From Oscillospiraceae bacterium (GTDB lineage: Bacteria > Bacillota > Clostridia > Oscillospirales > CAG-272), in assembly GCA_015064095.1 (NCBI GenBank), contig SVSW01000001.1, positions 64,709 through 128,708 of the forward strand: a DNA stretch of 64,000 nucleotides, read 5' to 3'. Under the pieces are notes generated by a model, which was given only the letters and a program-made list of their open reading frames with translations, did not search any database and had not been told where the DNA came from. Shown piece by piece: positions 1 to 64,000 of this stretch. The stretch's first letter is position 1; every line of letters begins with the position of its first letter. A program made the position numbers and the translations under genes.

Positions 1-8716: not shown

Positions 8717-8944
8717 TTAATCCTTCTTGTAGCCTATAACTTTGCCCTTTGAAGGATCAAAAGTAAGATTGCATATAGATGCTACCAATCCATAAATTCC
8801 AAACATAACAATCGGGAGGAAAAAATATGCGAGAGTTCTTGAAGTATATCCCTCGGGTTTCAACTCGGAATAGTTGATAATGATGCTTCCTATCCAGCTA
8901 AGAAAAAATGTGAGCAGGAAACGAATGAGGTTCTTGTTTTCCAT
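8717..8944 (-). CDS. small two-TM membrane protein, function unknown
   Basis: ORF 8717..9049 is trimmed to MENKNLIRFLLTFFLSWIGSII (ATG 8942-8944), which has an AAGGAG RBS. It has two hydrophobic segments and lies in a visibly AT-rich stretch. A hairpin with a T-run at about 8622-8656 lies downstream on the minus strand. Confidence 0.55.
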   Translation of the reverse strand: MENKNLIRFLLTFFLSWIGSIIINYSELKPEGYTSRTLAYFFLPIVMFGIYGLVASICNLTFDPSKGKVIGYKKD

Positions 8945-9399
8945 TTTGATAAGCTCCTTTTCTGATGTTGATAAAAACAAAAAGTGCGGCAACCGGAGTT
9001 GCCGCACCGAAAAACGCCAACTCCAATTGTCGCCAAACAATCCCATCATAGCATAGGTTCTCTACACAATCAAGCAGGAGCAGCATTTTTACCAAAACGA
9101 GTTTGCTTAATTGTATAGCGAAAAAAGCTATAGTTACCCCATAACGGGAAAAAGACCTATAACTATGAATATTAAGATTGTTTGGAAAAACTATTGTGTC
9201 ACAATTTTTGCGGTTTGTAAATATATTTGGTGGATTTTACAAATCACCCTCCAGGAGGTAGAAAAAGCCTCCCTTTACACAAGGGAGACTTTTTATTCTT
9301 CTCCTATGGCTTATCAATTTTCCTGGCAAGCACTGCATTTGTGGGCGCAAACGCAAAAGCACGGCATACCTCTTTTGAGATATGCCGTGGTTTTTTATC

Positions 9400-11676
9400 T
9401 TAGAATAATTCTCCAGCTGAGCGCAAGGTATCTGCGGCGTGAGATATCACGCTTCGAAGATCGCCTTGTGGCTCGGCTTTCATCTCCGAAAGCGGAGTTG
9501 CATAAAATTCATCGAGCAGCTCTTTATATTCTGCTTCGTGCTTCTCTCCCGTGATGATCTCCGAGAACGCAAGCTCGCACTCTTTTATGTAAAGATATTT
9601 CGTCGGCTCATATGCGTACTGGCGGCAATAATAATTAAGCGAGTTCTTTTTAAGCGTATACTCAAAATTCTTATTGACCGGTGCCTCTTTTTTGAGCCTT
9701 TCAAGGCTTTCGTGCATAGAGAAATCGGGATTATACCCAAGCAGCTCCGCCATGTCGCGGATAAGCGGCATGAACGTGTCGCGCAGGGCTACGATCCTCT
9801 CTCTCTCTCCGTCCGCCTCATAGAGCTTTGCCTGCATCATCAGCCTTTGCATATAACGGCCGATCGCGGTGCGCGCAAGGTCTATCGCGTCGCGCAAAAT
9901 AAACGGATCATCGAAATAAGCCTTCGGCAATTTTGCGATCATGTCAAGCACCTCGATGCTGACGGGAACGACCTCTCGGTACTGCTCAAGCTTATATTTA
10001 AAGTGAGTGAGCTTTCCCTGATCCTTTTCGGCGAGGAAGCATTCATAATTGAACCACATTTTGCGATGAACGTCCATGTTGCGATTATATTTCTTCGCCT
10101 CGGGATCGGACGGATCGCGCTGCGAAATTCCGCCCCAGTCCTCGGATTTTATAAGCGGCAAAGCCTTTTGCCAGATCTCGTTCATCTTTTCGGCGCGGTC
10201 GCCGTAACGGCGCTCGCAAAAACGCTTTGCGATCTGCTCTACGGTCATCTTAAGCGGTTGCCATGAGTTTTCCGTGAGATATTCGAGTATCAAAGGATCG
10301 CTGTGCGAAAGCTCGGGCCAAAATATCATTCCCTGACACATCGGGTCGGCTGCGGCTACGCGCAAGCGCTCGTCGTTTCGGTCGTACTGACCTTTAAGCG
10401 AGCTTTCGGGCTCATACGCATGGAAAAGTCCGAATATCCACGGGAATTTACCGATAGTTCCCCAATTGAGGAAGCTCTGGTCGGGGTCATCGATATCCGA
10501 GGTGTAATCAAGCAGCATCGTGCGCTCGGGATCAAGCTCTCCAAGCAGTGCTCGGACCTCCTCGGACTTCCACCAGCCGATAAAGTCCCAAGAGGCTATC
10601 ATCAGCTTTGAATTCGGATATTTTTCGCGCAAGGATTGCGCGATGCGCCTATATGCAAAAAGCTTTAAGCGCATATTTGAATCGCGGTCGGGGAGCATGA
10701 AGCGCTCTGCCATTCCGATCGTGTGGAAAATCGATGCATTCGGGTTATATTCATTGACATAGCCTTCGGTCAGCTTCATGTAGATTTCCATCTGACCGTC
10801 GTCGCGGATATCGAAGATCTGCGTTTCGGGCTTTAAATATTTGCGGTCGCTCTGATCCATAAACTTGACCTTATCGAAAAACTCGGTCGGAGTGGGGCTG
10901 TACCAGTGCGACATCGTGCCGCAATCCTCGGGGTGCATAAGATCATATTCGAACGCGTATTCGAGCAGCTTCTTTCTCAGCTCACCGCGATACTGAAGGC
11001 TCCAAAAGATCGTTCTGTCGTTGTAGCCTATCCTGTTGTAATTTTCTTGGTCCTGATCGGGATACGGTACGTCGTCGGGGAAAACTCTCTGCCAAAGATC
11101 GTCCATACCAATTCGGAGCATGAAGAAATTGAGGCGTTTTTTGACCATCCAATCGATCTCTGCTTTCCAGTCCTCAAAGCTCCAATGCTCTGCTTGAAAG
11201 CGGTGCAGTCCGCGGTGCGCAAAATAGCGCAGACCGCGATAGTTAAATCTCGGTATTTCGAGAATATCCGCACCGTCGGCATTTATCTCGTCCTTATGTC
11301 CGATCACATCGCCGTCCCAGAAATAGTGGCAATCGGCGAATCTCTCAAAGAAATCGTAAACGGCGTATACCGTGGAGCGTCCGCGTCCGCCGGCGAGAAT
11401 GACGACATTTCTGCCGCCCTCATTTATTGAGCGTATGCAATAATCGTCCGTTCCATAGCGGATACCGAAGTTTTTGATCTCGCCCGAGAGCATTCTATCA
11501 ACGAGCCAAGTGTTAACGGCATCGCTGCCGATCACGTAAAGGTCGGATACACCGTCGTCCTCATAAACGATGGGAAGCGTGACGCCCGTCACCTTAAAAT
11601 ACATATCGGCAAAAGCCTCGACGGCTCTTGCATATGCCTTTTCTCCTTTGTTCGGGGCAAGTATCAGCTTTTTCAT
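9400..11676 (-). CDS. GH89-like alpha-N-acetylglucosaminidase family protein, no signal peptide
   Basis: The 758-aa ORF aligns by eye with recalled human NAGLU blocks (SWDFIGWW.., LLDYTSD.., FPWIFGLFHAYE, WPELSHSDPLILEYL, FCERRYG). The ATG overlaps the upstream stop (ATGA). A hairpin terminator CACGGCATA/TATGCCGTG lies at about 9358-9397. Confidence 0.65.
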   Translation of the reverse strand: MKKLILAPNKGEKAYARAVEAFADMYFKVTGVTLPIVYEDDGVSDLYVIGSDAVNTWLVDRMLSGEIKNFGIRYGTDDYCIRSINEGGRNVVILAGGRGRSTVYAVYDFFERFADCHYFWDGDVIGHKDEINADGADILEIPRFNYRGLRYFAHRGLHRFQAEHWSFEDWKAEIDWMVKKRLNFFMLRIGMDDLWQRVFPDDVPYPDQDQENYNRIGYNDRTIFWSLQYRGELRKKLLEYAFEYDLMHPEDCGTMSHWYSPTPTEFFDKVKFMDQSDRKYLKPETQIFDIRDDGQMEIYMKLTEGYVNEYNPNASIFHTIGMAERFMLPDRDSNMRLKLFAYRRIAQSLREKYPNSKLMIASWDFIGWWKSEEVRALLGELDPERTMLLDYTSDIDDPDQSFLNWGTIGKFPWIFGLFHAYEPESSLKGQYDRNDERLRVAAADPMCQGMIFWPELSHSDPLILEYLTENSWQPLKMTVEQIAKRFCERRYGDRAEKMNEIWQKALPLIKSEDWGGISQRDPSDPEAKKYNRNMDVHRKMWFNYECFLAEKDQGKLTHFKYKLEQYREVVPVSIEVLDMIAKLPKAYFDDPFILRDAIDLARTAIGRYMQRLMMQAKLYEADGERERIVALRDTFMPLIRDMAELLGYNPDFSMHESLERLKKEAPVNKNFEYTLKKNSLNYYCRQYAYEPTKYLYIKECELAFSEIITGEKHEAEYKELLDEFYATPLSEMKAEPQGDLRSVISHAADTLRSAGELF

Positions 11677-12749
11677 AATTTTACAGCCTTGCCGGTGGCG
11701 ATGCTCTCATACACCGCGTTCATGGCAATGATCGTGTTTTTGTGCCAATCAAGATTGATCTTCGGCGCACGGCGAGTTCTTATATTCTCAACGAACTCGT
11801 CAACAAGACCTACCCACTCATCAAAATACGTGTACTGAACGATATATGCGTTGTCGGGTGAGCCGTTGTGATACGTATTGGGACCGAAGCAATCGACAAA
11901 CGTTGAGCCCTCGTCGCCGTGGATCACGATATTGACCTCCATACGCTTCGGTGCGACCTCCCAGCCGGGACCGGGCACCTTGAGTCTGTGCTCTGCGCGC
12001 GACCAGCTTGGGTCAAGCGAGAAAACAACTCCGTTTTTCATACGGCCGACAACTGCGAGCATATCTTCTTCCTCGATATCGTGGCGAATGTTCGGGGCGA
12101 CCTTTGCAAAGATCACGTCAAATTCGCTGTTCGTGACCTCGCGTATCATATCGAAAATGTGCGGGTGATCGCAAAGTGCGCCGCCGCGGAACTTTTCATG
12201 GCCTTCCTTGATCGGAACGCGGCGTCCGTAGCTCAGCTCCGGAACGCCCTGCCACGGGAACGCCCAAACGGGAGAAAGCGTGATGTTTGTTGCGTTAAAT
12301 GCGTCCATTTCGCCGAAGACCTTGTTTTCGATCAGCTCCTTCATGCGAATGACAACGGGATTATAGTGAAGCTCAAGCTCGATCTGAAGTACGATGCCGC
12401 TATCTCTCACTACCTTCTGCATCTCGGCATATTCGTCCATATCAAAGGTCGGGATCTTCATCGAAAGCACGTCGATACCGCGCTCGGCACAAAGCTTGAC
12501 CTGACGCAGATGCTCGCTGTTTTCGGAAGCAAGAACGACAGCCTCGATCTCGGGGTGTGCGTCGAGCATTTCTTCCTCGCTGTCATAGCAAGGGATTCCC
12601 TGAACGCTGTTAAGGAATATCTCCTTGACCTCGTCGTTCGCTGTCGCAACGGCGATCCATTCAAGCTTCGGGTTGTTTTTCAGAACGTCATAATATTTTC
12701 TGGTATGACCGTGAGTCATACTCATCATAGCTATTTTAATCTTTTCCAT
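11673..12749 (-). CDS. Gfo/Idh/MocA-family oxidoreductase (atypical dinucleotide motif)
   Basis: ORF 11673..12818 is trimmed to MEKIKIAMMSMTHGH (ATG 12747-12749), which has a GGAGG RBS and lies 1 nt after the upstream stop. The layout resembles Gfo/Idh/MocA, but the GxGxxG position reads MSMTHG. Confidence 0.6.
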   Translation of the reverse strand: MEKIKIAMMSMTHGHTRKYYDVLKNNPKLEWIAVATANDEVKEIFLNSVQGIPCYDSEEEMLDAHPEIEAVVLASENSEHLRQVKLCAERGIDVLSMKIPTFDMDEYAEMQKVVRDSGIVLQIELELHYNPVVIRMKELIENKVFGEMDAFNATNITLSPVWAFPWQGVPELSYGRRVPIKEGHEKFRGGALCDHPHIFDMIREVTNSEFDVIFAKVAPNIRHDIEEEDMLAVVGRMKNGVVFSLDPSWSRAEHRLKVPGPGWEVAPKRMEVNIVIHGDEGSTFVDCFGPNTYHNGSPDNAYIVQYTYFDEWVGLVDEFVENIRTRRAPKINLDWHKNTIIAMNAVYESIATGKAVKL

Positions 12750-12750
12750 A

Positions 12751-13443
12751 TTAGCCTCCGAGCTTAATGTTTTCAAGCGTTTCAATAGATTTCTTTGCGC
12801 ACAGAACGAGCTCGTCAAGATGCGCGGCCACGTCTTTGTTGTGTTTTTTCAACTCTGCACTCTTTGCCACGGCGAATGCGTTGCGGATAACGGAAACGTC
12901 GCCCTCGGAAAGTCCGTAAAGCTCAGAGTCAACGTCCGTGTAGCTTTTGTTTTCCTTGCCGTAAACGTATATCGAGCTTTGAGGCACTTGCGTGTCAACC
13001 ACTCTGTCGCAGGCGATACCGTTATCGGTTATGATCTCGTGCTTATCGATGTCGCCGCAGCCTTCTTCAAGCGTGCAGGCAAGCTCAAGCGTGCAAACGC
13101 AGCCCTTATCGGTTTCGGCGATCGCATTGAGAGTGTTTTTGCCGGCGATAGCAAAGATCTCTGTAACCTTTGAGTCGGTCGTGTATTCAAGCACGCCGAG
13201 CTCGCGCCAAAGCAGTGCGAAAATATCCTCGCCGCGCTTTGCGGTGTGACCTATACGGTAGGTCGAAAGATTGCCGACGCGGCGATTGAGCACGAGCTGA
13301 CGCAGCTCGAAAAATCTTCTTTCGCTCTCGAACGGCAAAAGAGGAATAATATCGCCACCGATCTTAACTCCGCATTTTCCGACGAGCTCGGCATTCTCGT
13401 CGACGGAATACTTTTTAAGCAGTAAATCAAGTTTTCCTTGCAT
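12751..13443 (-). CDS. hypothetical protein resembling only the C-terminal domain of Gfo/Idh/MocA oxidoreductases
   Basis: ORF 12751..13458. The likely start is MQGKLDLL (ATG 13441-13443), which has a GGAGG RBS. There is no Rossmann segment. The stretch ELRQLVLNRRVGNLSTYRI resembles the start of the family's C-terminal domain. Confidence 0.45.
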   Translation of the reverse strand: MQGKLDLLLKKYSVDENAELVGKCGVKIGGDIIPLLPFESERRFFELRQLVLNRRVGNLSTYRIGHTAKRGEDIFALLWRELGVLEYTTDSKVTEIFAIAGKNTLNAIAETDKGCVCTLELACTLEEGCGDIDKHEIITDNGIACDRVVDTQVPQSSIYVYGKENKSYTDVDSELYGLSEGDVSVIRNAFAVAKSAELKKHNKDVAAHLDELVLCAKKSIETLENIKLGG

Positions 13444-13454
13444 AATATCCTCCA

Positions 13455-14213
13455 TCAAAGCATTTTAACTCTGCCCATGTATTTTTCAAGGTATGCGGCG
13501 TTCTTTTCGTCGCCGCCCGGGGTGTTCGCGCTCGACCAGCAAGGAGCTTTTATGCCGCGGCGCTGACATTCCTTAACGCACTCGATCTCAAGCATATGCG
13601 CGATATAGAAATCGACGATATTCGACACGGGAGCGATCGGGGTGTCAAAGCCCTCGACCGTTACTACCGCATCGCCGACGGGGTTGTAGTCATCGATGCA
13701 AACGTCGGCATAATCGAAAAGATTGGTCTTGTTCGGGTGACGGATAAAGTGATCTGCGGGCATTTCGTTCTGCCAATAGCTTGACGAAACGGCGATGATC
13801 TTAGCCCCTGCCTTCTTTGCTTCCATAACGGCGTCGATAGTTGCGGGGTTGATACCGATATTGTGGAACACGATAAGCAGATCGCCCTCTTTGAGCGCAT
13901 AGTATTTCATTATTGCCGAACCGTAATTGACGGTTCTTTCAAGCTCAAGATATTTGAGTGCCTGATTGAAAACGGTGAGACCTGTTTCAGCTATCGGGTT
14001 GATATTTGCAAGGCCTCCCGCGCGGAAAAACATCTCGCCCATGCAAAGCGTGGTGTGACCGCCGCCGCCGTAGACGTTGATGAGTCTGTCCTGCTCGATC
14101 GCGTCAGCCATGAGGCTTGCCGCCTTTTTTATGTTTTCATACTGCTCTGCATTTATCTTGTCAAGGTTCTCGACTATTGCGTTGTAATACGTCATATCCA
14201 TTTTAATCTCCAT
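13455..14213 (-). CDS. SIS (sugar isomerase/phosphosugar-binding) domain protein
   Basis: The 252-aa ORF has a SIS-like core (LINVYGGGGHTT ... GDLLIVFHNIGINP ... KIIAVSS). Confidence 0.65.
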   Translation of the reverse strand: MEIKMDMTYYNAIVENLDKINAEQYENIKKAASLMADAIEQDRLINVYGGGGHTTLCMGEMFFRAGGLANINPIAETGLTVFNQALKYLELERTVNYGSAIMKYYALKEGDLLIVFHNIGINPATIDAVMEAKKAGAKIIAVSSSYWQNEMPADHFIRHPNKTNLFDYADVCIDDYNPVGDAVVTVEGFDTPIAPVSNIVDFYIAHMLEIECVKECQRRGIKAPCWSSANTPGGDEKNAAYLEKYMGRVKML

Positions 14214-14256
14214 TCTCCGCTCGCGGCGGCAAAAAACAACACTGTTAAATTACGCG

Positions 14257-15291
14257 TTAATCCTTCTTTTCGAGTACGCGGTTATAATTTCTTCCAATGT
14301 TATCCCAAAGCTCAAGGGCATCTTTTGCGGCAACAACGGTTCCGTATCCGCCGCGGTACGTCCAGGTCGCAAGGCGGTCAACGCCGAGCTCCTCGTACAT
14401 ATCGACTACGCGGTCGATCTGCTCCCAATCATCGGGACGCTTGTTGTAGCCCATCAGCCAGCGCTCGCTCTCCTTGCCGTACTTCTTCGCCATGGCGACC
14501 GTTCTCTCGGTGATGTCGCGGAAGAAGCTCTCGGGAAGCGACCAGTTGATAATGGTGGTTGAGAAAACGTCGAAATACGGGCAAGCGGCGACCATGTCCC
14601 AGTTGTCATAGCCGCGAAGCTCCGTGACGTAGTATGTATTGAGCGTTGCGTGAACGCAGCAGGTGATCTCAAGGTTCGGATTGTACTCTTTGAGTGCCTT
14701 CGAGCAATCGGAAAGAGTTTTCAGCGCCTCTCTCCAGCGGAACTGCTTGACGTCGTCGTTCATGAACTTCGGCATCTCGTATCCGTAATATTCCTCAAAT
14801 TTTTTCATGCACTCGGGGCAGCGGCAAGCCCAGTCGTCACCCGCACCGCCCGTGATCGAGGCATAGGATTTCGGATATGCGTAATGGGGCTCGTCCCAGA
14901 AAAATCCGTCGATCTCTGTGTTCTTTGCGAGCTTCAAGCAAAGATTTGTGAAATAATCGCGGAACGAATTGGTGTTAAAGCAAGCGGCGTTGAGAACCTC
15001 ACCCGTGTACGCCGAGACCTGGCGGTGGTGGATATTGTTCTGCAAGAAAAGGCTGACCTGCTCTCCTCCGAAATATTTTCCGATACCCCACGTATCGGCA
15101 ATACAGCGCAGACCTACGCGGTGCGCGGTCTTGACTATCTCGTTGATGTTCGGAAACCAAAAGTCGATGTCAAATTCCGTGAGTGCGAGAAGAACGGTAT
15201 CGCAGCCGTGCTCCTTCATCTCAATAAAGTCTTTTTCAGCGTGCTCGACATAGTTCATGCCGTAGTAGCTGACCATTGTGTGCTTTGCCAT
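14257..15291 (-). CDS. putative TIM-barrel glycoside-hydrolase-like protein, function unknown
   Basis: This 344-aa ORF is the first gene of the operon. It has an alternating beta/alpha pattern and a candidate acid residue in FFWDEPHY. I do not recognise a confident family. Confidence 0.4.
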   Translation of the reverse strand: MAKHTMVSYYGMNYVEHAEKDFIEMKEHGCDTVLLALTEFDIDFWFPNINEIVKTAHRVGLRCIADTWGIGKYFGGEQVSLFLQNNIHHRQVSAYTGEVLNAACFNTNSFRDYFTNLCLKLAKNTEIDGFFWDEPHYAYPKSYASITGGAGDDWACRCPECMKKFEEYYGYEMPKFMNDDVKQFRWREALKTLSDCSKALKEYNPNLEITCCVHATLNTYYVTELRGYDNWDMVAACPYFDVFSTTIINWSLPESFFRDITERTVAMAKKYGKESERWLMGYNKRPDDWEQIDRVVDMYEELGVDRLATWTYRGGYGTVVAAKDALELWDNIGRNYNRVLEKKD

Positions 15292-15448
15292 ACTTGTTAC
15301 TCCTTTTCAGATATTAGTATTTACCTGTATTCTATCACAAAGAAAAACTCCCCACAACACAAAAACCGATATAAAAAGTTCACTTTTCGATACTTGACAA
15401 AACGCAGGATTTTTGCTAAAATCAAGAAAACGGCAAGGGGTGACGGAT

Positions 15449-16213
15449 ATGTTCTTTGATGAATTTGTTTCATTTTCCGATATATACACTGTTGTTGAGC
15501 TTGATTTTGAGCCAAAGGCATTGCGCGCAAAGGCTCGGCAGTTCGATGCGCTTTCGGTTCGCCTTTCGGGTGACGCAGACTTTGTTTTCGATAGCGGAGA
15601 GCGGCTTCACGCGGGAACGGGTGATATTATATTCGTGCCGAAGGACGTCGGATATTTCATAGATTCACATATAAACGAGCACGTAATATGTGTACATTTC
15701 GATATGCCGTCGAAGCTTGGTCCCGCAGTTTTCAAGCCGGAGGATAAAGAGGTGTTTTTCTCTCTTTTTATGAAGCTCTTTGACGTATGGTCCGCAAAAG
15801 CACCGGGATATATGTTTTCGGCGGCGGCGGTCATGAATAATATAATGAAAAATGCCGTTCGCCAAAATGCGCGGCAGAGTGAGCAGGCACACGGTGCGCA
15901 GCACGCGATATTTTTGCAGGCAAAAAAGCTCATTGAGGCGAATTACACTTCGCCCGAGCTCACAGTAAACGGAATTGCGCGCAAGTGCAATATAAGCGAT
16001 ATTTATCTTCGCAAAATATTTGATAAATTTCTTGCCATGTCGCCAAAGCAGTATATAGATAAGCTTAGGATCGAATACGCTACCGAGCTGCTCGGAACGG
16101 GATATTATTCCGTCACCGACGTCGCGGAAAAGTGCGGAATACCGAACACAAAGCATTTTTCAACATTTTATAAATCAAAAACCGGAATTACGCCGTCAAA
16201 GACGCTGAAATGA
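15449..16213 (+). CDS. AraC-family transcriptional regulator
   Basis: ORF 15413..16213 is trimmed to MFFDEFVSF (ATG 15449), which has an AAGGGG RBS. It has an N-terminal cupin-like sensor and a C-terminal AraC HTH (IARKCNISDIYLRKIFDKF ... VTDVAEKCGIPNTKHFSTFYK). It is divergent from the 15291..9400 operon. Confidence 0.8.
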   Translation: MFFDEFVSFSDIYTVVELDFEPKALRAKARQFDALSVRLSGDADFVFDSGERLHAGTGDIIFVPKDVGYFIDSHINEHVICVHFDMPSKLGPAVFKPEDKEVFFSLFMKLFDVWSAKAPGYMFSAAAVMNNIMKNAVRQNARQSEQAHGAQHAIFLQAKKLIEANYTSPELTVNGIARKCNISDIYLRKIFDKFLAMSPKQYIDKLRIEYATELLGTGYYSVTDVAEKCGIPNTKHFSTFYKSKTGITPSKTLK

Positions 16214-16377
16214 AAGAGCTTATAAGCGAAAAAAGAAAAAGCCTTGAAATTCATTAAGAATTTCAAGATCTGTGTAAGGGCGATAAAAAATATATTTTCA
16301 AGAGCTTTCGTATGGATTTTAAGCCATGTGTAAAATAAGTGCTTCGACCACTGGGAGAAAAGCTACATCAGCACCTT

Positions 16378-16462
16378 TTCACTATTCACTATTACTTATT
16401 ACTTGCCAAAAATCGACAAGAGATTTTAGTGAAAAGTGAAGGGTGAAGAGTGAAAAAGTAAA
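16378..16462. repeat. two opposed blocks of 7-bp tandem repeats
   Basis: The left block (16378-16405) reads TTCACTA TTCACTA TTACTTA TTACTTG. The right block (16428-16462) reads AGTGAAA AGTGAAG GGTGAAG AGTGAAA AAGTAAA, roughly the reverse complement of the left unit. Confidence 0.7.
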
Positions 16463-16495
16463 ATCGACAAGCTTCTGTCGAAACTTGTCGATTTT

Positions 16496-16584
16496 TGGCG
16501 GAGGCAGAGGGATTCGAACCCCCGTGGGGTTGCCCCCAAACGGTTTTCAAGACCGCCTCGTTATGACCGCTTCGATATGCCTCC
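16496..16584 (-). tRNA. tRNA-Ser (anticodon UGA), CCA encoded
   Basis: The minus strand reads GGAGGCATATCGAAGCGGTCATAACGAGGCGGTCTTGAAAACCGTTTGGGGGCAACCCCACGGGGGTTCGAATCCCTCTGCCTCCGCCA. It has a 7-bp acceptor stem, anticodon loop CUUGAAA, a long variable arm and a TPsiC GGTTCGAATCC. The hairpin ATCGACAAG..CTTGTCGAT plus a T-run (16460-16495) follows it. Confidence 0.9.
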
Positions 16585-16616
16585 GTATGCTATTAAGTTG
16601 TTTTTTCGCAACGAGT

Positions 16617-16645
16617 ATTTTAGCATATTATTATTTCCTTGTCAA
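16617..16645 (-). promoter_or_regulatory. candidate promoter of tRNA-Ser
   Basis: The minus strand reads TTGACA (16640-16645), a 17-nt spacer, then TAAAAT (16617-16622). Confidence 0.5.
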
Positions 16646-16820
16646 GTTAAATGCGAAAAAAACTCGTAATTTTCGAAGATTTGCCGTTAAAATCAATTTT
16701 TTTTCGAAATACTCTTGATTTTTTTCTTTCTTTATGTTAGAATACTCAAAGCACGACTATGTGGTGCCTTTTTGCTTGCACCACAAAATAACATATGATT
16801 ATTTTTCGGAGGAATAAAAA

Positions 16821-17072
16821 ATGGAACTCGCACTCGGTATTTCGCTGCTCGTTATGGCAGTATTTCTTATCGTAGCCGTGTTGCTTCAAACCGGAAAGGA
16901 TAAGAGCCTTTCGGGCTCTATCGGCGGCGGCGCCGAAACCTTCTTTTCCAAATCGAAGTCCGGTACGTGGGACAAGGTGCTTTCAAGAGCAACACTTGTT
17001 GTTTCCGTGCTCTTTGTTATCCTTGTCATTGTGATGTATATCGCGGTTGATTCGCTCTACAAAGTGGGTTAA
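16821..17072 (+). CDS. secG: preprotein translocase subunit SecG
   Basis: The 83-aa protein has two TM helices and a Gly-rich loop (LLQTGKDKSLSGSIGGGAETFF). The RBS is GGAGG. The terminator AACGCAGG/CCTGCGTT plus a T-run lies at 17076-17110. Confidence 0.8.
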   Translation: MELALGISLLVMAVFLIVAVLLQTGKDKSLSGSIGGGAETFFSKSKSGTWDKVLSRATLVVSVLFVILVIVMYIAVDSLYKVG

Positions 17073-17185
17073 AAGAAAAAACGCAGGTTCTCCTGCGTTT
17101 TTCTTTTTTAAATTATTGCAAAAAATATATCCATTCGGGCTTTTATGTGATATAATTAAGTTGTATTAAAATTCAGGAGCTTTTT

Positions 17186-18517
17186 ATGAAAAATTTTTTC
17201 GGCGATGATCTTTTGCTCTCAACACCGTCGGCCTTAGCGCTTTACGGCACGGTAAAAGACCTTCCTATTATTGATTACCACTGCCATCTGAACGAAAATG
17301 AGATAAAAGCGAAGCATCGCTTTTCTAATCTCGGTGAGCTTTGGCTCGGCGGCGACCACTATAAGTGGCGCGCGATGCGACTTTGCGGAGTTGACGAAAA
17401 ATACATCACGGGCGACGCCGATTATTACGAAAAATACAAAAAATTCGCCGAGATATTCCCGAAGCTCTGCGGCGGTCCTCTTTATTATTTCACACAGCTT
17501 GAGCTGAAAATACTCTTTGGGATCGAGCTTCCCCTATGCTCCGAAAATGCAGACGAGATCTGGGAGCGTGCGAACCGAGTTCTTTCGGAGCTTGATTCAA
17601 ATGATATTCTCAAAAAATTCCGCGTCGAATACGTTGCAACGACCGATGACCCCGCATCTCCCCTCTCGGCGCACGGAAAATACGGTGACACTCTCGTTTG
17701 CCCGACCTTCCGCCCCGACCGCATGCTGCCTCCCGACGACGCGGCTCTCTCGGAGCTTGAGGCGGCGTCCGGCATGACAGTTGACAGCCTTGCAGCTCTC
17801 AAATCGGCTCTCACGAACCGACTTGATTTCTTCATTTCAAGGTCATGCAAAATAGCTGACCACGGCATGGACTTCCCTCCTCTTGCCGATTGCGGCGAAT
17901 GCCGCGCAGAGGCGCTTTTCAAAAAGCGAAACGAGCTTTCGCCAAATGAGCGCCGCGAGCTTTTCTCACACCTGCTTTATTTTCTCTGTGAACTGTATAA
18001 AAAGAACGGCATGACCGTTCAGATCCATTTTGCGACCTTCCGCTGCGTCAATTCCGCGATGCTTCCCGTGACCGGCAAGGATTCGGGCTTTGACATCATT
18101 CGCGGCTCGATCGATCCCGACGAGCTCGTTACCTTCCTTGACACGCTCAGCTCACGCGGCGCACTGCCGAAAACCGTGCTTTACTCGCTTGACCCTTCGG
18201 TCATGCCTGCGGTCGCCACGATGTCGGGAGCCTTCCCGAACGTTCGCATCGGTGCTGCTTGGTGGTTCAATGACACTCTTATGGGAATTCGCCGCCAGCT
18301 TGAGGTGATCTCCGAGTATGCGGTTCTCGGCACAAATCTCGGAATGCTGACCGACAGCCGTTCGTTTGCAAGCTATGCACGCTTTGATTTCTTCCGCCGT
18401 ATTCTTGCCGATTTTGTCGGCGGCTATGTTGAGCGAGGAGAATACGATATGGCGTCGGCAGAGCGGCTGATGCTCGATATTTGCTATAATAACGTTAAGG
18501 AATTTATCGGAATATAA
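17186..18517 (+). CDS. uxaC: glucuronate (uronate) isomerase
   Basis: The 443-aa ORF has LPIIDYHCHL and WLGGDHYKWRAMR..GVDEKYITG, which are characteristic of UxaC. Confidence 0.85.
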   Translation: MKNFFGDDLLLSTPSALALYGTVKDLPIIDYHCHLNENEIKAKHRFSNLGELWLGGDHYKWRAMRLCGVDEKYITGDADYYEKYKKFAEIFPKLCGGPLYYFTQLELKILFGIELPLCSENADEIWERANRVLSELDSNDILKKFRVEYVATTDDPASPLSAHGKYGDTLVCPTFRPDRMLPPDDAALSELEAASGMTVDSLAALKSALTNRLDFFISRSCKIADHGMDFPPLADCGECRAEALFKKRNELSPNERRELFSHLLYFLCELYKKNGMTVQIHFATFRCVNSAMLPVTGKDSGFDIIRGSIDPDELVTFLDTLSSRGALPKTVLYSLDPSVMPAVATMSGAFPNVRIGAAWWFNDTLMGIRRQLEVISEYAVLGTNLGMLTDSRSFASYARFDFFRRILADFVGGYVERGEYDMASAERLMLDICYNNVKEFIGI

Positions 18518-18550
18518 AAAAAGAAGCTGACAAGGTCAGCTTCTTTTTTA
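18516..18550. terminator. bidirectional intrinsic terminator
   Basis: The hairpin AAGAAGCTGAC/GTCAGCTTCTT, with A and T flanks, sits between convergent genes. Confidence 0.7.
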
Positions 18551-18551
18551 T

Positions 18552-18923
18552 TCAGATAAGAGCTTTCTTCTTTGCTTTTTCAGCCTCTATACGGTCATTC
18601 TCCCGCTTAAGCTCAAGCACGCGAGCCTTGAGGATCTCAACCGCTTCGGGATCGGTCTCGCCGTTTTGATAATGGCGAACGATCTCAATATTTTCGGGCC
18701 CGGCACATGCGCAAATAGCCTTGACGACCGCAAGGTGAACGATCGGCTCTTTGAACTGATACATATCGCACAGCTTCATGAAGTTTTCCTTGTTTTTTAT
18801 AGTTCCAAGCTGCTCAAAGACCGCGTCTATCGTATCATACGTTGCGCCCTTTTGAATTATCTTATAGAGCTTTCTGTACTGTTTTTTCTTTCCGTATTTT
18901 GCTATTTTTGCCTCAGATGCCAT
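18552..18923 (-). CDS. hypothetical helical protein
   Basis: ORF 18552..18989 is trimmed to MASEAKIAKYGKK (ATG 18921-18923), which has a GGAGG RBS. I do not recognise a family. Confidence 0.5.
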   Translation of the reverse strand: MASEAKIAKYGKKKQYRKLYKIIQKGATYDTIDAVFEQLGTIKNKENFMKLCDMYQFKEPIVHLAVVKAICACAGPENIEIVRHYQNGETDPEAVEILKARVLELKRENDRIEAEKAKKKALI

Positions 18924-19087
18924 AAATGTATCCTCCAAATCGTTATACACATCTATGATACAGCAAAATAAAATACGCAATGTTAACAAATTGTGTCTTA
19001 TTAATGTATTTTAAAACATTTTTCGAATCTCTTGACATTAATTTTTTGGCATGATATAATCTATCAAACAACTCATGGAGGGTCAAT

Positions 19088-20161
19088 ATGGACACGTATA
19101 AAATGTCAAATTCGTTCGGCGTAAACGATGCTATTTTTTACAGCATAAGAAAAGAGCCCTTTTCAATATACGGGCTTTTTGAGCCCACAAAGAATGCCCC
19201 GTTTCGCCGCTTGCCCGAAAACGTGGCAAAAATGACGAACGAGGGTGTCGCAGCTCTGGCTCTTGACACCGCCGGCGGTCGCGTGCGCTTTTCGACCGAC
19301 TCGCCGTACGTTATAATCAAGCTTGCCTTTCCGAGCGTCAATCGTTTCCCCCATATGCCGCTGACGGGTACTGCGGGCATTGATGTTTACGAGGATACCG
19401 ACGGCGGAAGCAGATTTATAAAGGCGGCAACGCCCGATCTGAGCATCACCGACGGATATGAAATGATAGTAAAGTTTGACCGACCGAAGATGCGCTCGCT
19501 GACCGTAAATTTCCCTTCATATAACCATGTCGACGATATGTTTATAGGTGTTTCGGAAACGGCCCGTCTGCGCTCGGGACGCAAATACATAAACAAAAAG
19601 CCGATCGTCTTTTACGGCAGCTCTATCACCCAGGGGGCATGCTCGTCGCGCCCCGGTATGACATACCAAAATTTAATTTCAAGACGCTATGATCTCGACT
19701 ATATAAATCTCGGATTTTCGGGCTCGGCGCGTGCAGAGGCGGCGATCGTTTCCTACATGGCAAAGCTGCCCATGCTCGCCTTCGTTTCGGATTACGACCA
19801 CAATGCACCAAGCGTTGAGCATCTGAACGACACCCACTCGCGTCTTTACGATGCGATACGTGAGCAAAATCCCGATATACCTTACATCATGATCTCGCGC
19901 CCCGATTTCAACGGCACGGCATCGGATAACGCACGACGCGACGTCGTTATCAACACTTTCCGCCGCGCACGGGAGCTTGGCGACAAAAACGTTTATTACA
20001 TTGACGGTGAGGGACTTTTTGCAGGCCCGCTTTCAGGTGACTGCACGGTTGACGGCACGCACCCGAACGACCTTGGTTTTTCTCTTATGGCAGACCGCAT
20101 CGGACGCGTCGTAGACCGCGCGCTGCGCGACACTGAGTTTGGAGGTAAGAACGATGATTGA
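19088..20161 (+). CDS. SGNH/GDSL-type esterase with N-terminal beta-domain (carbohydrate esterase-like), copy A
   Basis: The 357-aa ORF has SGNH blocks FYGSSITQG, NLGFSGSA and DGTHPNDLGF. The TTGACA-17-TATAAT promoter lies at about 19033-19061. Confidence 0.7.
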   Translation: MDTYKMSNSFGVNDAIFYSIRKEPFSIYGLFEPTKNAPFRRLPENVAKMTNEGVAALALDTAGGRVRFSTDSPYVIIKLAFPSVNRFPHMPLTGTAGIDVYEDTDGGSRFIKAATPDLSITDGYEMIVKFDRPKMRSLTVNFPSYNHVDDMFIGVSETARLRSGRKYINKKPIVFYGSSITQGACSSRPGMTYQNLISRRYDLDYINLGFSGSARAEAAIVSYMAKLPMLAFVSDYDHNAPSVEHLNDTHSRLYDAIREQNPDIPYIMISRPDFNGTASDNARRDVVINTFRRARELGDKNVYYIDGEGLFAGPLSGDCTVDGTHPNDLGFSLMADRIGRVVDRALRDTEFGGKNDD

Positions 20162-21245
20162 AGTACACGAGCATGACCCCAATCTTTTAATCGAAACAAA
20201 CATAGACAAGCCCGATATACGGTTCTTCGATATACGGCGTCCCCCGTTTGACGTATACGGCTTTTATAAGTACGAAACCGAGCCTGAGTTTCACCGACTG
20301 CCGACCGACGTTGCCGCTGCAACCTCTGCCGGGGTTGCTTACAACGAGCGCGAGCCTGCCGGAGGTCGCGTGCGCTTTTCAACAGATTCGCCGTATATTG
20401 CTATATCCGTTGAATATATCCATCTCGGGAGAAGCTCTTATACAACGCTTGAAGCGACAGGAGGCTTTGACCTTTACGAGGATTTCCCGAACGGCATATC
20501 CGAAAGCCGTTTTCTAAAAGCATTTCCCCCCCCTTATTCAACGGACAAAAAATATGAGCAGGTCGTTAACCTGCGCGACCCGAAAAAGAGATATTTCACT
20601 ATCAATTTCCCGATCCATTCGGTGGTCAAAAATGTTTATATCGGAATTGCCGAGTCCTCGTATCTCGGAGGTGGCGCAAAATACAGAAACCGCCTCCCCG
20701 TCGTCGTCTACGGCAGCTCGATAGTTCACGGCACCGGTCCCTCTCGGCCCGGGCTGACCTACACAAACATTCTTTCGCGCCGCTTAAATCTTGATATTCT
20801 CAATCTCGGATTTTCGGGTGACGCAAAAGCCGAGCAAGCCATCGTTGATTATATGGGCAAGCTCCCGATGAGCATTTTCGTTTGCGATTACGACTACAAT
20901 GCGCCCGATGCTGAGTATCTGCTCAAAACGCACAAGGCGATGTACGACTCCTTCCGCGAGCATCAGCCCTTAACACCCTATATTATGATATCGGAGCCGG
21001 ACGCAGCGGGCAGTAGAAGCGCACCGGGACGGCGCGACGTCATTATAGATACGTTCCGCCACGCGCGCGAGCTTGGTGATAAAAATGCTTATTACATCGA
21101 CGGAGAGACCTTCTTCCTCGGACGTGACGAGGGCGACTGCACGATAGACGGCACTCACCCGAACGATCTCGGCAATTCATTAATGGCAGACGGTATCGAA
21201 CGCGTTTTGCGGAAGATACTCGCCGAAGGAAACTGTCTTGAATAA
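20154..21245 (+). CDS. SGNH/GDSL-type esterase with N-terminal beta-domain, copy B (tandem paralog)
   Basis: ORF 20139..21245 is trimmed to MIEVHEHDPN (ATG 20154), which has a GGAGG RBS and overlaps the end of copy A by 8 nt. It has the same blocks as copy A (VYGSSIVHG, NLGFSGDA, DGTHPNDLGN). Confidence 0.7.
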   Translation: MIEVHEHDPNLLIETNIDKPDIRFFDIRRPPFDVYGFYKYETEPEFHRLPTDVAAATSAGVAYNEREPAGGRVRFSTDSPYIAISVEYIHLGRSSYTTLEATGGFDLYEDFPNGISESRFLKAFPPPYSTDKKYEQVVNLRDPKKRYFTINFPIHSVVKNVYIGIAESSYLGGGAKYRNRLPVVVYGSSIVHGTGPSRPGLTYTNILSRRLNLDILNLGFSGDAKAEQAIVDYMGKLPMSIFVCDYDYNAPDAEYLLKTHKAMYDSFREHQPLTPYIMISEPDAAGSRSAPGRRDVIIDTFRHARELGDKNAYYIDGETFFLGRDEGDCTIDGTHPNDLGNSLMADGIERVLRKILAEGNCLE

Positions 21246-21270
21246 AAAAAGGTCGGCTTTCGCCGACCTT

Positions 21271-21855
21271 TTATATTTGCTTTTTTCTGATATTGATCAG
21301 TCTTACGACTATCGGCGCAAGCACGATATTCGTTCCGAGCTCGAAAAGGAAGTTTCCTCCGACAAGTCCGAGCAGCATATACTGAATGACGTTTTCATAT
21401 CCTCCCGCAACGCCCCATGCCTTAATGGCTTCAAAAAAGAACACAAAGCAGCCGATAAGGAAAACTCCCGTATTTACAAGGGGACATACTATCGCCGCTG
21501 CGATCACGGCAACCGTACGGTTATATTTTTCAAGCCATTTATAAATAAGCCCCGCGCAAAATCCCGCAAGCACACCTTTTGCAAGCACGGTTATGACCGT
21601 TCCCGGTGCGTTGATCATCAAAAATGCCGAAGCATCTCCCGAGAAAAGCACCACGAGCCCGAAAACAAGACCCAGCCATGCACCGATCGAAATGCCGCAG
21701 GTCGCAGCTCCGATAACTATGGGTATAAGCACGAGCGATATTGAAAACATGCCCAGATGTATAAACGCGCCCATAAACTGAAGCACGATAACAAGCGCGG
21801 TAAGAACTGCACCGAGCACCATCGTTTTCGTTGAAATCGTTTTTTTGTTTCCCAT
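21271..21855 (-). CDS. ECF-transporter substrate-specific (S) component, substrate unknown
   Basis: The 194-aa protein is a six-helix small integral membrane protein with a typical S-component layout. No ECF A/T genes are nearby. The shared hairpin GGTCGGC/GCCGACC lies at 21244-21274. Confidence 0.5.
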   Translation of the reverse strand: MGNKKTISTKTMVLGAVLTALVIVLQFMGAFIHLGMFSISLVLIPIVIGAATCGISIGAWLGLVFGLVVLFSGDASAFLMINAPGTVITVLAKGVLAGFCAGLIYKWLEKYNRTVAVIAAAIVCPLVNTGVFLIGCFVFFFEAIKAWGVAGGYENVIQYMLLGLVGGNFLFELGTNIVLAPIVVRLINIRKKQI

Positions 21856-21949
21856 TTAAAGCACCTCATTTCCGTGATATTATATCACAGTATGGGGAAA
21901 ATTGCAATAGTTTTTTAAAACAAGCCCCCCGCCGGCGGCGGGGCTTATT

Positions 21950-23074
21950 TTAAACGAGCAGATTCTTGCCGCTTTCTGTGTCAAAAAAATGCATGACCTT
22001 CGAATCGAAGGTAACGTATATCGTTTCTCCGTATGTGAGCGCGTTTCTCTCATCGTCACTTAAAATGATCGTCGGTATACGGACGATGAGGCGGTCACCG
22101 TTTTCTTCTGTCACGTGGAGATGAAGCTCGCTGCCCATCATCTCATTAACGACTATTTTGCAAGGTATTGCGCCCCTATCGCCCTTCTTTGCGAGCACAA
22201 AGTGCTCGGGACGAACACCGAGCGTGATCTCGCCCCCCTCAACACCCTTTTTATTAAGCATTTCGGCCTTTTTCCCCGTGACCTCGATCTTTGCGCCGTA
22301 CGGCTTAACGTAATATTTTCCTCCCTCAAGCACAAGCTCCGTGCAAAAGGTGTTCATCTTCGGCGCACCGATAAATTCCGCAACGAACAAATTATCGGGC
22401 ATATCGAACACCTCTGTCGGCGTGCCGACCTGCTGGATATATCCGTCCTTCATTATTACGATGCGGTCGCCAAGGGTCATAGCCTCCGTTTGATCGTGTG
22501 TTACGTAAATAAATGTGGTGTCGATATTCTTACGGAGCAGAATGATCTCGGCCCTCATTTGATTGCGCAGCTTTGCATCGAGATTGGAAAGCGGTTCGTC
22601 CATAAGAAACACCTTGCTGTCGCGAACCATGGCGCGACCGATTGCCACTCTTTGCCGCTGACCGCCCGAAAGTGCACGCGGCTTTCTCGTTAAATACTCT
22701 GTTATACCGAGTATCTGTGCCGCCTTTGTCACCTTCTCATAAACCTCCTCCTGCGGCGCTTTTCGCAAGCGCAGGCTGAATGCCATATTCTCAAACACCG
22801 TAAGATGCGGATAAAGCGCATAATTTTGGAAAACCATTGCTATATTCCGATCGCGCGGCTGAAGATCGTTCACCACCGCGCCGTCGATCTCAACCGTTCC
22901 CTCGGAGATCTCCTCAAGCCCTGCGATCATTCGCAGAGTCGTGGATTTTCCGCAGCCCGAAGGGCCGACAAAAACAATGAATTCCTTATCGGCAATATCG
23001 AGATTAAAGTCCTGAACCGCGACTGTATCCTTGCCGTATATCTTCTTTACATTGGTTAATTTAACACTTGCCAT
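21950..23074 (-). CDS. sugar ABC transporter ATP-binding protein (MsmX/MalK type)
   Basis: The 374-aa ORF has Walker A GPSGCGKST, the signature LSGGQRQR, Walker B FLMDEPLS and a C-terminal regulatory domain. Confidence 0.85.
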   Translation of the reverse strand: MASVKLTNVKKIYGKDTVAVQDFNLDIADKEFIVFVGPSGCGKSTTLRMIAGLEEISEGTVEIDGAVVNDLQPRDRNIAMVFQNYALYPHLTVFENMAFSLRLRKAPQEEVYEKVTKAAQILGITEYLTRKPRALSGGQRQRVAIGRAMVRDSKVFLMDEPLSNLDAKLRNQMRAEIILLRKNIDTTFIYVTHDQTEAMTLGDRIVIMKDGYIQQVGTPTEVFDMPDNLFVAEFIGAPKMNTFCTELVLEGGKYYVKPYGAKIEVTGKKAEMLNKKGVEGGEITLGVRPEHFVLAKKGDRGAIPCKIVVNEMMGSELHLHVTEENGDRLIVRIPTIILSDDERNALTYGETIYVTFDSKVMHFFDTESGKNLLV

Positions 23075-23095
23075 ATATTTCTACCTTTCTTTTCA

Positions 23096-23974
23096 TTAGC
23101 CCTTAACGGCACCGCCCGTGACGCCCTCAACATAATACTTTTGCAAGCAAAGGAAGACTATCGTGACGGGGATCGCAACGATAACGCCTGCGGCGCAGAA
23201 CATATTGTAATTTGTGTTTACCATGGTCTTTGAAAGCCACTCGAACATACCCACCGCAACGTTCATGCCTTGGCTGTTTTCATGAATGAGATAGCTCGCA
23301 AGCATGAAATCTCCCCAAGGCGCCATAAAGCCCATGAGGACCGTATAGATCACTATCGGCCTTGAAAGAGGCAAAATGATCTTGTAAAACACCTGCGCGC
23401 GCGTTGCACCGTCAACGCGCGCCGCCTCGTCAAGGCTCTTTGGCAGCGTGTCAAAAAAGCCCTTTGAAACGTAATAACCCATTCCGCTGCTGGCACAGTA
23501 TACTATTATAAGCCCAAGCGGTGCCATTTGCATCGTCAGCCCAAGATCGGTGAACACCTTATATATAAGGATCAATGTGAGAAACCCCGGAAACATTCCG
23601 AGAATGAGCATGAAATTCATGAGCCCCCTTCTGCCGCGGAAGCGCAAGCGGGAAAGCACATAGCTCATCGAAAGGACAAAAACGGTTTGAAGCACCGCCG
23701 TGGCAACGCCCATTATCCCCGTGTTCAAAAACCAACGCGGAAAATCCGTTTTTGTGAAAAGCCTTATATAATGATCGAGTCCGAACCGCTTTGGCAAAAG
23801 ATAAGTCGTTTGCATGGACGTTTCCGCTTTAAATGATTCAAGAAGTATTCCGACAAACGGGAAAAGCCAAAGAACGGTCATAATAACGAGGACGGTATAA
23901 ACCACTGTATTTCCGACGCGTCTGCTTGCCCGAGCACCGAGTCCCGTCCTCTTTATTTCGTTGTTTCTCATCAC
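23096..23974 (-). CDS. sugar ABC transporter permease (MalG-like)
   Basis: The 292-aa protein is a multi-TM permease with an EAA-type loop (LDEAARVDGATRAQVFYKIILP). Confidence 0.8.
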   Translation of the reverse strand: MMRNNEIKRTGLGARASRRVGNTVVYTVLVIMTVLWLFPFVGILLESFKAETSMQTTYLLPKRFGLDHYIRLFTKTDFPRWFLNTGIMGVATAVLQTVFVLSMSYVLSRLRFRGRRGLMNFMLILGMFPGFLTLILIYKVFTDLGLTMQMAPLGLIIVYCASSGMGYYVSKGFFDTLPKSLDEAARVDGATRAQVFYKIILPLSRPIVIYTVLMGFMAPWGDFMLASYLIHENSQGMNVAVGMFEWLSKTMVNTNYNMFCAAGVIVAIPVTIVFLCLQKYYVEGVTGGAVKG

Positions 23975-25542
23975 CTGTAATCCTCCTCGTGCTTGGTTGA
24001 CGGAATTACATTATAAATTATAAGCGAGAGCACCGCGACGACGATAAACACGAGAATTCCTATCAAAGATGCCATATAATACTTGCTCTCGCCGCTGTTC
24101 AGCGTCATCTTGTATAGCCACGTTATAAGCAGATCGGTGTAACAGACGGAAACGCCGCCCGCCGTGCCGATCTCGGTGTTTATCAGCTGATTGTTTTGCG
24201 TCAAAAGATAAATAACGTTGAAATTGTTAAGATTGCCGACAAAGCTCGTGAGAAGATACGGGCCCGTGACGAACATCATATAAGGCAGAGTGATCTTTAC
24301 ATACTGTTGCCAAGGCTTTGCTCCGTCGATCCTTGAGGATTCGTAAAGATCCTTGGGAATGTTCATAAGAATTCCCGTTGCTATAAGCATTATATAAGGA
24401 ATTCCGACCCAAATGTTGACGGCTATAAGCAATACCCTTGCAGAGATCGGATTCTGCCAAAGTGAAAGCTGATTTACCGCCACCATGGAGCTCGGTATCA
24501 AATTCCATTCAAGCAAAAGCTTGCCGATAATTCCCGTGGCGTCAAACAGCTTCGCAACGTAAAGAAGCGAAACGAACTGAGGTATCGCTATTGTCATAAC
24601 GAGAACCGTTCGCCAGAATTTTTTGATCTTTATCCCTCTCTTGTTTATCATGATAGCGACGAACATTCCGAGAAAATAATTTGAGAAAGTGGCCAAAAAC
24701 GCCCACATTAGCGTCCATGCGAGTATCTCTCCGAAGGCAAGACCCATTCCGCCGCTTCCGAAATCCAAAAGCTCGTTAAAATGCTCAAGACCGACCCACG
24801 AGAAAAGATTGGAGTAACCGTCGTGCGCGGCGTCATAGCTCGTGAAGGCTATAAGCACCATATAAATTATCGGAAGCACCGTAAAGATCAAAATACCTGC
24901 GACGGGCAAGGAAAGCAAGGTCTTGTGGAATTGATCGTCAAGCAACGAACGAAGATCGTCCTTGCCGCTTTTGATCTTCTTGCCTTTTTTCGTTATATCC
25001 ATGCAAATGCGGCACTGCTTGACCTGAAGGCGCCATGTGTAAATGAACGCAACTATGAATATGACTGTCAAAAGTCCGTAAAGAAGCACCTTGACCGAGT
25101 CATCGCCCGCCACCCAGACCTCGGTGTCGAAGACCTCATCGTAGAATTTGCCGCCCTGAACCGTGCCGACGGTTTTGCCCGTTTGGAAGAATCGGGTTTT
25201 TGCGAGCCAATAAATACCCCCGCTCGGAACGATCATATAGCCGATAAAGATCAGCTCAAACGCAAGAAATAAAATTCCCCGCAGTATCTGACCGTAAAAA
25301 AGATTTCCGAAGCCGAAAACAAAAAACGAAAGCCTGACCGCAAAGTTTCCGTACTTAAATGTGCTCCCTATGTCAACAAATTCATTTTTTATCCCTCGAA
25401 AGACGCGCAAAAACGCACCGCCGACGGAACGGCCGACCCCGCGAAGCCATGCGGGTATCAGGCAAAAGAACAGCCTGAATTTATAGAAAAAAGCTTGAAA
25501 TCTACCAAGCCTCAAATAATCCAGATCGTTTAGTCTTTTCAT
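23971..25542 (-). CDS. sugar ABC transporter permease (MalF-like, extended N-terminus)
   Basis: The 523-aa protein has the EAA loop YESSRIDGAKPWQQYVKITLP. Its stop overlaps the downstream start. Confidence 0.8.
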   Translation of the reverse strand: MKRLNDLDYLRLGRFQAFFYKFRLFFCLIPAWLRGVGRSVGGAFLRVFRGIKNEFVDIGSTFKYGNFAVRLSFFVFGFGNLFYGQILRGILFLAFELIFIGYMIVPSGGIYWLAKTRFFQTGKTVGTVQGGKFYDEVFDTEVWVAGDDSVKVLLYGLLTVIFIVAFIYTWRLQVKQCRICMDITKKGKKIKSGKDDLRSLLDDQFHKTLLSLPVAGILIFTVLPIIYMVLIAFTSYDAAHDGYSNLFSWVGLEHFNELLDFGSGGMGLAFGEILAWTLMWAFLATFSNYFLGMFVAIMINKRGIKIKKFWRTVLVMTIAIPQFVSLLYVAKLFDATGIIGKLLLEWNLIPSSMVAVNQLSLWQNPISARVLLIAVNIWVGIPYIMLIATGILMNIPKDLYESSRIDGAKPWQQYVKITLPYMMFVTGPYLLTSFVGNLNNFNVIYLLTQNNQLINTEIGTAGGVSVCYTDLLITWLYKMTLNSGESKYYMASLIGILVFIVVAVLSLIIYNVIPSTKHEEDYR

Positions 25543-25580
25543 ATAGAGTCCAATACTCCTTGAATGATTTTAAAGGTTTT

Positions 25581-25616
25581 AAAAGGCAGGGGCGCGTAAG
25601 GCGCCCCTGCCTTTAT
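25581..25616 (-). terminator. intra-operon hairpin between binding-protein and permease genes
   Basis: The GC-rich hairpin GGCAGGGGCGC/GCGCCCCTGCC has a short T-run on the minus strand. It likely attenuates transcription after the solute-binding gene. Confidence 0.55.
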
Positions 25617-25682
25617 TATTGCAGTATTTTCTTTGAATTATGCCGAAATAAGCTCTGCTTTATGGGTTGCCCCCGTCCCTTT

Positions 25683-26933
25683 TCAGGTCGTTGTCACGGG
25701 TTTTAGCAGTCCGTTTATCGCAGACTGATAATTTTTCAGCGCAGCCTCGAGCGCCGATTCGTCCTTTGCGCTCTTTGCGGCAGCACCGAGAACTCTCGTT
25801 ATATCCCACCAGCCGCCGTGGATCTGACCCTGAGGCGTACCGTATGCGTTTTGCTTTGCAAGTGCCGCAAGCGAGGGATTGGACTGAACCGCCTCCGATG
25901 CCTGCGCTTTCAGATTTGAGGGCCCCCACTGGAAGCTCTCGTATCTTTGATTTTGACATTCCTCACCCGTGAGATACTGCGCAAGCTTTGAAAGCACCGC
26001 TGCGCGCTTTGCATCGGATTGCGGCTTGACCCCCATAAGCTTATTACCCGTAAACGAGCCGAGGTGATAGTCCTTGCCGTCAACAGAGAACGAGGGCAGA
26101 TCGGTAACTGCGAAATTCTCTCCGAAATGGCTTTCTGCGGTCTCGGCGTTCCATATACCCGTTACGATAGCACCGGTATTTGTAAAAATATCCGCATTGC
26201 TGTCATAACACGGGGATTTTGCGAGCTTTTGCATGCCCTTCATCGCGATAAGGCCCTCGGGGGAATTGAAATTGTCGCTGACCGCCGCAAACGTGCCGTC
26301 CTCGTTCATCGTCCATTCGGATTTGCAGCCCGTGGCAAAGAAGAACGATGCTGTGTACCATGCGTTTTCAAGTCCGTATCGGAATTTTACATTGTTCTTT
26401 TCGCAGTCTGCAATGATATCCTCAAGGCTTTCGGGATTTTTGACTATCGATTTGTCATAATACAGATAATAGCCGTTATCGCTGGTCAGGGGATATGCGT
26501 AGATCGTCCCTCCGACAGATGCCGCCGCAACGGATCCCGCATCGTTATTAGCCCTGATCGTCTCCTGTGCGTTCTTCCCCGGCACGGCAAGCGCCGCCGC
26601 CTGAACAAGACGCGCAAGCTGATCCTGTGCAAAGCAATAGATATCGGGCGCCGATGCAACATCGGCTACGACCCTTGAGCCCGAATCGCCCTCTGCCACA
26701 CCCTCGATCTCGGCGTTTATCACTATCCCGGGATTCGCCGCCTCAAAGGCGTCTATCTGACGTCGAAACTGCTCCGCTACACCTTCCTTTTCGGAAACCC
26801 ACATAGTTATATTGTAAGTTCCCGTAAGATCCATGCCGGCATCGGGATCGCTCTCTGCTCCCATGCAAGAAACAAAATTAAAGCCGAGTATCTGCACCGC
26901 CAACGCCAACGAAAGTATTTTTTTGATTTTCAT
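25683..26933 (-). CDS. extracellular sugar-binding lipoprotein of the ABC system
   Basis: ORF 25683..27062 is trimmed to MKIKKILSLALAVQILGFNFVSC (ATG 26931-26933), which has a GGAGG RBS. It has a lipobox-like VSC and a family-1 SBP-like sequence. Confidence 0.8.
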   Translation of the reverse strand: MKIKKILSLALAVQILGFNFVSCMGAESDPDAGMDLTGTYNITMWVSEKEGVAEQFRRQIDAFEAANPGIVINAEIEGVAEGDSGSRVVADVASAPDIYCFAQDQLARLVQAAALAVPGKNAQETIRANNDAGSVAAASVGGTIYAYPLTSDNGYYLYYDKSIVKNPESLEDIIADCEKNNVKFRYGLENAWYTASFFFATGCKSEWTMNEDGTFAAVSDNFNSPEGLIAMKGMQKLAKSPCYDSNADIFTNTGAIVTGIWNAETAESHFGENFAVTDLPSFSVDGKDYHLGSFTGNKLMGVKPQSDAKRAAVLSKLAQYLTGEECQNQRYESFQWGPSNLKAQASEAVQSNPSLAALAKQNAYGTPQGQIHGGWWDITRVLGAAAKSAKDESALEAALKNYQSAINGLLKPVTTT

Positions 26934-27087
26934 TATTTTTGTCCTCCAAACATAATGTATTAACCGATGAGTAGTATTTGCTATATGTACTTCATATATG
27001 CGTTTTACCGTAAAATCGGCTTTTTGTCGGCGATCACAAAAGCAAAGCTTGATTTCAAGCAATAAAAAAGGCGCGTTTGCGCCTTTT

Positions 27088-27840
27088 TTATATCTCTATT
27101 TCAATTCCGACGGGGCAGTGATCGCTACCCTCTATCTCATTTAATATAAAGCTGTCCCCGACCTTTTCCATAATACGGTTTGACACAACGAAATAATCGA
27201 TACGCCAACCGATGTTTCGTTCGCGAGCCTTCATCATATAGCTCCACCACGAATATTTCACCGTGTCGGGATATAAGGTCCTGAAGCTGTCCGAAAAGCC
27301 CGCGCAAAGCAGCTCCGAGAACTTTCCGCGCTCCTCGTCCGAAAATCCGGCATTTTGGTGATTGGTCTTGGGGCTTTTGAGGTCGATCTCCTCGTGGGCG
27401 ACATTAAGATCTCCGCAGTATATGACCGGCTTCTTTTTATCAAGTGACAAAATATATGCGCGGAGCGCATCCTCCCAGCTCATTCTGTAATCCAACCGTG
27501 CAAGCTCGCGCTGGGCGTTCGGCGTATATACGTTCAGAAGATAAAAATTTTCATATTCGAGAGTGATCGCGCGCCCCTCGTGGTCGTGCTCGTCAACTCC
27601 GATGCCGTAGCTGACCGAGATCGGCTCGTGCTTTGTAAACACTGCCGTGCCGGAGTATCCCTTTTTATCCGCACTGTACCAATACTGATAATATCCGTCC
27701 GGTGCAAATTCCGCCTGCCCCGGCTGCATCTTCGTTTCCTGTATACAGAAAAAATCCGCGTCGGCTGCGGCAAAAAAATCGGAAAACCCCTTGCCGAGCA
27801 CGGACCGAAAGCCGTTTACGTTCCAAGATATAAATTTCAT
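27088..27840 (-). CDS. xth: exodeoxyribonuclease III
   Basis: The 250-aa ORF reads MKFISWNVNGFRS ... FCIQETK ... GSDHCPV. The terminator GGCGC/GCGCC lies at 27063-27089. Confidence 0.85.
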   Translation of the reverse strand: MKFISWNVNGFRSVLGKGFSDFFAAADADFFCIQETKMQPGQAEFAPDGYYQYWYSADKKGYSGTAVFTKHEPISVSYGIGVDEHDHEGRAITLEYENFYLLNVYTPNAQRELARLDYRMSWEDALRAYILSLDKKKPVIYCGDLNVAHEEIDLKSPKTNHQNAGFSDEERGKFSELLCAGFSDSFRTLYPDTVKYSWWSYMMKARERNIGWRIDYFVVSNRIMEKVGDSFILNEIEGSDHCPVGIEIEI

Positions 27841-27993
27841 ATTGATCTCCGTTCCGCGTTTTTTCGCTTTTGTTTATTATTGCCTATATTTTATCACAAA
27901 ACCGCAAGGATTGCAATACCTTTGACTACTTGACAATTTGATCGATAAATAGTATAATATGGATAATATACTGTGCTCATTGGGAGGAAGAAC

Positions 27994-29277
27994 ATGGATC
28001 TTCAGAAGGTTTTAAACAATTTGGAAAATTGCCCCTGCGGCAGAGAGCATACATTCGACACAAAGGTGGTCGAAATAGGCAGCGGAATTACCGCGCGCGC
28101 AGGTGAGATACTTGCCACGGCGGGATTTCCGAAAAAGCTGCTCATCGTTGGCGACCGCAACACCATGCGCGTTTCCGAGGGACTTCTCGACTCGCTGATC
28201 GGTGCGGGCTTTGAGATCGCAAGAACCCTTATTTACGACGATATGAAATATGCGCGCGTAGAACAGGTGCGCGAGGTCGAGGCTCTGGCTCTCGCTTGCG
28301 ACGGTATCATCTCCGTCGGCACGGGCTCGCTCAACGACATATGCCGCGTCGCATCATTCGCGCAAGATAAAAAATTCTGCATTTTTGCAACCGCACCCTC
28401 AATGGACGGCTTTGCTTCGGACACAGCACCGATAATCGAAAACGAATTCAAGACCTCTTGGCAGGCCCGCCAGCCGATGGTCATTTTGGCTGACACCAAG
28501 ATACTCGCAAAAGCTCCGACAGAGCTTAAAAGCGCGGGCTTTGGTGATATGGTTGCAAAATATCTCGGCATACTCGAGTGGAGGATCGCAAACCTCGTCA
28601 TCGACGAGTACTATTGCCCTGCCGTTGCGCAGGTCACGCTCGATGCGCTCGAAAAATGCTGCTCGCTTGCCGACAAGGTAACGGCTGATGACGAAAAAGC
28701 TGCCGGCGCGATCATGGAGGCGCTCGTGCTTTCGGGTCTTGCCATGAAGCTCGCACTTTCCTCTCGCCCCGCATCGGGTGCTGAGCACGTCGTTTCGCAT
28801 TTCTGGGAGTGCTACAAGCTCGCTCGCGGCATCTGGCCCGAATTTCACGGCAAAAAGGTCGGCGTTGCGACCCTCGTGCTCCTTCGCACGTACCACAATC
28901 TTGCAGACCGCGTGGCCGAGATCGAGCCGACCCGTGACATGACGGATTGGGACAAGGTTTACGCTCAGTTCAGCGAAAAGCAGCTCCCCGAGGTCAAAAA
29001 GCTCAACAATCCGACGATCACGGACAAGATCGACCCCGAGCGTCTTAAAAATTCTTGGAGCGAGATACGCCGCCTTATAAAAGAGACCCTGCCGACACCC
29101 GATGAGCTGCTCGCTCTTATGGAATCTGCCGGCTGTGCCACGACGACCGAGGAGATCAACGTGTCCGACGAGCTTTACGCAACGGGACTTCGTTACCATA
29201 CATATATGAGATACCGCTTGCTCATTCCGAGACTTTTCCCGATGATCGGTCTTGACATTATGGATTTCGCAAAATAA
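27994..29277 (+). CDS. sn-glycerol-1-phosphate dehydrogenase-like (AraM/EgsA family, iron-ADH superfamily)
   Basis: ORF 27973..29277 is trimmed to MDLQKVLNN (ATG 27994), which has a GGGAGG RBS. Its motifs are GTGSLNDICR, APSMDGFAS and SGAEHVVSHFWE. Confidence 0.6.
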   Translation: MDLQKVLNNLENCPCGREHTFDTKVVEIGSGITARAGEILATAGFPKKLLIVGDRNTMRVSEGLLDSLIGAGFEIARTLIYDDMKYARVEQVREVEALALACDGIISVGTGSLNDICRVASFAQDKKFCIFATAPSMDGFASDTAPIIENEFKTSWQARQPMVILADTKILAKAPTELKSAGFGDMVAKYLGILEWRIANLVIDEYYCPAVAQVTLDALEKCCSLADKVTADDEKAAGAIMEALVLSGLAMKLALSSRPASGAEHVVSHFWECYKLARGIWPEFHGKKVGVATLVLLRTYHNLADRVAEIEPTRDMTDWDKVYAQFSEKQLPEVKKLNNPTITDKIDPERLKNSWSEIRRLIKETLPTPDELLALMESAGCATTTEEINVSDELYATGLRYHTYMRYRLLIPRLFPMIGLDIMDFAK

Positions 29278-29303
29278 AAAAAGCCCCATTGGGGCTTTTT
29301 TTA
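29276..29303. terminator. bidirectional intrinsic terminator
   Basis: The sequence AAAAAAAGCCCC-att-GGGGCTTTTTTT sits between convergent genes. Confidence 0.7.
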
Positions 29304-29888
29304 TTTTCTGTTTACCGCCGTAAGATATTCTTCATAAGTCAAGACGAGCTTGGCAGCTTCGAGCAGCGCGTTCGCGGTCATGCCTGACGGCAGACCTATT
29401 TTTTCTGCGAATTCATCGCGGCGTTTTGCGCTGTCGGCGCGTCCCGAAAGACCGTCCTCGTAAAAGTCCGCCTTTGAAAGCGGATTTTTTTCCGCAAGCC
29501 TTGCCCGTTCCTCGCTTTCATACGGTAAAAGCAAATTATAAAGCAGTTCTCGCTCCATGCCCTCGACACCGAGCGTCCCTTCTGCCGACGGCTCGGATTT
29601 TCTTTTTTCCTTGCCCTCGATCTTCGGGATATAGAGCTGTATCAGCCGATCGCGCGGTATTGCCGAGCCGATATGCGAGCGGATCAGCTTCCCTGCTCCG
29701 TCACTGTCCGAAAGAACTATCAGCTTCGTCTTTTCCGAAAGAGCACGCAAAAGCGCGAGCTTTTCCTTTTGCTTGAAAATGCCGAAGCCGTCCGTCGTTA
29801 TGATATGCGCGTCGCAGACCGTCAAAAGACGTGCGCGGTCATATTTCCCCTCGACGATTACGGGATACGGAATATTCAGCTTTCTCAT
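29301..29888 (-). CDS. Toprim-domain protein (RNase M5-like)
   Basis: The 195-aa ORF has VIVEGKYD ... LSDSDGAGKLIR. The ATG overlaps the uppP stop (ATGA). Confidence 0.5.
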   Translation of the reverse strand: MRKLNIPYPVIVEGKYDRARLLTVCDAHIITTDGFGIFKQKEKLALLRALSEKTKLIVLSDSDGAGKLIRSHIGSAIPRDRLIQLYIPKIEGKEKRKSEPSAEGTLGVEGMERELLYNLLLPYESEERARLAEKNPLSKADFYEDGLSGRADSAKRRDEFAEKIGLPSGMTANALLEAAKLVLTYEEYLTAVNRK

Positions 29889-30745
29889 CTAAAGATCGCC
29901 CATATTATAACGGCCGCACCGAGTATGATACGGTAAATTCCGAACGGGATAAACGTGTGCTTTTTAAGAAAATCGGTCAAAAATCTTATCGCCGCGACCG
30001 AAACGAGAAACGCGACAATGCAACCGATCGCAAGTATTGCCCAAAGCTCGCCCGTCATAGAAATGCCGTCAAGCAGGAATTTTACAACCTTTAAAAGGCT
30101 TGCCCCCGCCATGACGGGAATGGCCAAAAAGAACGAAAATTCCGCCGCCGCCACGCGCGAAACACCGAGCAGGCGCGAGCCGATGATCGTTGAGCCTGAG
30201 CGCGATGTGCCGGGGATCAGTGCAAGCATTTGAAATGCACCGATACCGAGTGCCGTCGAATAAGAAATATCATCAACCGTTTCACAGCGGTTTTTGCCTT
30301 TTTTGTACTTTTCGATGATTATAAACGCAAGACCGTAGACGATAAGCGCCGCGGCAATGACCAGCGCGCCGCCGGTGCGAACATAAAGCTCGCCCTCGCC
30401 CTCATAAAGCAGAGCGTCGATAAAATCGTTTATTAAAAGACCGACGACCGCCGCGGGAACCGATCCGACGAGCACCTTTGCCCAAAGGCTCCAAGTGCTT
30501 TTCTTTTCCTGCGCGGATTTTGACGGTGCGAACGGATTGAGCTTGCGAAAATAAAGCACAACGACCGCCATGATCGATCCGAGCTGTATGACAACGGAAA
30601 ACATCTCCCAAAATTCTGACGGTACATCAAGCGGCCACAGCGCATTGAAAAGTATCATATGACCCGTCGAGCTGATCGGCAGCCACTCTGTTATTCCCTG
30701 AATGATCCCTATCAGCACGGTCTTTATTATTTCAACAAGAAACAT
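29885..30745 (-). CDS. uppP: undecaprenyl-diphosphate phosphatase
   Basis: The 286-aa protein is multi-TM and has GITEWLPISSTGH and PGTSRSG motifs. Confidence 0.85.
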   Translation of the reverse strand: MFLVEIIKTVLIGIIQGITEWLPISSTGHMILFNALWPLDVPSEFWEMFSVVIQLGSIMAVVVLYFRKLNPFAPSKSAQEKKSTWSLWAKVLVGSVPAAVVGLLINDFIDALLYEGEGELYVRTGGALVIAAALIVYGLAFIIIEKYKKGKNRCETVDDISYSTALGIGAFQMLALIPGTSRSGSTIIGSRLLGVSRVAAAEFSFFLAIPVMAGASLLKVVKFLLDGISMTGELWAILAIGCIVAFLVSVAAIRFLTDFLKKHTFIPFGIYRIILGAAVIIWAIFR

Positions 30746-30802
30746 AAAGCCTCCAATTTTACAAACTGCTCGCCTTTTCGACGAGCAGTTTTAATATGTT
30801 TG

Positions 30803-31744
30803 TTATTTTTTAAGTGCAACCGCGGCTTTTGCCTTTGCTGCGATATTAGCCGGAGTAAGTCCGTAATATTCAAGCAGAGCCGGAACCTTGCCGGAACGGC
30901 CAAAGCAGTCCTCGGTGCCAACGCGAAGCACGGGCACGGGCTTGCCCTCGCAGACGACCTCTGCAACGGCAGAACCGAGACCGCCGATAATATTGTGCTC
31001 CTCAGCGGTGACGATAGCACCCGTATCGGCAGCAGCCGCAAGAATGATCTCACGGTCTATCGGCTTGATCGTATGAATGTTGATAACGCGGGCGGAAATT
31101 CCCTCGTTTGCAAGCAGCTCACGCGCTTCAAGTGCCATGCCGACCATAACGCCGGTTGCAACTATGGTCACGTCCTTGCCATCTGCAAGCACTGCGCCCT
31201 TGCCGAGCTCGAACTTATAAGTATTCTTATCAAAAAGCACCGGAACGGCAAGTCTGCCAAAGCGCATATACATCGGACCCTTGTGAGTCATAGCCGCCTC
31301 AACTGCCGCGCGTGCCTCAACATCGTCAGCCGGGCTGACAACAGTCATGCCGGGGATAGTTCTCATAAGTGCGAGATCCTCAAGGCACTGATGGGTCGCT
31401 CCGTCCTCACCGACGGTGATGCCTGCGTGGGTCGCGCCGATCTTAACGTTGAGATTAGGGTAACCGATCGAGTTTCTGATCTGCTCAAAGGCACGTCCTG
31501 CCGCGAACATCGCAAAGGTCGATGCAAAAACAAGCTTGCCCGTCGTTGCAATACCTGCGGCTACGGTCATCATATTGCCTTCTGCAATACCGCAGTCAAA
31601 AAATCTCTCGGGGAATTTCTTTTTGAAAACGCCCGTCTTGGTTGCTGCCGCGAGGTCAGCATCAAGAACGACGAAATCGTATTTTTCTCCAAGCTCGGCA
31701 AGCGCGTTGCCGTAGGATTCTCTCGTTGCTATTTTATCTGCCAT
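30803..31744 (-). CDS. transketolase, C-terminal (pyrimidine-binding) subunit
   Basis: The 313-aa ORF reads RESYGNALAELG ... DCGIAEGNM ... It is paired with the upstream N-terminal subunit. Confidence 0.85.
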   Translation of the reverse strand: MADKIATRESYGNALAELGEKYDFVVLDADLAAATKTGVFKKKFPERFFDCGIAEGNMMTVAAGIATTGKLVFASTFAMFAAGRAFEQIRNSIGYPNLNVKIGATHAGITVGEDGATHQCLEDLALMRTIPGMTVVSPADDVEARAAVEAAMTHKGPMYMRFGRLAVPVLFDKNTYKFELGKGAVLADGKDVTIVATGVMVGMALEARELLANEGISARVINIHTIKPIDREIILAAAADTGAIVTAEEHNIIGGLGSAVAEVVCEGKPVPVLRVGTEDCFGRSGKVPALLEYYGLTPANIAAKAKAAVALKK

Positions 31745-31745
31745 A

Positions 31746-32573
31746 TCAGTTACCTCCCTTGAGCTCGGCTACTGCCTGCTCGTACTGCTCGTCTGACGGT
31801 GCGTTTCCGTGCCAGCCGACCTGATTTTCCATAAAGGAAACGCCCTTGCCCTTTGTGGTCTTTGCAATGATCGCCGTGGGCTTGCCCTTGCAGTTCTCGG
31901 CTGCGGTGAAGGCTGCATCGATCTGGTCGAAATCATGTCCGTCGATGCTTATAACGTTAAAGCCGAACGCCTCAAGCTTTTTATCATGGGGAGTGGGATT
32001 CATAACTTCTGCTACCGGTCCGTCTATCTGAAGGCCGTTCCAGTCGATAACAAGGCAGAAATTGTCAAGCTTATAGTGAGCGGCGAACATGCAAGCCTCC
32101 CAAACCTGACCCTCCTCGCTTTCGCCGTCACCGACGATCGCATACGTTCTGTAATCCTTGCCGGCTATCTTTGCGGCAAGTGCCATTCCGGCTGCTGCCG
32201 AAATTCCAAGACCGAGCGAGCCTGTCGTCATATCAACACCGGGAGTGTGCTTCATATCGGGGTGACCCTGAAGGAAGCTGTCCACCTGGCGAAGCTTTGC
32301 AAGCTCCTCCTTCGGGAAAAATCCTTTTTCTGCAAGAGTTGCATAAAGTGCCGGTGCCGTGTGTCCCTTTGAGAGCACAAGACGGTCACGGTCGGGATCA
32401 TCGGGATTTTTTGCGTCAACACGCATTTTGTAGAAATAAAGATACGCAAGCAGATCGGCAATCGAGAGAGAGCCGCCCGGATGTCCGGATTTTGCTGCGT
32501 GAACGCCGAGCAACGCTCCAAGACGGATCTCGGTTGCTACGGATTGAAGTTCAAGTTTTTTTGCCTGTTCCAT
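31746..32573 (-). CDS. transketolase, N-terminal (TPP-binding) subunit
   Basis: The 275-aa ORF has GHPGGSLS, LSKGH and GDGESEEGQVWE. Confidence 0.85.
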   Translation of the reverse strand: MEQAKKLELQSVATEIRLGALLGVHAAKSGHPGGSLSIADLLAYLYFYKMRVDAKNPDDPDRDRLVLSKGHTAPALYATLAEKGFFPKEELAKLRQVDSFLQGHPDMKHTPGVDMTTGSLGLGISAAAGMALAAKIAGKDYRTYAIVGDGESEEGQVWEACMFAAHYKLDNFCLVIDWNGLQIDGPVAEVMNPTPHDKKLEAFGFNVISIDGHDFDQIDAAFTAAENCKGKPTAIIAKTTKGKGVSFMENQVGWHGNAPSDEQYEQAVAELKGGN

Positions 32574-32639
32574 ATATCCTCCGGAAATTTTTGTTTTACC
32601 ATAATATTATAATGTATTTTCCCTGAATTGTCAAGTATT

Positions 32640-33587
32640 TTAATCAACTCTGCTGCGTCTTTCTCCGTCGAAAAACGCCCTAATGTTCTTGATTATTTCG
32701 TCAAGACAGCGTGCGCGCGCTTCGGCTGCGCCCCAAGCCATATGCGGTGTCAGGCAGACGTTCGGCATATCTTTTATCGGATAAAAAGGGTGATCCTTCG
32801 GCATGGGTTCTACGGAATACACGTCAACGCCGATACCGCCAAGCCTTCCGCCGGCGACGGCGCGAGCAAGCGCCGCCTCGTCCGTGACCGCCCCGCGTGC
32901 TACGTTTATTACGATCGCGTCATTTTTCATAAGCGCGATCTCGCGCTCGCCGATAATACCACGCGTTGCGTCGGCAAGCGGCAGATGTATCGAGATTATA
33001 TCGGCGCGCAGGCAAAGCTCATCTAGCGAAACGCACTCAACTCCCTCACAGGGCGTGCGCTTGAACGCTATTACCTCACAGCCCATCGCGCGTGCGACCG
33101 CCGCGACCTGCTTGCCTATATTGCCGTACCCGACGATGCCCCACGTTTTGCCGCATATCTCGTGATAAACGGGCGAAAGCTTGTTTGCCACGCCGCCGCG
33201 GGTATAGCTTCCGTCCTCAACAGCTTTTGTGTATTCGGGCAAATGAGTATAAAGCGAAAGCGCCATTGAGAGCGTTACTTGTGCCACGCTTTGCGTTGAA
33301 TACCCAACGACATTCGAAACGGCGATGCCGTGCTCACGGCAGTACGCGGTATCGATATTGTCGTATCCCGTTGCGGCTATGCATATTAGCTTTAAATTCT
33401 TCGCTCCGCCAAGATTTGTTCCGTTTAATTTTATTTTGTTGATCAGCACGACCTCGCTCTCGGCAATTCGCGCCGCGACGTCCTGCGGCTCCGTCGTGCC
33501 GTATATTTCCACCTCACCGACCTCATTCAGCGGTGAAAGGTCAAGATCTGCCCCAAGCGTTGAGGCATCAAGTACAGTTATTTTCAT
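32640..33587 (-). CDS. D-isomer-specific 2-hydroxyacid dehydrogenase (glycerate dehydrogenase-like)
   Basis: ORF 32640..33638 is trimmed to MKITVLDAS (ATG 33585-33587), which has a GGAGG RBS. It has the NAD motif GIVGYGNIG and the catalytic region NVARG...PHMAW. Confidence 0.75.
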   Translation of the reverse strand: MKITVLDASTLGADLDLSPLNEVGEVEIYGTTEPQDVAARIAESEVVLINKIKLNGTNLGGAKNLKLICIAATGYDNIDTAYCREHGIAVSNVVGYSTQSVAQVTLSMALSLYTHLPEYTKAVEDGSYTRGGVANKLSPVYHEICGKTWGIVGYGNIGKQVAAVARAMGCEVIAFKRTPCEGVECVSLDELCLRADIISIHLPLADATRGIIGEREIALMKNDAIVINVARGAVTDEAALARAVAGGRLGGIGVDVYSVEPMPKDHPFYPIKDMPNVCLTPHMAWGAAEARARCLDEIIKNIRAFFDGERRSRVD

Positions 33588-33706
33588 AGCTACCTCCGTT
33601 TCCGGTACCATTATATCACATTCTTTCACAATATTCAATGTCGAAATAGGTCAAATTCCCATATAATTATATTGGGGCCTCCCCCAATACAATTAAGGAG
33701 ATTCTT

Positions 33707-34567
33707 ATGGCAACATTTCAAAATCGCGCCACATTGACATACAACAATTTCGTCACGAACTCGAACACGGTAACGGGCGAGATAGTTGAGGCGCTTTCTG
33801 CGGCAAAAAACGCCGTTGACGCCACTTATGCCTCAGGCGAGGATATAACTTATGTCGTCAGCATCGTCAATTCGGGCACAACACCCTTTACGGGTCTCAC
33901 CGTGACCGACGACCTCGGAAGATATACCGTTGGTACGGGTCCTGTCACCGCAACTCCGCTGACGTTTGTTGACGGCTCGGTCGCACTCTATGTAAACGGT
34001 GTTCTCAGCACCACCCCGACCGTTACGGGCACCGATCCTTTGACGTTTACGGGAATAACCGTTCCGGCAGGCGGAAACGCTGTCCTCATTTATCGCGCGC
34101 GAGTAAATGAGTTCGCCCCTCTCGGCACAGATGCAACCATAGTTAACACCGCCACCGTCACCGGCAACGGACTTCCCTCCCCCGTCACCGCGGAGGCTAC
34201 CGTGACCGCGACCGCCGCGCCCTTCCTCACCATAACAAAGGCTCTTACCCCCACGGTCGTTCGTGATAACGGGCAGATCACGTACACCTTTGTGATACAG
34301 AACCTCGGAAATACTGCGGCTGAGATCGGCGACAACGTCACCGTGACAGACACCTTCGATCCGATCATCGACATCACCGCAGTTACCCTTGACGGTGTAA
34401 CTCTCACAAGCCCGACAGATTATACCTATGATACGACGACCGGTGAATTTGCGACCGTCCCCGGACGCATAACCGTTCCCTCCGCAACCTACACTCAGGA
34501 TCCGACCACCGGCGAATTCACAACGGTTCCCGGCACTGCGACCCTCACGGTCAGCGGCACTATCTGA
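33707..34567 (+). CDS. leaderless Thr/Val-rich beta-repeat protein (DUF11/CARDB-like conserved repeat)
   Basis: The 286-aa ORF has an AAGGAG RBS. It has two repeat-domain-like halves (..YVVSIVNSGTTPFTGLTVTDDLG.. and ..YTFVIQNLGNTAAEIGDNVTVTDTFD..). It has no signal peptide, TM segment or sortase motif. It has its own terminator at 34569-34609. Confidence 0.55.
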   Translation: MATFQNRATLTYNNFVTNSNTVTGEIVEALSAAKNAVDATYASGEDITYVVSIVNSGTTPFTGLTVTDDLGRYTVGTGPVTATPLTFVDGSVALYVNGVLSTTPTVTGTDPLTFTGITVPAGGNAVLIYRARVNEFAPLGTDATIVNTATVTGNGLPSPVTAEATVTATAAPFLTITKALTPTVVRDNGQITYTFVIQNLGNTAAEIGDNVTVTDTFDPIIDITAVTLDGVTLTSPTDYTYDTTTGEFATVPGRITVPSATYTQDPTTGEFTTVPGTATLTVSGTI

Positions 34568-34568
34568 C

Positions 34569-34609
34569 AAAAAAAGCACTCTCTCAACCGAGAGAGTGCC
34601 GTTTTTTTA
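34569..34609. terminator. bidirectional intrinsic terminator
   Basis: The hairpin GCACTCTCTC-aacc-GAGAGAGTGC has an A-run and a T-run, and sits between convergent genes. Confidence 0.7.
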
Positions 34610-36901
34610 TTTTAGTTCAACTCGGCGGATCTTTCCGCTGATGGTCTTCGGAAGCTCATCGCGGAATTCAACGACGCGTGGGTATTTATACGGCGCCGTG
34701 CGCTTTTTGACATATGTTTGTATCTCGCGCTTCAGCTCCTCTGTCGGGTTTGTTCCCTTGACAAGCACGATCGTCGCCTTAACCGCCTGACCGCGTATCT
34801 CATCGGGCACTGCTGTGACCGCACACTCAAGCACGTACGGAAGCTCCATAATAACGCTCTCGATCTCGAACGGTCCTATGCGATAGCCCGACGATTTGAT
34901 AACGTCGTCCACGCGCCCGACAAACCAAAAGAGCCCTTCCTCGTCGCGCCATGCGGTGTCGCCCGTATGATAATATCCGTCGTGCCACGATTCCTTTGTG
35001 TGCTCCTCGTCGCGGTAATATCCGCTGTAAAGTCCGCAGGGTGCGCCCTCGGTCGTCTTTATGCAGATCTCACCTGGCTCGCCGACCTTGGCGGGAGTGC
35101 CGTCGGGAAGCAGGATCTCAACATTATAAAGCGGCGAGGGTCTGCCCATCGAGCCGAGCTTCGGCGTTGTGCCGACGAAGTTTCCGATCGACAGAGTGGT
35201 CTCCGTCTGACCGTACGCCTCCATAATGCGGATCCCCGTTGCCTTCAAGAACTGATTGTACACCTCGGGGTTCAGCGCCTCGCCTGCCGTCGTGGCGTAC
35301 TTTATCGACGAAAGATCGTAATCGGCGAGATTTTCCTTTATAAAGAAGCGGTACATAGTCGGCGGTGCGCAGAATGTGGTTATGCGGTATTTACCGATCA
35401 TCGGAAGTATATCTGCGGCAATGAACTTATCAAAATCGTACGTGAACACGGGTGCTTCGCAGAGCCACTGACCGTAGAGCTTGCCCCAAAGCGCTTTGCC
35501 CCAGCCCGTATCGGAGATCGTAAAGTGCAGACCGTTCGGGTCGACATTGTGCCAATATTTTGCGGTGACAAAATGTCCGAGCGGATATTTATGATTGTGC
35601 AGAGCGATCTTCGGATAACCCGTTGTTCCCGATGTGAAGAACATGAGAAGCGGATCGCTGCCCTTGGGCGATTCCTCCGTTCGCTCGAACTTATCGGAGA
35701 ACTGTGCGTACTCGTCGTCAAAGCTATGCCAGCCCTCGCGCTTGCCGTGTGCTATAACCTTGAGCATAGAGCCCTCGGGCAGCTTTGCGATCGCCTTTTC
35801 GGCCTCTGCCGAGGTTTCGCCGTCAGCTGTGCAAACGATAGCCGATACGCCTGCCGCTTTGAAGCGGTAATCAAAATCCTTTTCCATAAGCAGATTGGTC
35901 GCAGGTATCGCGATCGCGCCGAGCTTATGCAAGGCAAGGATTGTGTACCAGAAATGCCAATGGCGCTTTAAGACGAGCATAACACGGTCGCCCTTTTTGA
36001 CGCCGAGCGACGCAAGATAATTCGCGACCTTGTTCGAGCCGCGCGACATATCCTCAAACGTAAAGCGGCGCTCGTGCTTTTTTGCCGAGACGTGGAACAT
36101 TGCAAGCTTGTGAGGCGTCTTTTTAGCGACCGCGTCAACAACGTCGAACGCGAAATTGAAGCTTTCCTCATTCTTAAAGGATATACCCGAAAGCACTCCG
36201 CGCTCGTCATGCTCGGTGTCGATAAACCTCGAGCTGACTGGATTTATAATGCCTGCAAGGTCCGTATTCGTGGTTGCGGGAAGTGCCTCCTGCTCCTCAT
36301 ATTTTGACGCACGCTCGCCGTCGGGATTCATAACGATGGCATAGATCTCGCAATCCTCGCCGCCCATTGCTGCCTCGTCGTGAGGTGTTGAGCTGTCATA
36401 ATAGATGCTGTCGCCTGCGCGCAAGATCTCTGCGCGGTCGCCGATCCAGATCTTCATAGTTCCCCGAATAACTATATCAAGCTCCTGACCCTTATGGGAT
36501 GCAAGATGCAGAGGCTTTTCGAGCGCCGCTTCGTCGTATGGGATCTTTACATAAAAGGGCTCTGCTATCTTATCCTTGAACATCGCGGCAAGTCGGTTAT
36601 ACACAAAGCCCTCGCGTCGCACGATCGGCATACCCTCGCCTGCGCGAGTGACCGTATAGTTCGTCAAAAACGGCGAGCGTCCCTCCATCAGGTCGGTGAT
36701 CTCAACACCCGATGCATTTGCGACCTTATATATAAAAGTAAAGCTGAAATCTGCCTGACCGTTCTCGTTAATTATGTACTCCTGCTCCGAAATGCCGCAG
36801 GCTTCCGCCATTGCCGCCGTTGAAAGTCCCACAGACTCTCGCGCGGCGCGGATACGTTGGGCAACCTCCTTTATCTTGAAATCCACATGGTTCCCTGACA
36901 T
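34607..36901 (-). CDS. fusion protein: XRE-type HTH + cupin + AMP-forming acyl-CoA synthetase, copy 2 (paralog of 4557..6827)
   Basis: ORF 34607..36982 is trimmed to MSGNHVDFKIKE (ATG 36899-36901), which has an AAGGAAG RBS. It has the same three-module layout and adenylation motifs as copy 1 (FFTSGTTGYPK, YHTGD, SSGYRIGPFEIE, SGKIRR). By eye the identity to copy 1 across the enzyme part is high. Confidence 0.85.
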   Translation of the reverse strand: MSGNHVDFKIKEVAQRIRAARESVGLSTAAMAEACGISEQEYIINENGQADFSFTFIYKVANASGVEITDLMEGRSPFLTNYTVTRAGEGMPIVRREGFVYNRLAAMFKDKIAEPFYVKIPYDEAALEKPLHLASHKGQELDIVIRGTMKIWIGDRAEILRAGDSIYYDSSTPHDEAAMGGEDCEIYAIVMNPDGERASKYEEQEALPATTNTDLAGIINPVSSRFIDTEHDERGVLSGISFKNEESFNFAFDVVDAVAKKTPHKLAMFHVSAKKHERRFTFEDMSRGSNKVANYLASLGVKKGDRVMLVLKRHWHFWYTILALHKLGAIAIPATNLLMEKDFDYRFKAAGVSAIVCTADGETSAEAEKAIAKLPEGSMLKVIAHGKREGWHSFDDEYAQFSDKFERTEESPKGSDPLLMFFTSGTTGYPKIALHNHKYPLGHFVTAKYWHNVDPNGLHFTISDTGWGKALWGKLYGQWLCEAPVFTYDFDKFIAADILPMIGKYRITTFCAPPTMYRFFIKENLADYDLSSIKYATTAGEALNPEVYNQFLKATGIRIMEAYGQTETTLSIGNFVGTTPKLGSMGRPSPLYNVEILLPDGTPAKVGEPGEICIKTTEGAPCGLYSGYYRDEEHTKESWHDGYYHTGDTAWRDEEGLFWFVGRVDDVIKSSGYRIGPFEIESVIMELPYVLECAVTAVPDEIRGQAVKATIVLVKGTNPTEELKREIQTYVKKRTAPYKYPRVVEFRDELPKTISGKIRRVELK

Positions 36902-37170
36902 AAAATCACTTCCTTCTTGAAAAATAAAAAACGCCTCACTGGGTCTTTGCCCATTGAGACGAAAAAATTTCCGCGGTACCACTCAAATTGCGCTATGCGC
37001 CACTTACGGATTCTGACAAATCCTGCGCCTCTAACGCTGCGCCTGCGTGCCGTCCTCATCGGACAACCGACTCCAAAGTGATGGCTTCTCGGTCTTTTGC
37101 CGCCGGCTCTCAGCCCCCCGGCTCTCTGTGCGCAAAATCAATCGAAAGCGTCTTTTTCATAGTCTTTAAT
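36902..37170 (-). promoter_or_regulatory. T-box riboswitch leader (probable Ile/AUC specifier) with intrinsic terminator
   Basis: Read on the minus strand, the leader contains, in order:
- K-turn AGAC-UAU-GA-AAAAG / CUUUG-GA-GUCGG
- AG bulge AGAGA and distal loop GGGGCUGAGAG
- F-box-like GCGUUA
- T-box core AAUUUGAGUGGUACCGCGG (36971-36989)
- terminator CGUCUCAaUGGG/CCCAgUGAGgCG-U6 (36925-36962). Confidence 0.8.
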
Positions 37171-37176
37171 GTGTGG

Positions 37177-37205
37177 ATTATACCACCGCCCGATATTTTT
37201 GTCAA
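37177..37205 (-). promoter_or_regulatory. sigma-A-type promoter for the second T-box leader
   Basis: The minus strand reads TTGACA (37200-37205), a 17-nt spacer, then TATAAT (37177-37182). Confidence 0.6.
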
Positions 37206-37356
37206 GTATTTTTAAGAAATTCAACATTTTGCACAAAATTCGCCCGCTGTATTTGTGACATTTTATCTAATAGAGGAAATTGCAAAAAACCCTTGAAAAA
37301 TGGCAGATTTAATGATATAATATAGAGTAATATTAGTTTCAAAAGGAGATAAAATC

Positions 37357-38862
37357 ATGGCAATTTATTGCAAAGAACCCTCCCGCACCTTCAGCGAGTA
37401 CCTTCTTATTCCCGGTTACTCGGACGAGAACTGCACCCCTGCAAACGTTTCGCTCCGCACGCCTCTTGTTAAATTCCGTCGCGGTGAGGAATCTTCGATT
37501 TGTCTTAACATACCTATGGTATCGGCTATCATGCAGTCGGTATCCGATGACAAAATGGCTATCGCTCTTGCAAAAGAGGGCGGCATGTCCTTTATTTTCG
37601 GCTCTCAAAGCATCGAGAATGAGGCTGCTATGGTCGCGCGCGTAAAAAATCACAAGGCAGGCTTTGTCGTAAGTGATTCCAATCTGCGCCCCGACCAAAC
37701 GCTCGCCGAGGTTCTCGATCTTTTTGAAAAAATGGGTCACTCCACCATGCCCGTCACCGATGACGGAACGGCAAACGGAAAGCTCCTCGGCGTTGTTACC
37801 GGACGTGATTACCGCGTTTCGCGCATGACGCCCGACACCGTCGTTTCCGAGTTTATGACGCCTGTTGAAAAGATGATCACAGCTCCCGAGGGCACAACGC
37901 TTAAAGTTGCAAACGATATAATTTGGGAGCACAAGCTCAACTCTCTGCCGATAATCGACAGCGAAGGCAAGCTTCTCTACCTTGTTTTCCGCAAGGACTA
38001 TTCTCAGCACAAGAGCAATCCCTTAGAGCTGCTCGACAGCCACAAGAGATATATGGTGGGCGCGGGTATCAACACCCGTGACTACGCAGAGCGTGTTCCC
38101 GCCCTTCTTGAAGCAGGTGCTGACGTGCTTTGCATCGATAGCTCCGAGGGCTATTCCTGCTGGCAAAAGAACACGATCGCTTGGATCCGCGAGCATTACG
38201 GAGATTCCGTTAAGGTAGGTGCCGGAAACGTTGTTGACCGCGACGGATTTATGTTCCTTGCAGAATGCGGTGCTGACTTTATAAAGGTCGGTATCGGCGG
38301 CGGATCTATCTGCATCACCCGCGAACAGAAGGGTATCGGACGCGGACAGGCTACCGCGCTTATCGAGGTCGCGGCGGCTCGCGACGAGTACTACGAGAAG
38401 ACCGGTGTTTACGTTCCGATCTGCTCTGACGGCGGTATCGTTCACGATTACCATATGACGCTTTCGCTTGCGATGGGCGCTGATTTCATGATGCTCGGCC
38501 GCTACTTTGCCCGCTTTGATGAAAGCCCCACAAACAAGCTCTTCGTAAACGGCACATACGTCAAGGAGTACTGGGGCGAGGGCTCGAACCGCGCTCGCAA
38601 CTGGCAGAGATATGACCTTGGCGGAAAATCCTCTCTTCAGTTTGAAGAGGGCGTTGACTCCTACGTCGTATATGCCGGCGCGCTCCACGAGGGCGTTGAA
38701 AAGAGCCTTTATAAGGTGCGCTCCACGATGTGCAACTGCGGCGTTCTGAATATCCCCGATCTTCAGAAAAACGCAAAGCTTACCCTCGTTTCGGCAACGA
38801 GTATCGTTGAGGGCGGCTACCATGACGTTATGCTCCGCAACACGAGCAACAACAACAGATAA
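37357..38862 (+). CDS. guaB: IMP dehydrogenase family protein with CBS pair
   Basis: The 501-aa ORF has the catalytic loop [12 protein letters not shown] and an inserted CBS region (VSDSNLRP...MPVTDDG...GVVTGRDY). The RBS is AAGGAG. Confidence 0.75.
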
Positions 38863-38888
38863 AAGAATAAAGAGAGGAAAGCACAACC

Positions 38889-40556
38889 ATGATGAGCGAT
38901 ATTGAAATAGCCCAGTCGGTAAAGGGTCTGCCGATAAAGACGGTTGCAGATGCGGCCGGAATTGATGACAAATACCTTATTCAGTACGGAAACGATAAAG
39001 CCAAGGTTGAGCTTTCCCTGCTCACCGAAACCGAGAAAAAAGACGGGAAGCTGATCCTCGTGACCGCTATCACCCCCACGCCTGCCGGCGAGGGCAAAAC
39101 GACCACGACCATCGGACTTGCCGACGGACTCAAAAAAATAGGCAAAAACGTTGTCGTTGCACTTCGCGAGCCGTCGCTCGGACCCGTTTTCGGTGTCAAG
39201 GGCGGTGCTGCCGGAGGCGGATATGCTCAGGTCATTCCGATGGAAGATATCAATCTCCATTTCACCGGTGACTTTCACGCAATCGGCGCGGCAAACAATC
39301 TGCTTGCCGCTATGCTTGACAACCATATTTATCAAGGCAATAAGCTTAATATCGACCCGCGCCGCATCACTTGGCGCCGTTGCGTCGATATGAACGACCG
39401 CCAGCTCCGTTTCGTTACGGACGGTCTCGGCGGACGTGTCAACGGTGTGCCGCGAGAGGACGGATATGACATCACAGTCGCGTCCGAGATCATGGCGGTC
39501 CTCTGCCTTGCTTCGTCCATCACAGATCTTAAAGAAAGACTTTCAAGAATAATCGTCGGCTACACATACGACGAAAAGCCCGTGACCGCAGGCGATCTCA
39601 ACGCCGCCGGCGCTATGTGCGCGCTGCTTCGCGACGCGTTAAAACCTAACCTCGTTCAAACGCTTGAAGGTACCCCCGCATTCGTTCACGGCGGACCGTT
39701 TGCTAATATCGCTCACGGCTGCAACTCCGTTATTGCAACTAAAATGGCAATGAAGCTCGGTGATTATGCCGTTACCGAGGCCGGCTTCGGTGCTGATCTC
39801 GGCGCGGAGAAATTCCTTGATATCAAGTGCCGCATGGCAAACCTCAAACCGTCTGCTGTCGTTGTCGTTGCAACTATCCGCGCACTTAAAATGCACGGCG
39901 GCAGAGCCAAGACCGAGCTCGGCACAGAGGATCTTGACGCTCTTACACGCGGTCTTCCGAACCTTTTGAAGCACGTTTCCAACATAAAAGACGTATATAA
40001 GCTGCCATGTGTGGTCGCGGTCAACCGCTTCCCTACCGACACAGATGCCGAGATCGCGCTCGTTATCGAAAAATGCCGCGAGCTTGGTGTAAACGTCGCC
40101 CTTTCGACCGTTTGGGCGGACGGCGGCAACGGCGGTATCGAGCTGGCACGCGAGGTCGTACGGCTTTGCGAAATGCCAAACGATTTCACTTTCAGCTACG
40201 AAAGTGAGCTTTCAATCAAAGAAAAGATCGAAGCGATAGTCAAAAAGGTATACGGCGGTGCTGCCGTAAACATTCTGCCTGCCGCACAAAAGCAGATAGA
40301 CAAGCTCACAGAGCTCGGATTTGCGAACGCTCCTATATGTATGGCGAAAACTCAGTATTCTCTCTCCGATGACCCCTCAAAGCTCGGCGCGCCCGAAGGC
40401 TTTACGGTCACCGTGAGAAATATCAAAATAAGCGCCGGAGCCGGCTTCATCGTTGCCCTCACGGGTGACATTATGACGATGCCGGGTCTGCCGAAATCCC
40501 CTGCCGCCGAACGCATCGACGTTGACGAAAACGGCAAAATTTCGGGATTGTTCTGA
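38889..40556 (+). CDS. fhs: formate--tetrahydrofolate ligase
   Basis: The 555-aa ORF has [16 protein letters not shown] and [19 protein letters not shown]. Confidence 0.9.
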
Positions 40557-40652
40557 TAAACGAAAGAAGGTTTTGATCATGGGTCAAAACCTTCTTTACT
40601 TTCCGGTAAAAATGTGTTATCATTATAATAACGAAGGAAAGGCGGTCTCAAA

Positions 40653-41573
40653 ATGGAAAAATCAATCGGCAAAATTCTTTCTTCAAACGGAAAAGATGAA
40701 CTTACTTACTATATCTACGAACCGAAGAGTGCCCCGCGCGCAATTATCCAGATAAGCCACGGAATGTGCGAATACGTTGAGCGATATGAGGGGCACGCCG
40801 AGTATTTTTGCTCTCAGGGCTTCATTTTTGCAGGTCATGACCACCTCGGCCACAAAAATTCAGCCGCGAGCGATGATGAACTCGGTTACACCTGCTCCGC
40901 CGATGCTCTTATAGACGATCTTGCGAAAATGACCGATCTTTTGCGCGAAAAGTTCCCGAACCTGCCCGTTTTTGTGCTCGGTCACAGCATGGGCTCGTTC
41001 GTTCTTCGCGCTTATATTGAAAAATATCCGAAAAAGGCGAACGCCGCGATCATCAGCGGCACGGCAGGACCCGGCAGCCCTGCGGGGATCGCAAAAATAC
41101 TCGCAAAGCTGATAGGCAAAGCAAAGGGCGATCATTACAGAAGCCCTCTGCTCCGCTCTCTTTCAACGGGAAATTACTACAAGGCCTTCGGCAAGAATGC
41201 GCCGCGCGAGGCATGGCTCACACGCGACACCTCGGTCACGGAAAAGTATAAAAACGACAAATTCTGCAAATTTACATTTTCCGCAAACGGCTATTATAAT
41301 CTTTTTGACCTGCTCGGTCGCATTTCGCGCAACGCATGGGCAAAAACCGTCGATCCCGACCTGCCGATACTCTTGATAAGCGGCGATCAAGATCCCGTCG
41401 GCAATTTTGGCAAGGGTGTAAAAAAAGTCCATGCCCGCCTTGCCGACGCAGGCATTAAAGATCTCACGTTAAAGCTTTTTGCGGGCGCGCGCCACGAGCC
41501 GTTCAACGAGATCGAGCCGACACGCGCAGAGGCATACAAAACCGTTACCGATTGGATAAATGAAAGAATATGA
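40653..41573 (+). CDS. alpha/beta hydrolase (lysophospholipase/monoacylglycerol-lipase-like)
   Basis: The 306-aa ORF has the nucleophile elbow GHSMGS and an HG oxyanion motif (ISHGMCE). Confidence 0.7.
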   Translation: MEKSIGKILSSNGKDELTYYIYEPKSAPRAIIQISHGMCEYVERYEGHAEYFCSQGFIFAGHDHLGHKNSAASDDELGYTCSADALIDDLAKMTDLLREKFPNLPVFVLGHSMGSFVLRAYIEKYPKKANAAIISGTAGPGSPAGIAKILAKLIGKAKGDHYRSPLLRSLSTGNYYKAFGKNAPREAWLTRDTSVTEKYKNDKFCKFTFSANGYYNLFDLLGRISRNAWAKTVDPDLPILLISGDQDPVGNFGKGVKKVHARLADAGIKDLTLKLFAGARHEPFNEIEPTRAEAYKTVTDWINERI

Positions 41574-42016
41574 ATATTGAAAAAATAAAAAACACACAGG
41601 GTAAAATTCTCGGAGTTGATTTCGGCGACGTGCGCACCGGGCTTGCGGTGAGCGATCCTTCGCGTATGCTCGCGCTTTGCATTGAAACCGTCACTGCCGA
41701 GGGGATTGAAAATATCGCAGACAAGGTCGCATCTGTCGCTCTTGCCGAGCGAGTGGGTGCAATAATCGTCGGCTTGCCCGTCAATATGGACGGCTCGGAG
41801 GGTCACCGCGCCGAGCGAGCGCGCAGATTTGCCGCTTTGCTCGAAGAAAAGACGGGTATTCCGACCGAAACGGTAGACGAGCGAATGTCCACAATGCAGG
41901 CGGCGCGTTACCTGAACGCTACCGACACGCGCGGCAAAAAGCGCAAAAACGCGATCGATACGCTCTCCGCGCAAATAATCCTTCAATCCGCACTTGACCG
42001 ACTTAAAAACCAATAA
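41570..42016 (+). CDS. ruvX: putative pre-16S rRNA nuclease / Holliday-junction resolvase-like YqgF
   Basis: The 148-aa ORF reads ILGVDFGDVRTGLAVSD. Its start overlaps the upstream stop. The terminator ATCGGACG/CGTCCGAT lies at 42016-42046. Confidence 0.8.
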   Translation: MNIEKIKNTQGKILGVDFGDVRTGLAVSDPSRMLALCIETVTAEGIENIADKVASVALAERVGAIIVGLPVNMDGSEGHRAERARRFAALLEEKTGIPTETVDERMSTMQAARYLNATDTRGKKRKNAIDTLSAQIILQSALDRLKNQ

Positions 42017-42128
42017 AAATCGGACGAAAAACCGTCCGATTTTTATTATTTTTTTGTAAAGTTCATAGAATATTTATAATTATATGTTATCATAACTATA
42101 ACTGTAAATTTGAAAGGACAAGCCAAAA

Positions 42129-43178
42129 ATGATAAAAATTGATCATTTGGTCAAGAATTACGGCAAAAATCGCGCGGTTGACGATATCAGCTTTGAGATC
42201 GGACGTGGCGAGATCGTCGGTTTCCTCGGCAAAAACGGCGCGGGAAAATCCACGACGATGAATATTTTAACGGGTTATCTCTCCTCCACCCTCGGAACGG
42301 TCGAGATCGACGGCATAAACGTGCTTGATGACCCGAAAGCGGCAAAAAAGAAGATCGGATATCTCCCCGAGCAGCCGCCTCTCTATCTTGATATGACTGT
42401 TGAAGAATATCTCTCCTTCGGCTACGATTTGAAGGGCTGTGAGCTTAATAAAGCAAAGCATCTTGAGGAGATCTGCGAGGTCGTCGGTATTTCCGACGTA
42501 TACAGCCGCGTTATAAAAAATCTCTCAAAGGGCTATCGCCAGCGCGTCGGTATTGCTCAGGCGCTGATCGGCAATCCGCCCATCATCATCTTCGACGAGC
42601 CGACGGTCGGTCTTGACCCGAAGCAGGTCATAGAGGTGCGCAATCTCATTCGTACGCTCGGACGCGACCACACGGTCATTCTTTCAACCCATATACTCTC
42701 CGAGGTTCAGGCGGTCTGCGACCGTATCATAATAATAAACAAGGGCAAAATAGTTGCCGACGAAAAAACCGAAAATATTAACCGCGCCGTACAGAGCGGG
42801 CGCCGCTTTAACGTCAAGATCTGCGGACCTCAGCGCGAGGTGCTCGCAATGCTCCGCGAAAGGCCCGGCGTCGTTTATGCCGAAGCCCTTTCGGAGCGCG
42901 ACGGCGAGGCTTATTCCTACGCTGTTGAAAGCGCACCCGGAGTGGATATCCGCAAGGGTCTTTTCTTCGCACTTGCCGAGCGCGGCTGGGCAATGATCGG
43001 GCTTGAGGGCGCAGGAATGAATATCGAGGATATATTTATTTCCATTGTCGATCAGTCCGAAAAGAAAAAGAACAAATACGAAAAAAAGCGCACGCGAAAA
43101 AAAGCCGTTACCCGAAATTCGCGTGAGCTTGAGATCGCCGATGCGATCATAAAGAAAAACGAGGAGGATAAGCAATGA
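42129..43178 (+). CDS. ABC-2-type transporter ATP-binding protein with Lys-rich C-terminal tail
   Basis: The 349-aa ORF has Walker A GKNGAGKST, the signature LSKGYRQR and Walker B IIFDEPTVGLD. Confidence 0.8.
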   Translation: MIKIDHLVKNYGKNRAVDDISFEIGRGEIVGFLGKNGAGKSTTMNILTGYLSSTLGTVEIDGINVLDDPKAAKKKIGYLPEQPPLYLDMTVEEYLSFGYDLKGCELNKAKHLEEICEVVGISDVYSRVIKNLSKGYRQRVGIAQALIGNPPIIIFDEPTVGLDPKQVIEVRNLIRTLGRDHTVILSTHILSEVQAVCDRIIIINKGKIVADEKTENINRAVQSGRRFNVKICGPQREVLAMLRERPGVVYAEALSERDGEAYSYAVESAPGVDIRKGLFFALAERGWAMIGLEGAGMNIEDIFISIVDQSEKKKNKYEKKRTRKKAVTRNSRELEIADAIIKKNEEDKQ

Positions 43179-43945
43179 CAGCGATATATAAAAAAGAGCT
43201 TCGCTCTTACTTTATAAACCCGATCGGTTACGTGTTCGTCGGCGTTTTCCTCACCGTTGCGGCTCTGCTTTGCACGTATACGACGCTGAAATCGGCATCT
43301 TACAACACATCGGCTTATTTCTCGTTCCTTATAATGTCTTTTATCATTCTCATTCCCCTGCTTACGATGAAGCTATTTTCGGAGGAGAAAAAGCTGCGCA
43401 CGGAGCAGCTTATCCTGACCTCGCCCGTGAGCATCACCGCAACCGTGCTCGGCAAATTCTTTGCTGCGTTTACGGTGTTTGTCGGCTCTTTGCTCGTTTC
43501 GTGCGTGAATTTCATTCCGCTTTATGCGATCGCAATACGCGAGCGCGCGGGTCAGTCTTACAGCGCCTTGCACATAGGCCCCGTTACAAGCGAGATCATA
43601 GGCAGTCTTATCGGAATAATCCTTATTGGCGCTGCATTCATCGCTATCGGAATGTTTATTTCTTCGCTCACCGAGGATCAGCTCGCCGCCGCGATCGGAA
43701 CGATCGCCGTGATACTTTTCATGGTCATTATGGGCCTTGTCAACACGATGACCGATGCCTCAGGAAATCCGATAATTTCAAGCTATGCCGTTCGTTTCGT
43801 TATTGACTGGATCTCCGTTTTGAGCCGTTTTTACAATTTCGGCTACGGAATATTCGACTTCTCCGCCTTACTTTACTATTTCTCGCTTTGCGCCGTTTTC
43901 GTGTTCCTTACGGTTCGCGTTTACGACCGCCGCCGCTGGAACTGA
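43175..43945 (+). CDS. ABC-2 permease (GldF-like)
   Basis: The 256-aa protein has six predicted TM helices. Its ATG overlaps the upstream stop. Confidence 0.7.
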   Translation: MTAIYKKELRSYFINPIGYVFVGVFLTVAALLCTYTTLKSASYNTSAYFSFLIMSFIILIPLLTMKLFSEEKKLRTEQLILTSPVSITATVLGKFFAAFTVFVGSLLVSCVNFIPLYAIAIRERAGQSYSALHIGPVTSEIIGSLIGIILIGAAFIAIGMFISSLTEDQLAAAIGTIAVILFMVIMGLVNTMTDASGNPIISSYAVRFVIDWISVLSRFYNFGYGIFDFSALLYYFSLCAVFVFLTVRVYDRRRWN

Positions 43946-43960
43946 CGGGAGGTGCAAGAC

Positions 43961-45604
43961 ATGAAAAACACAAAAAAGCTTCGCTACGGCGGTGTTGCCG
44001 TTGCGCTGACAGCAATTATCATCGCCGTTATTGTTCTTTTTAACGTTATATTCACAGCACTTTCCTCAAAATATATGTGGTATATCGACATGACGGCAAA
44101 CCGCATATATTCTCTTACGGATCAGTGCCTTACGGTCGTTCGGGACGGCATTGCCGAGATAAACGCAAAGCGCGAGGCAGAAAATGAGAAGAACGGCCTT
44201 TCGCCCGACGACGAGGGCTATGCCGATCCTGCACGTGTCAATATTTATTTCTGCTCCGACCCCGACATTTTAATGGCGGACGAGGCTCAGCGCTATATAT
44301 ACGAGACCGTGCGCGAGCTTGCGGATAAATGCGATTTTATTAATATCGAATACCTCAACTGGCGCTATAATCCCTCAACCGTTGCAAAATACAGATCGGC
44401 AGGATCTTCCATCAATGCTTACTCGGTCATCGTCGATGCCGACAACTACTACACCGAGGGCAACAACTGGATAGCCTACTCACAGCCCAGATTTTTTGCG
44501 TCCGATACTTCGGGCAACACGATCGGTTACAACGGTGAGCGCGTGATCGCTTCGGCTATCCTTTCCGTCTGCTCCGCCGACACGCCCATAGCTTACGTTG
44601 CAACCAACCACAGCGAGGCGTTTTATGACGATTCCTTGCTCGACACCCTTTCTTATGCCGGATATAAGATCGTTAGCTGCGATATTTCCGACCGGGATTT
44701 CGAATTCTCCGATAACGGCAGACTTCTCGTGATATACAATCCGAGATCAGATGCGTCTGTCGAGGAAATTGCAAAGATCGATGAGTTCCTTGAAAGATCA
44801 AACTCAATGATGGTATTTATGGACCCGAATTCGCCCGTTTTGCCGAATCTTGAGGAATACCTTGAAACCTGGGGCATCGTTTTCGACCGCGTCAAGGAAG
44901 ACGGAAAAACTTACAGCACGATCGTCAACGACACGAGCAATTCCCTCTCCTCCGACGGCTATACCGTTAAGGGCGAATACGTCAAAACAAATGAAGGACT
45001 TGCTTCCGATATTTATAAGGGAATGATCGAAAACGGATATACTCCGAGCGTCATTTTCCCCGATGCTATGCCGATAAAGATCGCTGACTCCTTCTCGGAA
45101 AAGCGGTTCGAAAACGAGGAAAATCCGGAATATGACTACAATTACGGCTACGCCGAGCTTGACGGTGTCGAAAGATATGTTTACGATATGTTCACAGCAT
45201 ATGATTCGGCTACCGGTATCGTAAACGGCGCAGAGGTTGAAAAAACCTACGATTATAAGCTTATGACGATGTCCGTCAGGAAAAATACCCTCGGTGACAG
45301 CACGGGTCAAACAGATCCGAAGAACTCATATGTTCTTTGCGCAGGCTCAACCAAATTCGCAGCCGAGAAATACCTCGAATCTGCCGTTTACGGCAATTCA
45401 GACGTGCTTCTCAGCGCAACTGCCACCATCGGACGCGATATCATTCCCGCAGTCGGCGTGGATTTCAAATATTTCCAATCCTATGATATGTCCACTATCA
45501 CAGACGCAGAAGCAAACGAGTATACTCTTTGGCTTTCGGTCTTGCCGCCCGTCATCGTCTTCGCCGCCGGAGCTTTTGTGCTCATAAGGAGAAAATATTC
45601 ATGA
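43961..45604 (+). CDS. GldG-like ABC auxiliary component (N- and C-terminal TM anchors)
   Basis: ORF 43952..45604 is trimmed to MKNTKKLRYGG (ATG 43961), which has a GGGAGG RBS. It has terminal TM helices and a large extracytoplasmic domain, and sits in the typical position after a GldF-like permease. Confidence 0.6.
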   Translation: MKNTKKLRYGGVAVALTAIIIAVIVLFNVIFTALSSKYMWYIDMTANRIYSLTDQCLTVVRDGIAEINAKREAENEKNGLSPDDEGYADPARVNIYFCSDPDILMADEAQRYIYETVRELADKCDFINIEYLNWRYNPSTVAKYRSAGSSINAYSVIVDADNYYTEGNNWIAYSQPRFFASDTSGNTIGYNGERVIASAILSVCSADTPIAYVATNHSEAFYDDSLLDTLSYAGYKIVSCDISDRDFEFSDNGRLLVIYNPRSDASVEEIAKIDEFLERSNSMMVFMDPNSPVLPNLEEYLETWGIVFDRVKEDGKTYSTIVNDTSNSLSSDGYTVKGEYVKTNEGLASDIYKGMIENGYTPSVIFPDAMPIKIADSFSEKRFENEENPEYDYNYGYAELDGVERYVYDMFTAYDSATGIVNGAEVEKTYDYKLMTMSVRKNTLGDSTGQTDPKNSYVLCAGSTKFAAEKYLESAVYGNSDVLLSATATIGRDIIPAVGVDFKYFQSYDMSTITDAEANEYTLWLSVLPPVIVFAAGAFVLIRRKYS

Positions 45605-48354
45605 TGACCGATAAAAATCCGGGTGCTGTCGGCCGTGCCAAAAAATCGCTTTTTCGCTCGCAAATGCGTGCGATCGCTTTCTTGCTCGCGGCGCTCATCT
45701 TGCTCGGTGTTGTCACCGGTGTCGTGCTATATATCGTGCGACAGGATATCGACACCTACCGCGAGGTTTTGAGCTACGGCTCCGACAGAAACGACACCTA
45801 TATATCATATTTCAGCCGACGCGACGGTGACAGCTTCGCCGTTTTCGACGAGGACGGAAACAAACTCACCCCGTTTGAATACGAAAAGAAGATATGCTAC
45901 GAAACTCGCGCGGGAACTATTCTCACATTAGATGCCGGCGGAATGTTTCAGGTCATCGCCATGCTTGATAACGGCGACGGCGAAACCGTGAACTCCTCAA
46001 ATACCGCCCTGCTTCTCTATCAGCGTCTTGAACGCTCCGAGATAAAAAGCATCGAGGCCGTTAACGACAAGGGCGGATACACGGTTTACAGCATTAAAAG
46101 CGACACCGACGGCGACGGAAAAAAGGAAACGAATTTCTTTATAAAGGATTATGAGAACTCGCCCATCGATCCCGTTATCCTTTCGGGTATCGTTACGCGC
46201 TGCGGCATACTTTCGCTCAACGTCAAGCTCGACCGCGACACAATGCTAGCCGAGGACGAAAAGCATAAAAACGATGCAGGCTATCAGCCGATAATAAATG
46301 CCGACGGCTCCGTTAATCTCTCAATATACGGACTTGCCGAAACTTACGAGGAGATCGACGGGGAAAGCGGCGAGCCCGTTACCAAGACTACCCCTTATTT
46401 CATACTCTCCGACGTATACGGAAATGTTCACAAAATATATATCGGCGATATGACCTCTGACGGCAACCATTATTACTTGCGCTATGAAAATATAGCTTCC
46501 GCGGTGCTTGATTCCGCTACCGCCTCCGCCTCGGAAAAGGAGGCTGAACGGAAAAAGCTCGAAAGCATTTCAAAAAATGTTTACCTTATATTAAAGGACC
46601 CCAGCGGCGTAAGCGGATATACCTCAGACGTTGAAAAAACAATGCTCGCATCTGCCGCCGAGATCTCCGCACCGACGGTCATCATGCCTTATACCACAAG
46701 TAACAGCTACGATGTGCGTGATTTTACAGTGCAAAGAAAAGACGGCGAGGATTATAAAAAGGTGATCTCTTTCACCTATAATCCGCTTGAGCTCAGAATG
46801 AACACGGTAAGCCAGGATTTCGTTTATCATATCGAAGATGCAGAGGGGCTCGGGCTCGTCGGCTACGAGCTTGATAACGACAGAACCTTTGACGCGATAT
46901 TTGCGCTTATCGATATTTCATCTGCCGCATCAAGCAGCTCTGCCTCTACCGTTGACCAGACCGTAACCTCTGTCAATTATATCAAAACGGTTGCGCTCGT
47001 CACCTCAAGGGTCAATGACCTTTCCGGCATCACCGAAGAAATAATAGAAAACGACGCAGAGATACGCTCGGCGCTCAAAGCGCTCGACAAATACGGCGTG
47101 CTCGATGCGGAGTTTATACTCAGCTTTGATATGCCCGAGGATATAAACGATGCGGATTCGGAAATCATCAGCCAAACGCTGCTGATCAGCAAAAAAACAG
47201 AAAACGACACCTATTACGTTTGGTCGCCAAGGTTCTCGCAGATCGTTGAGATAGGCAAGCAGTACCTTTATTTCCTCGAATACGACGGCTTTGATTGGGT
47301 CGACCGCGATATGATGCACACCTCGATCACCTTTTCGGACGGCATGCACATAAAGGCAGGCGACCTTGACGTTCTTTTCAAAATATACGACAAGATCACA
47401 GTCAATTCGAGAAACTCGTTTATCATTCCGAACAATCTGAAAGGCTACTATAACGGCTATTACGATGTGAATACGGTCATTGATGAAAACTGGAACCGAA
47501 CGATATCCGTCAAATCAAACGTCGTTTACACCGGAACTTATGCCGACGGCTCAACACAAGAGCTCACTCACTCATCAGATCTGTTTTCCGCCGACCTCTC
47601 TGTGGTTGAAAATTACTGCCGCAGATTGCTCGGAGATCCTTTGACCGGGCTCTCCTCCGATGATATTGCCGCTATGAACAAGTATGCAAGCAGTTTAAGC
47701 GGCAAGAGCGTGGCAAACGGCGTGGTCACTCTTACGCATAAGATCTATGCACCCGGAGATCAGTATCAGTACGTTAACAATACAAATTATTATTTGACGT
47801 TCACATACTCCGGCGAAAACCTTTCACTTTCTTCACGTGTGGAGGGTCAATCCTCGCGCCTGCTTTACGATTCCGAGATCTTCTCCGATTATTACGCATA
47901 TTACATTGACGACCGAAACAATACTCCCTCGCTTTCCGAGGACGAGCTTGAAGCTGTGGAGGAATTCTTTATGGCCGTCAATCGCGTAAGCTCTGAGCAA
48001 ACCCGCGTCACAGTTTCCGTTTCGGGCGGTGAGCCCTTCGATATGGGCGTTGCCGAATATAAGGAGCTTTATAAAAAGCTTCTCCAGATCTCGTTCTACG
48101 GACGCGCAGACGAAGCCGATACATCGGGCGGCAATGCATTGTCCTCCGAAGAAATGGAATCTTTTGCCGCAAGCGACGACGCTGCGCTGACGATCGATTT
48201 TTATCTCAGCGTCGGCGAGGACCTCGTTTTCCGTTCGTACGATTATTCGTCGACAAAGAGCTATACGACGATCAACCGCCACGGTAAATTTTATATCAAT
48301 AAAATAACCAAGGACGCTTTCGTTCGAGCAGTCGAAGAAATTGCAAACAAATAA
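45601..48354 (+). CDS. 917-aa membrane-anchored extracytoplasmic protein, function unknown (position of DUF4340-type partners)
   Basis: ORF 45529..48354 is trimmed to MMTDKNPGA (ATG 45601), which overlaps the GldG-like stop (ATGA). It has a single N-terminal TM helix (AIAFLLAALILLGVVTGVVLYIV). The terminator CCCCGACGGC/GCCGTCGGGG lies at 48355-48396. Confidence 0.6.
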   Translation: MMTDKNPGAVGRAKKSLFRSQMRAIAFLLAALILLGVVTGVVLYIVRQDIDTYREVLSYGSDRNDTYISYFSRRDGDSFAVFDEDGNKLTPFEYEKKICYETRAGTILTLDAGGMFQVIAMLDNGDGETVNSSNTALLLYQRLERSEIKSIEAVNDKGGYTVYSIKSDTDGDGKKETNFFIKDYENSPIDPVILSGIVTRCGILSLNVKLDRDTMLAEDEKHKNDAGYQPIINADGSVNLSIYGLAETYEEIDGESGEPVTKTTPYFILSDVYGNVHKIYIGDMTSDGNHYYLRYENIASAVLDSATASASEKEAERKKLESISKNVYLILKDPSGVSGYTSDVEKTMLASAAEISAPTVIMPYTTSNSYDVRDFTVQRKDGEDYKKVISFTYNPLELRMNTVSQDFVYHIEDAEGLGLVGYELDNDRTFDAIFALIDISSAASSSSASTVDQTVTSVNYIKTVALVTSRVNDLSGITEEIIENDAEIRSALKALDKYGVLDAEFILSFDMPEDINDADSEIISQTLLISKKTENDTYYVWSPRFSQIVEIGKQYLYFLEYDGFDWVDRDMMHTSITFSDGMHIKAGDLDVLFKIYDKITVNSRNSFIIPNNLKGYYNGYYDVNTVIDENWNRTISVKSNVVYTGTYADGSTQELTHSSDLFSADLSVVENYCRRLLGDPLTGLSSDDIAAMNKYASSLSGKSVANGVVTLTHKIYAPGDQYQYVNNTNYYLTFTYSGENLSLSSRVEGQSSRLLYDSEIFSDYYAYYIDDRNNTPSLSEDELEAVEEFFMAVNRVSSEQTRVTVSVSGGEPFDMGVAEYKELYKKLLQISFYGRADEADTSGGNALSSEEMESFAASDDAALTIDFYLSVGEDLVFRSYDYSSTKSYTTINRHGKFYINKITKDAFVRAVEEIANK

Positions 48355-48396
48355 AAAATACCCCGACGGCAAATGCCGTCGGGGTTGATTTTTTTA

Positions 48397-51300
48397 TCAG
48401 TCGTTCTTTCCGTAGAGGGTCTGGAGCTTGACGAGCTTGTCGTACTTCGCCTTTGCGTTAGCGTCTGCCTCTGCAAAGAGCTTCTCTGCTCTCTCGGGGA
48501 AGGCCTGTGCAAGTCTTGCGTATCTGACCTCGGACTTGATGAACTCTGCGTAATCCGCTGTCGGAGCCTTCGAGTCAATGACGAACTTCTTGTCGCCGGT
48601 CTCGGTGGGATTGAAGCGGAACATATGCCAGTAGCCGGACTCAACTGCCTTCTTCATTTCGAGCTGGCAGTTCTGCATGCCGCCCTTAACACCGTGCATC
48701 TCGCAAGGAGCATAGCCGATGATGAGCGACGGGCCATTGTATGCCTCTGCCTCTTTGAGCGCCTTGAGAAGCTGGTTCATATCAGCGCCCATTGCGACCT
48801 GTGCAACGTAAACGTAGCCATAGGACATTGCGATCTCAGCAAGGTTCTTCTTGCCGATCGCCTTACCTGCTGCTGCGAACTGTGCGACCTGTCCGAGCTG
48901 CGATGCCTTAGATGCCTGACCGCCGGTGTTAGAGTAGACCTCGGTATCGAATACCATGACGTTTACGTCTTCGCCGGAAGCGAGAACATGGTCAAGACCG
49001 CCAAAGCCGATATCGTATGCCCAGCCGTCACCTCCGAAGATCCAAACGGACTTCTTAGCGAGGTAATCCTTTTCCGCAAGGATAGCGGGAGCTGCGGGGC
49101 AGCCCGCGTTTGCGGCCTTTTCAAGCTCTGCGATAAGAGCAGCTGTTGCCTTTTCGTTCTCAGCACCGTTGTCCTTGGTGTCAAGGTAAGCCTTAGCGGC
49201 AGCCTTGAACTCGTCGGAAGCCTTGTCGGAATTCATCATTTCCTCAACCTTGCCGAGGAGCTTCTCGCGGATAGCCTTCTGACCGAGGGCCATTCCGAGA
49301 CCGTGCTCTGCGTTGTCCTCAAAGAGGGAGTTAGCCCATGCCGGACCCTTGCCGGACTCTTTGTTGACCGTGTAAGGAGTAGAGGGAGCAGAACCACCCC
49401 AAATGGAGGAGCAGCCTGTTGCATTCGAGATATACATTCTCTCACCGAAGAGCTGGGTGATAAGACGTGCGTAAGAGGTTTCGGCACAACCTGCGCAAGA
49501 GCCGGAGAACTCAAGCAGCGGCTGCTTGAACTGAGATCCCTTGATAGTCATATTGATGATCTCGGGCTTCTCTGCGACCTTTTCTACGCAGTAGTCGAAC
49601 GGAGCCTGCTGATCGAGCTGCGAAGCGGCGGAGACCATTTCGATAGCTCTCTTTTCGGGCTTGGTCGGGCAAGCCTTGACGCAGAGCGTGCAGCCCATGC
49701 AGTCAAGCGGGCTTATTGCCATTGTGAACTTGTAGTTTGTCTTTATAACGGGCTTTGCTGCGAACTTTGTCTGTGCGGGAGCTGCGGCTGCCTCTTCCTC
49801 GGTAAGAGCGAAGGGGCGGATCGCTGCGTGCGGGCAGACAAATGCGCACTGGTTACACTGAATGCAGTTTTCCTCGTGCCATACGGGAACGGAAACCGCA
49901 ACGCCGCGCTTTTCGAATGCGGCAGCACCCTGAGGATATGTACCGTCTGCTCTGTCCGCAAATACGGAAACGGGCAGCGAGTCACCTCTCATTGCGCCAA
50001 CGGGAGTTGCGATCTTGTTGACGTAATCAACAAGGACCTTGTCCTTACCGGTAGCGGGGGCGGCGGGAGCGTCGTCTGCGCAGGTTGCCCATGCGGCAGG
50101 AACGTCTACCTTAACGTATGCATCAGCACCTGCATCGATCGCGGCATAGTTGAGATCAACGATAGCCTGACCCTTCTTGATGTAGGACTTGTATGCCATC
50201 TTCTTCATGTACTCGATAGCGTCTTCCTTCGGAAGAATGCCTGCAAGCGAGAAGAATGCGGACTGGAGAACGGTGTTCTTGACCTTACCGTTGCCGATAC
50301 GGTTGAGAGCGATACCGGTTCCGTCGATAATATAAAGATTTACATTATTCTTTGCGATATACTGCTTAACGGCGGAGGGGAGCTTTGCATCAAGCTCGTC
50401 TACCGACCAGTTGCAGTCAAGCAGGAACGTGCCGCCGGGCTTTACGTCCTGAACCATGTCATACTTCGTGAGGTATGCCTTGTTGTGGCAAGCAACGAAG
50501 TTTGCCTTGTTGATGTAGTACGGGCTCTTTATGGGAGCATCGCCGAAGCGGAGATGGGAAATGGTGATACCCGAGGTCTTCTTCGAGTCATACTGGAAGT
50601 ATGCCTGAATGTACTTATCGGTGTGGTCACCGATGATCTTGATGGAGTTCTTGTTAGCACCGACCGTACCGTCGCCGCCAAGACCCCAGAACTTGCAGGA
50701 GACCGTGCCGGCAGCTGCGGTATCGGGGCAATCCTTTTCGTCGAGGGAGTGACCTGTGAGGTCATCGACGATACCGATGGTAAAGCCGTTTTTCGGCTCT
50801 GCTGCATTGAGGTTCTCAAAGCAAGCGAAGATGGAAGCGGGAGTTGTATCCTTAGATCCAAGACCGTAGCGTCCGCCAACGACCTTGATGCCGTTCTTTC
50901 CTGCAAGAGCAAGCGAGGTGACAACGTCGAGGTAAAGCGGCTCGCCGAGAGAGCCGGGCTCCTTGGTGCGGTCGAGAACCGCAATGGACTTAACGGTTGC
51001 GGGGATAGCACCGATGAGCTTGTCTGCTCTCCAAGGTCTGTAAAGACGAACCTTGATAAGACCGACCTTTTCGCCGTGTGCGTTCATGTAGTCTATAACT
51101 TCCTCACAAACGTCGCAAACAGATCCCATAGCGATGATCACGCGATCGGCATCGGGTGCGCCGTAGTAGTTGAAGAGCTTATAATCCGTTCCGAGCTTTT
51201 CGTTGACCTTGTCCATGTACTCCTCAACGATATCGGGGAATGCATCGTAATAGGGGTTGCAAGCCTCTCTGTGCTGGAAGAAGATATCTCCGTTTTCGGC

Positions 51301-51981
51301 AGAACCGCGGAGAACGGGGTGCTCGGGGTTGATCGAGTTCTTTCTGAAAGCGTCAACTGCGTCCCAATCCACCATATCCTTGAGGTCCTCAACGTCCCAA
51401 GCCTCGATCTTCTGAACCTCGTGGGAGGTGCGGAAGCCGTCGAAGAAGTTAAGTACGGGAACGCGGCCCTTGATGGTTGCAAGGTGAGCAACGGCACCGA
51501 GGTCCATGATCTCCTGCTGGTTGGTCTCAGCCATCATTGCGTAACCTGTCTGACGGCAAGCATATACGTCGGAGTGATCGCCAAAAATGTTAAGCGCGTG
51601 GGAAGCTACGCAACGAGCCGAAACATGGATAACGCTGGGAAGAAGCTCACCGGCGATCTTGTACATGTTCGGGATCATGAGAAGCAGACCCTGCGACGCT
51701 GTGTAAGTAGTGGTAAGAGCACCTGCTGCAAGAGAGCCGTGAACAGCACCGGCTGCGCCTGCCTCGGACTGCATCTCAACGACCTGTACGCGCTCACCGA
51801 AGATGTTTCTTGCGGGCTTGCCGAGCAGGTTCTTGTCAACAGCCGACCATGCATCGGTCGTTTCTGCCATAGGGCTCGAAGGTGTGATGGGGTAGATGGC
51901 GGCAACCTCTGTAAACGCATAAGAAACATGCGCCGCAGCGGTGTTACCATCAACGGAAATCTTTTGACGTTTGATTGCCAT
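48397..51981 (-). CDS. nifJ: pyruvate:ferredoxin (flavodoxin) oxidoreductase, single-polypeptide type
   Basis: The 1194-aa ORF has the typical PFOR N-terminus (DGNTAAAHVSYAFTEVAAIYPITPSS), two ferredoxin-type CxxCxxCxxxCP motifs and the TPP motif GGDGWAYDIG. Confidence 0.9.
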   Translation of the reverse strand: MAIKRQKISVDGNTAAAHVSYAFTEVAAIYPITPSSPMAETTDAWSAVDKNLLGKPARNIFGERVQVVEMQSEAGAAGAVHGSLAAGALTTTYTASQGLLLMIPNMYKIAGELLPSVIHVSARCVASHALNIFGDHSDVYACRQTGYAMMAETNQQEIMDLGAVAHLATIKGRVPVLNFFDGFRTSHEVQKIEAWDVEDLKDMVDWDAVDAFRKNSINPEHPVLRGSAENGDIFFQHREACNPYYDAFPDIVEEYMDKVNEKLGTDYKLFNYYGAPDADRVIIAMGSVCDVCEEVIDYMNAHGEKVGLIKVRLYRPWRADKLIGAIPATVKSIAVLDRTKEPGSLGEPLYLDVVTSLALAGKNGIKVVGGRYGLGSKDTTPASIFACFENLNAAEPKNGFTIGIVDDLTGHSLDEKDCPDTAAAGTVSCKFWGLGGDGTVGANKNSIKIIGDHTDKYIQAYFQYDSKKTSGITISHLRFGDAPIKSPYYINKANFVACHNKAYLTKYDMVQDVKPGGTFLLDCNWSVDELDAKLPSAVKQYIAKNNVNLYIIDGTGIALNRIGNGKVKNTVLQSAFFSLAGILPKEDAIEYMKKMAYKSYIKKGQAIVDLNYAAIDAGADAYVKVDVPAAWATCADDAPAAPATGKDKVLVDYVNKIATPVGAMRGDSLPVSVFADRADGTYPQGAAAFEKRGVAVSVPVWHEENCIQCNQCAFVCPHAAIRPFALTEEEAAAAPAQTKFAAKPVIKTNYKFTMAISPLDCMGCTLCVKACPTKPEKRAIEMVSAASQLDQQAPFDYCVEKVAEKPEIINMTIKGSQFKQPLLEFSGSCAGCAETSYARLITQLFGERMYISNATGCSSIWGGSAPSTPYTVNKESGKGPAWANSLFEDNAEHGLGMALGQKAIREKLLGKVEEMMNSDKASDEFKAAAKAYLDTKDNGAENEKATAALIAELEKAANAGCPAAPAILAEKDYLAKKSVWIFGGDGWAYDIGFGGLDHVLASGEDVNVMVFDTEVYSNTGGQASKASQLGQVAQFAAAGKAIGKKNLAEIAMSYGYVYVAQVAMGADMNQLLKALKEAEAYNGPSLIIGYAPCEMHGVKGGMQNCQLEMKKAVESGYWHMFRFNPTETGDKKFVIDSKAPTADYAEFIKSEVRYARLAQAFPERAEKLFAEADANAKAKYDKLVKLQTLYGKND

Positions 51982-52259
51982 TTGATTTTTTCCTCCTGAT
52001 ATATAATAATTTTTTTATTTCGAATTTGACAAAAAATTCTCATTCTTAATTATTGTAACACTTTTTTCTCCAAAAGTAAAGTGATTTGTTCAAATTTATT
52101 CCCATATATTAAAGGAATTTTGCCCGAAATTTGAAATTAAGCTCAAATTATTGTAACCGAGCGCATTTTGTGGTATTATATGAACAAGATACCTTCTTCG
52201 CCGCAGCGAAAGGCTGCTGTGATCTGCGGATCTGAGATCTCTCTTTTTTCGGAGGAAAA

Positions 52260-52745
52260 ATGTACACCTTTACACCAAGACCCGACCGTCGGCTTCCCTT
52301 TACCGCCGTGCTCATCTGCGCCTCCCTCGGCATTGCGCTCTTTTTGCCGATCTCGGACAACGGCTCTTTGCTGCTTTGGCTTCGCACAGGCGGTCTTTGG
52401 GCGTTTTTTGCGGCGTTCGTCGTAGCCGACAAATTTCTTTTAACTTCGTACGTATACTCCGTTGAAGAAACCGACAGTGCGCCCGATCTCGTTATAGAGG
52501 AGATCCGTTTTCGCCGCCGTCGCACCGTTTGCCGAATCTCGCTTGACGAGATCATCTCAATAAAAAAAGGCGACAAGACCGCACCGAGGCGCGGACCGCG
52601 CGTTTATAATTACCGCACCGAATTTCCCTCTCGCGGCTTTTATTTGCTCCGAGGCGAGGACGCAGACGGCGAATTTTTCATAAAATTCGCTCCCGATGCC
52701 AAAATGGCAGATATTATCGACGCTTTTTTATCGCAGAAAAATTGA
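52260..52745 (+). CDS. hypothetical membrane protein
   Basis: The 161-aa ORF has a GGAGG RBS, two N-terminal hydrophobic helices and a soluble C-terminal domain. I do not recognise a family. Confidence 0.5.
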   Translation: MYTFTPRPDRRLPFTAVLICASLGIALFLPISDNGSLLLWLRTGGLWAFFAAFVVADKFLLTSYVYSVEETDSAPDLVIEEIRFRRRRTVCRISLDEIISIKKGDKTAPRRGPRVYNYRTEFPSRGFYLLRGEDADGEFFIKFAPDAKMADIIDAFLSQKN

Positions 52746-52883
52746 CAACGGGCGATAAATATTGTATAATGATATAATAATCGTTTCGATGGGAAGCAAT
52801 GGGCGACATTTCGGTTCGTTGTCGGCTTTATTACGACTGCTTCGGGCGAGGCAATAATGATTATGAAGGAGTAAAAAGATAAA

Positions 52884-53633
52884 ATGTCAAGCAAAAGCTC
52901 AATGAGAACGGTTGGCAGGATCGTGAAATATCTTCTTTACGCCATTATCTTCGCAGTCATGATATTCCTCGTTTGGCGTGCGTTCTTCTCCGACATAATG
53001 CCGAAATCCGTGGAAACGCTTATTATAACCGACGAGCTTAAAGCCGCATATGCGGAAAACGGAAATTTAACTCTAAAATATCAAAATCTCGATATGATCT
53101 CGCGTGTCCAGCTATCGGAAAAAGAGGAAAAGGAGCAGGATCGCTTCAATAATTACGGATATTTTGCGATAACGAAGGTCGATATAATCCCCGAGGCGGA
53201 TCAAATACAGATCGTTTTCCGATATAATAACAGCACCTTGCGCGAGCTGGCAAAGGATTATTCGCTTCCGTCCGTGCCCGATCGCACCGAGGAGCTTTAC
53301 GATCTTTCGCTCGTCGTCGCAACCGATCTTACGCCCGACGACACCTCGGACAATTTAAGCTCCGATGAAAAATCGGTGATGAGCACAAGATATTTCCCAA
53401 CCGAAGCATACACCGTTTCGGACGAGAAGAATATGTATAATTACAGAAAATTCGTGTTCGAGGGCATAGATCTTAACGACCTCAACCTCGCGATATACGC
53501 GGACATATACTATAAAGGGGACATAAACTACGAAAGGACAGCATACGGCACTCTCTGTATTTGGGATCACTTGACGGAGGATCGCATACGCGAGCTGACA
53601 AAAGATGATATCGCCGCGCTGGAAAGGAAATAA
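52884..53633 (+). CDS. hypothetical membrane-anchored protein
   Basis: The 249-aa ORF has a GAAGGAG RBS and a single N-terminal TM helix (YLLYAIIFAVMIFLVW). The TTGACA-17-TATAAT promoter lies at about 52744-52772. Confidence 0.5.
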   Translation: MSSKSSMRTVGRIVKYLLYAIIFAVMIFLVWRAFFSDIMPKSVETLIITDELKAAYAENGNLTLKYQNLDMISRVQLSEKEEKEQDRFNNYGYFAITKVDIIPEADQIQIVFRYNNSTLRELAKDYSLPSVPDRTEELYDLSLVVATDLTPDDTSDNLSSDEKSVMSTRYFPTEAYTVSDEKNMYNYRKFVFEGIDLNDLNLAIYADIYYKGDINYERTAYGTLCIWDHLTEDRIRELTKDDIAALERK

Positions 53634-53635
53634 TC

Positions 53636-54430
53636 ATGATCGAAGATATTTTTGACAAGGAAGATCTCCGGCGGCTCGCAAAAGCCTCGGCGACTAAAAT
53701 AAAATGGGCAAAGCGAGCCGGAAAAAAGCTCGTGCGCGAGGCAACGGACTGCATTGAATGTGCAGGGGAAAAGCTTTCGGACGTAAAACGCAAGGTCGAA
53801 GCCGAGATCCGCGAGGACATCGCCGCCGTGCGCCAACGCGACCCCGCTGCAAAAAGCAATATTGAAATTCTGCTGCTCTACTCGGGAGTTCATGCAATTT
53901 TGGCTTACCGTGTGGCACATAAGCTCTATGTTTCGGATCACTATTTCTCCGCACGCTGCTTGAGCCAAATAGCCCGCGCCGCAACGGGGATCGAGATCCA
54001 CCCCGGCGCAACTATCGGGCATGACTTTTTCATCGACCACGGCATGGGTGTCGTTATCGGTGAGACCACCGAGATCGGTGACGGCTGCACGATCTACCAG
54101 GGCGTAACTCTCGGCGGTACGGGAAAAGATACCGGAAAGCGCCACCCAACACTCGGCAACAACGTCATGGTCGGAGCGGGCGCAAAGGTGCTCGGCCCCG
54201 TTAAGATCGGGGATAACTCAAAGATCGCCGCAGGCGCTGTCGTGCTTCGGGAGATACCCGATGACAGCACTGCCGTCGGTATTCCCGCAAAGGTCGTTCG
54301 CCGCAGCGGCGCGCGCCCCGAGGAGCTTGACCAGATCCATATTCCCGACCCCGTTGCACGCGAGCTTTGCGAGCTGACGCGTAAGCTCGGCGAGCTTGAA
54401 GATAAAATAAAATCCTTGGAGAACAAATAA
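53636..54430 (+). CDS. cysE: serine O-acetyltransferase
   Basis: The 264-aa ORF has the hexapeptide-repeat core GIEIHPGATIGHDFFIDHGMGVVIGETTEIGDGCTIYQGVTLGG. Confidence 0.85.
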   Translation: MIEDIFDKEDLRRLAKASATKIKWAKRAGKKLVREATDCIECAGEKLSDVKRKVEAEIREDIAAVRQRDPAAKSNIEILLLYSGVHAILAYRVAHKLYVSDHYFSARCLSQIARAATGIEIHPGATIGHDFFIDHGMGVVIGETTEIGDGCTIYQGVTLGGTGKDTGKRHPTLGNNVMVGAGAKVLGPVKIGDNSKIAAGAVVLREIPDDSTAVGIPAKVVRRSGARPEELDQIHIPDPVARELCELTRKLGELEDKIKSLENK

Positions 54431-54431
54431 A

Positions 54432-55832
54432 ATGCTTATATACAATTCACTGACCAGAAAAAGAGAAGAATTCAAACCGCACGAGGAAGGCACCGTCAAG
54501 ATGTATACCTGCGGTCCGACCGTTTATCACTTCGCGCACATCGGAAACCTGCGTTCATATCTTATGGAGGACGTGCTTGAGCGCTATCTGCGTTATTCGG
54601 GCTACGCCGTCACTCGCGTTATGAACATCACCGACGTCGGACATCTGACAAGCGATGCCGACGAGGGCGAGGACAAAATGCTAAAAGGTGCCAAGCGCGA
54701 GAAAAAGACCGTTATGGAGATCGCAAAATTCTACACCGACGCGTTTTTTGCAGACTGCGCAAAGCTCAATATAAACACCCCCGATATCGTTCAGCCGGCG
54801 ACAGGCTGCATTGACGATTTCATTCGCGTTATAGAGGGTCTTATCGAAAAGGGCTACGCTTATATTGCGGGCGGAAACGTCTATTTTGACACCTCAAAGC
54901 TCGATAAATACTACGTTTTCAACGATTTTCGCGAAGAAGACCTTGAGGTCGGAGTGCGCGAGGGCGTTGAGGGCGACGAAAACAAGAAAAACAAAGCCGA
55001 TTTCGTGCTTTGGTTCACTCGCTCGAAATTCGACGATCAGGAGCTTAAATGGGACAGCCCTTGGGGCGTAGGATATCCCGGCTGGCATATCGAGTGCTCC
55101 TGCATCTCGATGAAATATCTCGGTGAATATCTTGACATACACTGCGGCGGTATCGACAACGCATTCCCCCACCACACAAACGAGATCGCACAGTCCGAGG
55201 CATATGTGGGGCACGAGTGGTGTCCTTACTGGTTCCACGTACATCACCTTAATACGACAAGCGGAAAGATGAGCAAATCTACGGGCGAATTTCTGACCGT
55301 TTCCCTGCTTGAAGAAAAGGGCTACGACCCTCTTATTTACCGCTTCTTCTGCATGCAGTCGCATTACAGAAAATCCCTCGTTTTCTCTTACGAGGGACTG
55401 GACAACGCTCGCGTAGCGTACGGCAAGCTCGTCAACCGCATAGCGGCACTCAAAAACGAGGGCGAGATCGACGAAGCCGCAGCAGCCGAGCTTCGCGCAA
55501 AATTTAAATCGGCTCTTGATAACGATCTTAATACATCGCTTGCGGTCACGGCATATTACGACGTTCTGAAAGCACAGACGAACGATAAAACGAAGCTTTC
55601 GGTGCTCGAAGAATTTGAAACCGTGCTTGCGCTCGGACTTCTTGACGCCGCGAAAAAGCAGAGCGAAGAAAAGGTTGAGGGTGACCCCTATATCCTCGAT
55701 ATGATCGCACAGCGTGCAGCTGCCAAAAAGGCGAAAAATTATGCGGAGGCAGACCGTATCAGAAACGAGCTTGCCGCGCAGGGCATAACCTTGATAGATA
55801 CGCCTCAGGGCACAAAATACACGAAAGAATAA
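54432..55832 (+). CDS. cysS: cysteine--tRNA ligase
   Basis: The 466-aa ORF has the HIGH-type motif HFAHIGN and the KMSKS motif. Confidence 0.9.
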   Translation: MLIYNSLTRKREEFKPHEEGTVKMYTCGPTVYHFAHIGNLRSYLMEDVLERYLRYSGYAVTRVMNITDVGHLTSDADEGEDKMLKGAKREKKTVMEIAKFYTDAFFADCAKLNINTPDIVQPATGCIDDFIRVIEGLIEKGYAYIAGGNVYFDTSKLDKYYVFNDFREEDLEVGVREGVEGDENKKNKADFVLWFTRSKFDDQELKWDSPWGVGYPGWHIECSCISMKYLGEYLDIHCGGIDNAFPHHTNEIAQSEAYVGHEWCPYWFHVHHLNTTSGKMSKSTGEFLTVSLLEEKGYDPLIYRFFCMQSHYRKSLVFSYEGLDNARVAYGKLVNRIAALKNEGEIDEAAAAELRAKFKSALDNDLNTSLAVTAYYDVLKAQTNDKTKLSVLEEFETVLALGLLDAAKKQSEEKVEGDPYILDMIAQRAAAKKAKNYAEADRIRNELAAQGITLIDTPQGTKYTKE

Positions 55833-55847
55833 AAGGAGAACGGAGAG

Positions 55848-56693
55848 ATGAAGCTACTTAAAAATAAGGCTTTTATGGTGCTTATCAGTATAGCTGTCGT
55901 GCTCTCCGTTATTCCTTCCGTGCTTTATATAACGGGCGGACGCGACCTGCTCCGCGAGGGACTTTCGCTCGCCGCCAAGCCGTTCCGCGCCGCAGCATCG
56001 TTTTGCGCCGACGGCGTTTCCGGATTTTTTGAATATTTTTCAAAGGTTGACGAGCTCTTAAAAGAAAACGAGGAGCTCCGCGCAGAGATTGACCGCCTGC
56101 AAGGCGCGGCGGCCTCCGCCGAGATCTCGAAGTACGAAAACGAATGGCTGCGCGAGCAGCTCGGGTTCGTTTCGGACAATCAATCCTACACGTTTGAGGA
56201 AGCCTCCGTTATCGGATACTCCGCCTCCGGCTATTCGGCGATATACACGATCGACCGCGGAAGCGAGGCGGGCATAAAAAAGAACATGGCAGTTATCAGC
56301 CACGGCGGCGTTGTAGGTTACATATGTGAGGTCGGGACGGGATATTCAAAGGTCTGCGCGCTCACCGACATTTCATCTGCCGTGGGCGTTTACTGCCCCC
56401 GTACCGGGATATACGGCACGGCGCGCGGCGGAGAGACTTATATTTCGGACGGTAATTTTATGATAACGGGCCTTCCCGTTGAAAGCGATATTGAGATCGG
56501 AGATCTTTTCTGCTCCTCGGGCTACGGCGGAATTTTCCCGAAGGATATTGCCGTCGGGTATGTTGCCGCGGTCGAGCGCGACGAGTTTTTGCGCAATCTC
56601 ACGGTGGTGCTTGAACCGACCGCAAAGACCGATTCCGTATTCCGCGTCTTTGTTGTGACCTCCGTGACGGTCGGCGGAGATACTGCAAAATGA
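55848..56693 (+). CDS. mreC: rod shape-determining protein MreC
   Basis: The 281-aa protein has an N-terminal TM helix, a coiled coil (ELLKENEELRAEIDRLQ) and a beta-rich C-terminal domain. It is followed by mreD. Confidence 0.75.
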   Translation: MKLLKNKAFMVLISIAVVLSVIPSVLYITGGRDLLREGLSLAAKPFRAAASFCADGVSGFFEYFSKVDELLKENEELRAEIDRLQGAAASAEISKYENEWLREQLGFVSDNQSYTFEEASVIGYSASGYSAIYTIDRGSEAGIKKNMAVISHGGVVGYICEVGTGYSKVCALTDISSAVGVYCPRTGIYGTARGGETYISDGNFMITGLPVESDIEIGDLFCSSGYGGIFPKDIAVGYVAAVERDEFLRNLTVVLEPTAKTDSVFRVFVVTSVTVGGDTAK

Positions 56694-57235
56694 GCGCACA
56701 GCAAAGCAACTCGACCCGTGGGCTTACATTGACCCGCGCAATATTTTACACTATTGCGGCCTTTCTTCTCGCCGTGATCCAGTCAACCGTCGGCAAGGAT
56801 ATTTCTCTTTTCGGTATGCCGCCGCAGCTCACGCTTGCACTCACGGCTGCCGCCGCATATTTTTACGGCCCGTTGACGGGCGGCACGGTCGGACTTGTAT
56901 CGGGAATCTTCACCGAAGCTCTCGGCGCTGTCGGCGTTTCCGTTTTGCCGCTTCTCTATTGCCTTATCGGCTGGTTTTGCGGCACGGTGAAAGCAAAGAC
57001 CGTCGGACAAAAGCCCAAAAATTTTATCGGCATTATGATCACCGTTTTATTCGCAGCTCTCGCCGGTATGGGGGTCACGCTCGTGCGGCTCACGGTCGGT
57101 GTCGGTCGTCCGAACCTTTTGTCGGCGCTCGTCTACATCGTCCTGCCGGAGCTGCTCTCCACCTTTATTTACGGAATTTTAATAGGACTTTTAAATCTGT
57201 TTATATATTTTTTGATTAACAAGAGCAAAGTATGA
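56690..57235 (+). CDS. mreD: rod shape-determining protein MreD
   Basis: The 181-aa protein is polytopic. Its start overlaps the mreC stop. Confidence 0.65.
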   Translation: MSAQQSNSTRGLTLTRAIFYTIAAFLLAVIQSTVGKDISLFGMPPQLTLALTAAAAYFYGPLTGGTVGLVSGIFTEALGAVGVSVLPLLYCLIGWFCGTVKAKTVGQKPKNFIGIMITVLFAALAGMGVTLVRLTVGVGRPNLLSALVYIVLPELLSTFIYGILIGLLNLFIYFLINKSKV

Positions 57236-58983
57236 AAATAGTTGTTGGACAAGGAAGCTGCGGTATTGCAGCCGGCGCAGGACGCGTTTATGACGCCGTT
57301 TGCGCCGAGATTAAAAACAAAAATTCAATCACCGAGCTCGGTATCACGGGCTGCCTCGGCCTTTGCTGGCTTGAACCGATCGTGGATCTTTACGATGGCG
57401 ACGCTCTCGTTTTAAGGCTCGTTCGCGTGACGGAAAACGACGCGGAAGCGATCGTTCGTGCGGCAAACGGCGAGCTCTCGGCCGTCGAGGACCTCGCCAT
57501 CTCCCCCGAGGACGAGCAGTTTCTCTCAAAGCAGACCCGTATTGCTCTGCGCAACTGCGGCGTGTGCGACCCGACGAGCATTGATGCATACATAGAGCGC
57601 GGCGGTTACGCGGCGGCAAAAAAAGCGTTGACCGAAATGACGCCCGACGGCGTTATTGGAGAGATCAAGATCTCCGGTCTTGCCGGTCGCGGCGGCGCGG
57701 GCTTCCCTACTTGGTTTAAGTGGAACGCCGCAAAAAACGCTGTCGGTGAAAACAAGCACCTGATCTGTAACGCTGACGAGGGCGACCCCGGTGCATTCAT
57801 GGATCGCGCGGTCATCGAATCCGACCCTCATAATCTCATCGAGGGAATGTTGATCGGCGCGTATGCCATCGGTGCTGAGGAAATGATCGTCTACGTTCGT
57901 GCGGAATATCCTTTGGCGGTCGTTCGTTTGAAAAAGGCGATAGAGGACGCGCGCGCGCGCGGATTTCTCGGCAAAAACATTCTCGGCACGGGCTTTTCCT
58001 GCGACATGCGCATAAAAATGGGCGCGGGTGCGTTCGTTTGCGGAGAGGAAACGGCACTTATCGAATCCCTTGAGGGCAATCGCGGTATGCCAAGACTTAA
58101 ACCGCCTTTCCCCGCGCAAAAGGGATATAAAAACGAGCCGTCGAATATAAATAACGTTGAGACGTTCGCAAACGTTGCGTGGATCATAAAAAACGGCGGC
58201 GAAAAATTCGCCGAAATGGGTACGCCCGACAGCCGCGGAACAAAGGTGTTCGCGCTCACGGGTAAGATCCGCCGCGGCGGACTTGTTGAGATCCCCATGG
58301 GAAAGACCTTGCGCGACGTTATATTTGATATCGGCGGCGGTATACGCGACGGCGGAGAATTCAAAGCCGTTCAAATGGGCGGACCGTCCGGCGGCTGTAT
58401 TCCCGAAAGCCTGCTCGATACCGTCATAGATTATAAAAAACTTGCCGCAACGGGCGCTATCATGGGCTCGGGCGGAATGGTCGTTATGGATTCTTCGACC
58501 TGCATGGTCGGCATGGCGAAATTCTTTCTCGATTTCACGGCGAAGGAAAGTTGCGGAAAGTGCGTTCATTGCCGACTCGGCACAAAGCGCATGCAGGAGA
58601 TCCTCACGCGAATCTGCGAGGGTCACGGCAAGGAGGGCGACGTTGAGCTGCTCTCTGAGCTTTGCGAATCCGTAAAGGACGGCGCGCTTTGCGGTCTTGG
58701 TCAGACGGCGCCGAATCCGGTGCTTTCGACCATCAGATATTTCCGTGACGAATACGACGCACATATCAAAGACAAAAAATGCCCGGCACACAGCTGCACT
58801 GAGCTTTTAACATACGAGATCGATCCCGAGCTTTGCCGCGGCTGCACGCTTTGTGCGAAAAAATGTCCGGCATCGGCGATCAGCGGTGCTGTCAAGACCA
58901 AACACGTTATTGACCCCGAAAAGTGCATAAAATGCGGGCAGTGCCGCAACGTTTGCAAATTCTCGGCGGTCAAAGTTAATTGA
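57232..58983 (+). CDS. NuoF/HydB-like NAD(P)H-FMN-FeS subunit with N-terminal thioredoxin-like 2Fe-2S domain and C-terminal 2x[4Fe-4S]
   Basis: The 583-aa ORF has GLAGRGGAGFPT, CNADEGDPGAF, ESCGKCVHCR, and C-terminal CRGCTLCAKKCP and CIKCGQCRNVC. The ATG overlaps the mreD stop (ATGA). Confidence 0.8.
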   Translation: MKIVVGQGSCGIAAGAGRVYDAVCAEIKNKNSITELGITGCLGLCWLEPIVDLYDGDALVLRLVRVTENDAEAIVRAANGELSAVEDLAISPEDEQFLSKQTRIALRNCGVCDPTSIDAYIERGGYAAAKKALTEMTPDGVIGEIKISGLAGRGGAGFPTWFKWNAAKNAVGENKHLICNADEGDPGAFMDRAVIESDPHNLIEGMLIGAYAIGAEEMIVYVRAEYPLAVVRLKKAIEDARARGFLGKNILGTGFSCDMRIKMGAGAFVCGEETALIESLEGNRGMPRLKPPFPAQKGYKNEPSNINNVETFANVAWIIKNGGEKFAEMGTPDSRGTKVFALTGKIRRGGLVEIPMGKTLRDVIFDIGGGIRDGGEFKAVQMGGPSGGCIPESLLDTVIDYKKLAATGAIMGSGGMVVMDSSTCMVGMAKFFLDFTAKESCGKCVHCRLGTKRMQEILTRICEGHGKEGDVELLSELCESVKDGALCGLGQTAPNPVLSTIRYFRDEYDAHIKDKKCPAHSCTELLTYEIDPELCRGCTLCAKKCPASAISGAVKTKHVIDPEKCIKCGQCRNVCKFSAVKVN

Positions 58984-58991
58984 GGCACAAA

Positions 58992-61028
58992 ATGGTAAAA
59001 TTTAAAATAAACGGAATAGAATGTACCGCCGAGGAGGGAGAATTTTTGCTCTCTGCGGCCAAGAAAAACGGGATAGATATCCCGAATCTCTGCAACCACC
59101 CCTCCGTCGGGGTCTACGGCTCTTGCGGACTTTGCCTCGTCGAGGCGTCCCACACGCCAAAGCTCTTGCGCGCCTGTGCAACCGCCGTGACCGACGGAAT
59201 GGAGATCAAAACAGAAACGCCTCGCGTAAAACGCGCGCGCAAGATCGCGCTCGAGCTGCTTATGAGCGATCACAGCGGCGACTGTATCGGCCCTTGCAGC
59301 CTTAACTGCCCTGCCGGCACGGATTGCCAAGGCTATGTCAAAAAGATCGCACTGGGCGATATGCACGGCGCGGTGGAGATCATCAAGGATAAGCTCCCGC
59401 TTCCGGCTTCGATCGGTCGCGTTTGCCCTCACCCGTGTGAGCGCGCGTGCCGCCGAGCAAACGTTGAAGCTCCGATATCTATCGCTACCCTCAAATATTT
59501 CGCTGCCGACCGCGATCTGTCCGAGAATACATATAAGCCGACAAAGTGTGCACCAACGGGCAAGCGCGTGAGCATTATCGGCGCAGGCCCTGCCGGACTG
59601 ACGGCGGCTTATTTCCTTTCACTTTCGGGTCACTCTGTGACCGTATATGACGCGATGCCGAAGGCCGGCGGTATGCTGCGCTACGGTATTCCGGCATACA
59701 GGCTCCCGAAAAATATTCTTGACGCCGAAATAGCTCTTATTGCCGAGCTTGGCGTTGAATTCAAATTAAATACAAAGATCGGCCGCGACATCTCCTTTGA
59801 GATGGTCAGATCAGCTGCCGATGCAACCGTCATTGCCGTGGGCGCATGGAGATCAATGTCAATGAGGATCCCCGGCGAGGAGCTTGACGGAGTGCGCGGC
59901 GGTATTGACTTTTTAAGAGAAGTTTCGCTTTATAATTCCGGCGAGGGCGAAAAACCCGAAATTGGCGATAATGTGCTGATCTGCGGCGGCGGAAACACCG
60001 CTATGGACGCATGCCGCAGCGCCGTTCGCCTTGGTGCTGAAAACGTTTACGTCGCATACAGGCGTACAAGGGCGGAAATGCCGGCTGACCCCGAGGAAAT
60101 CGAGCAGGCGATCGAGGAAGGCGTTAAATTCAGATTTTTGCAAAACCCCATCGAGATACTCGGCGAGGACGGCAAGGTCACCGGCGCAAAGCTTCAGGTC
60201 ATGGAGCTCGGAGAGCCAGATGCGTCAGGCAGGCGCTCGCCCGTTGCCGTTGAGGGCAAGTTCGAGCATCTTGATTTAGATACCGTTATAGAAGCTATCG
60301 GACAAACGCTTGACTTTTCGGGCGATTTTGGTGTAGAATATAACAAACGCGGTTACATATGCGCCGATGAGGCGAGCTTTGCGACCGCCGCCGAGGGCGT
60401 TTTCGCCATTGGTGACGCAACGAACCGCGGCGCTTCGATCGCCATTGAGGCGATCGGCGAGGCGAACCGAGCCGCGCGAGTGATCGACAGCTATCTTGCC
60501 GGCGAAACGGTACCCTATAAAAAACCTTTCGTTTCAGAGCAGAAGGCTTCCGATATTGACTTTTCGGGCTATGAGAAAAAGCCGCGCGAGCAGGTCGTTT
60601 TCAGACCTGCCGATGAGCGTAAAAAAGATTTTTGCGCAATAACGGACGGGCTGACGGAAAGCCAAGCGATCGCCGAGGCAAAGCGTTGCCTTGAATGCGG
60701 CTGCCACGATTATTCGGATTGCCGCCTTATCCGCGAGGCGCGTAAAGAAGATCTCGACCCCGCAAGACTTGCGGGCGAAAAGAACCGCCACAAAAAGGAG
60801 CAACGGCTCGTTTGCATTGAGCGCGATAACGGAAAGTGCATACTTTGCTCCCTTTGCGTTCGCACCTGCTCCGAAAATGCAAAGCGCGGCCTGCTCGGAC
60901 TTGTCGGCCGTGGCTTTGACACGGTCATAAAGCCCGAATTTATCGGAACCAACGCTATCGCGGACTGCAAGAGCTGCCGCCTTTGCGTTGATATCTGCCC
61001 CACTGGCGCACTTAAATTCATTGATTAA
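58992..61028 (+). CDS. fusion: NuoG-N-type 2Fe-2S ferredoxin domain + GltD/NfnB-like FAD/NAD(P)H oxidoreductase + C-terminal Cys-cluster domain
   Basis: ORF 58980..61028 is trimmed to MVKFKINGIEC (ATG 58992). It contains, in order:
- 2Fe-2S-like CNHPSVGVYGSCGLCLVE
- GltD-like CPHPCERAC
- dinucleotide folds IIGAGPAGLTAAY and CGGGNTAMD
- terminal CLECGCHDYSDC, CILCSLCVRTC and CKSCRLCVDICP. Confidence 0.75.
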   Translation: MVKFKINGIECTAEEGEFLLSAAKKNGIDIPNLCNHPSVGVYGSCGLCLVEASHTPKLLRACATAVTDGMEIKTETPRVKRARKIALELLMSDHSGDCIGPCSLNCPAGTDCQGYVKKIALGDMHGAVEIIKDKLPLPASIGRVCPHPCERACRRANVEAPISIATLKYFAADRDLSENTYKPTKCAPTGKRVSIIGAGPAGLTAAYFLSLSGHSVTVYDAMPKAGGMLRYGIPAYRLPKNILDAEIALIAELGVEFKLNTKIGRDISFEMVRSAADATVIAVGAWRSMSMRIPGEELDGVRGGIDFLREVSLYNSGEGEKPEIGDNVLICGGGNTAMDACRSAVRLGAENVYVAYRRTRAEMPADPEEIEQAIEEGVKFRFLQNPIEILGEDGKVTGAKLQVMELGEPDASGRRSPVAVEGKFEHLDLDTVIEAIGQTLDFSGDFGVEYNKRGYICADEASFATAAEGVFAIGDATNRGASIAIEAIGEANRAARVIDSYLAGETVPYKKPFVSEQKASDIDFSGYEKKPREQVVFRPADERKKDFCAITDGLTESQAIAEAKRCLECGCHDYSDCRLIREARKEDLDPARLAGEKNRHKKEQRLVCIERDNGKCILCSLCVRTCSENAKRGLLGLVGRGFDTVIKPEFIGTNAIADCKSCRLCVDICPTGALKFID

Positions 61029-61055
61029 AATTTTATTTTATAAGGAGGTTACACC

Positions 61056-61316
61056 ATGGATCTTTTGAAGAAGCTGTTTCCTTATTCCTTCGGAACGAAA
61101 GATGTTGCGAATTTGGTCATCAAGACCATAATTTACATTGTCGTAACAGCTGTTCTCGGAGCGGTCATCGGTCTTTCGACCCTTCTCGTTGCTTGGATTC
61201 CGGTCGTCGGTCTGCTCGTCGCTTGGCTGCTCGGTCTTGTCAGCTCCCTTGCCGGCATTTACTGCCTCGCAGGCATTGTCGTCATGTTCCTTGATTACTT
61301 CAAGGTTCTCAAGTAA
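61056..61316 (+). CDS. small (86 aa) two/three-TM membrane protein, unknown function
   Basis: The RBS is AAGGAGG and the core is hydrophobic. The strong terminator GAGCCGCGGAC/GTCCGCGGCTC lies at 61324-61358. Confidence 0.6.
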   Translation: MDLLKKLFPYSFGTKDVANLVIKTIIYIVVTAVLGAVIGLSTLLVAWIPVVGLLVAWLLGLVSSLAGIYCLAGIVVMFLDYFKVLK

Positions 61317-61436
61317 TTTCGGCAAAAAAGAGCCGCGGACTTTGTCCGCGGCTCTTTTGCTTCTTTAATTTTTTGTTGACATTATAGCTTACGCGTGTTA
61401 AAATATACACAGGTATATATATATTCAGAGGTAGTA

Positions 61437-62321
61437 ATGTTTTTTGAAGATCTTTGGGAGGCGTTATCGGACGCGCTTCTTGATACGCTAAAAATAGCGG
61501 CGTTTCTCTTTCTCTCATATTTGCTCATGGAGCTCCTTGAGCACAAATCGGGAAAGAAAAGCGAAAATATAATAAAAAACGCAGGTCGGGTCGGGCCGCT
61601 TATCGGCGGACTTCTCGGCGCTTTGCCGCAGTGCGGATTTTCCGCCGCTGCCGCAGGACTTTATGCCGGCGGCCTTTTGACACGCGGAACTCTTATCGCG
61701 GTGTTTCTTTCGACCTCTGACGAAATGCTGCCCATTATGCTTTCGGGTATGGCAAACGGCGCGGTTCGCCCGTTACAGCTGCTCTCCCTGCTCTGCATCA
61801 AGATCGTTTGCGCCGTTATCGCGGGCTTTGCCTTTGATCTGATATTCAAAAAGCGAGCGCCGGAGCAGCACATAGGTGAGCTTTGTGAGCATGAGGGTTG
61901 CAGCTGCGGCGAGCACGGAATACTTATTTCTTCCCTGCTGCACACCGCAAAGGTCGCGCTTTTCATTCTTTTGACCACGTTCGCAATAAATCTTGCGGTC
62001 ATATATATCGGGCTTGATAATATCGGTGCCGTTTTGCACTCGGTACCCGTTGTCGGTGAGCTTGTTGCCGCCGCCGTGGGACTTATTCCGAACTGCGCTT
62101 CGTCCGTTGTCATCACAGAGCTTTATATTGGCGGCGCTATCACGGCATCGGAGCTGCTTTCGGGGCTTTTCGTCGGCGCGGGCGTCGGACTTTTGGTGCT
62201 CTTTCGCACGAACCGAAGCATCAGGGAAAACCTCGTCATTACGGCTATGCTGTATTTTAGCGGAGTGCTTCTCGGTCTGCTTGTAGGCGCGACGGGGCTT
62301 GCCTCGCTTTTGGGGCTTTGA
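61437..62321 (+). CDS. polytopic membrane protein resembling the putative 10-TM heavy-metal exporter (ArsP_2-like) family
   Basis: ORF 61395..62321 is trimmed to MFFEDLWEAL (ATG 61437). It has paired motifs (GALPQCGFSAAAA and GLIPNCASSVV). The TTGACA-17-TAAAAT promoter lies at about 61375-61404. Confidence 0.45.
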   Translation: MFFEDLWEALSDALLDTLKIAAFLFLSYLLMELLEHKSGKKSENIIKNAGRVGPLIGGLLGALPQCGFSAAAAGLYAGGLLTRGTLIAVFLSTSDEMLPIMLSGMANGAVRPLQLLSLLCIKIVCAVIAGFAFDLIFKKRAPEQHIGELCEHEGCSCGEHGILISSLLHTAKVALFILLTTFAINLAVIYIGLDNIGAVLHSVPVVGELVAAAVGLIPNCASSVVITELYIGGAITASELLSGLFVGAGVGLLVLFRTNRSIRENLVITAMLYFSGVLLGLLVGATGLASLLGL

Positions 62322-62450
62322 TGTAAAAACGCGGACTTTTTTGGCTCGAAGCTGCAGCTTTTGCGCCCCTTTTGCACAAATCTTGCCGCATAGGTTGAAA
62401 AAGTCAGACTTATATGATATAATTAAGTAACAACACAAGGAGGAATGGCT

Positions 62451-64000
62451 ATGTCTCAAAAAACCGTAATTCCTACTCATGCGACTATTTATGATCTTCT
62501 CGCTCATTCGGCTTTGCACTACGCAAAGAAGACGGCGATCGAGGAAAAATGCGGAGATTTTTATATAGGCCATACCTATGCTCAGCTTAATGACGCAACA
62601 AGAAAGCTCGCTTCTGCTTTGCGCCGCATGCTCGGCGCGGGTGCGAACGTTATGATCGTCGGCGAAAACGGATATAACTTCGTCCTTTCTTATCTCGGCG
62701 TTGTCTGCTCGGGCTGTGCTGCAATTCCGCTTCCCGTTTCCGTCACGCTCGAAACGGCGAGAGCCGCCGTGCGCGACTGCGATATCTGTGCACTTATTTA
62801 CGGGGACGATGCAAAAGAGCTTGCCGAGGGCATACAGAAAAAGGTCAAGAAGATCTCGTTTTCGGCTCTGCACGATATGGTCAAAAACGAAAAAACGGTC
62901 AAGCTCACACCCCCGTCACAGGACGATATTGCAGAGCTTGCATACACGTACGGCGCTGAGGAAACGCCCCGTGCCGCAGTCCTCACTCACAAGAACATCT
63001 GCTTTTCTATCGACGAAATGGCAAAGACCTTGCCGCTTTCCCCCGATGACAAGCTCTATTCCGTGCTTCCGACGGCGTATAGCTACGAGCGCATATGCGG
63101 CACGCTTTACCCTCTTTCGATGGGTGCTTGCGTGACATACGGCGAGGGGCTTCGCCATCTTTCCACAAATCTGCGATGCGTGTCACCCACCGTTATGCTC
63201 TGCGTTCCCCTGATCCTTGACCGTATCTACGGCAAGATATGGGCAAATATCGAGAAAAAAGGTATCGGCGAGTCCGTTCGCCGCGCGATAAAGCTGACAG
63301 CTGCCGCAGGGCCTTTGCGCACCGCCGTTCGCCGTCAGGTTTTTGCCGAGATACACGATTCGCTCGGCGGCCGACTTTCCGTTCTGTTTTGCGGCGGAGG
63401 TCTTCCTTCTCACGAGGCGGTCTACGGTCTGCGCGAGTTCGGCATTCGCACGCTTGCGTGCTACGGTGCTGTTGAAACTGCGGCTCTTATGTGTGCAAAC
63501 CGCCGCGACCTGCACGAATATTCCTCTGTCGGAATGCCCGTTCCCGGAGGACTTCTTGACATCTACAATATCCAAGCCGACGGGGTCGGAGAGATCAGAT
63601 ACAAGGGCGGAAACGTTTTTGACGGATACTATAAAAACGAAGAGCTTACAAAAACCGTTCTACACGACGGCTGGTTTTATACCGGCGATATGGGCTATTT
63701 TGACCGCCGCGGATTTTTGCACATAGTCGGCAAAAAGAGCAATATGATCCTTCGCGCGCGTCGTCGTGCGGTCTTCCCCGAGGAGATCGAAAAGAAGCTG
63801 ACGGGATCTCCCTTTATCGAGGAGGCGGCAGTTTACGGAGAACTTGATTCGACCGGCAAGGATTACGATATCGTTGCACGCATCGTGCCCGATATGAAAA
63901 ATCTCGAGGCGCTTTACGGCAGATCGCTCTCGCAGGATAAGATCCAAAACGAGATCGCAAAAGCCGTTGAAGCCGCAAATGCCGAGCTTGATCCGCACAA
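62451..64000 (+). CDS. long-chain-fatty-acid--CoA ligase-like AMP-binding enzyme (3' end outside window)
   Basis: This ORF is absent from the ORF track because it has no stop inside the window. ATG 62451 follows an AAGGAGG RBS. My own translation reads MSQKTVIPTHATIYDLL ... YTYGAEETPRAAVLTHKN ... YGAVETA ... FYTGDMGYFD..GFLHIVGKK, which are adenylate-forming motifs. Confidence 0.7.
   Translation, partial: MSQKTVIPTHATIYDLLAHSALHYAKKTAIEEKCGDFYIGHTYAQLNDATRKLASALRRMLGAGANVMIVGENGYNFVLSYLGVVCSGCAAIPLPVSVTLETARAAVRDCDICALIYGDDAKELAEGIQKKVKKISFSALHDMVKNEKTVKLTPPSQDDIAELAYTYGAEETPRAAVLTHKNICFSIDEMAKTLPLSPDDKLYSVLPTAYSYERICGTLYPLSMGACVTYGEGLRHLSTNLRCVSPTVMLCVPLILDRIYGKIWANIEKKGIGESVRRAIKLTAAAGPLRTAVRRQVFAEIHDSLGGRLSVLFCGGGLPSHEAVYGLREFGIRTLACYGAVETAALMCANRRDLHEYSSVGMPVPGGLLDIYNIQADGVGEIRYKGGNVFDGYYKNEELTKTVLHDGWFYTGDMGYFDRRGFLHIVGKKSNMILRARRRAVFPEEIEKKLTGSPFIEEAAVYGELDSTGKDYDIVARIVPDMKNLEALYGRSLSQDKIQNEIAKAVEAANAELDPH

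Follow-up and report, generated by a model that had tools for sequence, protein, structure and literature searches.

The window analysed here, a 64,000-nucleotide stretch of DNA from an Oscillospiraceae bacterium, carries on its minus strand two paralogous fusion genes, each preceded by a T-box leader. The copy of main interest (copy 2) is a coding sequence for 764 amino acids (34607..36901) that starts with ATG at 36901, behind the ribosome-binding site AAGGAAG at 36915-36909; a longer, GTG-started open reading frame was considered for the true start and rejected, as it runs into the leader. Transcription probably begins at about position 37170, downstream of a sigma-70-type promoter (37177..37205) whose TTGACA (37205-37200) and TATAAT (37182-37177) hexamers match the consensus at 12 of 12 positions, with a 17-nt spacer and a TG extension at 37185-37184. 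Past the gene, a terminator can be read from the sequence on the same strand (34569..34600; GGCACUCUCUC-GGUU-GAGAGAGUGC followed by U7), so that the unit is monocistronic; the next gene is convergent. Copy 1 consists of a T-box leader (6869..7087), which matches the Rfam model RF00230 with 105.8 bits and has GUC at 6999-6997 followed by G, and a coding sequence for 756 amino acids (4557..6827), whose product is 60% identical to that of copy 2.

The copy 2 protein is composed of an XRE-type HTH domain (residues ~13-74), a Cupin_2 domain (~133-189), an AMP-binding domain (256-629; Pfam E 9e-61) and an AMP-binding_C domain (679-757; E 4e-22). The ANL catalytic motifs TSGTTGYPK, YGQTE and YHTGD, as well as the lysine of the C-terminal SGKIRR, are all intact, and GRxDD is also present.

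Architecture of the leader and its specifier codon

The copy 2 leader (36952..37169) matches RF00230 end to end (model positions 1-219) with 84.5 bits and an E value of 7e-17 for the whole window, which by far excludes a chance match. The score is below the Rfam gathering score of 93, and a default Rfam scan lists copy 1 only. However, 16 of the 20 family leaders tested also scored less than 93 bits, and all of them were full-length; the low score is therefore a family trait, and the gathering score is too strict for this T-box subclass, the whole of which would thus be overlooked by routine annotation.

Stem I (37069..37164) comprises a base helix GAC/GUC, a K-turn, the helix AAAG/CUUU, the specifier loop, the helix GCUU/AAGC, the AG bulge and a distal hairpin. 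The K-turn strands are GAC-UAUGAA-AAAG (37164-37152) and CUUU-GGA-GUC (37078-37069), with UAUGAA and GGA unpaired. The AG bulge, AGAGA at 37127-37123, is nearly invariant among related leaders; beyond it lies the distal hairpin GCCGG-GGGGCUGAGAG-CCGGC, whose helix covaries in relatives and whose loop is 2 nt shorter in copy 2 than the family norm. Next come a short Stem II hairpin, GUUGUCC-GAUGA-GGACGGC (37049..37068), which lacks the usual GAA/AGUA S-turn, whereas copy 1 has GAA...AGUA, and the F-box GCGUUA (37032..37037) in the Stem IIA/B region. The T-box core and antiterminator (36955..36991) include UGAG (36985-36982), a 7-nt bulge UGGUACC (36981-36975) that fits UGGNACC, A2 (GCGGAA/UUCGU) and CUCA; the 22-nt core GCAAUUUGAGUGGUACCGCGGA is identical in the two copies (36991-36970 and 6907-6886), as the original prediction had stated. 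The intrinsic terminator, CGUCUCA.UGGG-CAAAGA-CCCA.UGAGGCG plus UUUUUUAUUUUU (U6AU5; 36920..36961), folds with -18.2 kcal/mol (z = -4.1), and none of 200 shuffled sequences folded equally well. Since CGUCUCA belongs to both the terminator and the antiterminator, the two are mutually exclusive, a design that 112 of 116 related leaders share. The match is that of a transcriptional-class T-box, in which tRNA-dependent read-through is predicted. The promoter, K-turn, AGAGA bulge, F-box, core and U6 terminator had all been named in advance as parts of such a leader, and each was found in its place on the minus strand.

The specifier loop of copy 2 is compact, with AC on its 5' side and C-AUC-A on its 3' side. 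In the Rfam alignment the specifier codon AUC (Ile) lies at 37080..37082, with an A directly after it (37079), just as had been predicted, and the covariance model sets the AUC of copy 2 and the GUC of copy 1 on its specifier positions. Its register could be fixed from the flanking helices, since these covary: in 46 related leaders their pairing amounts to 92.8%, compared with 27-45% for slid controls, with compensatory changes in 15 of 17 pairs. This pairing test used an explicit structure on well-anchored alignment columns. RNAalifold on a MAFFT alignment of Stem I recovered the distal helix alone, because the variable middle of the stem is not aligned by structure, and single-sequence folding of Stem I (z = +0.5) is uninformative, as expected for a motif-rich stem. 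Most relatives have GGUC/GACC where copy 2 has the helix GCUU/AAGC above the specifier, and UA pairs covary to CG; copy 1 has GGUC/GGCU at this place, which bears out the claim that the helices of the two copies pair through different sequences, and this helix covaries in the 46 leaders. The gap-free alignment of the two leaders from the distal hairpin to GAGUCGG was likewise reproduced, over 41 nt each, starting at the distal helix's 3' strand.

Only branched-chain specifiers occur in the ~120 related leaders collected from genomic and metagenomic sequences: ATC, GTA and GTC occupy the specifier column 45, 17 and 2 times in the genome set and 34, 19 and 2 times in the metagenome set, while the bases beside it vary. 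GUA and GUC are synonymous codons for Val. No Leu specifier was present among the ~120 leaders, so that a picture of three acids serving three amino acids is incomplete.

Like the T-boxes of Bacillus tyrS, ileS and ilv-leu, this leader has a K-turn, a specifier in a side loop, an AG bulge with a distal loop, an F-box, Stem III, a UGGNACC bulge and a competing terminator with a U-tract. Unlike them, it has no S-turn (AGUA/GAA, loop E) above the specifier, where Stem I of the related leaders forms a Watson-Crick helix instead and the loop has 2 nt (5') plus 5 nt (3'). A purine is usual after the T-box specifier (PMC7583486), but Ile-type leaders admit any of the four bases (A, C, G or U) here, with C in about a third of them; this rule is relaxed in the subclass, and copy 2 itself conforms to it. 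One Ruminococcus clade of the family is T-box-less.

The low score of copy 2 (84.5 against 93), its truncated Stem II and its shortened distal loop might also be taken as signs of a decaying, tRNA-blind T-box that is constitutively terminated or read through. Such decay is highly improbable: apart from the equally low scores of other full-length leaders, the T-box core is intact, the terminator is strong, and ATC-A is invariant in those relatives whose proteins are nearest to copy 2 (77-91% identity), which also retain the short Stem II loop CGAUGAGG and both switch helices and carry compensatory changes in Stem II and elsewhere.

Specifier codon and acyl pocket

The best PDB match of the catalytic domain, over its whole length, is MacS of Methanosarcina acetivorans (3ETC, E 1e-194), which forms adenylates with C3-C8 acids but prefers 2-methylbutyrate, with which it carries out the full reaction (PMC10455477). 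Both proteins have Gly at the positions of Trp414 and Val310 (GWGK) of Acs, as well as the conserved alternate Trp (KYW); replacement of Trp414 by Gly, seen here when WWQTE of Acs is aligned with YGQTE, is the rule for an enlarged acyl pocket (PMC10455477). MacS is archaeal and has neither an HTH-cupin module nor a T-box, whereas the window protein, whose substrate is predicted, has both.

Pocket positions were mapped via E. coli Acs. Gly468 of copy 2 (codon GGC, 35498..35500, minus strand), in DTGW-G-KA, aligns with Val310 of the Acs acetate pocket and adjoins the invariant D306/G308/W309; in the Acs of M. thermautotrophicus the corresponding residue, Ile312, belongs to a set of four in the pocket that have been linked with a substrate range including isobutyrate (PMC3477478). 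With both window copies held out, this residue is Gly in 73 of 73 Ile-type proteins and Ala in 39 of 39 Val-type proteins. A second position in the catalytic domain that separates the types, occupied in copy 2 by Ser571 (codon TCG, 35189..35191, minus strand) after YGQTETTL, holds S/T/A in Ile-type and I/V/M in Val-type proteins. Copy 2 thus combines AUC with Gly, and copy 1 combines GUC with Ala (Ala455, codon 5465-5463) and with Ile at the second position (Ile558, codon 5156-5154). In more than 100 relatives, therefore, whether the specifier codon stands for Ile or for Val goes with Gly or Ala at one position of the pocket, which is the co-variation that had been proposed as a check of the original prediction. 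The association goes back to few independent evolutionary events, namely one main Val clade and the lineage of copy 1; the latter lies outside the main Val clade, yet has Val-type residues at both catalytic positions. Two apparent ATC/Ala exceptions were set aside: at L168, a tandem locus, the first of the genes is Gly-type, and L143 proved to be mosaic, made up of L169 and a Val-type gene (99-100%, then 61-91%, then 99% identity). Tandem Ile-type and Val-type genes, each with a matching T-box, recur in other genomes (L097, L109 and L112), in line with the earlier proposal that the paralogs are tuned to different branched-chain amino acids.

Many residues that discriminate between the Ile and Val types are found in the HTH-cupin domain as well. 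Ligand specificity of the cupin as their cause has mostly been set aside: at those N-domain positions that separate the types best (59, 96, 99, 111 and 116), copy 1 is Ile-type. It is Val-like at positions 45, 52 and 72, so the picture is mixed, and the discriminating HTH-cupin positions look like mainly clade markers.

As Gly leaves a larger pocket than Ala, its pairing with a C5 acid and that of Ala with a C4 acid follow a logic of size that fits 2-methylbutyrate versus isobutyrate. It is from this covariation and from the homology to MacS that 2-methylbutyrate appears to be the most likely substrate of copy 2. The Ile T-box might instead serve another small acid, such as propionate, converted to propionyl-CoA and by reductive carboxylation to 2-oxobutyrate, which would enter the normal isoleucine pathway. 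Propionate-to-isoleucine routes are known in anaerobes, and the C3-C8 range of MacS would admit such an acid; however, the Ile-type pocket is the larger one, whereas propionate (C3) against isobutyrate (C4) predicts the reverse, and the Gly-type MacS carries out its full reaction with 2-methylbutyrate. This alternative is accordingly an improbable one.

Proposed role in isoleucine supply

We consider it probable, though not certain, that a tRNA-Ile T-box attenuator here controls a lone gene for an HTH-cupin-fused short branched-chain acyl-CoA synthetase that directs 2-methylbutyrate to isoleucine. The strong promoter (37205-37177) would produce a leader of ~270 nt, whose Stem I would offer the AUC at 37082-37080 for pairing with the anticodon GAU of tRNA-Ile while the tRNA elbow docks on the AG bulge and the distal loop. 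In an uncharged tRNA, the free 3' end NCCA, in which N is the discriminator base, A, would pair with UGGU of the bulge (36981-36978) and stabilize the antiterminator (36985-36955), allowing RNA polymerase to continue into the gene; with a charged tRNA, the terminator (36961-36920) would form. The enzyme would then convert 2-methylbutyrate, ATP and CoA to 2-methylbutyryl-CoA, which a 2-oxoacid:ferredoxin oxidoreductase and a transaminase encoded elsewhere could turn into isoleucine, so that the branched acid would be salvaged whenever charging of tRNA-Ile drops. Copy 1 would play a parallel role under its GUC (Val) T-box, from isobutyrate to valine. The original prediction, that copy 2 activates 2-methylbutyrate for isoleucine synthesis, is thereby supported by the AUC/Gly pairing and by the Gly-type MacS as the closest structure, with the substrate and the fate of the acyl-CoA still at the level of a proposal. 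Gut anaerobes have indeed been found to use branched-chain volatile fatty acids for the synthesis of Ile and Leu (PMC10658910). On the other hand, no oxoacid oxidoreductase, ilv or branched-chain amino acid transport gene was seen among the 20 larger open reading frames scanned in the window, and the pathway partners (2-oxoacid:ferredoxin oxidoreductase, ilv and transaminase) were found neither in the window nor conserved near homologs; the route to isoleucine therefore has no gene-context support.

This lack of linked amino-acid genes would be compatible with the same T-box and the same chemistry serving membrane lipids: the acyl-CoA would mainly prime anteiso branched-chain fatty acids, with low Ile charging as a signal of scarce Ile-derived primers. 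Such is the role of MbcS, the methylbutyryl-CoA synthetase of S. aureus, which activates both 2-methylbutyrate and isobutyrate, serves branched-chain fatty acid synthesis (PMC10026030, PMC11167679) and is the best NCBIfam model (NF047394) for both paralogs. Yet copy 2 scores 432.4 bits and copy 1 448.4 bits, about half of the 850-bit equivalog cutoff; neither paralog is therefore an MbcS ortholog, and an identity with MbcS was rejected. Moreover, neither a T-box nor an HTH-cupin fusion has been reported for MbcS. T-boxes, in turn, are almost always concerned with providing the cognate amino acid or with loading it onto its tRNA: 92% of them lie before genes for tRNA ligases, biosynthesis or transport (PMC2494555). 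We thus regard lipid priming as the unlikely main use and isoleucine synthesis as the probable fate of the acyl-CoA. The two uses are not exclusive, and one acyl-CoA can supply both.

In its arrangement of two domains, the N-terminal part of ~200 residues matches the XRE-HTH (HTH_3) and cupin regulators PuuR and 1Y9Q and the HTH-like and cupin enzyme HppE, with which it shares the His/Glu/His cupin pattern at weak similarity (E about 1e-3); here, however, the module is fused to an enzyme. Its HTH and cupin residues are conserved family-wide, including a possible metal site (H136/E140/H174). These features would suit a protein that is mainly a transcription factor, with the HTH-cupin regulating other genes and the synthetase domain acting as a ligand sensor with little flux, but the intact ANL motifs and the tracking of the specifier by pocket residues, which fits selection on catalysis, make this quite improbable. 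Somewhat less doubtful, though still unlikely, is a fusion that is enzyme and regulator in one, by analogy with BirA: the synthetase would make a branched acyl-adenylate or acyl-CoA, the HTH-cupin would sense a metabolite of the pathway and bind DNA, the specifier would label the specificity, and Gly/Ala would be a one-residue code. Its targets might be unlinked genes for reductive carboxylation or transamination or, in the T-box-less Ruminococcus clade, its own promoter. If so, one locus would join RNA sensing of tRNA charging with protein sensing of the salvage substrate, and the Gly/Ala code would apply to the enzymes with which gut and rumen Clostridia assimilate branched-chain volatile fatty acids.

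In the literature searched, we found no paper that links a T-box to an acyl-CoA synthetase or to an HTH-cupin-synthetase fusion, nor one that names the gene for a branched-acid-activating enzyme in gut or rumen Clostridia. The CoA ligase is an addition to the T-box regulons, which otherwise consist almost wholly of tRNA ligases, biosynthetic genes or operons, and transporters. Many cellulolytic and other gut and rumen Clostridia need or profit from branched-chain volatile fatty acids ("isoacids"), and labelling work has long shown that these are carboxylated to branched-chain amino acids. The T-box specifier provides an independent read-out of the amino acid served by each paralog, and it agrees with one pocket residue in more than 100 proteins. 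An abundant unnamed family, with thousands of database entries as "AMP-binding protein", can thereby be put to the test as two CoA ligases, one for 2-methylbutyrate and one for isobutyrate, whose specificity is predicted to switch at one residue.

A complete T-box leader with an AUC specifier

The fusion gene referred to as copy 2 (ATG at 36901, stop at 34607, minus strand; 764 residues) is preceded on the same strand by a complete transcription-attenuation leader (37205-36920). It starts with a perfect TTGACA-17-TATAAT promoter carrying a TG extension (37205-37177) and holds every element that the original prediction had placed there: both K-turn strands, the AGAGA bulge (37127-37123), the distal hairpin, the F-box GCGUUA (37037-37032) and a 22-nt T-box core (36991-36970), identical to the core on the minus strand in front of the paralog, copy 1 (6907-6886). 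The terminator (36961-36920, then U6AU5) folds at -18.2 kcal/mol (z = -4.1), and because CGUCUCA is common to it and to the antiterminator, the two structures are mutually exclusive. The 7-nt bulge of the antiterminator is UGGUACC, whose UGGU fits a discriminator A, the base found in both tRNA-Ile and tRNA-Val. When the whole window was searched with covariance models, the Rfam T-box model RF00230 matched 37169-36952 over all 219 of its positions (84.5 bits, E = 7e-17). The curated gathering score is higher, at 93, and a default Rfam scan therefore reports only the copy 1 leader (6869-7087; 105.8 bits).

Elsewhere in the window, a serine acetyltransferase-like gene is followed by that for cysteinyl-tRNA synthetase (53636-55832, plus strand), a pair often controlled by a T-box in Firmicutes; none was detectable for it in the window scan, even at E <= 1e-3. 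A weak Rfam match to BSnc120 (4495-4574, plus strand; 34.6 bits, gathering score 114; E = 2e-4), overlapping the 3' end of copy 1, is most likely a chance hit.

Judged by its sequence, the copy 2 leader would work like any transcriptional T-box. Uncharged tRNA-Ile(GAU) would pair with AUC and dock on the distal platform, while the NCCA at its free 3' end would pair with UGGU and so stabilise the antiterminator; charged tRNA-Ile could not make the latter contact, and the terminator would form. In 112 of 116 family leaders, the 3' strand of antiterminator helix A1 is sequestered by a terminator with a U-tract at its end. The copy 2 gene itself is followed by a hairpin with U7 and then by a convergent gene, which makes the unit monocistronic.

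The specifier was examined in homologous loci fetched from reference genomes (80) and metagenomes (80). Of the 80 genome loci, 66 have the T-box core TGGTACCGCG no more than 450 nt upstream of the gene. When the leaders are lined up by the 3' strand of their K-turn helix, each has an N-codon-N stretch directly 5' of that strand. Pairing was tested in an alignment of 46 leaders for four Stem I helices (base, K-turn-proximal, just above the specifier loop, and distal): 92.8% of cells were paired, compared with 27-45% when the partner was slid by 1-3 columns, both sides had changed in 15 of 17 pairs, and none of 500 shuffles reached the observed covariation. The register of the specifier loop is thereby fixed at 2 nt on the 5' side and 5 nt (N + codon + N) on the 3' side. 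The codon column contains ATC (45), GTA (17) and GTC (2) in the genome set and ATC (34), GTA (19) and GTC (2) in the metagenome set, with no other codon in either. The flanking bases are variable, and GUA and GUC are synonymous, a pattern expected of a specifier position. With the register set by covarying helices and the column so restricted, the proposed reading of AUC as the copy 2 specifier is upheld. The closest relatives of copy 2 (77-91% protein identity) keep ATC-A, with compensatory changes in the flanking helices and the short Stem II, which argues that this leader is under selection. In one relative (locus L089, 77% identical; gene at 1501), TGGTTTAACGG replaces the TGGTACCGCGG core at about 1400-1420, with Stem I and ATC kept; its T-box bulge may be degenerate or altered.

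Specifier codon and acyl pocket

In a neighbour-joining tree, the proteins encoded behind GUA or GUC leaders (Val-type) form one clade, the remainder being those behind AUC leaders (Ile-type). A single perfect discriminator between the two was found in the catalytic domain, Gly468 of copy 2 and Ala455 of copy 1, within the motif DTGW-[G/A]-KA. With both sets pooled and both window copies held out, all 73 Ile-type proteins have Gly and all 39 Val-type proteins have Ala at position 468 (copy 2 numbering), so the expected covariation of specifier and pocket residue in related genomes is indeed seen. The second-best catalytic discriminator is position 571, with S/T/A in the Ile-type and I/V/M in the Val-type. 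Gly468/Ala455 aligns with Val310 of Escherichia coli Acs, right after the invariant D306, G308 and W309; Val310, Thr311, Val386 and Trp414 make up the acetate pocket of Acs, an assignment for which two papers offer some, though partial, support. At the Trp414 and Val386 positions the two window paralogs agree, with Gly and Ala, respectively; at position 310 they differ. Acs Trp414 (Trp416 in M. thermautotrophicus) determines the range of acyl substrates, and medium-chain enzymes have Gly in its place (PMC10455477). M. thermautotrophicus Ile312, equivalent to Acs position 310 given the two-residue offset in numbering, is one of the four pocket residues, and its replacement accompanies a wider range that includes isobutyrate (PMC3477478).

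Two candidate exceptions combining ATC with Ala were rejected. L168 is a tandem locus with a Gly-type first gene; directly after the stop codon of this Ile-type gene lies a truncated Val-type copy (about 2860-3900) that begins mid-protein, with neither HTH-cupin region nor leader, and looks like the remnant of a tandem pair. The contig of L143 is a mosaic: its identity to L169 is 99-100% in the leader and the initial ~1500 nt, 61-91% in the catalytic core, including the Ala-type pocket, and 99% again beyond that. Either an Ile-type and a Val-type paralog have recombined here, or the assembly is chimeric.

Copy 1 lies outside the main Val clade and is overall equidistant from the two types. Its N-terminal domain has the Ile-type residue at the best-separating markers 59, 96, 99, 111 and 116 and is Val-like at 45, 52 and 72, and it is Val-type at 468 and 571, the two catalytic positions that discriminate. 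Copy 1 therefore either arose independently or split off early within the Val type; in either case, the link of leader to pocket holds outside the main Val clade. Such a distribution, with AUC and Gly468 in copy 2 and Val-type residues in copy 1, supports the idea that the paralogs are tuned to different branched-chain amino acids. The design with two paralogs and two specifiers is recurrent: in L097, L109 and L112 an ATC-led, Gly-type gene is directly followed by a GTA T-box and a paralog with Val-clade N-terminal markers, and in L120 a Val-type gene precedes another GTA T-box. These second T-boxes lie ~100 nt downstream of the fusion gene (L097, 2963-3208; L109, 2936-3172; L112, 2737-2983; L120, 2959-3203). 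L023 has a second T-box of canonical type (128.9 bits), which is encoded downstream of the fusion gene on the other strand (6985-7231, minus).

A Ruminococcus clade of the fusion gene (L004, L005, L011, L012, L013, L026 and L049) has a Gly-type pocket and no T-box. The ~200 nt upstream of these genes (roughly 2800-3000 in full-flank loci) contain a strong TTGACA/TATAAT promoter, a conserved (T)ATGTAAGC just 3' of it, a hairpin and the ribosome-binding site GAAAGGAG.AGGCTT. This region may hold another kind of control element, perhaps an operator recognised by the HTH of the encoded protein itself. Directly downstream of the gene lies a tRNA cluster (Val-UAC, Asp, Phe, Gly; L012, 5621-5940; L049, 5714-5870), whose tRNA-Val(UAC) matches the GUA specifier preferred by Val-type leaders.

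The fusion enzyme and its predicted substrate

Copy 2 consists of XRE-type HTH, Cupin_2, AMP-binding and AMP-binding_C domains (Pfam), a layout shared by copy 1 (4557-6827; 60% identical) and by nearly all of the best 120 database matches. The fusion is abundant, with >8000 database proteins at E < 1e-30 from Oscillospiraceae, Ruminococcus, Lachnospiraceae and related MAGs, and its homologues are named only 'AMP-binding protein' in the source databases. The top NCBIfam model for the window paralogs is MbcS, the methylbutyrate/isobutyrate-CoA ligase of S. aureus, at 432 and 448 bits; given a cutoff of 850 bits, they are not MbcS orthologs. The N-terminal 200 residues weakly resemble HTH_3 + cupin regulators and HppE. 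Within them (36302-36901, minus strand), a cupin His-x3-Glu ... His pattern (H136, E140, H174), invariant in 12 diverse family members, is similar to the metal triad found in HppE and other cupin enzymes.

The substrate of copy 2 is predicted to be 2-methylbutyrate. The closest characterised enzyme, the Methanosarcina acetivorans synthetase MacS, is Gly-type; 2-methylbutyrate is its preferred substrate, with which it carries out both reaction steps (PMC10455477). T-boxes, moreover, control the supply of the cognate amino acid (PMC2494555). Pocket size points the same way: the Ile-type pocket is the Val-type pocket minus one methyl, just as 2-methylbutyrate is isobutyrate plus one carbon, and this argument speaks against propionate as an alternative Ile-type substrate.

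The onward route in anaerobes, in which a ferredoxin oxidoreductase reductively carboxylates the acyl-CoA to the 2-oxo acid and transamination follows, is established physiology. Gene context does not support it here: the neighbours of the fusion gene differ between lineages, and neither the ferredoxin oxidoreductase nor the transaminase gene was found among the window ORFs scanned. By analogy with MbcS, the acyl-CoA may instead serve as a lipid primer, a use that can coexist with amino-acid synthesis. The original prediction for leader and enzyme is thus supported overall, with 2-methylbutyrate and its fate as isoleucine remaining predictions.

An atypical branch of the T-box regulon

In the textbook T-box, an S-turn lies above the specifier in Stem I (PMC7583486). 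The present family has a covarying Watson-Crick helix in its place, the base 3' of the Ile specifier is C rather than a purine in about one third of leaders, and Stem II of copy 2 and its near relatives is shortened and lacks the S-turn. These departures are probably why so few leaders reach the gathering score: 4 of 20 tested among metagenome loci (L094-L130 subset), all full-length at E <= 3e-12, and 2 of 7 in a second batch. In the 20 metagenome loci together with L010, L038, L043, L056 and L075, most leaders score 67-92 bits, all of them as full-length matches, so Rfam-based annotation would systematically miss most of the subclass. In L075, the T-box terminator is also separated from the gene start by ~300 nt (about 2560-2910) that are absent from other family leaders; this stretch is GC-rich and contains repeated units able to form hairpins.

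Our literature search found neither a link of T-boxes to acyl-CoA synthetases nor a description of the fusion, though an earlier description is possible, and the T-box regulon surveys examined do not mention CoA enzymes. The mechanism of the copy 2 leader is a known one; what is new is the regulon member, with some peculiarities in Stem I. A large unnamed enzyme family gains a putative functional assignment, together with a predicted Gly/Ala specificity switch and a direct handle on the genes by which gut and rumen Clostridia assimilate branched-chain volatile fatty acids.
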